NCBI GenBank assembly: GCA_964270895.1
Contig: OZ185443.1
DNA length: 64,000 nucleotides
Source: Podarcis filfolensis
Lineage: Eukaryota
Reading direction: 5' to 3' (one strand)
Shown here piece after piece: positions 1 to 64,000 of this stretch. The notes under the pieces are model-generated. The model saw only the letters and a list, made by a program, of their open reading frames with translations. It ran no database searches and was not told the DNA's origin. Made by a program: the position numbers and the translations under genes. Within the stretch, counting starts at the first letter, position 1. Each line of letters starts with the position of its first letter.

Positions 1-810
1 TCATTCAGTTTAGATACATCTTTTTGGAGCTCTTTGCACACACACAACCCACATTTAACCACCCTGAACAATTGAGTATCACCAGCAAATTGGTTACCTC
101 ACTGCTCATCCCTAAGTCTAGATAATTGATGTAGTTGTTATTTAACTTTCTTACCCACCCTTCACCATAAGCTCCAAGGGTGGATTATTGAAATATAAAG
201 TGCAAGATTTAAATCCAGTTAAAATCAGAATCGTATGGTGTCTTCATTTATATATATCTCAGCTGTCAAAGGCCAAACTATTAATTCTCAAAAATGTTGG
301 GGGAAATGGGGGTGCATCTTCATGTTTGTTAACAGCTAAGAAGCCAAGATCTTTATAAAGTGATATGCCAAGTATTTATTTCAGATAAAGAAATACTTTT
401 ATCATTGTGGGCATGGGTGTGATATTGTGCTGCTGTTTATTACTCATAAACCATTCCACCACACTTGCATATTTCAAGTCTTAATGCAGATGATAATTCA
501 TGGAGACCTGTAATAGGCTTATTAAAATGAGCCATTACAATCTTATTATTGTTCAATACTGATATTGAGGCTGATAGTAATAAAAAGGGATGTGGCAAGG
601 TAGAGAATAAAAAGTCACAAAAACAAGATAATCAAAACATTATGCATTCTTTGGAATTTGAAAATTTTGATGGCTGAGAGAGCCATATAGTATGATGAAA
701 GTTTTGTGTAATGCAGGAAAGAAAGATTTAGGATGCAATTTATCTGCCTCATCCAATGTCTTGCTGGGCTCTCACCAGCAGGAAGGAATGAAAGAACAGT
801 TCTTTTCCTA

Positions 811-815
811 CACGC

Positions 816-849
<34 letters not shown>
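811..849. repeat. (CA)n microsatellite
   Basis: Direct reading: cacgcacacg followed by a pure CA run. Confidence 0.98.
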
Positions 850-851
<2 letters not shown>

Positions 852-1010
852 TAAAACACATTTGAACTACATTTCCCCTCTCAAACAATTCTGGGAACTG
901 TAATTTGTTCAGAGTTCCTGGGAATTGCTACTGTGTGCGAGGTAAGCTAAAGAATCCAACATTCTTTGAGGGAAATGATGTGCTTTGAATGATGTGCTTG
1001 AATCGACTGT
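850..1010. mobile_element. Degenerate palindromic MITE (non-autonomous DNA transposon)
   Basis: Imperfect inverted arms (catttcccctctcaaacaatt / attctttgagggaaatg) around ctgggaactgta. Same family as 4041-4210 and 17727-18215. Confidence 0.6.
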
Positions 1011-1830
1011 GTATATTGTATACACAGTAAAATTCTCATCTGCTTCTCTCCTGATTAACCTTTCCTTTAAATATTCCCTTCCCATTGTGAACAAATGAGA
1101 AGGAAATAAAGGATGCGACTTTTCTATCTGGATTGCAGCTATGCTGAGTGATTGTGAGAGCACTGGATCCATTAGATCCAGTGCTTCTGCTGGTCTGGCC
1201 CCAGGATGCCCTCTTAAAGATCCTACTGATGTTGGTAGGACAAGGGCTGTGGACATTTCTTTGGCAATGAGGATGTCTGACATCAGATTCCTCTTTCCCA
1301 GGTCTGTTTCTAGAGAAGGGAATCTAATGTTTCATACAACACTGATATGCCCTTTCAGGGATCATAAGGTTACAGGGTTAAGAACAGACTCATTTATTTT
1401 TGTTTTTAAGTACTTCAAACTACATGTTCTCCAAGCATACTGATCCCTTTATTTCATTTGGTAGTGCAATTTTGGCTCCAATCCTGTTGGCTCTCATCAC
1501 CAACTGAGATAATTGTTAGAGGGAATAATGCCAGCCTATGTCTGTATCCTTTAACATCTGGGTACCCCCAATAAAAGGGCCTGGGAAGGAGTATTGCTAT
1601 CCGGGAGCCCACATGGGGGATGGTGGGGCATAGCACCCCTTCCGGTTGGGGCACCAGAAGGAATGTCACACTTGAAATACATGTCAAAGGGTGGCCATTG
1701 TACCAGGTCCAACTCATCCCAGGTTCTACCAGTAGACAGGCTGTTGGAGAGCAGATACTTACCCAATGCTTTTGTGAAACCAGATTACATTTGTAATCAA
1801 TAAAGTCGTGGCCTAATTTACCCCATTAAT

Positions 1831-2532
1831 GTTGTTTAGTCGTTTAGTCGTGTCTGACTCCTCGTGACCCCATGGACCAGAGCACGCCAGGCACTTCTGT
1901 CTTCCACTGCCTCCCGCAGCTTGGTCAAACTCATTCTGGTAGCTTCGAGAACACTATCCAACCATCTCATCCTTTGTCGTCCCCTTCTCCTTGTGCCCTC
2001 CATCTTTCCCAACATCAAGGTCTTTTCCAGGGAGTCTTCTCTTCTCATGAGGTGGCCAAAGTATTGGAGCCTCAGCTTCACGATCTGTCCTTCCAGTGAG
2101 CACTCAGGGCTGCTTTCCTTAAGAATGGATAGGTTGCATCTTCTTGCAGTCCATGGGACTCTCAAGAGTCTCCTCCAGCACCATAATTCAAAAGCATCAG
2201 TTCTTTGGCGATCAGCCTTCCTTATGGTCCAGCTCTCACTTACATACATCACTACTGGGAAAACCATAGCTTTTACTATACGAACCTTTGCTGGCAAGGT
2301 GATGTCTCTACTTTTTAAGATGCTGTCTAGCTTTGTCACTGCTTTTCTCCCAAGAAGCAGGCGTCTTTTAATTTTGTGGCTGCTGTCACCATCTGCAGTG
2401 ATCATGGAGCCTAAGAAAGTAAAATTTATCACTGCCTCCATTTCTTCCCCTTCTATTTGCCAGGAGGTGATGGGACCAGTGGCCATGATCTTCATTTTTT
2501 TGATGTTGAGCTTCAGACCATATTTTGCGCTC
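1831..2532 (-). mobile_element. Bov-B (RTE-clade LINE), 5'-truncated, with 12-bp TSD
   Basis: Typical Bov-B C-terminal ORF and (CAA)/actaaacg tail. TSD TACCCCATTAAT at 1819-1830 and 2533-2544. Confidence 0.97.
1836..2495 (-). CDS. Bov-B reverse transcriptase C-terminal ORF fragment (not a host gene)
   Basis: Uninterrupted 219-aa ORF with Bov-B motifs: FTFLGSMITADGD, VFPVVMY, DAFELWCWRRLLRVPWTARR, YFGHLMRR, RGRQRMRW. Confidence 0.9.
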   Translation of the reverse strand: MKIMATGPITSWQIEGEEMEAVINFTFLGSMITADGDSSHKIKRRLLLGRKAVTKLDSILKSRDITLPAKVRIVKAMVFPVVMYVSESWTIRKADRQRTDAFELWCWRRLLRVPWTARRCNLSILKESSPECSLEGQIVKLRLQYFGHLMRREDSLEKTLMLGKMEGTRRRGRQRMRWLDSVLEATRMSLTKLREAVEDRSAWRALVHGVTRSQTRLND

Positions 2533-2599
2533 TACCCCATTAATAGTCTCCTGCATATGATTTACCACTGGCAATCCCCATTGGTAAGCAGTGTGCCTT

Positions 2600-4030
2600 A
2601 TGCACCTGGGACATACAATAATGCCAACCCATGTCTGACTACTACCTGCACATGGAAATTATTTAGCATGTGTATATATCACTGTTTGGTAAACCATGAT
2701 GAATCTGCAGATGCAACAGGATTGGGTAACTACAGTAAATGATCATCTGTGTTTTTAACAATGGGTTATCCAGCTGGTCAAACATGCTTTCAATAAATTT
2801 GTCAGAACCTTATCAAGAGCAAGATATACCAGGACTCACAGATGAGGAAAATCTCCAAAACTACCTTTAAAAGAACAACATCTTGACTGACTGGGCATTC
2901 AATAATTTCCCTTCAGATATTACTTCTCCTGCCCCCTGCTTTACTGTTACTATTTCACTTTCATTTACTCAGTGTGGTTCTGCCAGTTCAGGTGCTTGCA
3001 GCATTTGGTCTGGAGTATGTTTACTTGCAGACATGCTCAGTACTCCATTCCCTTTCTTCTCCTGACTCACTCCAGGAAAAGAAAAATTGATCCACTATTT
3101 GTTTAGGGCATTCATCCCCCTCCCCAATTTAGTTTTCATTAGAAGGTGCAAACTTTTTGTTACAATTTGTTTTGGTCAAGCATTGTTCTGGAGGAATTGC
3201 AGCTTCTATGAAAAAACACCCAGATCAGCTTATTTCCTTTTCCATACGTAATTGATTGGGAATCTTCTTTTTTCCTGAAGATTTCATAAGATAAGCATAT
3301 TCTAATGATGGAAGCATATATATTTGCACCCCTTTGCCCATCTCATTCATTATGAGTCACAGTGAGAGAAACCAGGATAATACCAGCAGCTCTCTGTCAT
3401 ATTAAGGATAAATATCTTCAGAAGATTTATGGATAAACAAAATCCTTTGCTCCTGAATTTTGAACAAAGCCTTTGAGTTTCTAGAGTTTAAGGGTTAGCA
3501 TTGGAGGAGAAATATATTGTCTGGAATTGAGAACTTTTCTGAATCTTTCATCTATTAAAATATATATCATTATTATTACCATGCTATTTGAGGTGCAGTT
3601 GTCATCTTCATATATTTGCTCTTCTCTTATATCTTCTGTAAATCATACATAGTAGGGATATCAGAACAGTAAAATAAATAAAGGTACAAAGTGCTATGCT
3701 TGAAGTCTGGTTGATGTATTTGTCTTACTGTGCAACCAATAAAGAAATATATAGGCCACTGATGATTACTTCTTTGAATACAATAACCCATTTCCTACCA
3801 CACAAGATATAAGCAACTTAATGGGCCATTCAGATATCCCCCACATACCCATATAGAAAATACAGGAGGGACCACATGCACTGGCCATGCCCCCTAGGGA
3901 TAAATGCCCTATGTGTGTAGAGTTCGTCCTCATGATCAAAAGCCCTGGTTGGCATGTCAAAGGGATGTAACTAGTAGGTTCATCAACCCTTGGTGGTCAA
4001 GGATTGGCAAGAGCAGTTCTAGTCTCCATT
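2600..4030 (-). mobile_element. Possible highly decayed LINE (endonuclease to RT region)
   Basis: Minus-strand translation gives PGLLIMRTNSTHIG near 3900-3950, resembling the APE endonuclease hhhGDFNAH motif. LDKVLTNLLKACLTSWI near 2760-2820 resembles early RT. There are many stops. Confidence 0.3.
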
Positions 4031-4040
4031 GTCACATTTT

Positions 4041-4210
4041 GGTCATAACCTCACCATACATTTAAAACTCATTTAAAGAACATGGCTTCACCTAAAGAAT
4101 CTTGGGAACTGGTCTTTGCCCCTCGCAGATCTACTATTCACAGCAAGCTACGGTTCCCAAGATTCTTTGGGGGAAGCTATGTGCTTAAATTGTATGGTGT
4201 GGATCTAGCC
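4041..4210. mobile_element. Palindromic MITE
   Basis: Inverted arms caccatacatttaaa...aaagaatcttgggaact / gttcccaagattcttt...ttaaattgtatggtg. Confidence 0.75.
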
Positions 4211-4250
4211 TTAATGGGTGCTTGAAGGGCTCTTATGAACACCCCCAAAC

Positions 4251-4601
4251 GTGGTGTTGTGGTCTAAACCACAGAGCCTAAGGCTTGCCAATCAGAAGGT
4301 CAGTGGTTCGAATCCCCATGACAGGGTGAGCTCCCGTTGTTCGGTCCCTGCTCCTGCCAACCTAGCAGTTCGAAAGCACGTCAAAGTGTAAGTAGATAAA
4401 TAGGTACCGTTCTGGTGGGAAGGTAAATGGCGTTTCCGTGCACTGCTCTGGTTCACCAGAAGCAGCTTAGTCATGGTGGCCACATGACCTGAAAGCTGTC
4501 TGCGGACAAAACGCCTGCTCCCTCGGCCAATAAAGCAAGATGAGTGCCGCAACCCCAGAGTCGTCCGCGACTGGACTTAATGGTCAGGGGTCCCTTTACC
4601 T
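4251..4601 (+). mobile_element. Sauria SINE (Squam1), near full length
   Basis: tRNA-like head with B box ggttcgaatcc, body ctcctgccaacctagcagttcgaaagcac, and 3' end gaccccagag...ggggtccctttacct. Confidence 0.93.
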
Positions 4602-5242
4602 ATATGTGCTTTAATTGTATGGTGTGATTGCAGCCTTAATGGGTGCTTGAACACCCCCAAAGGCATGGGCAGCGTAATACATCTCTTGGTAAAGTGCAGT
4701 AGATTTCTAATACTCAGCTAGGGATAGGGGACAGATTCAGTTTGATTTGCGTTTTAATGCCCACTTATTCAATCTGCACTTCCTGAAATGGTATGTGAAC
4801 TGAAACACAGCCATCCTTCAAAACCCACAATGCTGCAAATTTTGCAGACCCTACTTTTATTATGACATCTCTCCAAGGAGCTCAAAGCAGGAAATGTAGC
4901 CCTTCCTCTGCCTTTACAGGTAAGAACAAAGCACTAACAGTCCACTTAGGCTTGTGGACACAGTTTGTGGAACAGATTTGATTCACAAAAGTTTGCTCAC
5001 CATGGCATCGGTAGGCAACTTGCTGCAAATTGGCTAACTGGCTAGCTGCTCTTTGTAGTGACTGAATGAAGAAATGAAATACAGTGTTTGTTTTTCCTGC
5101 CTCATTAATCTAAGGGCAGGAAGTCAGCAGGACAAAGGTAGTCCCTTCACTACAGGGCAGACAGTATCACTAGGTTGTTGTGCAAATGGTAATAAATGTA
5201 GATTTGGGAGCAGGGGGTTGGGGGGAGGGGGACAGGGTCTGG

Positions 5243-5360
5243 TCTCCATGTAGGTCTGGGAATGTCCCCTGTTTGACACCCTGGAGAGTTATTGCTAGTC
5301 AGTGTAAACAGTAATGAGATAGATGGGCCAATGGTCTGGCTCAGTAAAGGCAGTTTCCTA
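5243..5360 (+). mobile_element. tRNA-derived squamate SINE (Squam2-like), 3' part
   Basis: accctggagag...cagtgtaaacagtaatgagatagatgggccaatggtctggctcagtaaaggcagtttccta matches the 3' half of the copy at 27841-28035. Confidence 0.7.
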
Positions 5361-6799
5361 ATCTCCATCTACTACTAATTGGCAACCGACTACGGTAATT
5401 TACAAAACAACACAGAACAGCTCCCTCTGCTTCACTGATGCATGGCTCTTATGACACTTTATTCTAAAAAGAAAAACAAAGAAAAGCAGCTTATCTCTTT
5501 AACCAGCAAACTGACCTGAACTGATATCCAAATAATTCTTCAAAATACACTGAAAATGCAAGTGTGACCGGACAAGTAGTGACTGTGTTGCATCATTTCT
5601 GAGTAACAGTTGGCAGACAGGTGTACAGTTGGTCACTTTATTTGAGCCTTACGTTGGTGTTAAAAATATTATTTGTTAATGCTGACTTTTTGGGAAATTA
5701 TGGCTCACACCTGCTCTTTTATTATATGCTTATTCAGGTGCATTTCAGCAGCACTTACCAAAGTATTAATAATTTATGGACTAATTGAATGCAGCCTATA
5801 AAATAAAGTGATCACAATTTATATCATCTTATTAATTAAAGCAAAATTTATCTTGGATAGAGGGCAAGCATAAGTCCTATGCAAAATTATGGCAGCCTTC
5901 TACTGCCACCCCCCTGCCTCCCCTTTGCACAGGAATGTCTTTAGCTCCTAAAACTCTGCCTTTAATATTTGATTAATTTCAACTCTATCATCTCCCATAA
6001 ATCTAATAAAGTAATAGGAAGCAAAAGTATATACGGGATGAAAATTGCTTCACCAATAAAAAAGGATAATTAATGGGAAGATTCTGTAACGTCTTGAGTA
6101 CTCATGATGCCCAACAAAATTGTGTCCTATACACACATAAAGAAAGCATGAAATGAAAAGTTCAGAATCGGTTAGCTATCCATCTTCAGGTTTTAATTAG
6201 GGATTCAGTCAGGAGTGCACTTTATGAGATGCTTCCATAGCTGCACAACAAACCATAGGATCAGGCTGAAATTGCAAGAAAATATTAAAGCATGAACTCA
6301 CTATAAAGGCTGATGGGTTTATATAGTGTTCTCTCTCTCTCTCCATTCACGTGCTATTCGTATTTAAGTTACATTTAAAACATAAATTGAATCAAACTAG
6401 CAGAAAATGGTTTTGGTTTCCTGCCTTCATTAACAGGCTTCCGCTTCATGGGAAATGGTTTGCATTCATACCCACTCATCTTGAAATACTTCTGTTGCTA
6501 GTGCTTCCTTCTCGTCTAAGAAGGTCATTGTCTCATCAGGATCAACAAACGATCATGAGTGAATCATGAATCACATTGGGAGAAATTCTTTCAAATGATA
6601 TGGTGCTTTGTAATTTACCAAGACAAATGACTCAGTTAAGAAATATGTTTTTCTATCAAGATCTGCCTGCCAGACTTCAGATTTCCATGCATCACTTCTA
6701 TATTGTGCTAAACCTACAAAATAAGTTTTACTTTTTTCACTCTTATGTTTTGTTCTTTTAGTGCTTAACTTTAGGTCAGGAATTTTTGCCCTGCATGCA

Positions 6800-7760
6800 A
6801 AAGGAGTAAGCTGTCCACCCGAAACAATGAATACCCTGAGGTAGGAAGTGGGCTAAAGATGACCACAACTTTATTGGTAACAGCATATTGGTTTGGAGTA
6901 ACATACGGTTAGGATCCTGTCATTGGCCAATATCTCTCCTCAACCTGACGGATGGGCACCAGAAAAATGTTTCAGGACTTACAGACCCAACATAATGCAA
7001 CCACCTATAGAGGGTCCTACCTGAAACCTGGGGGTGTGACTGTCAGCCTGACCTCAGGCAGCCCATCTGCTGGCCAATGCCTCTCCTCAGCCTAACTGCT
7101 GGGCACCAGGAGGGTGCTGTGGGATCCATAGGCCCACCACAATGCAGTCCACTCTTTTCTGCAACCTGGGATATCCAGTCCCTCAGCTGGAGCTGAGGCC
7201 TTCACATGCCACCACCCATGGAAGTAATCCTATTAGACTATAGATCCTATCCATTGCCCCACTGCCACAAAAGTAGAAGCACATGCTGAAAGTTTCACCA
7301 CTAGCCCTGTACGCAGGCCTGCATATCTGCCAGCTAAAAATCTGTCCCAGTCTATGAATGGGGTAGTCAGATGAGCTCCTCTCATTGGTGTGAAATACAC
7401 AGACTTTTCTCCTTGACCCATCCATCTTCACTAGATCATGTGTCCATCACCACACCCAATGTTCTAGCAAGTTGGACCACCAGACTGCAAGCCCCAGGAA
7501 GGACTTTGCAACTGGGTCAAAGTTCATTGTGATCACCAGGGCAATTAAGGGCATTCCTTTTTCCCAGATCATTCTTGCTAAACTGAATGAGCAAACTTCT
7601 GGAGAACTGTGTGTGGCTACCATCTCTGCGATCATGAGTACTAGGCCATCCTATGCCATGTTGCACATGTCAAACTAAGAGACTTGAGTTCTGCTGCCAG
7701 GACCCAAGTATGGGCCCCACATGGTGGTGATGGTGTGTTGGTGTACCCAGTGAATGATGC
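6800..7760 (-). mobile_element. Decayed Ngaro/DIRS-like tyrosine-recombinase retroelement, 3' part
   Basis: SGNH-like ORF remnants followed on the minus strand by a terminal region containing aataaagttgtggtc (6861-6875). Confidence 0.6.
7183..7700 (-). pseudogene. Frameshifted SGNH/GDSL hydrolase-like ORF of a retroelement
   Basis: Ordered peptide blocks across frames: PEV/LLIQFSKNDLGK (block III, hhhhGxND-like, 7562-7607), FLGLAVWWSNLLEHWVW, KMDGSRRKVC, RPAYRASGETFS (DGxH-block position, degenerate). Confidence 0.6.
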
Positions 7761-8739
7761 TATGCCCTCAAATCCAAATCTGCCTTGAGCCTACAAGGTG
7801 AAACACTCCATTATGAGCCTGGACCACAAGGAAGAAGTTCTCACCCTGATCTGTGTGCAATCCCTGCCCCTCAACAACTGGCTGAAGCCCAGATTGGCTC
7901 TCACTACATCACAACCTGGCCCAGACCACAGTGTAGCACACTCACTCTGAAGCTCAATTGGCTCCCTCCAAGCTTGGTGCATGAGAGACACAAAGATGTA
8001 GCAGAGATGGCAGCAAGCGTTGGCTTCCCCTCATCCTATTACTGAACATAAACAAAAATATATCTGTACAAGAAGAACATTGAAAAATGCAGCAAGAGCC
8101 ATTCTGCTTGAAACTGATGGATGGTACCAATGGACTTCTTGATGTTATTTGCCTGTTATTAATTGCACCCTTTGGTTTGTTAAAATCTATTTCATGCAGA
8201 GCTGGATTATCGGTGACTAACACTGATTTCCCTTTTACTAACGGAGTCAGGAGCAAAAGCAATTTTATATTCATTTGGGATGGTTTGATGTAATGTTTTT
8301 CAAATTACATTCTAGGAACCTGAGATTCTTTAGAAGCTTATTGGGTGTTATTCAAAGAGAAGCCCAATATTGGCAGAGAAGCTTTCCTGAACTCACTGCT
8401 ATCAATCAGACACTAAAAGGTATAACCACCAGGAAAAGTTGAGTGTACACTCTCAGTCCCTGTAAAATGATAGTGAAGCCCAGCAGTCCTAGATAGCACT
8501 TGGCTTGTGTGGATATTATTTATAGAAAAACATTTATATACCACTATTCATAAGAATATCAGAGTGGTTTACAACAATTATACATAAAACTATACAATAA
8601 AAATGTTAAATACAGAAACCAGCTAAGCTTATGGAAAGATGTATTCACCTGCATAAGCCTAACAGAACAGATAACTTGAAAGCTGAAAGAGAAGTTTCCT
8701 TTTAAATCTCTATTAGCTGTATTCCACAATAATGGGCTG

Positions 8740-9080
8740 CTGACACATTATTATTTTTTTAAAAAATTCACAATTCTCCGCATTGTTCTGATGCAGTTCT
8801 CCAACTGCAACAAAAGTGTACAAAAATATACTAAGAGAAGTCGCACACAAAATTGCACATGTTAGGAAAAACAACATACAAAAATAAAGTGGATTATAGT
8901 TTTGCTGGCAAAACTAGGCAAAAGTGCACAGAAAAATGTGTAATAGGAGGAATGTGAAGAAAAAATGCATTTTCATGCATTTTTTTTAAGGAAATGGATA
9001 CAGAAATGGGGTAAACTGGATTTAAGATTGTAAAAATGAGAATTGGAGAGAAATAAAAATTAATAGGTTTGTTCATCCCT
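8740..9080. mobile_element. Probable non-autonomous DNA element remnant
   Basis: A-rich body ending tttgttcatccct. A fragment starting agggat at about 4720-4850 looks like the complementary end. Family recognised from memory only. Confidence 0.4.
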
Positions 9081-9808
9081 GTTCGTAGCTCTGTATATCC
9101 TTATCCATAGCTCTATTGTACACAAAAGTAGTATGAAATTCTCTTACTAAATAAAAATAAAGTATACACAATAGTTTGGTTCCCCTCCCTTTGTTTTTGC
9201 ACTTTGATTCAAAATAGCTTCATTCACATTCATTTCACTCAACTGTTTTCTGCATCCACAGGCAGAGGCTTATGGAATCTACTCTGCTCTCTTCAATGAA
9301 ATCAGAATCAAAACTGTATTTTTACCACTGTTATTTGTTTCCACTGCATCCATTCATTTGTTAAATGGCTTGTAAATGATATACACATTAGCATCTCAGC
9401 AAACAAGGCTAATGGCAAATGGCATTTTCCTTTCCGATCTCTTCTAATTCTCTGTTTTCTTTCAAATCTTGCTATGCCCAGGGAGAATAATGGGAGCCCG
9501 GTGGTGTTTCAGATTAATGTTTTTGAGCTTTAGCCAAACTGCTAGCTAATATTGTCAGTTGGCTAATTTAGTGATGTTCCAGCAAAAAATCATAATTATA
9601 GACCAAAAGTATTTGTACTTCTTGTGCTGTGCAAGCAAAGCTAGGGCAACTACTTTAGAGGTGTATAATAATCCTTCTGTCTTTTAGTCCAGGTGGAAGC
9701 TGAGACGCATCCACCAGATACAGATTGCTCAGGCTAACTATTACCAGCAAGTTTGTGTCCTATGTGTCCTACACATAGTCCCATTTGCAGGACCACCATC
9801 ATTTAGTG

Positions 9809-10168
9809 CAGGGGTGGAGAGCTTTTTTCAGCTAGCAAGGTGCATTTATTTCTGGGGAACTTTCCAGGGTGGTTGAGGCCGAAGGCAGAAGTGATCAGAA
9901 CAATGGCTGTGACTCTTACCTTTGTTCAGTAGGCTACCGCCCTGCAACACAAAAATCAGAATTTTGTGCACACACAGAGAGATCCCCTCTCAAAGCCAGC
10001 AAGAGGCATGGTCACAGCACAAGGGCACATTCCAGCAGAGAAAAGCCCTCATGGAGGATGCACACAGGGGAAGGTTGGTGAGGACAGTGGTCTGGGAAGA
10101 GTCCCAAGAGACAAAGATCCCTGGTGGGGCACATTTGCCACTCCAGGGCCAGAAGTTCCCCACCCCTC
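9809..10168. mobile_element. hAT-like MITE
   Basis: Termini caggggtggag ... gttccccacccct are inverted. No TSD is retained. Confidence 0.7.
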
Positions 10169-12892
10169 CTTAACATGAATTGGGATGCATATGGAGACAG
10201 ACAAAGCAATTTCGTCTATTGTGGTTGAAATATTTTTTTGCAAGCATAGCAAGCCTAAAAATAACAGCAGCTGGATCTATGCGTTGGTGAAGCGCTTCCC
10301 CGTACAACCATGGCAATGCACATGCCGAGAAATCGCCATTCTGCTCACAGGTATGGGGAAAACTGAATAAATAAACTGACACATAGGCATAAAATATTTT
10401 CTATGTGTGATTTGCTTTGTTTGCTTCTTGTAGATTTCTCACTCGGTGGGATAACAGAATACTTCAAAGCTGGAGGGAAAATGGCTGTTCTGTTCCTTAG
10501 ATCATCCAACTATCATGGTAAAAAAAAAAATAGTAGCTAATGGACAAATGCCCTGTGTGCATGTTTGTTTGGGTTCTTGTGCAGTAGGTTGTGGCTTCCA
10601 GTGCTACCAAAGGAATATACAAAACTGTCTTATACAGAGTCCATCTAACTGTGTACACTGACTGAAACAAGGACCTTCTGCATGGATGCTCTACCCTTCT
10701 CCCATATTTTGGTGTATGCCCATTCATTTTATATTCATTTCTTTTCCTTTGTGTGCTCCATAAGTCTGGGAACATTGCATGATAGAGATTCCAGATCACA
10801 TAAATATCCTTGATAATGGCAGTGATAATGGCACCCAGTGAGTGTGGTCCTCCTTTTCTCCCTCCATGTGTTTTAACATGGACATAACTTATTTTAAATT
10901 AAGGACACAATGACTCCCTATCTGCAAAAAACTGTTTGAAAGAAAATGAAAAAGGTAAAAATCAACATTTACTAAGTTTATTATTTGCTATCTGGCATTT
11001 CTTTAGACCACTCACTAATTAATAGCTGCCATACAATGAAGGTTGATTAAGTATGAATGGAGTAAAATACCAAATAGCAAAAACATTTGCAACCATTCTG
11101 AATTTGTGCATTTGTGTACTCTGAGCCACATAAACACCAGAATTTGATCTACATACATAAACTTCCCAATTTGTTTCAAGCAGTAAGCCGATTTGCGCAA
11201 TAGATCTTTATTTATGCAGTAAATGGATGCACAGACAAATCAGCTTCACAACACTAATACCGACTTCCCAAATTGCATTCAGAATAGTGTTTCATGCTTT
11301 GTTGGACTATTTTAAAGAAGTCTTCCTAATCTTGGTGCATTGAGTTTATTTTACCGAGAATATTTTATTATTTATTTACTTCATTTATTAAATTTCTATA
11401 CCACCCATCACCCATGGATCACAGTTTGAAAGGCCATAGAATGTTTAATTAGCCAAAGACCTGGAAGAAGAGGAATATCCCCCCCCCCCAGTGCCTAAAG
11501 ATAAAGGTGACAAAGGTGCCAGGTGAGATCTCTAACAGAGTTACTTTCTGATGCTGTCATTATTTTGAAAGCATGGTGTTGACATTCCCTACTCACTCTT
11601 TGCTTCATGCTAATGTGCCTTCATGTGTATAGTAGTACATGTGATTGGGAAGAATCATGCAGGGTTCCTGTTCACATGGGAAGTCTATGTATATGCAGAT
11701 ACAGTATGTGTGGGTATGAACTTTCTACAGATATTCATATGAATTCATAAAGCATGGGATTATATAACCAAGGGTTCAGACAAAACTGAGTGGACATTGA
11801 TGGCCTAAAAGGAGGAACTCATACTAGGCTTGTTGACTCCAATCCAGTGTTTGAGTCTTAAAACAAACAACATTAGAAGCATTGCTTATCAAAAGCAGCA
11901 TTGCTGTTTCACTGTTCTTGTATATGTGTTGCAGGAACCACTCTCATTAAATAGTAGCTACTCATCCTGGGTTATAAAATACCAGGAAATTGAGGGCCAT
12001 CAGCCCCTGAATCCATAACCAGCTCCAAACAACCTGTGTCTCATCCAACTATTTTACTTATTTGCTTGGGCCACTCATTGTTCTTTATCTTTAATTGGAG
12101 TTTGACCAGACAGTGCTCAAAACAGAAGACACTTTCAGAGAGGATTATCCTCTAACAACCATTCAAATGGAGGACTGCTCTCTATAAAGTAGGACACATG
12201 AACATTCTTATTTCATCTCTGTTCCCAAAATTCTGCTCATTTTCTGTCAAAAAGTTATAGCTTCACAGAATGCTTGCTTTTCTTTTCTTTTTTGAACAAT
12301 AAAAAAGAGTCTTGTCTACTGGTTCAAACCATAAAACTTCTAGCAACTAATGGGATTCTACAGGGTTTTACATTATTGGCAATCAGCTCAGAATTCGGTT
12401 CTAGGAAAAAAGAACACTCATAACTCTTTGGTGTAAATATATTTTTATTGTTTTTCTTTTCAGTAATAGTTATTATGGCCTATGGCAGTTACTGATAATT
12501 ATGGCACAGGAATGAGAAATAGCCTACAAACTAAGCAATCCTTCAGTCCTTCGAGGAAAGCTGGCAGAACTTAAACCCTTAAGAAAAAAAGAAAAACACC
12601 TCATTTTTTTAACTATATTTAATCATCTTTCTGTTTTCCTTGTGCTTTGTAGCTCTCCTGTGTTGATCTAAGTAAACATTTTTTTAATGGACTTCTTCAC
12701 CATTCTCTCAATTATTTCATACTTGCTGCAGGGGGAATGGCATTCCTTATTTCAATATCTATTTTCATGTGGCATGGCTCTGTCAGCTTATAAATATTTT
12801 TATTCAAGATTTTCCCCCATGGTGCATTGGTGGTATGAGGCTCAACAAAATCTCCAACTAAATGCATGCAGTTGTGAAAGAACAAGAGAATA

Positions 12893-13000
12893 CTGTGGCC
12901 CTCCAAACGGTTTTCCCCTCCAAATCCCACCAGCACAATCCAGCATAGACAGTAGTCAGGGATGAAGAAGGTGTAGTTCAACAACTTCCTTACCACTTGG
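12893..13000. mobile_element. Degenerate copy of the small hAT MITE seen at 13625-13743
   Basis: tgtggccctcca...cagggatgaagaaggtgtagttcaacaac. Further worn copies lie at about 13110-13190, 25120-25190 and 45705-45760. Confidence 0.5.
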
Positions 13001-13624
13001 TCCTTGGCCTCTCCAGTTAAAAGGATAATGTAGCAAGTAATATGAAAGTCCTCTATCTGAAACCCTGGAGAGACCAGACCAAGGTAGACAACATGGTACC
13101 TTCCCAACATCGTTGGACTACAGCTTCCTTCATCAAGTGGCAATGCAGAACTGTAGTCTACAACATCTGAAAGAAACCCAGTTCGCTACATGTCAAAAAC
13201 AATCAGATTTAGTATAAGGCCACTTCCTATGTGCATTATATAAATTATGCCTCAATCGCCTCCTTAGTTTCCTTACATCACATTACCCTTAATAACTACC
13301 AGCTCTTCCCCTTGTCTAGCTCAGAAACTCTTCATGTTCCCTGCCACCTGGCTACAGCTGGCAGAGATGGGCGATATGACTTTTCCAGTCATGAGTCCCA
13401 TCATTCCTAGCATTCTGGAGGACAGTAAAACCTTTGGAAAGGGTGTGCTTCTGAACTTGCTGCTCTTCTGTCTTGCTGGCACAAGACTGTTTCAATGCAC
13501 AGAACTGTTTCAGTGCTTCATTTTAACTCAGTTGTTTGCTGACTTTAGGGGGTGGTGATCTACTTTTAGACAAAAAGGTAGGGTGTAAGTATTTTTTAAA
13601 ACAATCTTAATTAATCCTTTGCAA

Positions 13625-13743
13625 CAGAGGTGGGGAATCTGTGGCTATCCAAATGTTGTTGGACTGCAACTCCCATCAGCTCCAGCCATGATTGGATTCA
13701 AGGGGCAGCAACTTCTGGGAGGGCCACAGATTCCTCACCTCTG
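13625..13743. mobile_element. hAT MITE with perfect 8-bp TSD
   Basis: TIRs cagaggtggggaatctgtggc / gccacagattcctcacctctg. TSD CTTTGCAA at 13617-13624 and 13744-13751. Confidence 0.92.
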
Positions 13744-14082
13744 CTTTGCAAGGTTATTTACTATCATTTCCCTCTATTTCTCCTTTCACTTACAGGTCCA
13801 TGCCTTCTCTACCAAGTTTATTCCTGTGCCTAGACTTCTAGTCTCTATTTATCAATCCACTTATCCAAGCTAGACTCAATTCCAGTAGTACATAGCATTG
13901 CCTAAACTACCCTCATCACCCTACCTCGTGTATCATTGCCTCCTGCTAATGTCCTTAATTCATTCCACATATTCATTTGCAATTCATAACACTCTTAGTG
14001 TTCTGCTCTCCTGCTGAAATTAGGATTGAAAAAAGTTTCCGATAGCATGCTTTTTTGTCAATGTATGGATGCATGGTTGTAG

Positions 14083-14973
14083 TTGCCACAGGGTTCTGTC
14101 TTGGGCCCAGTCTTATTCAACATCTTTATCAACGACTTGGATGATGGACTCAAGGGCATCCTGATCAAATTGGCAGATGACACCAAACTGGGAGGGGTGG
14201 CTAACACCCCAGAGGACAGGATCACACTTCAAAACGACCTTGACAGATTAGAGAACTGGGCCAAAACAAACAAGATGAATTTTAACAGGGAGAAATGTAA
14301 AGTATTGCACTTGGGCAAAAAAAATGAGAGGCACAAATACAAGATGGGTGACACCTGGCTTGAGAGCAGTACATGTGAAAAGGATCTAGGAGTCTTGGTT
14401 GACCACAAACTTGACATGAGCCAACAGTGTGACGCGGCAGCTAAAAAAGCCAATGCAATTCTGGGCTGCATCAATAGGAGTATAGCATCTAGATCAAGGG
14501 AAGTAATAGTGCCACTGTATTCTGCTCTGGTCAGACCTCACCTGGAGTACTGTGTCCAGTTCTGGGCACCACAGTTCAAGAAGGACACTGACAAACTGGA
14601 ACGTGTCCAGAGGAGGGCAACCAAAATGGTCAAAGGCCTGGAAACGATGCCTTATGAGGAACGGCTAAGGGAGCTGGGCATGTTTAGCCTGGAGAAGAGG
14701 AGGTTAAGGGGTGATATGATAGCCATGTTCAAATATATAAAAGGATGTCACATAGAGGAGGGAGAAAGGTTGTTTTCTGCTGCTCCAGAAAAGCGGACAC
14801 GGAGCAATGGTTCCAAACTACAAGAAAGAAGATTCCACCTAAACATTAGGAAGAACTTCCTGACAGTAAGAGCTGTTCGACAGTGGAATTTGCTGCCATG
14901 GAGTGTGGTGGAGTCTCCTTCTTTGGAGGTCTTTAAGCAGAGGCTTGACAACCATATGTCAGGAGTGCTCTGA
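14083..14973 (+). CDS. CR1 reverse transcriptase ORF fragment
   Basis: Uninterrupted 296 aa: [62 protein letters not shown]. Confidence 0.92.
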
Positions 14974-15053
14974 TGGTGTTTCCTGCTTGGCAGAGGGTTG
15001 GACTCGATGGCCCTTGTGGTCTCTTCCAACTCTATGATTCTATGATTCTATGA
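14083..15053 (+). mobile_element. CR1 LINE, 5'-truncated, young
   Basis: CR1 RT C-terminus, short 3' UTR and (ATTCTATG)n octamer tail. Confidence 0.97.
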
Positions 15054-16059
15054 ACAGTTTTGCAGTTGTGCCCACAAGCCCCCCCCCCCCCGAGTTGGTG
15101 GTGAATGTTACATACAACACCTAGCACACTTATCATTGCATAGCAAAACATACAGTGAAATGTGCATGATAATTCTAATGCTTCGGTGGGGGGGGGGGAG
15201 GGAATGAAGTATAGGCAACTTCAGGAGAAAAATTGTGCTTCTGCAATGTTCAGTAATTGCCTCCACTGTTTATGTGACTGATTCATGCCACTGAATAGTA
15301 CCATGTGTCTGCATAGTAAATGAACCAAAACATATGTCACAAAAAGACTTTATAGGGTGAAGAGAAATTCTTAATTTATTCCAAACTGTTTCTCACTGAA
15401 AGCAAAATTTCCTATAATATGACTGACAACATATCTAAATTAGTGACAAAGAAGGAGAAAAACAAGATTGGGAAATCAAAGATAGCTGAAATGATTTGGA
15501 TCATAGTTATCTCTGCATATGCTCTTAACCAAGCAATGGCTTTTATTCTTGAGTTTTTCCTAGTCAATGAAAATAGAAAAAGATTACCTCAGCAGAAAAA
15601 TATTACCGCAGCATAAGACAGACCAGTTTATGTTTTAATTAAGTATTATTATTAATAATAAAGTAAATTTATTATTAATAAATTTATTTTGCCATGGCAC
15701 CTCAAAGCATTTCAAGCAAAATATTTTAGGCAACAAATAAATAAACAAATACATTAAAACCTGCATTTTTTAAAAAATCTAAAAGACAATTTTGTTGAAA
15801 AACTACATTAAAACTCCACACCCATGCAAAAAACAAAAACTCATAGATGCTTAAAAGTCAAATACATGACATGTGGACAGTCCAGGGCTGGCTTGCCCAT
15901 GAGGCAGCAGGATCCAGAAAGGCAGTAGATTTGACCTCTAAGGAATGCTTCACCCACTGCTACTGCTGCTGCCACAATGGCAACAACAGCTGTGGTGCAC
16001 TTCTTGGAGGCTACATCTGCCACTGCCACTGCATCCCCCCTCAATGATACCTCTGCAGT

Positions 16060-16620
16060 AGCTTCTTATACTTGCTTAGTTATTTTACATATTTCTCGTG
16101 CGGCTGTTGTCCAGAATAGTTGGATTTTGGGGCACTCCCACCACATGTGGAGGTATGTGCCTGTGGGGGTGCACCGTCTCCAGCATTTTGGTGAGGTTCC
16201 TGGGTGTATTAGCGCTAGTTTTCTTAGTGTTGTGTACCACCTGTAGGTGAGTTTTAGAGTGAGTTCTTTTCTTTTCATTGATATGGATTTAAAGGGGGGT
16301 TTAGACCACATTCTGGTCCATTGAGTGGGGTTAATCTCATAGCCTATGTCATTCTCCCATTGGTTTTTGATCGCGTTTAGGGGGTTTGTGGGATTTTGGA
16401 GTAGTATTTTGTATATTGTGGATACCATCCCTTTACCGTTTCCCTTAGCTTCTTGGTGAAGAAGAGGTACTTATTGTCTCCTGCATCCTTTTTCCTGATA
16501 TAGATCTTCAATTCCCCATTGTTCCCAATATTCACTCAGCCCTTCTTCCCTGGTGAGGGGCACCATTTTGTGGTTCACCTGAGGTGGCAGAATGTTTTGG
16601 AATGGCCCTGGATCACTCCA
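16060..16620 (-). mobile_element. L1-clade LINE fragment (ORF2 C-terminal zinc-binding region)
   Basis: ORF 16066-16428 contains KLTYRWYTT...CWRRCTPTGTYLHMWWECPKIQLFW, the post-RT Cys/His motif of L1/Tx1 ORF2. Confidence 0.85.
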
Positions 16621-17379
16621 ATATAAATCCACTTCAAATGTGTCAACAACATATCACTGCATACATTTGCAATGAAGCAGCAACCTAGTTGGGGCCCCAC
16701 TATTCTTCTGCAACAGCTCTTTGCAGTATAAAGATGTTGAACAACCATAAAAGAACATAGGATGCACTGCAAACTGTCTTTGAAAAAGGAGGGGGAAAAC
16801 CCTCCAATCAATTGGGGGGAAAATGAAAATGAAAAAAAAAAATGTAGAAAAGGCACCAGTCAGACAGTATACATAGGTGTGTCAGTGGGTGATGGAGTGG
16901 AAGGAAGGAATAAGGGGGGGGAAAGGTAGAGTCACAGTAGGTAAAGAGCATAATGATGGCAGACTCGACACTCAGAGTAGAGGAGGACACTGAGCACAGC
17001 AGGGACAAAGCAAGCAATTGCACTCTAGATACCAAGAGGGGAGCCCTGTGTGGTGCTTAAAAAAATTAAGAGGTTAATGGAATACTGTCAGTTAACAATG
17101 CATACATATTCATGAATGCATGTAAAGTGAAAGCAAAACTGCAATGTTCTGTGTAACAGCACCTGTTAAATAAAACAATATTTGCGTGGGAAGACCCTTT
17201 CTTTTTTGGTGGGGGGGGGGAGAGCAGGAATTTCAGGTTACTATTGCAAAACAAAACCTCAGGAACATAAGTAAACAAATGTGGAAGAGCAACGGAATGA
17301 AAACAAACTGATTCATGATCTCTCCAGTTGCTCACTATTCCCACATTTCAGAACACGGAAGTCAGGCCGTTGATCAACC

Positions 17380-17495
17380 TAGTTCAGCATTGTCTACAGT
17401 AACCAGCAGCTGCTCTCCCGGGTTTCAAAGAGGGATTTCAGCCTTATCTGACAATGCAATGGAAAACCTGGAAACTTCTGTATGCAGAGATTAGG
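17380..17495 (-). mobile_element. Degenerate Squam2-like SINE fragment
   Basis: The reverse complement of ctagttcagcattgtctacagtaaccagcagctgctctcccgggtttca resembles the body of 27841-28035. Confidence 0.45.
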
Positions 17496-17726
17496 AAAGC
17501 CCCCCTCCCACTTTTCCCATGCAACATGCTACATTTTGAGTAAACCCACCTTCTTTCTAGTCATTAGGCCTCTGCCCACTTCTTTTATGTTTTCATTGAA
17601 GACATACGTGCTTTTTTACTATAAATCTTTCCCAAGCCCCATCTTATTTCAGTAGCCTTTACCACATGATGTGCATGCTTGCAGAGATGGAAGAGAAAGT
17701 CACCCTCTCTGAAGTGTGAAACACAG

Positions 17727-18215
17727 ACCACATTCACACTATACTTTTAAAGCAGTATCATGCCCCTTAAAACAGCCGTGGCTTCCTCACAAGAGACCTG
17801 GGAAGTGTAATTTGTTGACAGTGCTGAGAGTTTCCCACACAGAGCTACAGTCAGGGGCAGAGGAAGGGGTGTGTGGAGGGGGCGAGCACTGAGGGGGGGT
17901 GACAAAATGCCCAGCGGCACTCACTGTGGGGCCCGCAGCGTGCCCAAGCCACACGTCTCTCCTGGGAGTGACGCAGTGGCTTGGGCGCCTGCAGGCTCTG
18001 CGCTGCCCCAAATGATCTGCTTGCTGCCTCCCCCCTCAGCTGTAGGGCAACTGAGTGGGAAGAGGCAGGCAGACTCCATGAAGGCCCCAGCTGGCCCCTC
18101 CCCATGGGCAGCAGGGCACATGCAGGGCACATGCACTGCCCCAGGTGTCCGATTGGCTTGCTCCGTGGCTGGCTACAGTTGCAGAGTTCCCTGTGACTGT
18201 TAAACCACTCTGCTG
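17727..18215. mobile_element. Palindromic MITE (host), split by a hAT insertion
   Basis: cattcacactatacttttaaagcagtatca...ctgggaagtgtaatttg resembles 4041-4210 and continues after the insert. Confidence 0.6.
17852..18171. mobile_element. GC-rich non-autonomous hAT element with 8-bp TSD
   Basis: TSD GCTACAGT at 17844-17851 and 18172-18179. Imperfect TIRs caggggcagag / ctccgtggctg. Confidence 0.85.
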
Positions 18216-19639
18216 TACGCAAATACTTGTTTGAGCATGTGCTCAGAGGCATCTTGTTCCTTGATTTTTAGGATTTGTCCCCCTGGCTGAGCCACTGTTT
18301 TGCACCCGACTCTCTGTTGATGGACTAGGTAAAAAAACAAACAATCTGGATCCAGCAAGCCTGAAGCCTGCCCTTCCCTGCTATGAAGTATCAAATATAA
18401 TTGACTGAAACCTAATATACACAACAGTCTTCCATTTTTCTGCACAGCTACAAAAACCAGCACTTCAAAGGTGCTAACTGACCTGAGAAATTCTTCATAT
18501 CTGCATCTTATTTTGCATTACCCCTGTGTGATCTAAGTAAAGGTCAAAGAGTTGGTACATTAACTCAGCAAGACACTCAAAAGACTTAAAAGCAATTGGT
18601 GTCCTGGTTTAAGATGAGGTCTAAAGAAACATATCACAATGAAGCTGTAAACCATAGCTAGGAGATGGTTGAGCTGTTGTGTTTTCACCTCAGTTTCCCT
18701 CCTGAAGAATCATTACAGATGCATAGTTTGTCTTGAATGAATAAAATGTAAGTTTGCTTTTCCATATAATGTCCTTTATTAAAGATTCAAGACTCAAGAG
18801 AGCTGACTGAATGAAACTTAACAACACTATTTTTATTGCTGGCAGCCATTTCTAAGGGGAGAAAGCAGGTTGGGGGTTTAATAGATTTAGAAAAGACATT
18901 CTGTAATTTAGTATACCATTATAAAACCACAAAATGATATGTATTTTTAGATCCTCTCTGGCAATTCCCAAACCACTCCTCCTCCCCTCACTACCCATCC
19001 TTGTTACTATGGGTGCCTCCAGAATGTTGGCATTTTGTGGGAAGGTTCAAGCACATACCAGGAAATTTTGCTTTGTGCAATTAAAGTAGATTAAAGTGCT
19101 CTGTCAGTCTAGTGCAACAAATTCATTTAAAACAAGAAGCTGACTTTTTGTGGTTAGGAAAGTCACAAGGAAATGCATTGAAAAGTGTAGAATGGGTGAA
19201 TGTTTAATAAGAATATGTATGGAAGCAAATTAGGATGAATGTTCATTATTGAAGAGCCTCTCCAGAACCAAATCAGAATGAATGCTCAGTGAAGACTAGA
19301 TATAATCTGTGTAAACTTTGTGCAGGCAAATCAGGATGACTCCTCAATAAATAGGTCATCAGGAAGAGTCTTGTGATTCTAAGACATCCTACTGAAGCAA
19401 AAGAAATATAGTAGAATTATTAGTGGTAGTAGAGAGGAAGGGAATTGTAGCTTACAGAATCACAAATAACAACTTCAGCATTTCTCGAGAAAAGTGCTCA
19501 GGTCAAGAGAACAAAAGTGCAATTACAGTTATTAAATTCCTTTTCAATTGTATTCTTTTCCTATTACCTCTGTGATCCATAAAATAAGTAAAACTTGTCA
19601 AGCTCTGCACTGGAAGCCCTTTGTACCCGCTAGTCGATG

Positions 19640-19980
19640 AGATAAGGTGCATAGCTTTGAGAGTACTTGGGAGAGGGCCCAATGTCTCTGGATTGGCTTG
19701 CCATATATGATCCAGCAGCCCCTACTATTACAGTCCTTTCACATATCTCTGAAAATACTTCTGTTTTCCTTAGTCTTCACTTGAGGTGTGTTTGCTGGAT
19801 TGAGGGCATTAAGTCACATGTTTGATTTTAACCTTTTGGAGCCAATTTTTGTTTTATTGTTTATTGATGGTTTTATTTGTTAAGTTTGTTTTGTTATATT
19901 CTGTTTGACCCTGTAATCCACATTTGAAGGAACTTTGCTTTGAAGGCAGCCTGAAATCATTTAAAACAAATAAATAAATG
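19640..19980 (+). mobile_element. Degenerate L2-like 3' end
   Basis: T-rich 3' UTR-like stretch ending gaaggcagcctgaaatcatttaaaacaaataaataaat. Confidence 0.4.
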
Positions 19981-20483
19981 TCCCATGACGATTATTTATT
20001 TTGTGAACTGCTATTTGGTGCCTTTGGCATGAGACAATTTTTATTGGACAGCAGCTTGGTGAAGCAGGTTTCTCCTCCAGCCTCTTTCTAGATGACTTTC
20101 CAGGCTGAGCATTTGTTAGGTGTAGACTGCAGATAAACCTTGTTAATTGACAACCAGGGGTTGTCTTTTGCTCAGCCAGGACTTCAGCCAGCTGGCCTCA
20201 CCTTTCCTCCAATATTTCTTTTATAGAAGGATCTGAGGCATTTTCAAGTTCCTCACCAGCAGCTGCATCTAACTCTTTTCTACTTAGCGTATCAGGCCAC
20301 CCAGCAGGGAGGAAAAGCCATGTTTCTCCATACCACCACTTACATGCTCCACTATTTGCAAGCATCTTCCTGAGCCTCTACCAGAAAGCCCTCTAGACTG
20401 GGGCCCTGGTTCTGTATTTATATAGGTAGGAAATTCAGAATGCAGTTGGGCAATCTTTCTCACATGCAGTGTGGTATATGTGT

Positions 20484-20580
20484 GATTCCTAGCCAGTCAC
20501 CCCCATCCACACACTGAGTAGACCTAGGCCTGCTTAGCTTCAGAAAGCTGGGGGTTCATGTGGCTTCAGAACGTAGCCTG
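20484..20580 (-). mobile_element. 5S rRNA-derived SINE-like fragment
   Basis: Minus strand gaagctaagcaggcc...tggatggg..gac..ctaggaatc matches the 5S A box and C box. Confidence 0.55.
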
Positions 20581-21667
20581 GGAAGAAGCCATGGATAAGT
20601 ATATATTAGAGTTGATGTCCAATACTTTTTTTGCTCTTTGGCTTCCCATAACACGCTCAACAAACTAGAATGGGAGGATGCATGAAAGGAAGTAGTACAT
20701 GAGAGAACCTGCAAATTGAGCATGTTTACTGACAATCTGGTCTGGGGTGTCCCACTAGGCTGGGATTGGCTCATTGAATATACCAAAAGTTATGCCAAAA
20801 TATAACACAGAAACTAGTGACTGTTTACAGGGAGATCAGTTGGTTTCTCCCAGTGTAAATGGTCATTAAAATGGCTCCTTAACTGCCAGCAATTTAGTTT
20901 ACTCTCCTTTTATCATCACAATTGCAGACCTTTCAAACTGTTTCCTCTGGAACAGCACAGTCTTGGCAGGATGCAAAACTTTCACTTCTTAAGGAAAAAT
21001 ATGCAAAAGCAGGTGATGCTTCCTATTTCCCTCCTCAGATGCAAAGATGATTATACCTACCTAAGGGAGGAAAACCTTCAACATGTGTTTTGCTTCCAGC
21101 ATATTTCTGGTTTTGCACCTTATTAACAACAAACCTGCCAACAGGTGTAACTGTGCATGACTTCATCCGTTGGAGGGAAAGACTTAATGAGTCTTTCCAA
21201 ACTTGCAAATTACAAAGCTGCAATGTGGAGATTAACAAAGTATATTTATTCCTAGCTTGTAAATTTAGAATTCAGTATGATAATGGCCAGGGTTATTGAA
21301 CTCTATCTCAGATTTCTTCAAGACCCTTTGTAGATTAGCTCCTTTGCTTCCCTGAACAGATGCTCATGGAGCATACCCTCCTTAAGTTCCAGAGCCAGGG
21401 ATGCTGCAAGGTGATAGGGAGAAGAGAAATGCACATCTTCATTCTGCACACTTCACACACTTTAGCATTTAACAGAAGAAAACACATACACTGCCCCCCC
21501 AATACGCATACAACACTATAGACCAGATCTGAGAAGAAGCCAAATTGAACATATCACATTCATGGGGCTCAGAACACACTCATAAAATATTTAATTCCAC
21601 AAATACCAGGCCCCCCAAATCCATTCATACAAAGATGTGGACTTCAGTTCTAGGATAATTAAACAGT

Positions 21668-21813
21668 CTTTTATTGCAGTTATATCCCACCTTCTGTGGA
21701 ACTCAAGGCAGCATATCTAGGTTTCTAGGCAGTTTCCCAGCTGGGTTCTTACCAAATCCAGGCCTGCTTAGCGCCCCCAACTGCTGCATCATGTGCCTTC
21801 AAACCATACCCAG
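21668..21813 (-). mobile_element. 5S-derived SINE-like element with L2-type tail
   Basis: Shares tgaag(g/c)cacatga and gctaagcaggcct with 20484-20580, and ends tgccttgagttcc...ggtgggatataa...aataaaa. Confidence 0.5.
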
Positions 21814-22055
21814 TAACTTTTCTAATTAATCCAAAACTCCCAGATTAAAACCACGAACCTTTTGACATAGCTGGCATACAAAGAATAGGGGGCATCCAGA
21901 AGTACAGGTGGCTCAGTGCTCATATATTCTTCCTCCAAGGCATGGAGGGCAACAGTGATGGCAGTGTGTGCAGAAGGAACAGATCTTAGCACCCATCTTA
22001 GCTGTCCCTGACACAGTGCAACACATGTGGGAAATTACACACATGAAGAACATGT

Positions 22056-22255
22056 TACAGGTAGGTAGCCAGCCATGTTGGTCTGCTGTAATTGAAACAA
22101 AATTTTAAAAAAAATCCTCCCAGTAGCACCTTAGAGACCAACTAAGTTTATTTTTGGTATGAACTTTAGTGTGTACGTGTATCTGAAGAAGTGTGCATGC
22201 ACACGAAAGCTCATACCAATAACAAACTTAGTTGGTCTCTAAGGTGCTACTGGAA
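22056..22255. mobile_element. Penelope-like element, inverted pseudo-LTR remnant (continues at 23691-23706)
   Basis: Inverted arms 22120-22176 / 22199-22253 (ccagtagcaccttagagaccaactaagttt / aaacttagttggtctctaaggtgctactgg), plus a hammerhead core. Confidence 0.85.
22179..22216 (+). ncRNA. Minimal type I hammerhead ribozyme (Penelope-type)
   Basis: GTAT-CTGAAGA-A-GTGTGCATGCACAC-GAAA-GC-TC-ATAC: stem I GTAT/ATAC, CUGANGA core, palindromic stem II, GAAA, loopless AGCT stem III, and a UC cleavage site after 22212. Confidence 0.8.
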
Positions 22256-23690
22256 AGCGTGTTCTCACTAAAGGAGAGCACGTGTTGCGGATGGGGCCTA
22301 GCAAGACACCCCATAGTTGCCAGGCAGTATAAGATAGAGGGGCCTGGCAAGGATTGGCTGTTTGAGTTGCTGGGATAAAATGGATGTTGCCAATTTGGGG
22401 GTGGGAACAGGTTATTTAAACAAGGTTCACAGCAAGCTGCTTTCTCTTTCAATGTGGGAACCGGATCACCCGCCCGCCCTCCCTTTTGGGCTTGTGCTTT
22501 GACCTTGCTATGCCTATCATGGGGTCGTCCGCCTTGGTGCGGGGGCCTGGTAGGAATTTTTCCATTTGGCTGATTAGTGTGTGCCATTTGGTTTTTGCCT
22601 ACTGCGTAGCAAATCGTCACAACTTGTAAGGTTGGCGGTTAGGCATTGGTTTAAATTGGTTGGTGGAGGGGTATGGATTGGCTGTGCCTGCCCCTCCAAT
22701 GCTGCTGCTGCATGGGAATTCTGTTAAAGGAATTCAGGGGCTTACCATCCTCTCGTCCAAACCCCTGGAATCGGGTGCGGGCCGCGTAAGCTCCTGGGAG
22801 CATGCGGGGAGAAGCTGAGGGTCTGTGTCGCAGCTCCAGTTATCCCTGATCTTGTTCCTCCACACTGGCTCTCGCTGGAATCCGGGAGTCAGTGCTGTCC
22901 CCCAAGGCGGGGGGGACAGCTAGTCATAACCAATGCCTAAGCAAGGCGGTTAGGCATTGGTTTAAATTGGTTGGTGGAGGGGTATGGATTGGCTGTGCCT
23001 GCCCCTCCAATGCTGCTGCTGCATGGGAATTCTGTTAAAGGAATTCAGGGGCTTACCATCCTCTCGTCCAAACCCCTGGAATCGGGTGCGGGCCGCGTAA
23101 GCTCCTGGGAGCATGCGGGGAGAAGCTGAGGGTCTGTGTCGCAGCTCCAGTTATCCCTGATCTTGTTCCTCCACACTGGCTCTCGCTGGAATCCGGGAGT
23201 CAGTGCTGTCCCCCAAGGCGGGGGGGACAGCTAGTCATAACCAATGCCTAAGCAAGGCGGTTAGGCATTGGTTTAAATTGGTTGGTGGAGGGGTATGGAT
23301 TGGCTGTGCCTGCCCCTCCAATGCTGCTGCTGCATGGGAATTCTGTTAAAGGAATTCAGGGGCTTACCATCCTCTCGTCCAAACCCCTGGAATCGGGTGC
23401 GGGCCGCGTAAGCTCCTGGGAGCATGCGGGGAGAAGCTGAGGGTCTGTGTCGCAGCTCCAGTTATCCCTGATCTTGTTCCTCCACACTGGCTCTCGCTGG
23501 AATCCGGGAGTCAGTGCTGTCCCCCAAGGCGGGGGGGACAGCTAGTCATAACCAATGCCTAAGCAACCACTCACAATTTGTATGTTTAATAAAGTTGTGG
23601 CCAAAACTATGCCAAAAACCTTAAACAAAAATTTATGAGTGATGTGTGAGTTATTGGGGTAGGGGTGTTTTGGGGGACCTCAGCACGCAA
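22256..23690 (+). mobile_element. Non-coding Ngaro/DIRS-like element inserted in the Penelope arm
   Basis: Removing it rejoins ggtgctactggaa|ggaatttttttattttg, the complement of the left arm. It contains cccgcccgccctccc and terminal aataaagttgtggcc (23588-23602). The family call is inferred from the motif shared with 6800-7760. Confidence 0.65.
22634..23566. repeat. Tandem array of 3 x 311 bp, each unit bounded by a 13-bp inverted repeat
   Basis: Units start at 22634, 22945 and 23256 and look identical by eye. TTAGGCATTGGTT lies near each start and AACCAATGCCTAA near each end. Confidence 0.99.
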
Positions 23691-23706
23691 GGAATTTTTT
23701 TATTTT

Positions 23707-23924
23707 GCAACTGCTTTGGATTACAACCGTTTTGGATTACAACCACGTCAAACCCAGAAGTGTGTGTCCCTTTTTTTGTATTACAACCTCTTTGGGGGGG
23801 GGATTACAACCAATTCTGGGGGGGGAGGCCCCACTGGTGAAAGTGCACCTTAGGTTACAACCGGTTTTGGTTTACAACTGGACCTCCAGAATGGATTATG
23901 GTTGTAAACCAAGGTACCGCTGTA
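23707..23924. mobile_element. Tc1/mariner (Tigger-like) MITE, right part
   Basis: Repeated ttacaacc motifs and end aaccaaggtaccgctg+TA. Confidence 0.65.
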
Positions 23925-24933
23925 TTATGTGAATTGAGCAGAATTAGAACATGGGAACAGGTACTCACAAGCTATTAAATTAATCTTTTATTTGTTCTTC
24001 TGCAAATTCCCTACTCTGACGTTACAAGTTTACTTTTAGATAGGCAGTTCTTTCAAGTGACAGCTGAACAAGAAGGATATGGCTTTTCCATATCTGCAAG
24101 ATGTGGCATTTCTTCTAGGAAGTGCCAAAGTTATTCCTCCATTTGTGTCCTCCAATGGAACTACATGTACTTGGTGCAGTTCCATAGCTGAGTTTTGTCA
24201 CATGTCGCTCCTTGGCTATTGGAAAACATTTGGTTGTTGACAAGCTGAAGCACACTGCACACATGATTTCAAACAGCATTTGCTATTTACTTCTCAGTGG
24301 AAATTAATATTATCCATTACATTATCTCACTTTGTATTTTTTTTAAAAAAAATGTATTTTTTTTAAAAAAAAAACCTCACAGTGGTCCACAACATATTAA
24401 AACATCAAATAAAAAAAAACCCAGAATAAAACATTATTGAATAAAATCAAATGTACAGTATACATTCAAAGCAACATAATTAAAAGGGAACTTAAATACT
24501 GATCTTAAACATTTCAAACACATTTAGCACACACACAAACACACAAAAATCTTAAACATTTCAAAATAAAACATTAATAAAGGAAGCCAAATATAAAATG
24601 CACATTTAAAACAGCATAATTAACAAGAGAATAACATCTTCATATAACCATACAACATGTCTGTTGCTGTTGCTACCAATCCTGCCAATGGTGGTTCATG
24701 GCAGGTGGTAGCTGTGACCTATGTTTGCACTAAGAGACAGCCAAGGTGATCCCTTGACTCTTCAGCACTCAGCTTTCTGTAGTCAATCAGGGCCCTGCCC
24801 TCCCAGGCCAGGTGGGAAAATATTGTTCATTGTTCTTTGAAACCTATCTGAGATTGTCTCTCCTTCCCATACACCATCCAATATATTCATACCAGCTTGG
24901 AAATAGTTCCTAGCTTACTCTTTGAACTTTAAT

Positions 24934-25020
24934 ATTCCTGCATTGCAGGGGGTTGGACTAGATGATCCTCAGGGTCCCTTCCAACTCTACAGTGCTATGA
25001 TTTTGCTATGCTATGCTATG
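24934..25020 (+). mobile_element. 3' part of tRNA-Lys/CR1-tail SINE
   Basis: attcctgcattgcagggggttggactagatgatcctcagggtcccttccaactcta followed by a (ctatg)n tail. Confidence 0.75.
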
Positions 25021-26611
25021 TAGTTCCTCTGTGGAAGTTCTTGCTTGTCTTTGGTCCAGAGCAATGGGCTTTCAAGGTACCTGCAAAAGTCAAATTAATT
25101 TTAGATTGACTTATACTAGATGTGGCTAATCTGGAGTTGATGGAGTTTGGAGTCTGCAATCATCTCATCTGGAGAGCCACAGGCTAGCCATTCCTCTCTT
25201 ATTTTATACAGTAGGAGACTGGTCTCTATGCTTTTCACTTTTTAAGTTCAGATCCAAAAAGCTCCTCCCGTTTTTTGCCCATTTCCCTCCTTTATAGCAG
25301 ACCTTGTACCATATAACACATCTCTTACAATTTCCCAAGTTTCAAAATAGATTTGTCGTGCACCATGTGTCTGCTGCTTGAGAAACTCAAGTCCAAAGCT
25401 CCCTTGGATGCATGGAACAAATTGTGCAGCTCTTTGGGTGCAAGACTGTGGATTCCTTTTAAACCATTTGTTTATTTAGAATTGTTCACTGTATATTTGA
25501 TCATGGAAATACACATGAAGACTTTTAGAAATTGTAAATCTAAGAATAAAAATAAGGGCACTTGGGTTTTCAAACACAGGTGAATATATTCTCATTTTAG
25601 ACACCAAACAAATACTCATTGCACTTGGATTTGTGTGCATAATAATTTTAGCACTATCTGTAACAAAGTGTTTAAGTATTTCAGTTGAGGGGACAGTAGA
25701 AAGTGAGAGCATTGTGTAAAGAAATTAGAACATGGTTTTTATTTTATTTTTTTTAAAAAAAACCAGCTGTGACAATCTGATTGAAAGTAAGTTGATAAGA
25801 AATTAGGTCTTGCACATTGATTCCCCCAGTTAAATTGAAGTGGCTATCTTAAAAGCGCTTTTCACATTCTTTTGCTCTTTGATCCACCTAAACGTACACT
25901 GGCTTTTAAAATATTTGCTAGTTGCTTTTAGGAAAGGCAATAACAGACATAATCGCAGTAGTGACGCTAACCAATGCTATTAAGTGTGCTTTCATATACC
26001 ACCACTTTGGCTCTGGCACTTTTCCTTACTAACGATGTACTAGAATTTAAGCTGGATCATTTAAATAATGATAAAGCTGTCAGGACTCTGATGTGATTCC
26101 TTTCTAGAGCATTTCACCTTCTATTACAGGTTTTATTGTACTTTATAGTGGGCATCTGTAAATGTGTGGATCAGGTTTGGTCCCTCATTGACACCCATTG
26201 CACGTACTGCACAGTTTTAACTGACTTACTTTGGAAGGATTCACAGTAGTTGCTAGGAAACCTTTCTGTGTTCTTTTCACTTCTTATATGGCATTAGCTT
26301 TTCAATTGATAAGGCTGTACCTTTAGGTACAGAGGGATTTAAGCAGAATCAAACAATGACAGTGGGACTGCAAAACTGATAAGCAAAAAGGGAGAGAAAG
26401 CACAAATCCTTGTTCTTTATACAGTAATACACAGGATTAGAGCAAAAATGGAAAAGACATAGCATATTTTCCTTGAATATTCCTTAAGGTGTTTTGCTTT
26501 GTTTTTAAAGGTGGACAACAAAGCCTATCCTTATAGCAGAGTTTGTAAAATATTTTAAATTATGGTAATTTAGTTACTATTCATTATTGGTTGCTTATTT
26601 CCTATATTGTT

Positions 26612-26741
26612 GGGTTGCTATATGTCCTCGTTTTCCAGGACACACCCTCTTTTTCATGATGAGAGTCATCATAGAGATCCATAGTTAAAAGTAGTTGGCA
26701 AAATGCCTCCTCTTTTTTGCTCTTCAGAATATGGAAACCCT
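26612..26741. mobile_element. MITE with gggttgc-type termini
   Basis: Inverted ends gggttgcta / tggaaaccc. Confidence 0.5.
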
Positions 26742-27390
26742 GGTATATTGTTTTGTTTCATTCTAATCATTGAAAAATAACATGAATAACTAGAAACTTA
26801 CATGGATGATTTAAGGTAGCCTCACTCCAATACATAGGATTTCGATTAGAATGTTGGATGCACACATTTAACATGTGATAGCACCCTCTCTATTCAGTGT
26901 TCAATTACTAGGTAAGGAATAAGTGCCAATAGTGCCAATGAACTTGTAGTCATATCTAGGACAGGTTCCATCAATCCAAATAAATGTGGATGAGAGGAAG
27001 TGAAAGATGCACCGGGCAGGACCCTCATCCCCTTCAAAGACTTTGAAGAGATGCATTTGCGCATGTGCACACATGCACACACACCTGCCATGAAATTGCT
27101 GTAATGGTTATGTTACTATAAATAGAAAATGTTGTTGTTGTTTTTAAAAAATACTACAGCATTACTGGATGATAGGGGGTTCTTGACCAGTAACAGAAAA
27201 TATAATGCAGAAGGCACATCAATATCAAGAGAACATCAGAATGCCTTGCAGTTAGCTTTACATTTAGCTTTGGATAAACATTATGAAGTGGTTCCTTAAG
27301 TAAACACATTTGGGAAACTAATTGTAGAAAGGAGCATAGGAGAGTGTTTAACACCATGTTAGACTATTTAAAAAAAAAAAAATCCAACCC

Positions 27391-27548
27391 ATTATTGTCT
27401 ACCCTGATTTGTGGTAGCTCTCCAGGGTATCAGACGTAGGTCTTTAATATCCCCTACTTCCTGATGCTGGGAACTGAAATGGAGATGCTGGGGACTGAAC
27501 CAGGGGCATCAAGTTTGCAGGACATTTACCCTACCACTGAGCTATATA
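27391..27548 (-). mobile_element. Degenerate Squam2-like SINE
   Basis: Minus-strand tRNA head (tagctcagtggtag...ggttcagtcccc) and body gagagctacc...gtagacaataat. Confidence 0.55.
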
Positions 27549-27840
27549 CCTAAATAGCTTAGCTACTCGACTTTCGTCAAGAAGAATTTGTGTGAAGGAC
27601 TCAATTAAAATCTAAATTTAAAGGAAGAGGATAATCTCCACAGATATTAGGTAGCTAACTCTTTCTCTTCATATCTTTCTTCATGAGTTGTTTGAAGGAG
27701 TCCATTATGATGGCTCCAAACCAAAGCTTTGCATGAATGCCAAGCTGAAACCAGATTTCCTGTGCAACTTTTTCAATCATTTCCACATGAAAAATGACAA
27801 CAATGGCTCTGAGGGCCTTTGTGCAACCAGAAACAATATT

Positions 27841-28035
27841 GGGGAAGGGTAGTAGCTTATTGCAACAGCATCTGCTTTTCAGGCATAAAGTCCCAGGTTT
27901 GATGCCTAGCGTCTCAAGTAGGGCTGGGAGAGATGCTTGCCTGAACTCTGGGGAGTGCTGCCAATCAGTGTAGACAATGCTGAGTTTGATGGAGGAATGA
28001 TCTGACTCGGTATGAGGTGGCTTCCTATGTTCTTA
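27841..28035 (+). mobile_element. tRNA-derived squamate SINE (Squam2-like), full length
   Basis: ggggaagggtagtagct...gtcccaggtttgatgcc head, gctgccaatcagtgtagacaatgctgag body, ggcttcctatgttc end. Confidence 0.85.
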
Positions 28036-31019
28036 TATGCATATTGAAACTCCTGTTTGACAAGAGAACCACCGAATCAGGATAACTATTGGAAATGGCC
28101 CATATTGCTATTCACTATTACAGTCATAATCTATAAGTGCCTACTGTCATTCAGTGTGATGCAGAAATGTCATTTGTATTTCACTCCCCATTGGTACAAG
28201 AGATGTGCAGGCATGCCTGAGTTACTACAGTACAGTTATGCCCATCAGGACAGCACATTCTGTAATATGGCACCTTTTTTTCTCCCCCTCAAACTTTTTT
28301 TTTTTGATAGCCTGAAATGGCATTTTTAAAGGTTAAATGCAAAGGCCCTGCTGAATCTCTTCTAGCTACAGGCTTCCTATTATATTGCTGAGAAGATTTT
28401 GCAGTCTCCATGGCACACTGCTGTAGCTCTCCATCCATGATTACAGAGCACTGAGCTATGCATGCCAAATCATTAGCTCAAACAATAGCTAATACCACAT
28501 TTTTAAAATGAACGGATCACCAGAAAGAAGGTGGGGGGACATTTACTTGTTCACAGAAGAGGAGAATGGGAATTGTAACAAATGCTATTTGTCCTGGACA
28601 CTCAACAGCTATGTAACTTTGTATAATACTGCTGGCAGGTGTAGCTGCTTATGTTCCTCATTCCCATCCCATTATCAGGTCACCCAAGTACTGAAAACTT
28701 CAGGATGTAGAAGAAATCCATGATCCACTTAAACCAGTTCATTTCCATTGAAGTTCATTGTAATAAATATTGACAGCACAATATTCACAGAGCATTCTGT
28801 AAATGATCCCCGTAGGGGCTTGCAATCAGTTGTCTGAATAGTTAATATAGCCATAAAAGTGTCTCCACTTAGCAAAAGGATCCCTAGTGGATAACTATTC
28901 TTTTGCACCATTAATCTCTTAGGTTTCTTATCAGGATCCACCTCCTCTTCAGATTCTACTTGATAGAAATAGCAATTCCTATATGTACCCAATTTGTGAC
29001 TCCGGCTGCAATCCCAAGAGGCCCACTTCTCCTCTCATATTCTGAACCCACGGAGGGAACTTCTTAACAGGGTTAATGTTGATGGCACATTAGTGCAACC
29101 TACATCTTTTTTCATCAACCTTATGTAGAATCAGGCAGCTTAGATGAGATGGATGAGAAAGAGGATAGTGGTGTAGACACAATAAACAGCACTCAGTATC
29201 CCCAGCCTTGCCTAACAAACCGAATGAAATTGGCAGTACGTGTGGAATTGTTGCTCCATACAAATGACACAAAAACTGGACTAATTCAATTAGCAACAGC
29301 AACAAATATCCCTTTCCATTTAATATGTTGTGCTAAGGGCTTTCAATGTTTACCTAGTCTGCCAAATGGTGGGAGATTGCAACTCTTAAGGGACAGCTTG
29401 GCAGCCCCTGTTTTTGTCAATGAGGTTATAGATGGATGGGCACCATCACTACTACCACCACCACCTGTCTGGTCTGGTTTGGGCACACATTAGACAAGGA
29501 AAGTCAGGAGCTGGAGAACTGTAAATACAACTAGATGAGCAAGTTGACTCAAGAAAGGTCAAACTCAAAATGAGCCTTTCAAAGCCTCTGATCCCAAACC
29601 ACCGATTTCCCCAGGCTCTGGTTTGAAGATGGACCCTCCTCCTACCTTCTGCAACCTCCCACCTGGTGTGCCCCCTGTACTGGTGAGGTACTGTGAGAGG
29701 CATTGCTTTCCTAGGCACCCATAATGCTACTGGATCTGATAGGTTGTTCTATGGGCTCCTGACTGTCACCCTCAGGTACAGCATTCCCTTAATCTCCAGA
29801 TGGAACGTTCTCTCACTCCTTTGTTGTTAACTGCAACCTCAAACCCTGTGTTTTGATCATTCCTGTATTCTAGGGTCATAAGACTACCAGGGTATTTTTT
29901 TGAAGTCCCCCCCCCCCCGAAAAGCTGGAGATTAATTTCTTTCTTCCTAATGAGTGGGCCATTTTGATATTTATTGTGTTACGGCCTAGTGCATGAGACC
30001 TTTCCTAAAATCAATCCACACTTTAATCACTATCCCTAAGGGTTACTTCAGACAAGAGAAATTTCCTACATGGAAATGGAAAATGCCCAAATGTTTCTTC
30101 TTGGATGTATGGAAAAATAAATGAAATTTGCCTGGTGTGAAGCATTGCTCTGAAGTCAATCTGCTTCTTCTACTTGTTTTTTAAAACCACTTGGTGATGC
30201 CTCCAATAGTATAACAGATAAAGGAGATTATATTCATTTTCTTCTTCCTTTCTGTGACAGAACCAAGTGGATGACAGCTCTTTAAAGAGCTGGTAGCTTT
30301 TTATTTTTACAAATCGAACCCAAAGGTATTTGGTAAGAGAGAGGGAATTAAAATGGCTGCCATTTCAAAGCATCACTTCTAGCCAAGTAAATTTTATATT
30401 CGCAATAGCTGTGAATCCCCTGAAGATAATTGTATTCTCCCTCACTTGCTAACATGAAAAATGGTTCCCTTCTGCTTCCCCTCTAATGACTTCCATCCTT
30501 CTTTCAGGCACTCTGTATTGTCTGTTGCACCTTGGCTTCAAAATTTGAGCTCTGCATAGGTGTTGCCTACACAAAATGTCCTATATAGAATTGGGAGGGA
30601 GAAGGTAGATTGGGATCTACTTGTAGATTTCTGGGTGATTTTTTAGTACATCACCAGGGGTTTCTAACCCACAAATGTTAAACAGTAGTCAAAACAAAAA
30701 GGTTTTGCCCCATCCCCTTTAAAATTAGCATCCAGAGTTCAAGAAGTCTTGATGCTGAGTGAACTAGGAATTGATTTTTTTTGTGTGTGTGTGGCAAGAG
30801 TGTGATCTCAGTTGTGTCACTAAAAAGAAATTCCTAGAATAAGCACATGCTCAGTGGTACTAGATTTCTTAATTCATTTCTATGTCCCCAAACACCACTG
30901 TTCCAAGCAGCTTTTGTTGGTGGACCTTGGGATAATAGTAAAAATCAAAGTAGTTCTGCAAGCCTGAAGTTATTTAAAGTAATACTTGTACTCATATAAA
31001 TCTGCTTTCACATTAAAAT

Positions 31020-31205
31020 AATGATGGTCCTCCACATTTGCCCACCATCTAGAACAGTGAAAATGACAGACATGAGGGGGGGTATTTTTTGTGGTAGCCC
31101 CACAGCTTTGGGGTTCATTGCCACTGACCACCAGAAAATTACTAAATGCCAGACCTTTAGAAAGGCTCTGCAGACTTACCTATTTGTTTCAGGCAGCCTA
31201 TACAT
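31020..31205 (+). mobile_element. Old L2 fragment
   Basis: tttgtggtagccccacagctttgg...gacctttagaaaggctctgcagacttacctatt is a worn version of the L2 ORF end. Confidence 0.45.
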
Positions 31206-31841
31206 GATTTCTATTTTGTTGTTGTACTGCTCCTTGCAGTGAAATAAGTTGGGGAATTGTGTTTTTGTCTTGGTGAGTTTTTATTGCTGCTGATTGTGTT
31301 GATGCTGCGGTGATTTTGTAGAAAATATATTGTATATATAATGCTGCTGAGTTTTGAGTTGGTATCATATAAGCTGCTGTGAGAAAGTTCTATTCAGAAA
31401 GGTTGTCCACAGCTATTTTAAAGAAAGACCAAAAAAGTCTACCAACAGCTTCCTGTCAGGGGTTATAATAAAGATCTGCAGTAGTGTGTGTTGCCCCTAA
31501 GCCAAAGGAAGAGGAGGAGGAGAAAAGCTTATGTTTATGAAAACAATGTGGACTTCTAAGCCTTCCTATCTGCCCCCTCCCCCCAGACTCTCCTGAGGCC
31601 ACATCCCTTTCCCTGACATGCCTACCATCACCACTGGCTTTGCTTCTCACCTTCCTTGTTTTTGCCTGCCTGGAATATATACTTGAACTCTTGGGTGGAG
31701 CTACTTAGCTAGAGGATAGAGAGATGTTTGAGAGTGTGTGTAGCAAATAACCTACGCTATAAAGGCAACATTGATATTCATTGCTCTTCTCACTTTGGCC
31801 CCACCCACCACTGACATATTGCCCAGAAGGGAATACATCCA

Positions 31842-31842
<1 letters not shown>

Positions 31843-31888
<46 letters not shown>

Positions 31889-32965
31889 TTATTATTTGTA
31901 CCCCGCCCATCTGGCTGGGTTTCCCCAGCCACTCTGGGCGGCTTCCATAGAAAACCAAAAATACACTAAAATATCACAGATTAAAAACTTCCCTGAACAG
32001 GGCTGCCTTAAGATGTCTTCTGAATGTCAGGTAGTTATTTATCGCTTTGACATCCGATGGGAGGGCGTTCCACAGGGCAGGCGCCACTACCGAGAAGGCC
32101 CTCTGCCTGGTTCCCTGTAGCTTTGCTTCTCGCAATGAGGGAACCACCAGAAGGCCCTCGGCGCTGGACCTCAGCATCCGGGCAGAACGATGGGGGTGGA
32201 GATGCTCTTTCAGGTATACTGGGCCGAGGCCGTTTAGGGCTTTAAAGGTCAACACCAGCACTTTGAATTGTGCTCGGAAACGTACTGGGAGCCAAAGTAG
32301 GTCTTTCAAGACCGGTGTTATGTGGTCTCGGCGACCGCCCCCAGTCACCAGTCTAGCTGCCGCATTCTGGATTAGTTGTAGTTTCCGAGTCACCTTCAAA
32401 GGTAGCCCCACGTAGAGCGCATTGCAGTAGTCCAAGCGGGAGATAACCAGAGCATGCACCACTCTGGCGAGACAGTCCGCGGGCAGGTAGGGTCTCAGCC
32501 TGCGTACCAGGTGGAGTTGGTAGACAGCTGCCCTGGACACAGAATTGACCTGCGCCTCCATGGACAGCTGTGAGTCCAAAATGACTCCCAGGCTGCGCAC
32601 CTGGTCCTTCAGGGGCACAGTTACCCTATTCAGGACCAGGGAGTCCTCCACACCAGCCCGCCCCCTGTCCCCCAAAAACAGTACTTCTGTCTTGTCAGGA
32701 TTCAACCTCAATCCATTAGCCGCCATCCATCCTCCAACTGCCTCCAGGCACTCACACAGGACCTTCACCGCCTTCACTGGTTCTGATTTGAAAGAGAGGT
32801 AGAGCTGGGTATCATCTGCATATTGATGGACACCCAGTCCAAACCCCCTGATGATCTCTCCCAGTGGCTTCATATAGATGTTAAAAAGCATGGGGGAGAG
32901 GACGGAACCCTGAGGCACCCCACAAGTGAGGGCCCAGTGGGATGAAAAAGGTCGTTCACCCAAGT
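31843..32965 (-). mobile_element. L2 LINE, 5'-truncated, young, with (TTA)n tail
   Basis: L2 RT ORF, 3' UTR gaagccgcccagagtggctgggg...gggcggggtacaaataa, and a (TAA)n run at 31843-31888. Confidence 0.96.
31974..32963 (-). CDS. L2 reverse transcriptase ORF fragment
   Basis: 329 aa: GVPQGSVLSPMLFNIYM, HQYADDTQLY, LNPDKTE, SRLDYCNALY, LQLIQNAAARL, HITPVL. Confidence 0.92.
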   Translation of the reverse strand: MGERPFSSHWALTCGVPQGSVLSPMLFNIYMKPLGEIIRGFGLGVHQYADDTQLYLSFKSEPVKAVKVLCECLEAVGGWMAANGLRLNPDKTEVLFLGDRGRAGVEDSLVLNRVTVPLKDQVRSLGVILDSQLSMEAQVNSVSRAAVYQLHLVRRLRPYLPADCLARVVHALVISRLDYCNALYVGLPLKVTRKLQLIQNAAARLVTGGGRRDHITPVLKDLLWLPVRFRAQFKVLVLTFKALNGLGPVYLKEHLHPHRSARMLRSSAEGLLVVPSLREAKLQGTRQRAFSVVAPALWNALPSDVKAINNYLTFRRHLKAALFREVFNL

Positions 32966-33308
32966 TTAAGGGAACAATGCAAAGTTTATTTTACTGTACT
33001 TGATTAAATTTCTGAATCTTGGTAGACTCAGGCTCCCAAATGAAGATGCACATGAAAGCAGAGGTGATGTGCTAAAATGAAGTTTGTGGAGACAATGTGC
33101 TGAAAAATCTGTGGAGGAGAAAGCCACATCAGGGCAGGAATATTACCAGGAAGTTGATGAGTGAGGGGACAGGCACACAGCAGAAAAAGTAGGCTTCAGA
33201 GTTCAGAGTGCCAGTTTTGCGGCTTCTTTCAGTATTACACTGTGCAATAGAAGCCTTTGGAGCTATACAGCAAACTGAGGCAAATTAATTATCCCTCTGG
33301 GGTAAGAA

Positions 33309-33445
33309 CATAGAATCGTAGAGTTGGAAGGGACCATGAGGGTTATCTTCTCCAACCCCTGCAATGCAGGAATCTTTTGCCTAACTTGGGGTTCAAATCC
33401 ACAAGCCTGAGATTAAGAGTTCCATGTTCTACCGACTGAGCTAAC
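33309..33445 (-). mobile_element. tRNA-Lys-derived SINE with CR1 3' tail
   Basis: Minus strand gttagctcagtcggtagaacatggaactcttaatctcagg (tRNA-Lys-like), then ttcctgcattgcagggg...cccttccaactctacgattctatg. Confidence 0.85.
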
Positions 33446-33741
33446 ATACAAAGAACCTGCTGGATCCTCGTCCAGCATCCTGTCCTCACAGTCGCTGACC
33501 AGATGCCCGAGGGAAATCCACAAGCACGATTCAAGCACAAGAGCACTCTCATTTCCTGTGGATTCCAGCAACTGGTATTCAGAAACATTACTGCCTCCAG
33601 CTGTGGAGGACTGAGCATAGCCATCATGGCTGGAAGCCAGTGATAGCTGTCTCCTCCATTAATTTGTCCAATCCTCTTTTAAAGCCATCTAGGCTGGTGG
33701 CCATCACTGCGTCCTGTGGGAGCGAGTTCAATGGTTTAACT
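33446..33741 (-). mobile_element. CR1-type 3' end fragment
   Basis: ctgctggatc...ccagcatcctgtcctcacagt...cagcaactggtattcaga...aatcctcttttaaagccatc...ggtggccatcact. Homologous to 46150-46470. Confidence 0.8.
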
Positions 33742-35386
33742 AACTTAGATCCGTTTAATTGCCGCCCGTCTTTTCCTTTCTATTTAAATACCCAAATGTA
33801 GTGACTAGGATGCAGATTATCAAGGCAGTGAACTATGCAAAAACGCACAGAGCTGTTGCTTACCCAGCAATTCTAGATTTCAGGATTAAGCTTACAAACG
33901 AGAGCAGGGGTAGAGGGAAACAATAGAGAAATGTATGGAAGGTGTGAAAAGTAGGATGAATAATTCATCGTGTATTAGAATGTAGCTGTTTTTCTTCATT
34001 CGGATGTATGGGAACACAAAATACTATATATTGCAGCCTGGATAAATATAGAAAGCTAGACACAACAGACAAGTGAAAACTACAAAAAACTTTCACATAT
34101 ATCAACAATTAGCTAGGTATTGGAAGTTGCTTCTGTTTTTATCTTAGGCAGTGGCAAATGACTACATAGAATTAAGGTGATAAGAGTGGACTTTTATTAG
34201 AAGCTTGTGTATCAAAAGCATATTCATACCCTCCTCTGTTTATGGCTACTAAATGTGCTTTAAAAAATGACCTTCACTGCTCACCTTTAGTGAGTATTGG
34301 TGTACTGTAGTGGTGGCTGCATTTCCTATGCAACAGAAACTAATCAGCTGGAATATTTTTTTCCTGTGTAGAATAGAATGGTCTTTTTTTTCCATCTAAG
34401 AGACACAACGTTCTCAGAGAAACAGGTAACAGGAAGCTTTGTCACCAAACTAAACACGCTGTAAAAAATCTGGCTAGCGTGGTAGGATCTCACTGAGAAA
34501 TGTACGTCTGTGATGATGCCAGTGGTACTTAGCACAGCTGCTCATGGATGTGTGCCTAATTGAATGTTGTTTGTCTCAAGATTTTCCAGTGGACCATTTC
34601 AAGTGGCAGCCTGCAGCTGATGTGCCATATAACCCGCATTAACATCTCACCTGCAAAATACATAATTACACACAAATCTGCTGATTAGATGCAAAATGTG
34701 AATAAATGCCAGTGGTTGCGTTTCAAGAACCATCCATGCCTGTCCAAAGCAGAAATACTGAATGCATTGTTATCCAGCAGTACACTCACATTCTGCCTGC
34801 CCAAATGGAGAATCTTGTTAGTGAGCCCAAGCATAAAAAGAACTGAAATTAAGAATGCATAGTCCTCTGAAGTTAGTTAGCTTCATTTGATTTTGATCTA
34901 ACATATTGTGTTTTACTAACAGTTATGTCATGTGCCTGTTTTATTTTTATCCATTTTCTTTTTCTATGTTCTCAGCATTATTGCCTATGTTTAACTCACT
35001 GTTAAACAATAGGTTTGGGAACAATCCTGCCTTTCTTTATGCATGGGTAGATCCTATTGACTTAAATTGGACTTCTGCATGCCTTACTAGGCACAGGATA
35101 ACTGGCTTTGCATTAATTTTCAAAATAGTTGATGAGACCATCTTTCCCCCTTTTAACTGTTGAACTTCATTGAAAGGCTTCAATGAAACATAAAGTCAAA
35201 CTCTTAACTTTTTGTACAACCAAAGTTCTGTCTTCTCTGATTATGCCTAAATTGGTATTTATTTTAAATTAAAATGTCTACAGACACCCTTATCTCAGTC
35301 TACATCCAAAGAATGAATCCTTGTAAACTGAGATGGGCTCTAGGGCACCTTTTTGTTTCCTGTCATAGCTGAGGACAGTGCACAGA

Positions 35387-35527
35387 GAATCACAGAATTG
35401 CAGTGTTGGAAGGTGACCACAAGGCTCATCTAGTCCAACACCCTGCAATGCAAGACTTTTTTGCCCAACGTGGGGCTCGAACCAACAAGCCTGAGATTGA
35501 GTCTCATGCTCTACTGACTGATCTATC
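35387..35527 (-). mobile_element. tRNA-Lys/CR1-tail SINE
   Basis: Homologous to 33309-33445. Confidence 0.8.
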
Positions 35528-35806
35528 CACAGGGCAATGCTGTCATTGTGTGCACTAAATGTGCATATATGGGTTGGTGGAATGGTGTCCACCGGCCTTG
35601 CCCCCTCTCTATATGTATCCAGTATTCCTTCTAAAAGTTTGCATGATTGGCTGCCCAACTGGCACATGTAGGCTCTTTGGGGAGTTAAGTTGAGTCTGCA
35701 AAGGAAAAGAGGTGGAAGACAATATTTTTGGTGCGTTTGAACATTCAACATGCTCAAAGATGCATCTGTTGGCTGGGGAATGAATTCAAGCCAAAATTAC
35801 ATGAAA

Positions 35807-36070
35807 CTCGGTCCCTGCTCCTGCCAACCTAGCAGTTCGAAAGCACATCAAAGTGCAAGTAGATAAATACCATAGGTACCGCTCTGGTGGGAAGGTAAAC
35901 GGCATTTCCATGCACTGCTCTAGTTTGCCAGAAGTGGCTTAGTCATGCTGGCCACATGACCCGGAAGCTGCACACTGGCTCCCTCGGCCAATAAAGTGAG
36001 ATGAGCGCCGCAACCCCAGAGTCGTCCGCGACTGGACCTAATGGTCAGGGGTCCCTTTACCTTTACCTTT
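35807..36070 (+). mobile_element. Sauria SINE, 5'-truncated
   Basis: Aligns to 4335-4601 and ends ccctttacctttacc. Confidence 0.93.
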
Positions 36071-37039
36071 TAGTCTTATTGCTAAAGGGTGGTTTTTGCC
36101 TTGGCAAGGAGTGAGGCAAGGGGGAAACCACTCAGACCTGTGGCTTGAAAGTATTGGTCAAGTCAAAAACTGCTTGGACCCTTGCTTTTGAGGCACAGCT
36201 CTTGGAAGTGTGGATGAGTCCTTTCTTTGTGCCAATACTAATATGTGTAACCAGTCCTCCCCCCTCTGAAAAAATATGGAATTAAAATAATTATATTGTC
36301 ACTGGAATGGAAGATACACTTGTTGCCTAATGGTTATGTAGATTTCCCCCTTGTTGTTATGTCTTCAGGTGATCTAACATGATGGATGTTATGACAGGTT
36401 TCCCACAGTTAACAGGCGTGAAGAGGCCTGCTGACTAGCTTGCCAGTTAACTGCTAACCACCCTAAGGCATCCAGTGCTCTTTTAAAAAATAAAAGAAGT
36501 TTGAGTTTCAAAGAAACATTTGTGTATTTAATCTCATCAAACCCTCATCCACAATAAGACAAAACTCCCTCCATTTCTTGCTGTGCTTGTTCTTAAACAA
36601 CCTTGCTAATTTTGCTATAAACCACCCTTACTAAAGTGAAGGCATGGCAATGAGAGTTTTACTGATACAGCTTTTTAATCTCTCAATACACCAGGCTTTT
36701 ACTAGATTGCTCAGGTATTTCATATCTCAAGAGCCTGCATAAATTGCATGCGATAGTCTTTGTATAATCAAGGTCACCAAATGTCAAAAGGCAGCTGATA
36801 ATTGCCAGTGTGTTGTGCTAGTATAAATACCAATGAACTGAGATGAGCTTCTTGTCAAGTGTAGTGTTTTGCCATGCGGAGCTAAAACCTATCATCCTGA
36901 AGCTGTTGCAGTCACCCTGAAAACTTCATATGATGGACAATGGATTAAGCATAAAAACACCATTGGGTCACTTTCCCACAACTCAGCAGTGACTATGCTG
37001 GATGTAATTACAGATGGTAAAGAAGATCGAGTTGACTGG

Positions 37040-37370
37040 GATCCTTACAGACTTGGAGTTCATCTGGAGTGTTGTGTCCAGTTTGGGGCAAAACACACTT
37101 TAAAAAGGATGTAGACAAACTGGAAGGGATAATACAGGAAATATAGAAAAAGGCCAGTGGAATAGAAAGCAAGTACTAAAGTAATAAAAGGAAAGATTGA
37201 AAGAACTGGGTGTGTTTTACCAGGAGACAATAAGACTAAAGGGAGAACATAGCAAGCACAAAACACCTAATGTGTGGTCATGTCAAGGAGGGCAAAGACT
37301 AGTTTTAAGCTGTCCCAGAGGACTATACTAGATCTAATGGGCATAACTTTCAAGAGGGTAGATTTAGGGA
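37040..37370 (+). mobile_element. Old CR1 fragment
   Basis: catctggagtgttgtgtccagtttgggg...aaaaggatgtagacaaactggaa is a worn homolog of 14540-14800. Confidence 0.7.
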
Positions 37371-37714
37371 GCAAATTATTGTAGCTCACATTGCAGCAAA
37401 GGATAACAAGGATTAAAGCACCTACCATACACACACCCTACATACTCAGGTTAGTCACCCACACCTGCAATTTGCTTTTAAGAAGCAGATTGTGCAAATG
37501 ATTATAGTGATGGGTGTATTTTCTAATCTGGCCCATACTTAGAACTCATGCTCTGCCATATAGACACAAAATGAAACAAAAGGGCAAGGCAGAAATATTT
37601 TTGCAGCAGGAAAACATTTTCCCAGTGATAAGGACCATCTCTTGTGCAATTTATTTATTTATCTATTTATTTATTTATGGTCTTCCACACACATCTCAAG
37701 GTAATGTATATAAT

Positions 37715-37780
<66 letters not shown>
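37715..37780. repeat. (ACA)22 microsatellite
   Basis: Direct reading of a 66-bp pure run. Confidence 0.98.
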
Positions 37781-39600
37781 GTTTAAAACAATAGAGGAAA
37801 TACCAATACAGATATGTAAGTGGCTTTCTTAATTCTTCTTCTGTTGCTATGAATTGGACTGCTCAACATTTTCCAACCATGCAACCCATCAATTAAGGAA
37901 TGCTGGCAACTGCCTGTAGGATATTAGAAACAAGAATCTGCCTCTGGCCCCTGGTCATAATTGTTTTTAGAACTAAAAACAAATCAAAACTGGGCTGGAG
38001 ATCCAGCCACTAAGTACAGTGTGCCAAAAATCAAACATGCCCAAACAATTATCAGAAGCATCAAGGTGTGATCAAGGCCCTCCTGGCAACATCGTGAAGT
38101 GAACTTGCATTTCTAATTCAGAGAGATTGGAAAACTATACAAAGAAAAGTATACCTAGAATTGTTACACAGTGGAAATCATGGAAGCCAAAACATTCCGT
38201 CCAAGTTATAATGGATGTAGCCCTACATTAGCTAATTTTACCTCCATCTGTTCTATCAGGATGTCTCAGAACAAGCAAAGTTTTAAATTAGATGTACAAA
38301 GAACAAACTGGAACTAAGGCTTACTGAGCACCACCCACTAAGTTTGTTCCTGTGCCTTGTATTGCTTGTTCCCTTGTGCATCTCTGTGGCAACATATTTG
38401 CTTATTTTTGTTATTATTGTTATTCGATTTCCCCTCCCTACCCTTCTACATGAAGTTCCAGGGTGGGTTAATTGTCATCATCATCATTGCCGTTACTAGA
38501 TTTTTTTTTACCTCTTGTAAAGTGAGAGCTTTTGGGGGTACAGTGTACCATCACACCTGGGATGTGGGTTTTTTGGGGTGGGGTTGCTCTTTCAATCACA
38601 GAACAGAAAAAATAAAATAAAATGATGCAGAACAGCTGAAAGTTTTCATGCCTCCAGTTTAAGCTCAATATGGAAGCATAGCATGCTGCTTCTGTCAGTT
38701 GTGACAGACTCCAATACAGAAACAACACTCAGGCAGGGGATAAATTTGTGATCTGCAGGACTTCAATTCAAAGAAAGCACCAGAGGTCAGGTGAGAGGAA
38801 AAAAATAGTGTCTCTCTTACTCAGCATTTCAGCAAATGACAACTCAGAGGCAACAAAACCTGTTAAAGAGGATTTGTGAAAACTTCACTTTCCACAGCCC
38901 TCCCCCACAAAAAATGGCTATTCAGAAAAGAATGTGATTGATATGACATGAGAAAAACATATTGCTCGTAAGAGGCACTTGCTTATTCAGTGAGCATTGG
39001 AATGCTTTACTTTATCTGTCCATTATTGGCCACGTATATTTGCCGCTTCTATAATGCTCTAAGAAGACTATCATAGGGATTTTCAGGTTGTGGACTCTTC
39101 AGTCTGTCATTCAGCATATGTCCTGCTGAACTCTGTCAAAAATTCTAGACATATATCAGGGTTAGTTGGCCCGCAATGATACCATCTGCAGTATTATTAC
39201 AGACATGATCATCATGATGAATTTATGTCATCTTGAAGATTTTGAACAAGGCTGATGATAACACTATATTGGTTTAATTGGGCCACATTCTTTACATAGA
39301 TAAACATTATTACTGATTTAATTCTAGTTTAGACTGATTTTCCAAGTCTTCTGTTTATAAAGCCATTTGCTTTAATAATTGGAAGTGAACTTAAGATGCC
39401 TTTCTCAAGCCTTACCAGACATCACTAAACCCAAGCTTGACAGAGAATTCTGGTCCATGGATTTTGATCTTAACTATGGGTTAAATCAAGAACCATGCCT
39501 GGAAAGGTAAGTGTCATTAAGCCCTTAACATGCAAATTGGAGTTGTGGGGACAAGTGTGCTAGCTTCACCTTCTGTTGTTTTTCCTATCATCCTCCAAGA

Positions 39601-39755
39601 AGCTCACTGGGAAACCTTGGGCTAGTCACTGTCTCTCAGCTTAACCTATGTCACAGTGTTGTTGCAGGAGTTAAACAAGGATGGGGAGAACCATGTACAC
39701 CACCTTCAGCTCCATGGAGATAAAGGGGGGATGTAAATGCAAATGCAATGCAATG
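39601..39755 (+). mobile_element. CORE-SINE (MIR/Ther1-derived, Squam3-like) 3' part
   Basis: accttgggctagtcactgtctctcagcttaacctatgtcacagtgttgttg (CORE-like), followed by an L2-type end. Confidence 0.7.
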
Positions 39756-40344
39756 AGTTGGAGGGCAAACATCCGAAGCATGGAGCTTCCTGTGATCATG
39801 GAGTCTCCCCATGCAAATAATAATAATAATAATAATATAGTATTTTTAATTTATATCCTGCCGACTCTGAGCAGCTTACAACATATATAAAAACACAACA
39901 AAACATCAAACATTAAAAAACAGAATATACTATGCAAACAACAAACAAACCAATAAATCAATAGAAACCAATAATGACAACCATAATAACAATAAATAGT
40001 TTACAGTTTTACCCAAATAAAAATAACGGCCAACCCCAACTAAACATTTAGCCAATACCAACTCAACAAGAACAAAACAGAGGAATCAAAATTAAAACTG
40101 TTTAAAACAATGTAAAACATTTTTGCCAGTTGCCCCAACCCAAGAGTTGTTCCAGCAATGTCCCTCCGGCCTCCCAGGAGCCTCTTTTAGCTGTTCCGGG
40201 TGAGTAAGGCTCCATCCCCTAGGCCAGGTGGAAATGGACTTTGCAGCAGAGAACATGTCTTCCTTCCAGCACTCACAGCGGTCTTCCTTTCAGCACTTTA
40301 GAACAGAAAAGGCTGTCTTGCAACCAGTGAAACTATTGGTCTGT

Positions 40345-40460
40345 GTAGAAAACCATTGTCAACTCTACACTGACCAGCAGCACCTCTCCAGCTTCAGACC
40401 AGAGCCTTCCCTAGCATTACCAGGAGATATTGATGATCACCTAGGACCTACGCTATACTT
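40345..40460 (-). mobile_element. Degenerate Squam2-like SINE fragment
   Basis: tctacactgaccagcagcacctctccag...ttcagac is the complement of the SINE body. Confidence 0.45.
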
Positions 40461-40690
40461 CTTCCCCAGAGCTGCCTAGGGTTTTTTGGCATCTCACTGG
40501 AGCAGCTTGAACTCACATCTGCACCTTCTTCCCAACCCTTTGTCCCACGCAGTAAACTATGGAATATAGTTCTAGTTCAGTGTTTTGCCTTTCCTTTCCT
40601 GCTCCTTAGAAAGCCTCAGGCCTTTACAGATAAAGTACACAGATTGTGGTGGAAGAAGAGAGATTTTACTTTCATACTCAGGTGTTAGTT

Positions 40691-40907
40691 CAGGGGTCAG
40701 CAACCTTTTTCATGTGGTGGGCCGGACTATATTTTGGAAAAAAATATGAACGAATTCCTATGCCCCACAAATAACCCAGATATGCATTTTAAATAAAAGC
40801 ACACATTCTACCCATGTAAAAACACATTGATTCCCGGACCATCCATGCGCCAGATTGAGAAGGTGATTGGGCCGCATCCTGCCCATGGGCCTTAGGTTGC
40901 CTACCTG
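40691..40907. mobile_element. hAT MITE with 8-bp TSD
   Basis: TIRs caggggtcagcaacct / aggttgcctacctg. TSD TGTTAGTT (40683-40690) / TGCTAGTT (40908-40915). Confidence 0.85.
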
Positions 40908-43699
40908 TGCTAGTTCAAACACTACATGCACTGTGACTGTGCAATGTTTTTCAAGGTATGTATTAAGAATAGAAAGATTCAACTACATTCTCATACATAC
41001 AATCAATCTTTTAATGATGTAATGGTGTAATAATCTTTAGAGGAATAACATCGGCTAGAAAGAGCCTCTCTGAATGAATTCTGATACTCATTATAACTAA
41101 TGGAGATCTAACTTAGTTTATGCACTCTCTCATCTTAAAACCTGTCCTTTGATTTTAAATTGACTCAGGGTTGTAGATACTGCAGTTATTAGCCTTTGTC
41201 AGAGTCCTGCTATCTTTAAATTAGCCCTTCAGAGGTGACCCTCCTAGAAATGAATGAGAGGTGATAGGAAGGCTAAGAAATGGAAGCAAGATGTGTGAAA
41301 AGATATATACAGAGGCAAAGTCCTTAGATGAAATACATTTCCAATTACAGATGCAAAAGACATTGTTGATTTGGTGAAGTTCTAAGTACAGGTTATGGTA
41401 GCTATAGATATATCACATATATAATGGATGGAAATGCAGGGGTTATGCAGCATTTTTTTCTCCCCACGAAATGCCTGTCTTATTTTCTCCTCTAATTTTA
41501 TGCAGCTCCATGCTAGCTGATGTCAAGGGAGCTATTTGTTTCTATGTGTACATGTTCACTATGGAGAGGGTGGATATTATATTAAGTCTTAGAGGGGAAA
41601 GATACAGAAGGGGAAAAGAGAAAGAAAGGGAGGAAGAGACAAATCGCAAGATAGCATGAACAATTTTACAATGGCAGACTTTCATCTTTGTCCACTAACT
41701 GATTGAAAATGGATAGTTGATAGAGTTAGTTATCTTTTAACCAAGGTTTCTATAGTTCATGGCATTACTAGTGGACTGATCCTCTGATCTACGTGCCTAA
41801 GGATGATAACTTTCAAGCATACATATTAGCATTAGAAGCTGGAGAATGGGGAAAATAAAGCAAAAGCTAGATATCTCTTACCTTTCGTTTGTACTTTTTT
41901 GCAATATTCCTATGCAACACTGTTTACATTTCTAATTTAAAGCCAAAGATTGTATTTCAGCCAGCTGGAGCTCTTGCATTAAACTCAATATATCTTAAAA
42001 GTTGGATCTATCCAGTTAGTAGTAAGCATCATTAAGTTTAATGAAGTGTACTCCCATAATTGCCTGCATTTTTGACTCACACCTTGGGGTCATGGCTATG
42101 GACTATCATTGAAAATGTGGCTATAGGTGCTATTATGATGAGCCCTTGCACTTCAAAACTTTCCATTACACCACTGGTCAGACTGATGCTTTGTCTAGCC
42201 CTGTATTGGCAATTGCACCATTGGATTTCCAGGATGTCAACCAGAGATCTTTTCCTGTACCTGCTACCTAAGCTTTTAAATAGAAATGCCATATTTTAAA
42301 TGTGTGGTGAACAATTACGGGAGGGGGGGAGGCAGAGGGATCCAAAAGCCATTTTCAATATAGGAAGAATTGTCAATTATTTTTTCATTGTACTGAACAG
42401 GTCATGCAAATTTACCCTAATAGTGCACATCTGGGTCAAGACAAACAGAAAGAGCAACTGAAGACCAAAGATCCCTCAGTGAAGGAAGAGAAGACAGACA
42501 AATATTTTGAAAATGCTATGATACTAGAAAGTGTGTTTTAATCTTCTCATTTGTGTGAGTGCTCTTACATTTTTGTATTGTAAAAGGAAAGTTTTTCTGC
42601 AGGTTTATCAATAACTTAGTAATCATCACTCTCTCATGCCCTCTCTTTCTTTCTCTATTATGTGTCAAAAAACTTCAGCACAGTATCAAAGTGCAGTCAC
42701 TTTGATATCTTTTATGTTACTGTTATTAATCCAACTCACCCATAAAGTTCTGGTTCAGTTGCTTGGAAAAGAACACCTTCAACTTCCTTGACAAAACAGA
42801 GATGATCCTGTAGCACCAACATCTCATTTTAGATCTTAGAGTCTCTCAAAAGACTATCAGGTCAAATGTGCCTTGAAATTTAAACTTTGTTGAGCAGGAC
42901 AATTTTTTAAAAAAAAGAAGAACCCGTCTAACTGGGTGCATCTCAGTGTGCGTTGCGGCAGATTATATCTTCTCCAAGGGCAAAGTGAAGGCTAGCTGAT
43001 GAAGTCTGGCAATACTAAAAAGGTGAAGTCTATAATTGGAATTTTCAGCAGAGAAAGAGAGACAGAATCTGAACATTTTATTATTTTTTTGTAATATGTA
43101 GGAAAGTAAATCTTGAGCACATCTTTTCCTTAATTCACCTCATGAGGGATTCAAATGATTATTTTTCTAAGACATGAAGACTTTCCACAGTGAAAATCTA
43201 CATTAAATTGGATTGTTGATGTGCTGCATATATTTTGAGATTAGGGGAGGGAGGTCAGCATGAATTTAGCATGCATGAAAACAACTTTTATTATTATTCA
43301 TCCCATCACTCAGTTTCACAAGGACCTGTATCACAAAGTGATGTTAAAAAGTTGTATTGTGGGGGAAAATGCTTCTTAACCCTCATTTTATTATTTATAG
43401 AGCATTTAGTATGTGGTTTAATCATTCATTTCAGGCAACCATCTGTCAGACTATGTATACCGATCAATCTGGTTGCAAGGCAGTGGTTCCAAATAAATAG
43501 GTGTTCTCTTACAGAGCCATTCCACTGGTCCATATAGCCAAATACTGTCTACTCTCATTGGCTGTGCGATGGTGTGACAGCACTTTCTCACCCTGGCACT
43601 GTTGGGCCAGCCCTCAATTAAATAGAATGTGACCACCTCACGGTACACCAGTTACATGAATTTCTATAATTTACCCCAGATTACTAAGTGGAGGGCTTG

Positions 43700-44553
43700 T
43701 GTGAGGGGAAATTTAATAATTTGGAGTCTCAGGCAGGAGACTCCAAACAAACGCTTTTTTTTATTAAACATAGGAAGTTTATGACACAAAGTGGGTCAGG
43801 AAACTAGTTCTTTCGGGTAGAATTTAACTTATTTACTTTATAAGATGTATTGGGCTTAAACACAATACTATAGGTACAACTCTTCTTAAACTTCAGTTAC
43901 TAAACATCAATTTGTTCACTTCAAGTAGATAAATATTCAGGTTTCCAGAAGTGATGGTAAAATGTTCAAATCAATGCCTGTCACTTAGAGAATATAATAC
44001 TTTCAACACTATACTGCTTCCATCACAGCTTAATACTTTGGTTCATGAGCGAGGGACATTTTTCCTCACTTACCCACTCTCTTAACAATCCCAAACCTGA
44101 GGTATTATACATGGTATTACAGATCCAGGATCCCCTCTCCCTTTTTTACTGGGTTGGGAGTCTTCAGTACCTAGAAAAATTCTCCCCTCCTGGCTAGACT
44201 GACACCCAGGGAACCTGAATTCCCACAGGATCTGTCTCTCCTGGTTCAGACTCAGCCCTCCCACCACACTCCTGTCTGGATACCTTCCCCAGACCCTCAG
44301 CCTAGTCTACGTATCCCAGCTATGAGGCTCTGTCCTCTCCCTATGGATAGTCTCCTCAGTATGTATCTCCCTCCCCCCTCAGAATCTGTTCACCCTCTCT
44401 CCCAACCTGAAACCTGTCTAACCTCTCCAAACCAATCATATCTCTCCCCCAGAACTCTGGCCAATCAGACACTGTTGCCAGTCTACTGTTTGCTGGCAGA
44501 AAAAACACACACTTGGTGACCCAACCTGCCCAGCAAACAAACTTTTCCATCAC
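43700..44553 (-). mobile_element. Solo LTR (about 854 bp)
   Basis: Ends TGTGAGGGGAAA...TTTTCCATCACA are 10/12 inverted. Flanks gcttg / ggttg give a 4/5 TSD. Minus-strand AATAAA at about 43760. Confidence 0.65.
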
Positions 44554-46149
44554 AGGTTGTCTCAATGAAAGTTGTGAATAGTTTAACATAGTGTTACAGA
44601 TTGAGCTGCCAGGTCAGGAGCATACCAGACCCTCAGATTTCAGAGTACAAACCTGAGACCTAGGGGTGGCTCCTGGTGATATCATTAAGCACGAGCCATT
44701 AACAGACCACCCAACTGTCCCAATTTGAGTGGAAGATCCTGGATTTACAGAAGCCACTACAGTTTCTGTTCGAAATACGGATGTCCTGCTTCTGCCACTA
44801 TCTCCCACTGCTGCAGGTACAAAGCCTGCCACATTGTTGGCAGTGGAACTGCAAGATCTGCTACGCTGCCTTTGTCACTGCCAAAATTCCTCCCAGGCTT
44901 CTCCGAGTTACTGGGGGGTGGGCTACTGAGATCTTGTGCATGTGAATAATCACCCTTCAACCTTGAATTACTTCTGGTCACATCTAAATTATTATGTTTC
45001 TTAAAGCCATCCATGTGTTAATTTTCCTCTACATTTTTTAAAAATGGAAGTTTGCATGCAACAACACTGGAAATAGAACATACTCAGAGTATCCACTTTC
45101 TTTCAATAGAATGATGCACACATAAAATAAATTAAGAAGCACAAGGGTAATATAGAAGAAAACTCATGGGTCATGTGGCAAGGCATGCTTTTGCAGTTCA
45201 GCCAAAATACCAACTCACTAGCATAACAGGAAGATACATCTTATATTTGAACACTGCAAACTTTTTGCAGAGTCCAAAAGTTAGAAAATATCCTGTCCTA
45301 ACAAACTCTGCTTATCCACTGTGAGAATTCCTGTGTTCAATAGCCCTCAAAATTTCTCATTTTCTTACCTGTGGAGTACTGATTGCACACTGAACCTGCA
45401 GATTACACAATGTAAACAAACTTTCGGGACAATTTAGAAATACATCTATTCTGTATTTGGACTTAGCACAAAACTCTTATTGATGTCTACTTATATTATC
45501 TAGATAACTGTATTTTCAAAAGCTAAAATAACAGCACTGAGAGGCCTGGCATAAATCGCAGTTTGTTCCTACAATATCTAGTGGACCATGTTATATGAAG
45601 ATGTTGGCAAACAAAACTTAGCAATGTGTCTAGGTCTTTTCTGGGCATATGTTCCTCAAACACGTAAGAAAAGTTAAGGGCATTCTAAAGCCACCACTAG
45701 GAGAAGGGATGGGGAAGCCATGGTCCTCCAGATGTTGACCTCCAACTCCTAATGGGAATTAATCTAATTAAGGATGCAGTCTTCAATGCCATTGTCTGTG
45801 ATATCCTCCCAGTCTGGCTCCATGGAATGGAAATTCTTTTCTGAGAAATATCAGCTCAGCCCTAGTGAAATGCAAATGAAGTGGGGTACAACTGTGTCTC
45901 TCAGAATGCAGGCATTCATGAGTCGGGAACAAACCTTCTTGGGTTGCAAGATCCAAAGTCTAGAACCTTCTTAACACAGACCAGAATTCCACTGATGGCT
46001 TCAATGGGTGAATAGGCTCATATGAAAGTACCTGAGTATATACAGATTTGAAATACAACAAAAGAGAAGGAGCCATAGACCAATACTAGGAGTATATTAT
46101 GACCTCCAAGGGAGCACAGGGCAGAGCAAGGAGGTGTTCAGAAAAAGTA

Positions 46150-46470
46150 GCCGTAAGAAGAATATAAGTGCATAAGAAGAGACCTGCTGGATGAAACCAA
46201 AAGATCACTCCTGTCCAGCAACCTATTATCGCAATAGCCAAACCAAGGTCCATGGGGAGCTCACAAGCAGCAACAGCACTCTCCCCACTTCTGATTCCTT
46301 GCAACTGGTATTCAGAGGCAAACCTGCTTCCATCATTGGAGGTAGAATATAGCAATTGTGACTAATAGCCATAGATAACCTGGTCCTCCATAAATGCGCT
46401 TAATTCTCTTTTGAAACTATCCAGGTTGGTGGCCACTGCCAAATTATGTGAGAGTGAGCTCCATTGCTGA
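46150..46470 (-). mobile_element. CR1-type 3' end fragment
   Basis: cataagaagagacctgctggat...gcaactggtattcagagg...aggttggtggccact. Confidence 0.7.
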
Positions 46471-48585
46471 TACAAGAGCCAGCACGGCACAGAAATTTTG
46501 CAAGGGCTCTGGAAATTCAGTGCAAATGGTTCTGCCCTAATTTTCTCCTTAGTCCATTCTGCAACTGCAGAAGTGGTAGGGTTGCCAGATCTTTGCAGGT
46601 GAGGCCACCTGAAGATGCCTATGCAATTATAATTACCCATGCTGCTATCATAGTTTGAAAGGAAGGATCAGGCTGCTAAGGGTACAACTGATAAAAAGCC
46701 TTTGGGGTGCATTTCCCAGTACCTATGCATTCAATGCTAATACATGCATTCTATTAAAGGTGTTAGTCTTAGTCAAGAAAAATGAGCAGAAGTAGCAGTG
46801 TTAAGCTTTATATCAAACAGAATGTGTAGAACATCTCCTGATAGTGAAAATAAGGACAAACACTGACAGCAATATTATAATAACTAAATATCGTCAGATT
46901 ATTATAGCAGAGTGGGCAGTCATAGGGGAAACAGTGTTTTGCATTCCCGTCTTCCAAAACAGTTCACTGCAGGTAATTTTAATGGGGTTGTTAATAACCT
47001 GGCACAGGTCCCAGCCAGATGTAGCACATTTATACCCTGTCCTTACAGCTATGTCGGAACTGTTGACATTGCATGTCAGTAATGGAAAATTGCCACTGCA
47101 CCAAACAAACATCTTCATTATATGGAATCACATTGTTAATCTACAGCCAAATGCAACTTGAGGCGGAAAGAGAGTTTAGATTGCACCCATCTGTATACTA
47201 TCACTCCGGGTGGCAGGTCGTTCTTCAGAATTAGAGATTGAATCAGTCTTTCCATCATCAATAAACCCTGCTCCACAACGAGTGCCTGTCAATCCAATAT
47301 TTTACTTTCAGCACCATGAGGACCGCACAGAATGGTAATGAAATTTAGCTGTTAGATATGTACCACAGGGAACTATCTCAAAGAGAACTGAAAGGAATCA
47401 GAGAGTGTATGGCATTCAGTGTCTGCAAATAACTTCATTTCAGACAGAAGCCCATCTCTTTGATCTGCTTAAGAAAACTTATGTGCTAGGTACAAATGGA
47501 GCTGAATACTGAGCTTTACAATTTCGTACAAAATTAATTATTATTTGGAAAGCATTTTTCACTTGCATTAAAAAGAGGAAAGGAGGAAAGATACAGAGAT
47601 TCTTCCTATTCCTATCTTTTTGATGACAATATCCTCATTTCTAGATTGCATATATGACCTTTAATAAAGTCATTCAATTTCAGTTAAGATGGCCTCCAAA
47701 CCTAACTTTGGGACATAAGAGAGCTACATAAAGAAACTAAGTAGAATTTCCCCGTTCTTGTTGGGATTGGGTCAATAGATGTATCTTTGAATTTTCAGGG
47801 TCTTCCAACTATTGTCCTTGAAAATAACCAGGTCACATATAGTTCTACATTCCAAGTGTTTGTGAATGATGTAGGCTGAACTTGTATATTGATCTATTCA
47901 AGAATGTTGTTGTGTACTTACAATGTGCTGTTCCTGTAAATCTTTGAAAACCTACTTTTAGCCCAGACAGAATTCTGCTACCTGTTTCCTTCCATTCTTT
48001 ACTTACAACAACAAAAACAACAAAAAGCTAAAGCTGGCAACTCTGTTCCCCATCCTTTCTCTGCTTTTTGTGCTATTTGAAGCATTATGCCTCGTAATTT
48101 GTTTCAAAACCTGGAATCCTTCAACACCATTTCCAGTGTAGACAGGACAGGGACATGAGAATGATCTTTCAAATCAAATGTGCCATACTCGGTTATTGTA
48201 TTGCCTCTGACAAATTAAATATAATCCAGATTATATCATACATGGCGCTACAAGAAAAGAGGTAGTGCAAGAGGCACATTTCAGATATGACCATAGAACA
48301 TATTTAGTTAAATAAACCCAAGTAGCACAAGCAAGCTGTTTCATTCAGTAAGAAAAGGATAAAAATGATTACCAGAGCTACTAGTCAATTAGAGCTGAAC
48401 TAGATATCACAAGAAACACAGGGCTGCTTTCTCTCTCCCTCTCTCTTTCTCCTTGTTATATAGCATGACAATGCATGAGATGACATCAGTGTGATGTATC
48501 TTTTCCCGTACCCATTATGACAGCCAATTATGTGAGGTAGGGAACTGGAAACATAAAATTCAATGATATCACGTAATATGCTGTT

Positions 48586-48700
48586 CCATAAGAACATAAG
48601 AAGAGTCAACCTGCTAAGAAATCAAGCATCCTTTTGCTAAGAGTAGCCACCTGGATGCTTCCAGAAGCTCAGAAACATGGCATGACAGGTGTAGACTTCT
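48586..48700 (-). mobile_element. CR1-type tail remnant
   Basis: cataagaacataagaagag tail followed by a worn 3' UTR. Confidence 0.5.
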
Positions 48701-49215
48701 CACATCTTTGTACCTTTGCACATGAAGGCTCCCTTTGGATATCAATGGTTAATAGATATGGACTGAGCAGATGGTCCTATTCCATTTCAGATGACACTCA
48801 ATCATATCCTGTCGTATGCATTTTGAATTTTAAAACCACAATTTTCCTGCAAAATAACCCATTCTCATGATTTTTAGTGCATCTCCCATCCCTAATAAGT
48901 ACTATCATTTGTCCTAAATCTACTTCCAATCAACTTCATTCAACGATCCAGAAATTATAAGGGAGGGGAGAAATCTTGATCCAATGCTGCACACCATTCT
49001 TAATTTTAGAAAAGCCTAGCCTGCCCCCTTCCTTTTAGTCATCATTTAAAATTCATTAAAGGCCCCAATGCTTTGGCCTTTCTTCATACAGAAAGAGTCA
49101 AAGCCTCTTTATATTTTCCTATACCTTTTTCCAGTTCTACAACACACCCTTTGAGACTGGGAAACCAGATCTGTACATTTGTTTGTTATATTTATACCCT
49201 TCTATTTATTCAGGA

Positions 49216-49533
49216 TTGTTGTTGTTGTTTAGCCATTTAGTCGTGTCCGACTCTTCGTGACCCCATGGACCAGAGCACGCCAGGCACTCCTGTCTTCCAC
49301 TGCCTCCCGCAGTTTGGTCAAATTCATGCTGGTAGCTTCGAGAACACTGTCCAACCATCTCGTCCTCTGTCATCCCCTTCTCCTTGTGCCCTCCATCTTT
49401 CCCAACATCAGGGTCTTTTCCAGGGAGTCTTCTCTTCTCGTGAGGTGGCCAGAGTATTGGAGCCTCAGCTTCAAGATCTGTCCTTCCAGTGAGCACTCAG
49501 GGCTGATTTCCTTAAGAATGGAGAGGTTTGATC
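49216..49533 (-). mobile_element. Bov-B 3' fragment
   Basis: Closely matches 1831-2135 and carries a (CAA)n tail. Confidence 0.95.
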
Positions 49534-51405
49534 CCAACTATTAGTTCTCCATCAATTTATGGGGGGTGAGGAGACACTTGAAAATTATTAAAGGGGATTT
49601 AAAAACAAAACCAAACCAGATATTTGGGTTATTGCAATACAATACATAATGCAATACAATAAAAAAGAACTAACCTAAACAAAAATAAAAACAGGTAGAT
49701 CTCACACAGAAAGAGATGGACTCTCCCAATTCTCACCTGTGAGCTTCACTTTCTTCTCCCAGCCTCCCCACCTTGTGTGTTCTTCCCTTCATTGCCTCTC
49801 ACACAGGTTCATTTACCACCCACCCACCCATCTATCCATCAGTTTCAGGGGGTCTGTGGTGCTTACCTTACTTTCTAGTTGGCCAAAGGATATTTACAAG
49901 TGTCTTTTCTTTCACTCTGCATATATTTCTTTACTGGTCTGAACTCTGCAGCTTTCCTGGATGCCTGTGTTTCCTGAAGTCCCCACGAGTCCCTGAGTTG
50001 GACCTTCCTGTAAAGTCCCTCAGTTGGACCTTCCCGCCAACACCTAGAATTCACATGGATGAGGATGGACAACAACCAGTCCCATTGCATTCTAGCAGCA
50101 TTCTAGGAGGAAAAATGTTTCAGAACGAGATGAAAAAGTATGCCCCTGTGATGTGCCCTATTAGAGGTAGTTGCCCACATTGGAAGGAGATAAGTTATAG
50201 GAGCAACTGAACACATTGCAGGTCAGTTTAAAGAAAGCTGTATCATAACAATGTGGTTGTCCTGTATGTGAGATGGAAAGGCGGTCTTCCTAGAGACATG
50301 TATTGTTGGCAGAATACACATAATAGTAAAATAATAAACAGTGGGGGAAATTGTGTTGTGCTTTTGATCTCAGATGGTTCAAAATACCAGAGAATGCATA
50401 GGTGAGATCTTGTAGGACTACTTGATCAAGCATGGTAATAAATGAAAATAAAAAGTATACATTGGTTTGGGGCTGATCCAAGAAGATGGTCCAGGACAGA
50501 GCATTGACTGCATCACCAAAGATGAGCAGTCCCTGAGAAATGGTTGAAGAGCCATATGTCATCATAAACAGATAACATCAGCACTACCTTGATTGCAAGA
50601 GGAGAACTAAAGAGTTAATTGGGTACCTTTTGCTTCTACATTTTCTTTCCCTTTTTGCTGGTGGTGATATTGAGCCATTTCTAGTACAATCTGCTGACCA
50701 AACAGAAAAGCAAAGAGTACATACAGAGCCATGATTTCTACTACTGTATAAGTAAATGTCAGCCTTGTTACATGAATTCAGTGATTTTCTTAATGAAAAC
50801 GTCAGCATAACCCTGGCATTTTCCTTTTTCATTTAATTTTTGTACTCTCTTTTCATCTGTTAGCTGACCTTTGCATGCACTTGGTAGTTTGCCTAGGGTG
50901 CTGTCACACCTCCAATGGTATTCTGTAATGATAGTCATTTGCTGCCAGATTCAGACAGGGCTTCAGATAAATTGTCTGAGGACACAGTTCTACAGAGAAC
51001 TCATATGTGTGTTGGGACCAATGTGAGATGATTAGAGAATGTGCAGGGAAATGGTCACTTTGCACTGGACATTGCATAGAATGGGATGGTATGCAGGAAA
51101 TTGTGTACATTTCTTGGTCAATAAGTGTGCCCTCTAAGTCATGCTAGGCAACATCAGTTTTAGAGACGTTGCCTAATGAAGGTCCAACTGTAGAATACAT
51201 GGACTTAGTGAGAAATGTATCAAATAGATGATTGGATAGTCTGCATATTCCCTGAAGTCACATGGAGACTGAACTATTACCAAATAAACAAAATCCCCAT
51301 TGGAGCAGCTCTTTTGTATCAATTTGCCTCAATGTCTGTTCTAGTGAATGTATAGAAAGGCCATCTTTTCCTGCACATGTTGTGTTGAATTCAAACAAGC
51401 ATTCA

Positions 51406-51411
<6 letters not shown>

Positions 51412-51447
<36 letters not shown>
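51412..51447. repeat. (CA)n microsatellite
   Basis: Direct reading. Confidence 0.98.
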
Positions 51448-51449
<2 letters not shown>

Positions 51450-51484
51450 TAAATACCCCTTTAATGGAAGACAAGACATACCTA

Positions 51485-51780
51485 AACATATTACACTGAT
51501 CCTGGCCTGACTGCACTGACTGCCAATTAGCTTTGGAGCCCATTCAAAGTACTGGTTTTGACCTATAAATGGCCCAGGACCACAATACCTCAAGGACCAC
51601 CTTGCCCCATATAAACCAACCCAGACTCTCTGTGCATCATCTGAAGCCCTTCTTTTTGTGCCTCCTCCACATGAACAAAGTGTGGCAACGCAAGAACAGG
51701 CTTTTTCTGCAGTGGCTCCCTGTTTGTGGAATGCTCTCCACAGGGAAATTTGTCTGGCGCCTTCATGATAATTCTTTAGT
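51485..51780 (+). mobile_element. L2 fragment
   Basis: catattacactgatcctgg...ttcaaagtactggttttgacctataaa...gcagtggctccctgtttgtggaatgctctcc is homologous to the end of the 31974-32963 ORF. Confidence 0.8.
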
Positions 51781-51784
51781 CACC

Positions 51785-52150
51785 GTGGGGGCTATTGCAT
51801 GGACAGCTGCATGGACAGGTGGGATTAAAATTGGCCACAACTTTATTAAGTTTCAGATGTAGGGAAACCTTGGCTCAGGCACTGGGCGATTATCCTTCCC
51901 AGTCCCCAGCCAGGGATCTGGGAGACTTCAGGGTTATCCATAATGTGTGGGGGTTGGGCTGGCTCTGGAGAACATATGTTCAAGCAGAGAGCCTGCCCCC
52001 CGTTTCGCTGCTGTTGGAGGGGAGAGCAGTGACAACATCTCGGTGTATGGCCAATGCCTCCCCTCAAGACCCCTTTAACAGGGAACCCTGGTATCACCGC
52101 CGCAAGGGGGGCATGGGTCACAGCTTCACGCCCCCTCCCCATTTTAGGAA
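51785..52150 (-). mobile_element. Ngaro/DIRS-like terminal repeat relic
   Basis: ggccacaactttatt at 51833-51847, and tggccaatgcctcccctca similar to 7071-7089. Confidence 0.5.
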
Positions 52151-52676
52151 GATAGACTAAAGGATTCTGCCCAAGGTGGAATGGGTGAAGCATTCAAGTC
52201 ATCCAGGAACGACAATTCCTAAGGAACACGACAGAAATATTGGTCACGTTCTAACTATTTACAAAGTTAGTAGTGTAGAATTGCCAACTAGGGGACATAG
52301 TGGATTAGTTTAGGAAGATGTCAACCTTAGCCCTGACAGACTGGAGGGCCTCCAGATCAGTAGTCTTATTTATCTCTATCTGACACTTCCTTACCTAGTT
52401 TCAACCCCCCCTCAGGCTTTTTATCAGAATGGAAAGCTTGAGACCTGTCCATTAAAAAAAAGAAACCTCATGGTTTTCTCAGAGGTTCTCTCCCCCCCCC
52501 CCCAGGTTTTTAGCAGGTTGACTGTCACTTAGTCGAAAAAGATCTTGCTCCTGTCAACCCAGACTACGTTGAAATAGTCTAAGATGCTGCCACTGGGGCA
52601 AGACAGGGTTGAGAAATATTGAGAGCATAGTACTTTTGAACATTAAAGGTTTTCATAAGGTTCCTCCGATGTAACA
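52150..52676 (-). mobile_element. Possible LTR-like remnant
   Basis: Composition resembles 43700-44553 and it ends tgtaaca. No TSD was found. Confidence 0.3.
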
Positions 52677-53454
52677 CACTGTCAGAAAGGCCTGAATTTC
52701 AGCATGCCAAAACTCTGACTTGTAATATCAACTCTCTCCCTGGTGAAAGTTGCAATTCAGGTAAAGCTAATGCTTCAAATTACACAAAGAGTTAAATGCA
52801 GCAGAACATTGACCTATTTGAAAAGAAGACTGATCTGTTATTAAAATCTTTTTTTTCCTACGTAGCACAACAAAACATGTTTAATAAAACAACTAGGTTA
52901 TACATTTGACAGGTTTCTCCTGTATCACAACCCTATTATAGTTCTCGGCTCTTTACCTGTAACACCTGTAATCAGGTTTTTTTCTATCCCCTTCTTCATG
53001 AAATCACGGATCAAAGTCAGTTGAAATATGGCATATGGAAAGGTGTTCAACAAAATAAGTAGGCTAAAGTAATTAAAGATTTAAATGCCTATTTTCACTT
53101 TTATACAAATGACACATTTCAGAGCACGAGGCAAAATACAGTGTGCTGGACTTGGGTTCATACAGTATATTTGGATTCATATCTCTATTCAGTCATAAAG
53201 CTTACAGTCAGGGGTGGGTGGAAATGTAACTAAATTGTTAAGCTGGTAGATAAAAATCCATGTGCAAAATTATCGGAAGAAGACTGGAATTGAATACAAA
53301 TGTAACATTTCTTTTTCTTTTTCTTCTTTATCTTCTTCTTCTAGACCTTAAACCCAAAGGAACCCAGGCAGTGCACAAATAAATGAACTGAAAGTATAAA
53401 TGGGTTGTAATTGCATTGTGTGCCAATCTGCAGTACATCAAATCAATATTTACT

Positions 53455-53545
53455 GCCAAGTCTGGGAGATACCCTGCTGGAAACCCTGGAGAGCTGTTGC
53501 CAGTCAGTGCAGACGATATGAGCTAGATGCTTTCTATGTTCCATT
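53455..53545 (+). mobile_element. Squam2-like SINE fragment with internal deletion
   Basis: gaaaccctggagagctgttgccagtcagtgcagac...gagctagatg is joined directly to ctttctatgttcc. Confidence 0.65.
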
Positions 53546-53892
53546 TAAAAGCATCCCCCCTAACAGGCTATAGCAAGCAGATTTCCAAAAGATGCTTAAC
53601 ACGAGGGACAAACATTCAATACTCCACATGATTGCATAATTTACAACACTGAGATAATAACTGCTCTCAAATATCATGTTTCAGAATGAAAAGTCCACCA
53701 TGTTACAATGCTTTGGAATAATGGTTAAATATAATTAAGATTCCCTTCTCCCTAGTATGCTGCTTAATTTCTGTCTAATCCTTCGAAACGTTTGCACTCG
53801 AAGTACCTGCTCCCTTGCAGCCTATAGGTTGTGAGGTGTTCTATAGGTTGTTTTAGCATAGCAGAGAAGCTAAGTATGCCAATATAATTGCC

Positions 53893-53965
53893 TTGTGAAC
53901 CGCCCTGAGACCTCCAGGCATAGAGCGGTATATAAATTTAATTAATAATCATAATCATAATAATA
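53893..53965 (+). mobile_element. L2 extreme 3' end
   Basis: gtgaaccgccctgagacc...gcggtatataaatt followed by an AAT-rich tail. Confidence 0.7.
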
Positions 53966-55012
53966 CATAATATTACTTTAAGGGGGAAATGAATTCAAAT
54001 GGCAACCTGAATTTTATGGGTTTAGTTTTTGATTTGATTTGTTTTACTATTTATAACCACAAATAAATTATGTGGTCCATGTCTCCTTCAATCTCCACTC
54101 ATTTTTTTCCCTTTAATATCCATTTAGATCACTGTACTTAAGAGTCCATTATTCACAAAATTGTACTAAATCAAGCCAGATGATTTTTTTTCCTCCTCAG
54201 AAAGAAACTTCATTAGTTTTGTTCAAAACAAACCTTTTGGTAATAATTAGAAAATTCCAGTGCCATTTGTAAATGGCAGTGTTTTGTGAAAATTGTAAGT
54301 CCTAATCTGTGGTTACCTTAGGGGATTGTTCTGTAAAAGAAATGTTGATAGGATTGAGTATAACTCAAGAGAAGTGATTGACTTAAGTTGAAGGTTACAA
54401 TCCTGCACACAGTTAGGCTGCTTGCATCAACAAAACTCTTAGAGTGAAATGTGGAGTACAGTTTCAAAGAGCAATTTATAAAACAACGCATAGATTTTTT
54501 TGTTCTGTATTGATGTTTAGCATCATATTCACCAAGGAAGAGTAATCAGCTTCAAGTGATGCAGTTCAGTTTTTTTATCACAAACACAGCTCCTTCCCCT
54601 TGTATTTTGTGTACATATAAACACTGTCCTACGAAATCTGCCTGTTCATCTGTCAAACATTGCCTATTTGTCAAGGACTTGTGAATCACACTTGAGTAGA
54701 AAGCCTCAAGTATTTGAATGAACTCTTCAATGAACTGTTCCCAACTTCTTCAGAGAAATAATTGCTTCTTAGGTTCAACCACTATGAACATACAAGTGGG
54801 ATCTACAAATATATTGGCATGTGAAATGCTCCTGTAGCACTCAAGTTGGCGAAGGACTTAAGCTGGCATATCGCTGGCTCAAGCAGGTGAGGTCTTACAC
54901 TGACATAATTCTCAGCTGAACCCTGGCTCAACTGGGGAAGCCTAAGGTCTGCGGAAACCAATCCCTCTCATCATGGCCAATCTTGAGTTTGGATTGCACT
55001 GTAAGCCTCCAA

Positions 55013-55013
<1 letters not shown>

Positions 55014-55043
<30 letters not shown>
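55014..55043. repeat. (CA)n microsatellite
   Basis: Direct reading. Confidence 0.98.
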
Positions 55044-55044
<1 letters not shown>

Positions 55045-57747
55045 CTATCCAGGCAACCAAGGGTCATTATCACAGTTCAAGGACACATTCCAGCCAGGCA
55101 AAAGCAATTTAACAGGGAAAGAGGCTTAGTGAATGCCTTAAGGGCCAAAAAGAGTGACCTGGGGGCCACATTCAGTTCCCCATCCCTGAACATGAGATTC
55201 CTCACCCCTTAACTTATATTTAAATGTGTCAGCCGTAGAAATAAGACGGTAAACAAGTGAAGAAAGAAAAATTGAAATTTGAGGGGAAAGAGAGGGAGAG
55301 ATTAAGGCTGAAATTTTGCGGTTCCTGGGAGGGGTGTCTCAGGGTCCATAACATGGTGTGGGTTTTCGGCTCCATGAGCACAGTGAGAGGTCTGTCACCA
55401 GAAGTCCTTTCCCAGGCAGTACAGAAAGGATTGATACAATTGCTTACCAGTGTGAGTTCTTTGATGGCAGAAGGTTATGTTCATTGTGGAATGTGACCTA
55501 CTAGATCTGAAACCCTTCAGTTCCTCTGACAAACACCTGCTGGGGGTGGGGAGATACACTAGCCTCGAGGTTACCTTGTTTTCACTCTCATTGTCCCCAA
55601 TGAGGTGGAAAATGCATTTATTTAAAAATCTGAACAAAGGAAGAAAATAGAAAAATCACACACACGCGATTGCTCTGCCCAGTTAATACAATAAAGTAAA
55701 CCACCTTCAACATAGTGAGATTTACTTCTTCATAAACAAACATGGGATTGAATTGTTAGGCTCAACTTGTGTACCAGGGAATAAATCCCATGAATTCAGT
55801 AGATTTATTTCCAAATAAATGTTTTCAGGATCAGGGAGTAGGTAACCTATTTTATCACTTTTCCTGTTCCATAAAATTCTCCAGTCTCTGTATAGTTTTT
55901 CCTATTAGTTTAGATCTTGAAAACAGTAAAATATTCACAGAGAAATATATGAGATGTTAAGCTTTCCAAGATACATGATTAGTCTGCATTATGAGAAAAG
56001 CCAAAAGATAAATTATTATGACAATCTTTGGACTTTATTCATACGATAAATTTGCACTAATCTAAAATCTCTGTCCTGATTGTCCTACACACTGGGCACA
56101 GTCAATGCCGAGATGATGAACAAACCATTTGAGTTGCTCACCATAATCACAAACTGATTTTGTACCCATCACAAATCTGTGTGCTGGTGTACAAAGTTGC
56201 AATCTGTGGCTTTGGCTTGATTCAGTCAACCCCATTGTATCACAACCACTGTGTAAAAAATTGCAGAATCTATTTATAAATTTATTTTAAGCCATATTTG
56301 GTTATCTGGCTGAGATGCCATTCAAAATGTATTAATTAATTTGTCACCAGCAAAAGTTGGGTCAGATAGGTAATGAGTATCTCCCTGATAAAGTAGTTTT
56401 TTAAAAAAGCTATTAGCATATATAAACAAAATATACATTTTTGTAATATTTATAATATTATGGAGAACAGAAGGAGAAATTAAGCTATGCATCTCCCAAG
56501 AAGGAGATCAAAGATAAATGGTGGCAAAGTATACAATAAGGAATTATACAAAGCCAGTAAATGGCTGGCATATTTGTCCAGATGGCCTCTTCATGTTATA
56601 AAAATTCTTATTCTTAAGACCATATGTCCATACTAGATATCTGCATCATTTGCAAGAGCAATTAAATCAGCAGTTAGTTCATGTAAAATGTTTCACAATG
56701 GTTGTGGGGGTCGGGGAGGAAGAAGTATCACTAGTAATTGGCCACATATGTATAAATAGCTTGTGTCAGTGTGGTTAACATGTAGCACTACTTGTTAACT
56801 TGTCAAATGGCAAAAGAGTTGTAATCCAGGGCAAAGATCAGTGGGAACTGCTCCCAAATTGCGGACTGTGTTTCACACAATCAATTACAATAAATTGGGC
56901 ATTCACTGGAGAACCTTCCAATCTATTGTGTTCAGGAAAGTGATGGAGTCATGGAATTGACCAGGTGGTCAGGTGGGAACTCTGTCTTAAGCAGTTTCAT
57001 TAGAAGTCCTGGGATTTAAAGGTTTCAGGCAAAAATAAATAATCTTAGGTGTTCAGCAACCTTTAGCAAAAGCATCACTATACAAACTTACAATGTGTTC
57101 AGATTAATACCTGTACTTACAGAACTGGGCACTTAATAAAAGTTGAAATGTGGAATGTGCAGAACTTGTCCTCCCCGCCCCCCGCCGCCCCCAAGATCTT
57201 CCTGCTGCCATACCCAACAGTGCAATATATCCATAGCGTACCTGTGGATTTGTCAGATACCAGCAGATTTTCTGATTGACTTTTGCATGTGCAAGCATCT
57301 TTATATTTCCCCGTGAAATTGCTGATTTCCACCCTTTCTTCCCTTGCTCACTTGTGTAACAGTTTCTGCAAATAGCCAGCGATCCTGAAAAGTTCAGAGC
57401 TAATTCTATATAAACTAGTCCTGGGTAAAGGCTGAAAGGAACAGGTCTCGGTATCAAATGCAGGAAATATGGAGAAGCACCTTCCATTCACAAGGGGTTT
57501 GGAAGCTGTCACCCTTACATATCCAATGGGATTTACACAAATCAGATCTTCAGTTCCACAGTGTTATTTGGGGAGGCAGTTGAAGGGAGGAGTACGTGAT
57601 AAAAAAGACTAATTTGTGGATTCAATAACTGTTGAAATCTAACCAGGATTGAAATTCCTAGAATAGCCAGGCTAGCTTCCTTGTGAGATCATGCGCCACT
57701 GAGGTAACAAAGGAAGTGATTCTATGCTAGATTGTAAATGGCTGGGG

Positions 57748-58170
57748 GTTGTTGTTGTTGTTGTTTAGTCGTGTCCGACTCTTCGTGACCCCATGGACCA
57801 GAGCACACCAGGCACTCCTGTCTTCTACTGCCTCCCGCAGTTTGGTCAAACTCATGTTAGTAGCTTCAAGAACACTATCCAACCATCTCATCCTCTGTCG
57901 TCCCCTTCTCCTTGTGCCCTCAATCTTTCCCAACACCAGGGTCTTTTCCAGGGAGTCTTCTCTTCTCATGAGGTGGCCAAAGTATTGGAGCCTCAGCTTC
58001 AGAATCTGTCCTTCCAGTGAGAACTCAGGGCTGATTTCCTTAAGAATGGATAGGTTTGATCTTCTTGCAGTCCATGGGACTCTCAAGAGTCTCCTCCAGC
58101 ACCATAATTCAAAAGCATCAATTCTTCGGCGATCAGCCTTCTTTATGGTCCAGCTCTCACTTCCATACAT
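57748..58170 (-). mobile_element. Bov-B 3' fragment
   Basis: ORF 57727-58191 contains MYGSESWTIKKADRRRIDAFELWCWRR, and there is a (CAA)n tail. Confidence 0.96.
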
Positions 58171-58338
58171 TCTTCTTCCATTCTCCTTCATGGATCACTG
58201 TCTTGTCATGGCAAAGGGGCTTGAATAACTCAGAGAAGCTATGAGCTATGTCGTGCAGGGCCACCCAAGACGGAAAGGTCATAGTGGAGCAGGAACTGGC
58301 AAGCCACTCCAGTATCCCTGCCAAGAAAACTCCATGGA
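58171..58338 (+). mobile_element. Bov-B 5' region in opposite orientation
   Basis: catggatcactgtcttgtcatggcaaaggggcttgaataactc...ggagcaggaactggcaagccactccagtatccctgccaagaaaactccatgga. The last part resembles the 5' half of the ruminant Bov-A unit. Confidence 0.75.
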
Positions 58339-58710
58339 AAATTGGGTGGGGGGGGGCCTCCCTCAATTCCCTGGAGTTAAAAAGCCAGCATTGAGGGTTG
58401 AGTGATGTGAGCTAAAAGCTAGAAGCTGGGAGCAGCAGGATGGGAAGCCAGAGAGACAAAACATACTTGATCTCTGTTTGCATCCAAGGCTGTGGTTATG
58501 GTAGAAGCAAGACTCTTTCAGTGTTAATGCTCTGAACCCAGCCCCCACCCCCATCATGGGCTCAGGTTGTACAAATATGTAAATAAACCATGTAGCATAA
58601 AGACACCCCAATCCCTGTGGTACAACATTCCAAAGGAAACACAAGCCCTGGGTAAGCACTTGGAACCCCTGGAATTTTTCACCACTTGAAGATGTGGGTG
58701 GCGTGCCACA
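58339..58710 (+). mobile_element. LTR-like repeat, probably the host of the Bov-B insertion (left part about 57630-57747)
   Basis: TATA-like gttaaaaagcc followed by tgtaaataaacc. Ends are not resolved. Confidence 0.35.
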
Positions 58711-60518
58711 ATATGTTTGCTTTGGGGATTTGATAATGCTGCACTGCTTGCTTAACCTTGGAGGGGGGGAGGCTTTAAAAAGCAAGCTGATGCTTCTTCA
58801 TCACATTTGCAATGAGCTGAAAGAATCCTATTCACTGTAAATTGTCAATGTCACTTCTTAGTCAAAGAATTGTTTTCCCTACCCAATTAAATAACATTTT
58901 CTGGGGAACAAGAGTGGAGAGAACTATTGCCCTCCTGTCCTGTTGGTGGCCTGCTAATAAGCATCACTTTGGCCCCAGTAGGTAACAGGATGCCCATATG
59001 GAGTGGGATGTATTTGCGTGGAAGTTTATCAGTTTCATCACTGCTTTTTGCACTGTGCTCAAGGATTTTCAATATGCTGTCCTTAACAGCATCATTTTGC
59101 TCCCCCAACCCTGCATGCACAAGAAATTAACACTCAGCCACCCATATATATATTCACACATATTTCCTAGTGCTAATTAAATCAGATATTTCTCATAAAT
59201 ATTCTGCCATGAGATGCTTCAAACTGTTTGCAATATGATGTTTATCAAGAGGTAGACCCAAATGAAAAGCATGCACATTATGATGAATTTCAAGTCCTGA
59301 GACCAAATGCCAAGATCAACAATTTCATCTAGAATTTGAACACACTCTCAAGCTGCAGAATGATGGGAAATCCCATTTCAACCCTCTTTGCAGATTCATA
59401 ATCTTTTCAGTATATAGAAATGAAAATCGGTATAGACAAACTGGAAATCACTGCAATAAAATGCTAAAGTGAACCAACAACAGAGCCTCAGACCTCACAC
59501 TAGGTTATCTGTAGCAAGAATAAATAGTGCTTATATTATGATGTTGGAGCACAGCAAATATTAAAGGCTAACTTGAATCCCCCATTATCTCTTTGGAGGC
59601 ATCCGCCCACACGTTTTCATTTGAGCAGTATGACTTCAGACTGTGCACACTCAGTGAATTTACTAGCTAGAGAGGAAACCGCAGTACATAAGCACCTCCA
59701 GCACAGCATTGCAAGTTTTCAAAACTAATTGAATCAGCATACAAAAAATGTTTTCCCTATGCAATAAATCTAATTATAAGCAGCCTTTTTATGACATACA
59801 CCTCCCTATAATATGCAAATTTCAATTACTTATTTAGTGTGCCTTCCATATTTCCACACGAATTCCATTTTACACTGAAACTTTTAATAAAACTCAAAAT
59901 CTGCCTCTGAATACTGTTGTTAGGAATGGTCTATGCAAGCATAATAATAGAGTGTTAAGGAAGAGTTGTACTGGGAAGATAATTGAGAAAGCATAAAGCT
60001 ATAGCACTAAAACGGCGTCTAAAGTGAATTTAAGCAAACCAGTAGTTCTCAGTTTCTTCACAGAAAGGGGAAATTGAGAAGCCAAGCCAGAAGAGCACTA
60101 TCATTTTTTTAAAGAAAAAAATCAAAGCAGAATCTCCTATACAGGTATCAACAAAGACAGAAGATGGTTTCATGTCTACTCCTTTGCCCAGAAAGCCATT
60201 CTCCCCAAAAAGTGGTCAGCGTTCTCAGAGACAGTGCAAATTAATTAAGCCTTTCAAAATATTATTTTTAAATACCTGCATGATTCATTGATGTTTAAAA
60301 ATGTCATATCAGTGCAATTATTCATATAACAAAAAATAATGGCCATACCACACAATTTTGCTAGGTAAATGGAGCCTAACTCTTATTATTAATTAATTGA
60401 ATCACACCATACATATATTTTCCTAATAAAATCCACTGTGCTCCCTCACCATGAGCAATGTGTGTTGAATGCCTAGGCAAATGGGGTATGGGTGCAGTTT
60501 CAACACTTAATACATACA

Positions 60519-60640
60519 CAGTGCTATTTTTAGAGAAAAAGAGGTGCCAGAACTCACCATGAGCACCTCGCTTGTTCTCTAATATAAATGGCAGTGGAGC
60601 CCACCTGAGAGGTGCTAGAACTGAGTTCTGGCAGAAAAAA
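60519..60640. mobile_element. MITE remnant
   Basis: Internal direct repeat gaggtgccagaact / gaggtgctagaact, typical of a lizard MITE family. Confidence 0.55.
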
Positions 60641-61513
60641 ATATATATTTGCATAGCTGGATCTATCCATAAAATGAGGTGGCAGCTTCAGTTGCATGAT
60701 AGCTTCAATTGTATATGTTTTCTATGAACAGACAAATCTGGGACTCAGGTCCACTCCCCTGTGGGGAGCCACATCTAACTCCAGATGATACCTGAAGCAA
60801 CCATAGCATAGGACACCATATCATAGCCTTATAATGCATCTATTAAGGACGTGCCCTTTAACAGCTCCAATTTCCCTTGCATTTTGGAGTTTGAGTGAAT
60901 ATAGAAAGTCCTTAACACAACCTATTAAACCTGAGGTTTTTGTTGCTGTTGTTAATTGAATCTAGCTGTCTTTAGTAACACGTACCCACATTTTTGTTGT
61001 TTGGCAGATTCCATCATGTGAGGAACATGTAGACAATATGACCCAATGCCAGCTCTACCATTAGGCGGTGTGAAGCAGCTGCCTTAGGTAGCTGAATTTG
61101 GATGTCATATGAAAAAGCAGCACATTCTTTACTCAATTTATTATAATTGCATTTCTACTACTTCTTGTGGAACTTTCTGCCTCTCATTCCAAATTAGCTT
61201 GGTCAGCCTTGATTGCTATGTACCTTGAGTTGGTGTTTTATTTTTGGGGGTGTGTGTGAATACCATTTGCTGTTTCACTCCAAGCTACAAAATGTCTTGC
61301 ATACCCTTCAATATTTCTCAAATGAACATAGCGACGTCCCATTCCATAATGATAACTTTACTATTTATGCTCACACACATCTTATTGAGTTGCCCCAGCA
61401 CTCTGGCCAGCTTCCAACAATAAAAAAAACATAATAAAACATTAAGCCTTTTTTAAAAAAACAAACCTTCCCTATACAGGATTGTCTTCAGACAGCTTGG
61501 GGGTTGGATAACT

Positions 61514-61651
61514 CCATACCCTCCTACATTTCTCCAATAAAAATAGGGACATCATAAGGAAAAGTGGGACATTCCAGGATCAAATCAGAAACTGGGACAA
61601 CTTCTCCAAATCAGGGAAGTCCCTGGAAAATAGGGATACTTGGAGGGCCTG
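61514..61651. mobile_element. MITE with gggac subrepeats
   Basis: Inverted ends ataccctcc / ggagggcctg and several internal gggaca motifs. A related worn copy lies near 44710-44790. Confidence 0.65.
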
Positions 61652-62741
61652 GTCTTGAGCTGACCACTTAGCTCAGTCACCTATCCACATGACTGTTTCA
61701 CACTGTCACATTATAGATGAGAAGTATACACCAAGTGTGTTATTGGATTTGTTCTACACATATATACAGGAAATGGGAGAAGGCATTTATATTCCTCTGA
61801 AATAAGTAAGGCACTCTGCTAATCATGTTTCTTGCTGAGCCAAAATGGCAATATTCTGTCCTCCCCTACCCACCATCCCCAAAAAACACTTCAAATCATT
61901 AAATCATTCTTAGGATAGCTAATAAAAAGGTCAAAGTGCGCCACTAATGTGAAAGGAGGAAACAAGTAGGATTTAAATTAACAGATGACAGATTTAATGG
62001 ATTAATTATTCCTGACATTCCTACTAAAATGATTGTGTGATAGAATGCAGCATTGCACTAGCTGTTTGAAATATCATGGCTTCTACATTTATCAGATCAA
62101 TTACATCCCCTCAAAATCCACTGTCAGAAATTATTTATTGTGCAAGCTTACAGCAACAGGGCTTTTCTGCTACCAAATTAATTTTGATCCAATAAATTCT
62201 GCTTTTAAACTGTAATCCCCAAGTGCAGCATTAATAATCACAGGTTTAGAAAAAGAGCCAGGGTAGTTACTGCAAGACCATGCTTGGTTCCCTCTGATAT
62301 TTCAAATGCTCCACGAAAAAGAGAGAGAACAGTATTTCCCACACCTAGCCTCAAAAGAAATTATTTGGGGAGTAATTGTAAAATGCTGCTCCTGCAATTC
62401 AATTTAGGTTTTGCATCTACAATAAAGGCCAAATGTCTCTGAAGTACCCTGCTGAAATCAGTACAGGTGTTTCCAGTCTAACTCTAGGAAAAAAAGACCG
62501 TTCGAAAGAAAGCATAGAAAAGGGGAAAGCGCTACTGCGGAGAATGTCAAGAGTGAAGATATACTTCAAATCAATTTTGGCAAGAATCTGAGTTCTTGTT
62601 ATGTCTGGAAGAAATAGATTTTAGCAGGTAGTAGAAAATAACCTCGAGGCTACAATTCCCCCAATCATGTAGATTAAAACAAAAAATTCACAGAGACATT
62701 TGTGGAATCCAGTTATATATCTAGAAATGTCCAAGTTATAC

Positions 62742-62747
<6 letters not shown>

Positions 62748-62790
<43 letters not shown>
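62748..62790. repeat. (TA)n microsatellite
   Basis: Direct reading. Confidence 0.98.
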
Positions 62791-62793
<3 letters not shown>

Positions 62794-64000
62794 TGAAAAA
62801 ACAAAACACAGCAGCATACAGTCACTCTTTCTCTTATAACAAAACACCAAAGCCTGTAGGTGTTATTTAGTCTTTGGAGAAATATCCCAGGACATATTAT
62901 ATGGCAGAGCTGGGGGAGAGTGCTCAAGGCAAACCATTAAGGACTCCGTAGTCTCTTGCATATGGCATAAATAATAATGCTATCTGCCCAAGGTGCCTGG
63001 CTTCTGTTCTTTTCATATATCAGAGCTAGGAAGCTACAGAGAGTCCAAGATATATGAGTCTGTTCAGATTGAAAGAGCCAGGAACTCAGTGAGTATATTT
63101 CTTTTTTGGAGTATTTAATTTCTTCCCTGTCTGCAATGGATTTAGTGGGATGTTCTCACATGTGCCATGGAGAAGGACAGTACTGAGTGAGATACGATCA
63201 AAAATGCTTGCATGACTCACATTTAATGCATTGTTATGGAGACAGCTTGATTAAAAAAAAAAAAAGCATACAGCATGTATTCCATAATGACGCAACTGGG
63301 TCAACCTCCACTGTTATTTAATGAATATATGGTGACTGCAGTTCCTGTCATCTGAGCATGTCTGTCTGTGTTTGACACTCAAAGCCTTCATGTTCAGAAT
63401 CTTAAAAAATTAAGAGGAAAGGTGGGAAAGTGGATTACATGTGTTCCACGTGAACTCTGATTACGGTATAGAACATTAGACTCTCTGGAGATAGCTGCTT
63501 TTAAGCTTCAGTAGGAGTTATCTAACTAGAACTTGAAGATTAATCCCCAGATAACCTATCACTGGAGGCATTAGCGGAAAATCTGCAGTACATTAGAAAA
63601 AGCTTTTGCAACTTCAACATTAGCAACTCCATTGTGAGAGAACACTAATAGAAGGAACAGGTTTGAAACCTACAGCAGGGAGAAATGATGAAGAGTGTAT
63701 CAGTGGAACCTGGAGAAATGAGCCACCCTACCAATTAGTAAGTCATTGCCAACACACCCAAAAAGAAGGTTTGAGACACAGAATATGGAGAGAAAAGGTT
63801 ATATTTATTCAAAACATGGGAATCTGCAAAATGAATAAACCTAATTAACCAAATCAAAGTATAGTGTGAGCAGGGAAGGCTCCCTAAGGCAGGAGGGATA
63901 AATAAACACTTTTTTCTCTCATCTTGTGGCACCGCAGGGAAGGATTGGAATGAATCCTTTCTCCTTGCACCAAGAACCTAGGGTATGTGACCTGACAAGT

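Follow-up and report, generated by a model that had tools for sequence, protein, structure and literature searches.

Three identical 311-bp units lie head to tail in a gap-free stretch of lizard DNA 64,000 nucleotides long (the window). Their outer borders fall within one helix of a long closing stem. We tentatively favor, at somewhat short of even confidence, the reading that the array is a recent tandem triplication of a stem-closed, folding, internal domain of a dispersed repeat, and that it arose by a stem-guided DNA copying error after the repeat had inserted here. The array is multimeric at this locus only, as far as was seen. The site is an intergenic or intronic stretch of the lizard genome. 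The window contains no N stretches, has about 40% G+C, a CpG observed/expected ratio (o/e) of 0.18 and microsatellites, and looks like vertebrate non-coding DNA.

Units, arms and breakpoints

The array was characterized by TRF and by direct string comparison. TRF gave a period of 311, 3.0 copies, 100% matches and no indels over 22634-23566 (score 1866), and the string comparison showed the three units to be the same letter for letter. Each unit begins with GGCGG followed by TTAGGCATTGGTT and ends with AACCAATGCCTAA followed by GCAA. The two 13-bp arms are perfect complements and are separated by 276 nt within the unit. The search for arm matches returned six, compared to 0.18 expected. These results agree with the initial annotation, which had described three identical 311-bp units starting at 22634, 22945 and 23256, each closed by a 13-bp inverted repeat. 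A 13-9-13 palindrome is present at both junctions between units. It had also been cautioned that any head-to-tail join of such a unit makes a palindrome automatically, and this caution was justified. The 13-9-13 palindromes are by-products of unit joining and are absent in the one-unit state. The features are listed in the table.

Features of the array and of the repeats around it (positions in the window)
Feature	Position	Strand	Basis or remark
Unit 1 of the 311-bp tandem array	22634-22944	+	identical to units 2 and 3
Unit 2 of the 311-bp tandem array	22945-23255	+	identical to units 1 and 3
Unit 3 of the 311-bp tandem array	23256-23566	+	identical to units 1 and 2
Left 13-bp arm, TTAGGCATTGGTT	22639-22651, 22950-22962, 23261-23273		inverted-repeat search
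Right arm, pairs with the left arm	22928-22940, 23239-23251, 23550-23562		inverted-repeat search
Junction 1, 13-9-13 palindrome	22928-22962		inverted-repeat search
Junction 2, 13-9-13 palindrome	23239-23273		inverted-repeat search
GGTTG, pairs with CAACC at 23564-23568	22630-22634		5-bp helix containing both breakpoints
Extended imperfect inverted repeat, left arm	22619-22651		partner 23550-23581
Host repeat, nested insert of 1,435 bp (813 bp with one unit)	22256-23690	+	contig joins, palindrome restored on removal, CpG o/e
Palindromic very high-copy element, interrupted by the insert	22060-22255		right arm continues at about 23691-23707
High-copy repeat with six GGATTACAACC-like motifs	23708-23925	+	ends in GGTACCGCTG followed by TA; unique DNA thereafter

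The two breakpoints of the duplication, 22633/22634 on the left and 23566/23567 on the right, are located in a common 5-bp helix with an offset of 2 nt. This confirms two earlier observations: that the inverted repeat extends outward through GGTTG and CAACC, and that the breakpoints sit about 2 nt apart across the base of the stem. If cut at both breakpoints, the duplicated piece would bear a 2-nt 3' overhang. The extended inverted repeat scores 31, and shuffled sequences reached a mean of 18.5 and a maximum of 26. No bases are shared at the junction on either side. When the window is collapsed to one unit, it contains a single perfect 13-mer inverted repeat with a spacer of 150-500 nt, and this is the one that bounds the unit. 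The coincidence of the breakpoints with the stem is therefore far beyond chance, and the association between duplication and stem is real. The earlier view that this is not an ordinary slippage repeat was borne out by the lack of microhomology, by breakpoints placed across the only long inverted repeat of the window, and by the unit being a discrete, stably folding domain.

The host repeat and its other copies

To place the array in its genomic context, Logan contigs were aligned to positions 21400-24800 (3,401 letters). The contigs are short-read contigs from three DNA runs and one possible RNA run (X15). The DNA runs come from three organisms: A, which appears to be of the same species, and B and C, which are sister species. 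Single contigs at a depth of 11-70 cover the unique flanks (21400-21969 and 24022-24249). Between about 22084 and 24021 there are thousands of contigs in the three organisms, with summed depths of 10^3 to 2.6x10^6. Over the 311-bp unit the summed contig depth is 10^3-10^5 in the three organisms, again compared to 11-70 in the unique flanks. This pile-up identifies the region from about 22060 to 23925, the unit included, as a high-copy interspersed repeat. Contigs from the unique flanks of organisms B and C enter the ends of the repeat (up to 22083 on the left, from 23896 or 23917 on the right), indicating that the outer elements predate the split of A, B and C.

The region is a mosaic. Contigs from other copies join 22222-22254 straight to 23689-23691, or stop at 22254, which is one terminus of the insert. 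In-silico removal of 22256-23690 restores the outer part of the surrounding palindrome. Together, the joined flanks and the rebuilt palindrome indicate that 22256-23690 is a nested insertion. Its target duplication is at most the 2-bp AA. On the + strand, the insert carries a TATA-like TATTTAAA motif at 22413-22420 and an AATAAA motif at 23588-23593, the latter followed by a GT-rich stretch. It has 51-57% G+C and a CpG o/e of 0.44-0.46, which is four to six times the 0.07-0.12 of its flanks. The high CpG o/e suggests either that the insertion is young or that the stretch has stayed unmethylated. A copy in organism E is about 97% identical over 22250-22525 and has a different left flank. The host family therefore looks young, based on the CpG o/e and on this copy.

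The insert contains no ORF bearing a Pfam domain, and has no poly(A) tail, clear target duplication or LTR ends. A 130-aa ORF adjoining the array on the minus strand (22228-22620) found no relatives in a protein search. Several classes of mobile element were considered. The unit is not a MITE with terminal repeats of its own: the TTA and TAA beside the arms extend the inverted repeat and are not a direct target duplication, and contigs from other copies pass the borders. Helitron ends are not supported for either the unit or the 1,435-bp insert, since no TC...CTRR pattern was found by reading. LTR ends are not supported for either, since no TG...CA with a 4-6 bp duplication was found.

The borders of the unit are crossed by contigs from other copies. 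The left border, 22633/22634, is crossed by X2 record 20, X8 record 27 and X15 records 11-12, and the right border, 23566/23567, by X1 record 5, X2 record 21 and X8 record 29. In addition, an 886-nt contig (X15 record 13) aligns at 22623-22747 and 23531-23633 with 164 nt between the two segments, compared to 162 predicted for one unit. By de Bruijn logic, a contig that is unbroken across a unit border has no junction branch, and the copy that it represents is monomeric. Other copies thus appear to be monomeric among the matches listed of more than 40,000 pieces, in alignments to a reference that itself contains the junctions. The unit borders are, to judge from these contigs, not element termini. 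The 311-bp unit is by the same sequence comparison an internal domain of the insert, and not a free-standing element. An exact 26-mer of the left border had no matches among metagenome contigs.

These contigs bear on the proposal that the inverted-repeat-bounded segment is a module which is excised, circularized or re-copied precisely. The initial annotation had named monomeric other copies as one result that would speak against this proposal, and such copies are present among the matches listed: their contigs cross the borders, and one of them carries exactly one unit. Precise re-copying at the inverted repeat fits our data. Programmed excision is not supported, as other copies run through the borders among the matches listed. 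A programmed module that is excised, circularized and then rolling-circle amplified or put back into the genome, perhaps through a tyrosine recombinase that uses the arms like those of loxP/FRT, is in our view highly improbable. Such a module would account for borders that match the inverted repeat precisely and for a junction that is the same as that of a one-unit circle, and homology-driven re-integration of a circle would yield exactly such an array. However, a circle is unnecessary for the data. A single unit has 276 nt between its arms, which no lox/FRT site does (the spacer of a functional site is 6-8 bp), and the 13-9-13 site itself does not exist before duplication. No recombinase domain was found by Pfam in the ORFs scanned, which were all 17 of at least 120 aa in the window plus 10 near the array (75-110 aa, between 17 and 29 kb), a scan that would miss broken genes shorter than these. 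The only matches were two to RVT_1, both 8 kb or more from the array. The analogy to loxP/FRT sites and to DIRS/Ngaro elements drawn in the initial annotation is therefore unsupported: the junction palindromes form automatically, and none of the 27 ORFs has a recombinase domain.

Divergence of the flanks provides an estimate of the age of the triplication. Organism A differs from organisms B and C by 1.0-1.5% in the flanks. If the array were older than the split of A, B and C, 4.7-7 substitutions would be expected in the three units, and the probability of finding none is about 0.001-0.01. The absence of any difference between units places the triplication after this split, unless conversion or polishing homogenized the units. 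Polishing also enters an explanation that we consider improbable, that the array is an artefact of assembly or polishing and that the true locus has one or two units, or units that are not truly identical. The perfect identity and the exactly integral 3.0 copies would fit such an artefact, as would the location of the array inside a high-copy repeat, where polishing may homogenize copies; the aligned data are short-read contigs. On the other hand, the long reads behind chromosome-scale assemblies easily cross an array of 933 bp, the window is gap-free, and an assembler has no reason to place borders at a stem with a 2-nt stagger.

Fold of the unit and origin of the array

The unit folds exceptionally well. 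As + strand RNA, its predicted free energy is -151.7 kcal/mol (z -5.44), and none of 100 dinucleotide shuffles was as good. The minus strand gives -122.2 kcal/mol (z -4.04), and the neighboring 311 nt of the same insert, used as a control, give z +1.41. The predicted + strand RNA fold is multibranched with five or six hairpins, and the 13-bp stem is its closing element. In the one-unit form with flanks, the 13 stem pairs have probabilities of 0.6-1.0 with RNA parameters and 0.8-1.0 with DNA parameters. The units had no match to any Rfam family, including tRNA-like ones, in a search of 21900-24100 at E values up to 10, and the window had none at the gathering threshold.

The favored reading, a local accident of DNA copying, would proceed as follows. 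Single-stranded DNA at a replication fork or in a repair intermediate would fold through the 13-bp stem and its GGTTG/CAACC extension. The folded stem would place the two ends of the domain side by side. The domain's end would then be linked to its start in a homology-free manner, either by a polymerase switch or by break-and-join across the helix, which would generate two copies. The third would arise when these 311-bp copies slipped or exchanged unequally, and the same processes would keep the copies identical. Neither a dedicated recombinase nor a ribozyme would be involved. The resulting array is probably a neutral, possibly polymorphic, copy-number variant. Stem-guided copying fits the data because the units are exact, the breakpoints are located in one helix of the closing stem, and the stem is predicted to pair under both DNA and RNA parameters.

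Several observations argue against a DNA accident. Zero microhomology is unusual for replication slippage, and two successive events are required. The + strand folds better as RNA, and both the TATA-like and the AATAAA motifs are on this strand; these point to an RNA-level structure and hence to reverse transcription as the slipping step. In addition, the array could have arrived with the insert, as the host family looks young.

Accordingly, an origin during retrotransposition has to be considered, although we regard it as rather unlikely. Here, reverse transcriptase would have copied the folded + strand RNA domain three times, and the element would have inserted already triplicated. It could have jumped across the closing stem, or made end-to-end template jumps between RNA pieces released by cuts in that stem. 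The strand preference of the fold, the shared orientation of fold and motifs and the apparent youth of the family are all in its favor. The blunt, homology-free junction suits template jumping, a single event yields three identical units, and a 2-nt 3' stagger is the expected leftover of an RNase III-type cut in a stem. Abnormal strand transfers have also been proposed as the source of tandem repeats in LTR elements (PMC7004042). This origin is weakened by the host repeat itself, which has none of the poly(A) tail, clear target duplication or LTR ends described above as absent, and by the other copies, which are monomeric at both borders among the matches listed, with no second multimeric copy seen. 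The depth profile gives no sign of abundant copies that lack the domain; the depth at 23584 is 5-6 times lower than that at 23607.

A more specific version seems to us a long shot. An RNase III-type enzyme, for example Microprocessor, would crop the repeat transcript at the stem, and reverse transcriptase would jump between the pieces or roll on a circularized piece, giving insertions with 0, 1, 2, 3 or more copies joined as GCAA/GGCGG. The combination of an RNase III cut with an end-to-end template jump is speculation, and the stagger by itself is about a 1-in-10 coincidence. If this RNA-stage module is real, a retroelement would have left in the genome a trace of how the host processes RNA. 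Should the same junction recur elsewhere in the family, this would be evidence that the life cycle of an abundant lizard repeat includes a structure-specific step, either RNA cropping with template jumping or passage through a circular intermediate.

Relation to known repeats and the surrounding mosaic

The array belongs with the known tandem duplications of internal parts of dispersed repeats, and what is distinctive is the clean structural signature at its breakpoints. In squamates, internal parts of interspersed repeats are tandemly duplicated, mostly in short heterogeneous arrays, and SINE-derived satellites occur (PMC10702118). In LTR retrotransposons, short tandem arrays of internal parts are found, and abnormal strand transfer during replication has been proposed to generate them (PMC7004042). 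The lizard array shares the main features of such transposable-element-derived tandem repeats. Its unit is an internal part of a many-copy dispersed repeat and is shorter than the element; a few copies are arranged head to tail at a single locus. Unlike them, it has three perfectly identical units and borders at a long closing stem, a feature that those papers leave undescribed, and its host is an unclassified repeat, neither a recognized Squam SINE nor a recognized LTR element. Monomeric copies of the unit are present among the matches listed. No short words from the unit turned up in the supplementary material of PMC10702118, and in the texts of papers short words of the sequence matched only primers, by chance.

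A second known system is found at replication forks, where inverted repeats or hairpins guide rearrangements. Hairpin-guided fork rearrangements are mainly deletions and inverted amplifications, and include the ODIRA template switch (PMC10766183; reviewed in PMC12708500). As in these, secondary structure places the breakpoints, distant positions are joined, and there is little or no homology at the junction. The outcome differs. The known events are mostly deletions or inverted duplications and triplications, whereas the lizard array consists of direct copies of an entire stem-loop. Compared to loxP/FRT sites and DIRS/Ngaro elements, the junctions share 13-bp arms flanking a short asymmetric spacer. 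However, the site in the array was born of duplication, a recombinase gene is lacking, as are terminal or internal complementary repeats of the DIRS type, and the unit is non-coding.

The array is an unusually clean natural example of direct tandem multiplication, both of its breakpoints being located in a single helix of a long closing stem. Its junction has no homology, and because the copies are still identical, the junction survives in its original form. Satellites can grow from a 'nucleus' of this kind, and cases like it show that secondary structure is able to seed tandem arrays.

The units also resemble animal non-LTR retrozymes (PMC7229834): they are highly folded, a few hundred nt long and arranged in tandem, and the genome contains repeats that bear hammerheads. 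We consider it most improbable that the array is retrozyme-like, that is, that each unit is a self-cleaving RNA which is circularized and reverse transcribed by a rolling circle. Retrozymes with tandem units are present in animal genomes (PMC7229834; bioRxiv 10.64898/2026.07.22.740005), the units here are compactly folded, and a hammerhead-like core, CTGAAGA...GAAA, is found 430 nt upstream in the palindromic element. However, the units differ from retrozymes in having no hammerhead or other known ribozyme: the core CTGANGA...GAAA is absent from both strands of the unit, and 21900-24100 contains no Rfam ribozyme match at E values up to 10. The upstream core lies outside the units, and is itself not recognized by Rfam. 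With the only core at 22183-22208, a hammerhead or retrozyme nature of the units is refuted for known ribozymes.

The palindromic element that the insert interrupts has 54-nt arms with 93% identity, and the highest summed contig depth of the stretch, up to 2.6 million. Its center, at 22183-22208, consists of CTGAAGA, the self-complementary GTGTGCATGCACAC and GAAA, which resembles the hammerhead motifs of Penelope-like elements. Rfam at E values up to 10 returned only generic long-hairpin matches for the element (mir-559, RUF6-5 and others), and no hammerhead.

On the other side of the insert, the unique-flank contigs begin at 23896-23917, inside the high-copy repeat at 23708-23925. This repeat contains a hairpin formed by 23867-23878 and 23901-23912. 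Read in reverse orientation, its end (CAGCGGTACC and further sequence, next to TA) resembles a Tc1/mariner- or pogo-type terminal repeat. No second end of the form GGTACCGCTG followed by TA was found elsewhere in the window. Contigs of X15, from organism E, match 22250-22747, 23340-23633 and 23827-23925 at 85-97%. In organism E, some copies of the insert and the right-hand repeat may be transcribed, X15 being only guessed to be RNA.

Two ORFs in the window have Pfam matches, both to C-terminal parts of RVT_1. They are located at 14083-14973 on the + strand (E 6e-12) and at 31974-32963 on the minus strand (E 1e-17), and neither contains a domain of the RNase H, integrase or recombinase type. 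Both are probably pieces of LINEs that have no relation to the array. A further small duplication is located at 24333-24372. It is an exact 20-bp tandem duplication of TGTATTTTTTTTAAAAAAAA, and each copy is a T8/A8 palindrome.
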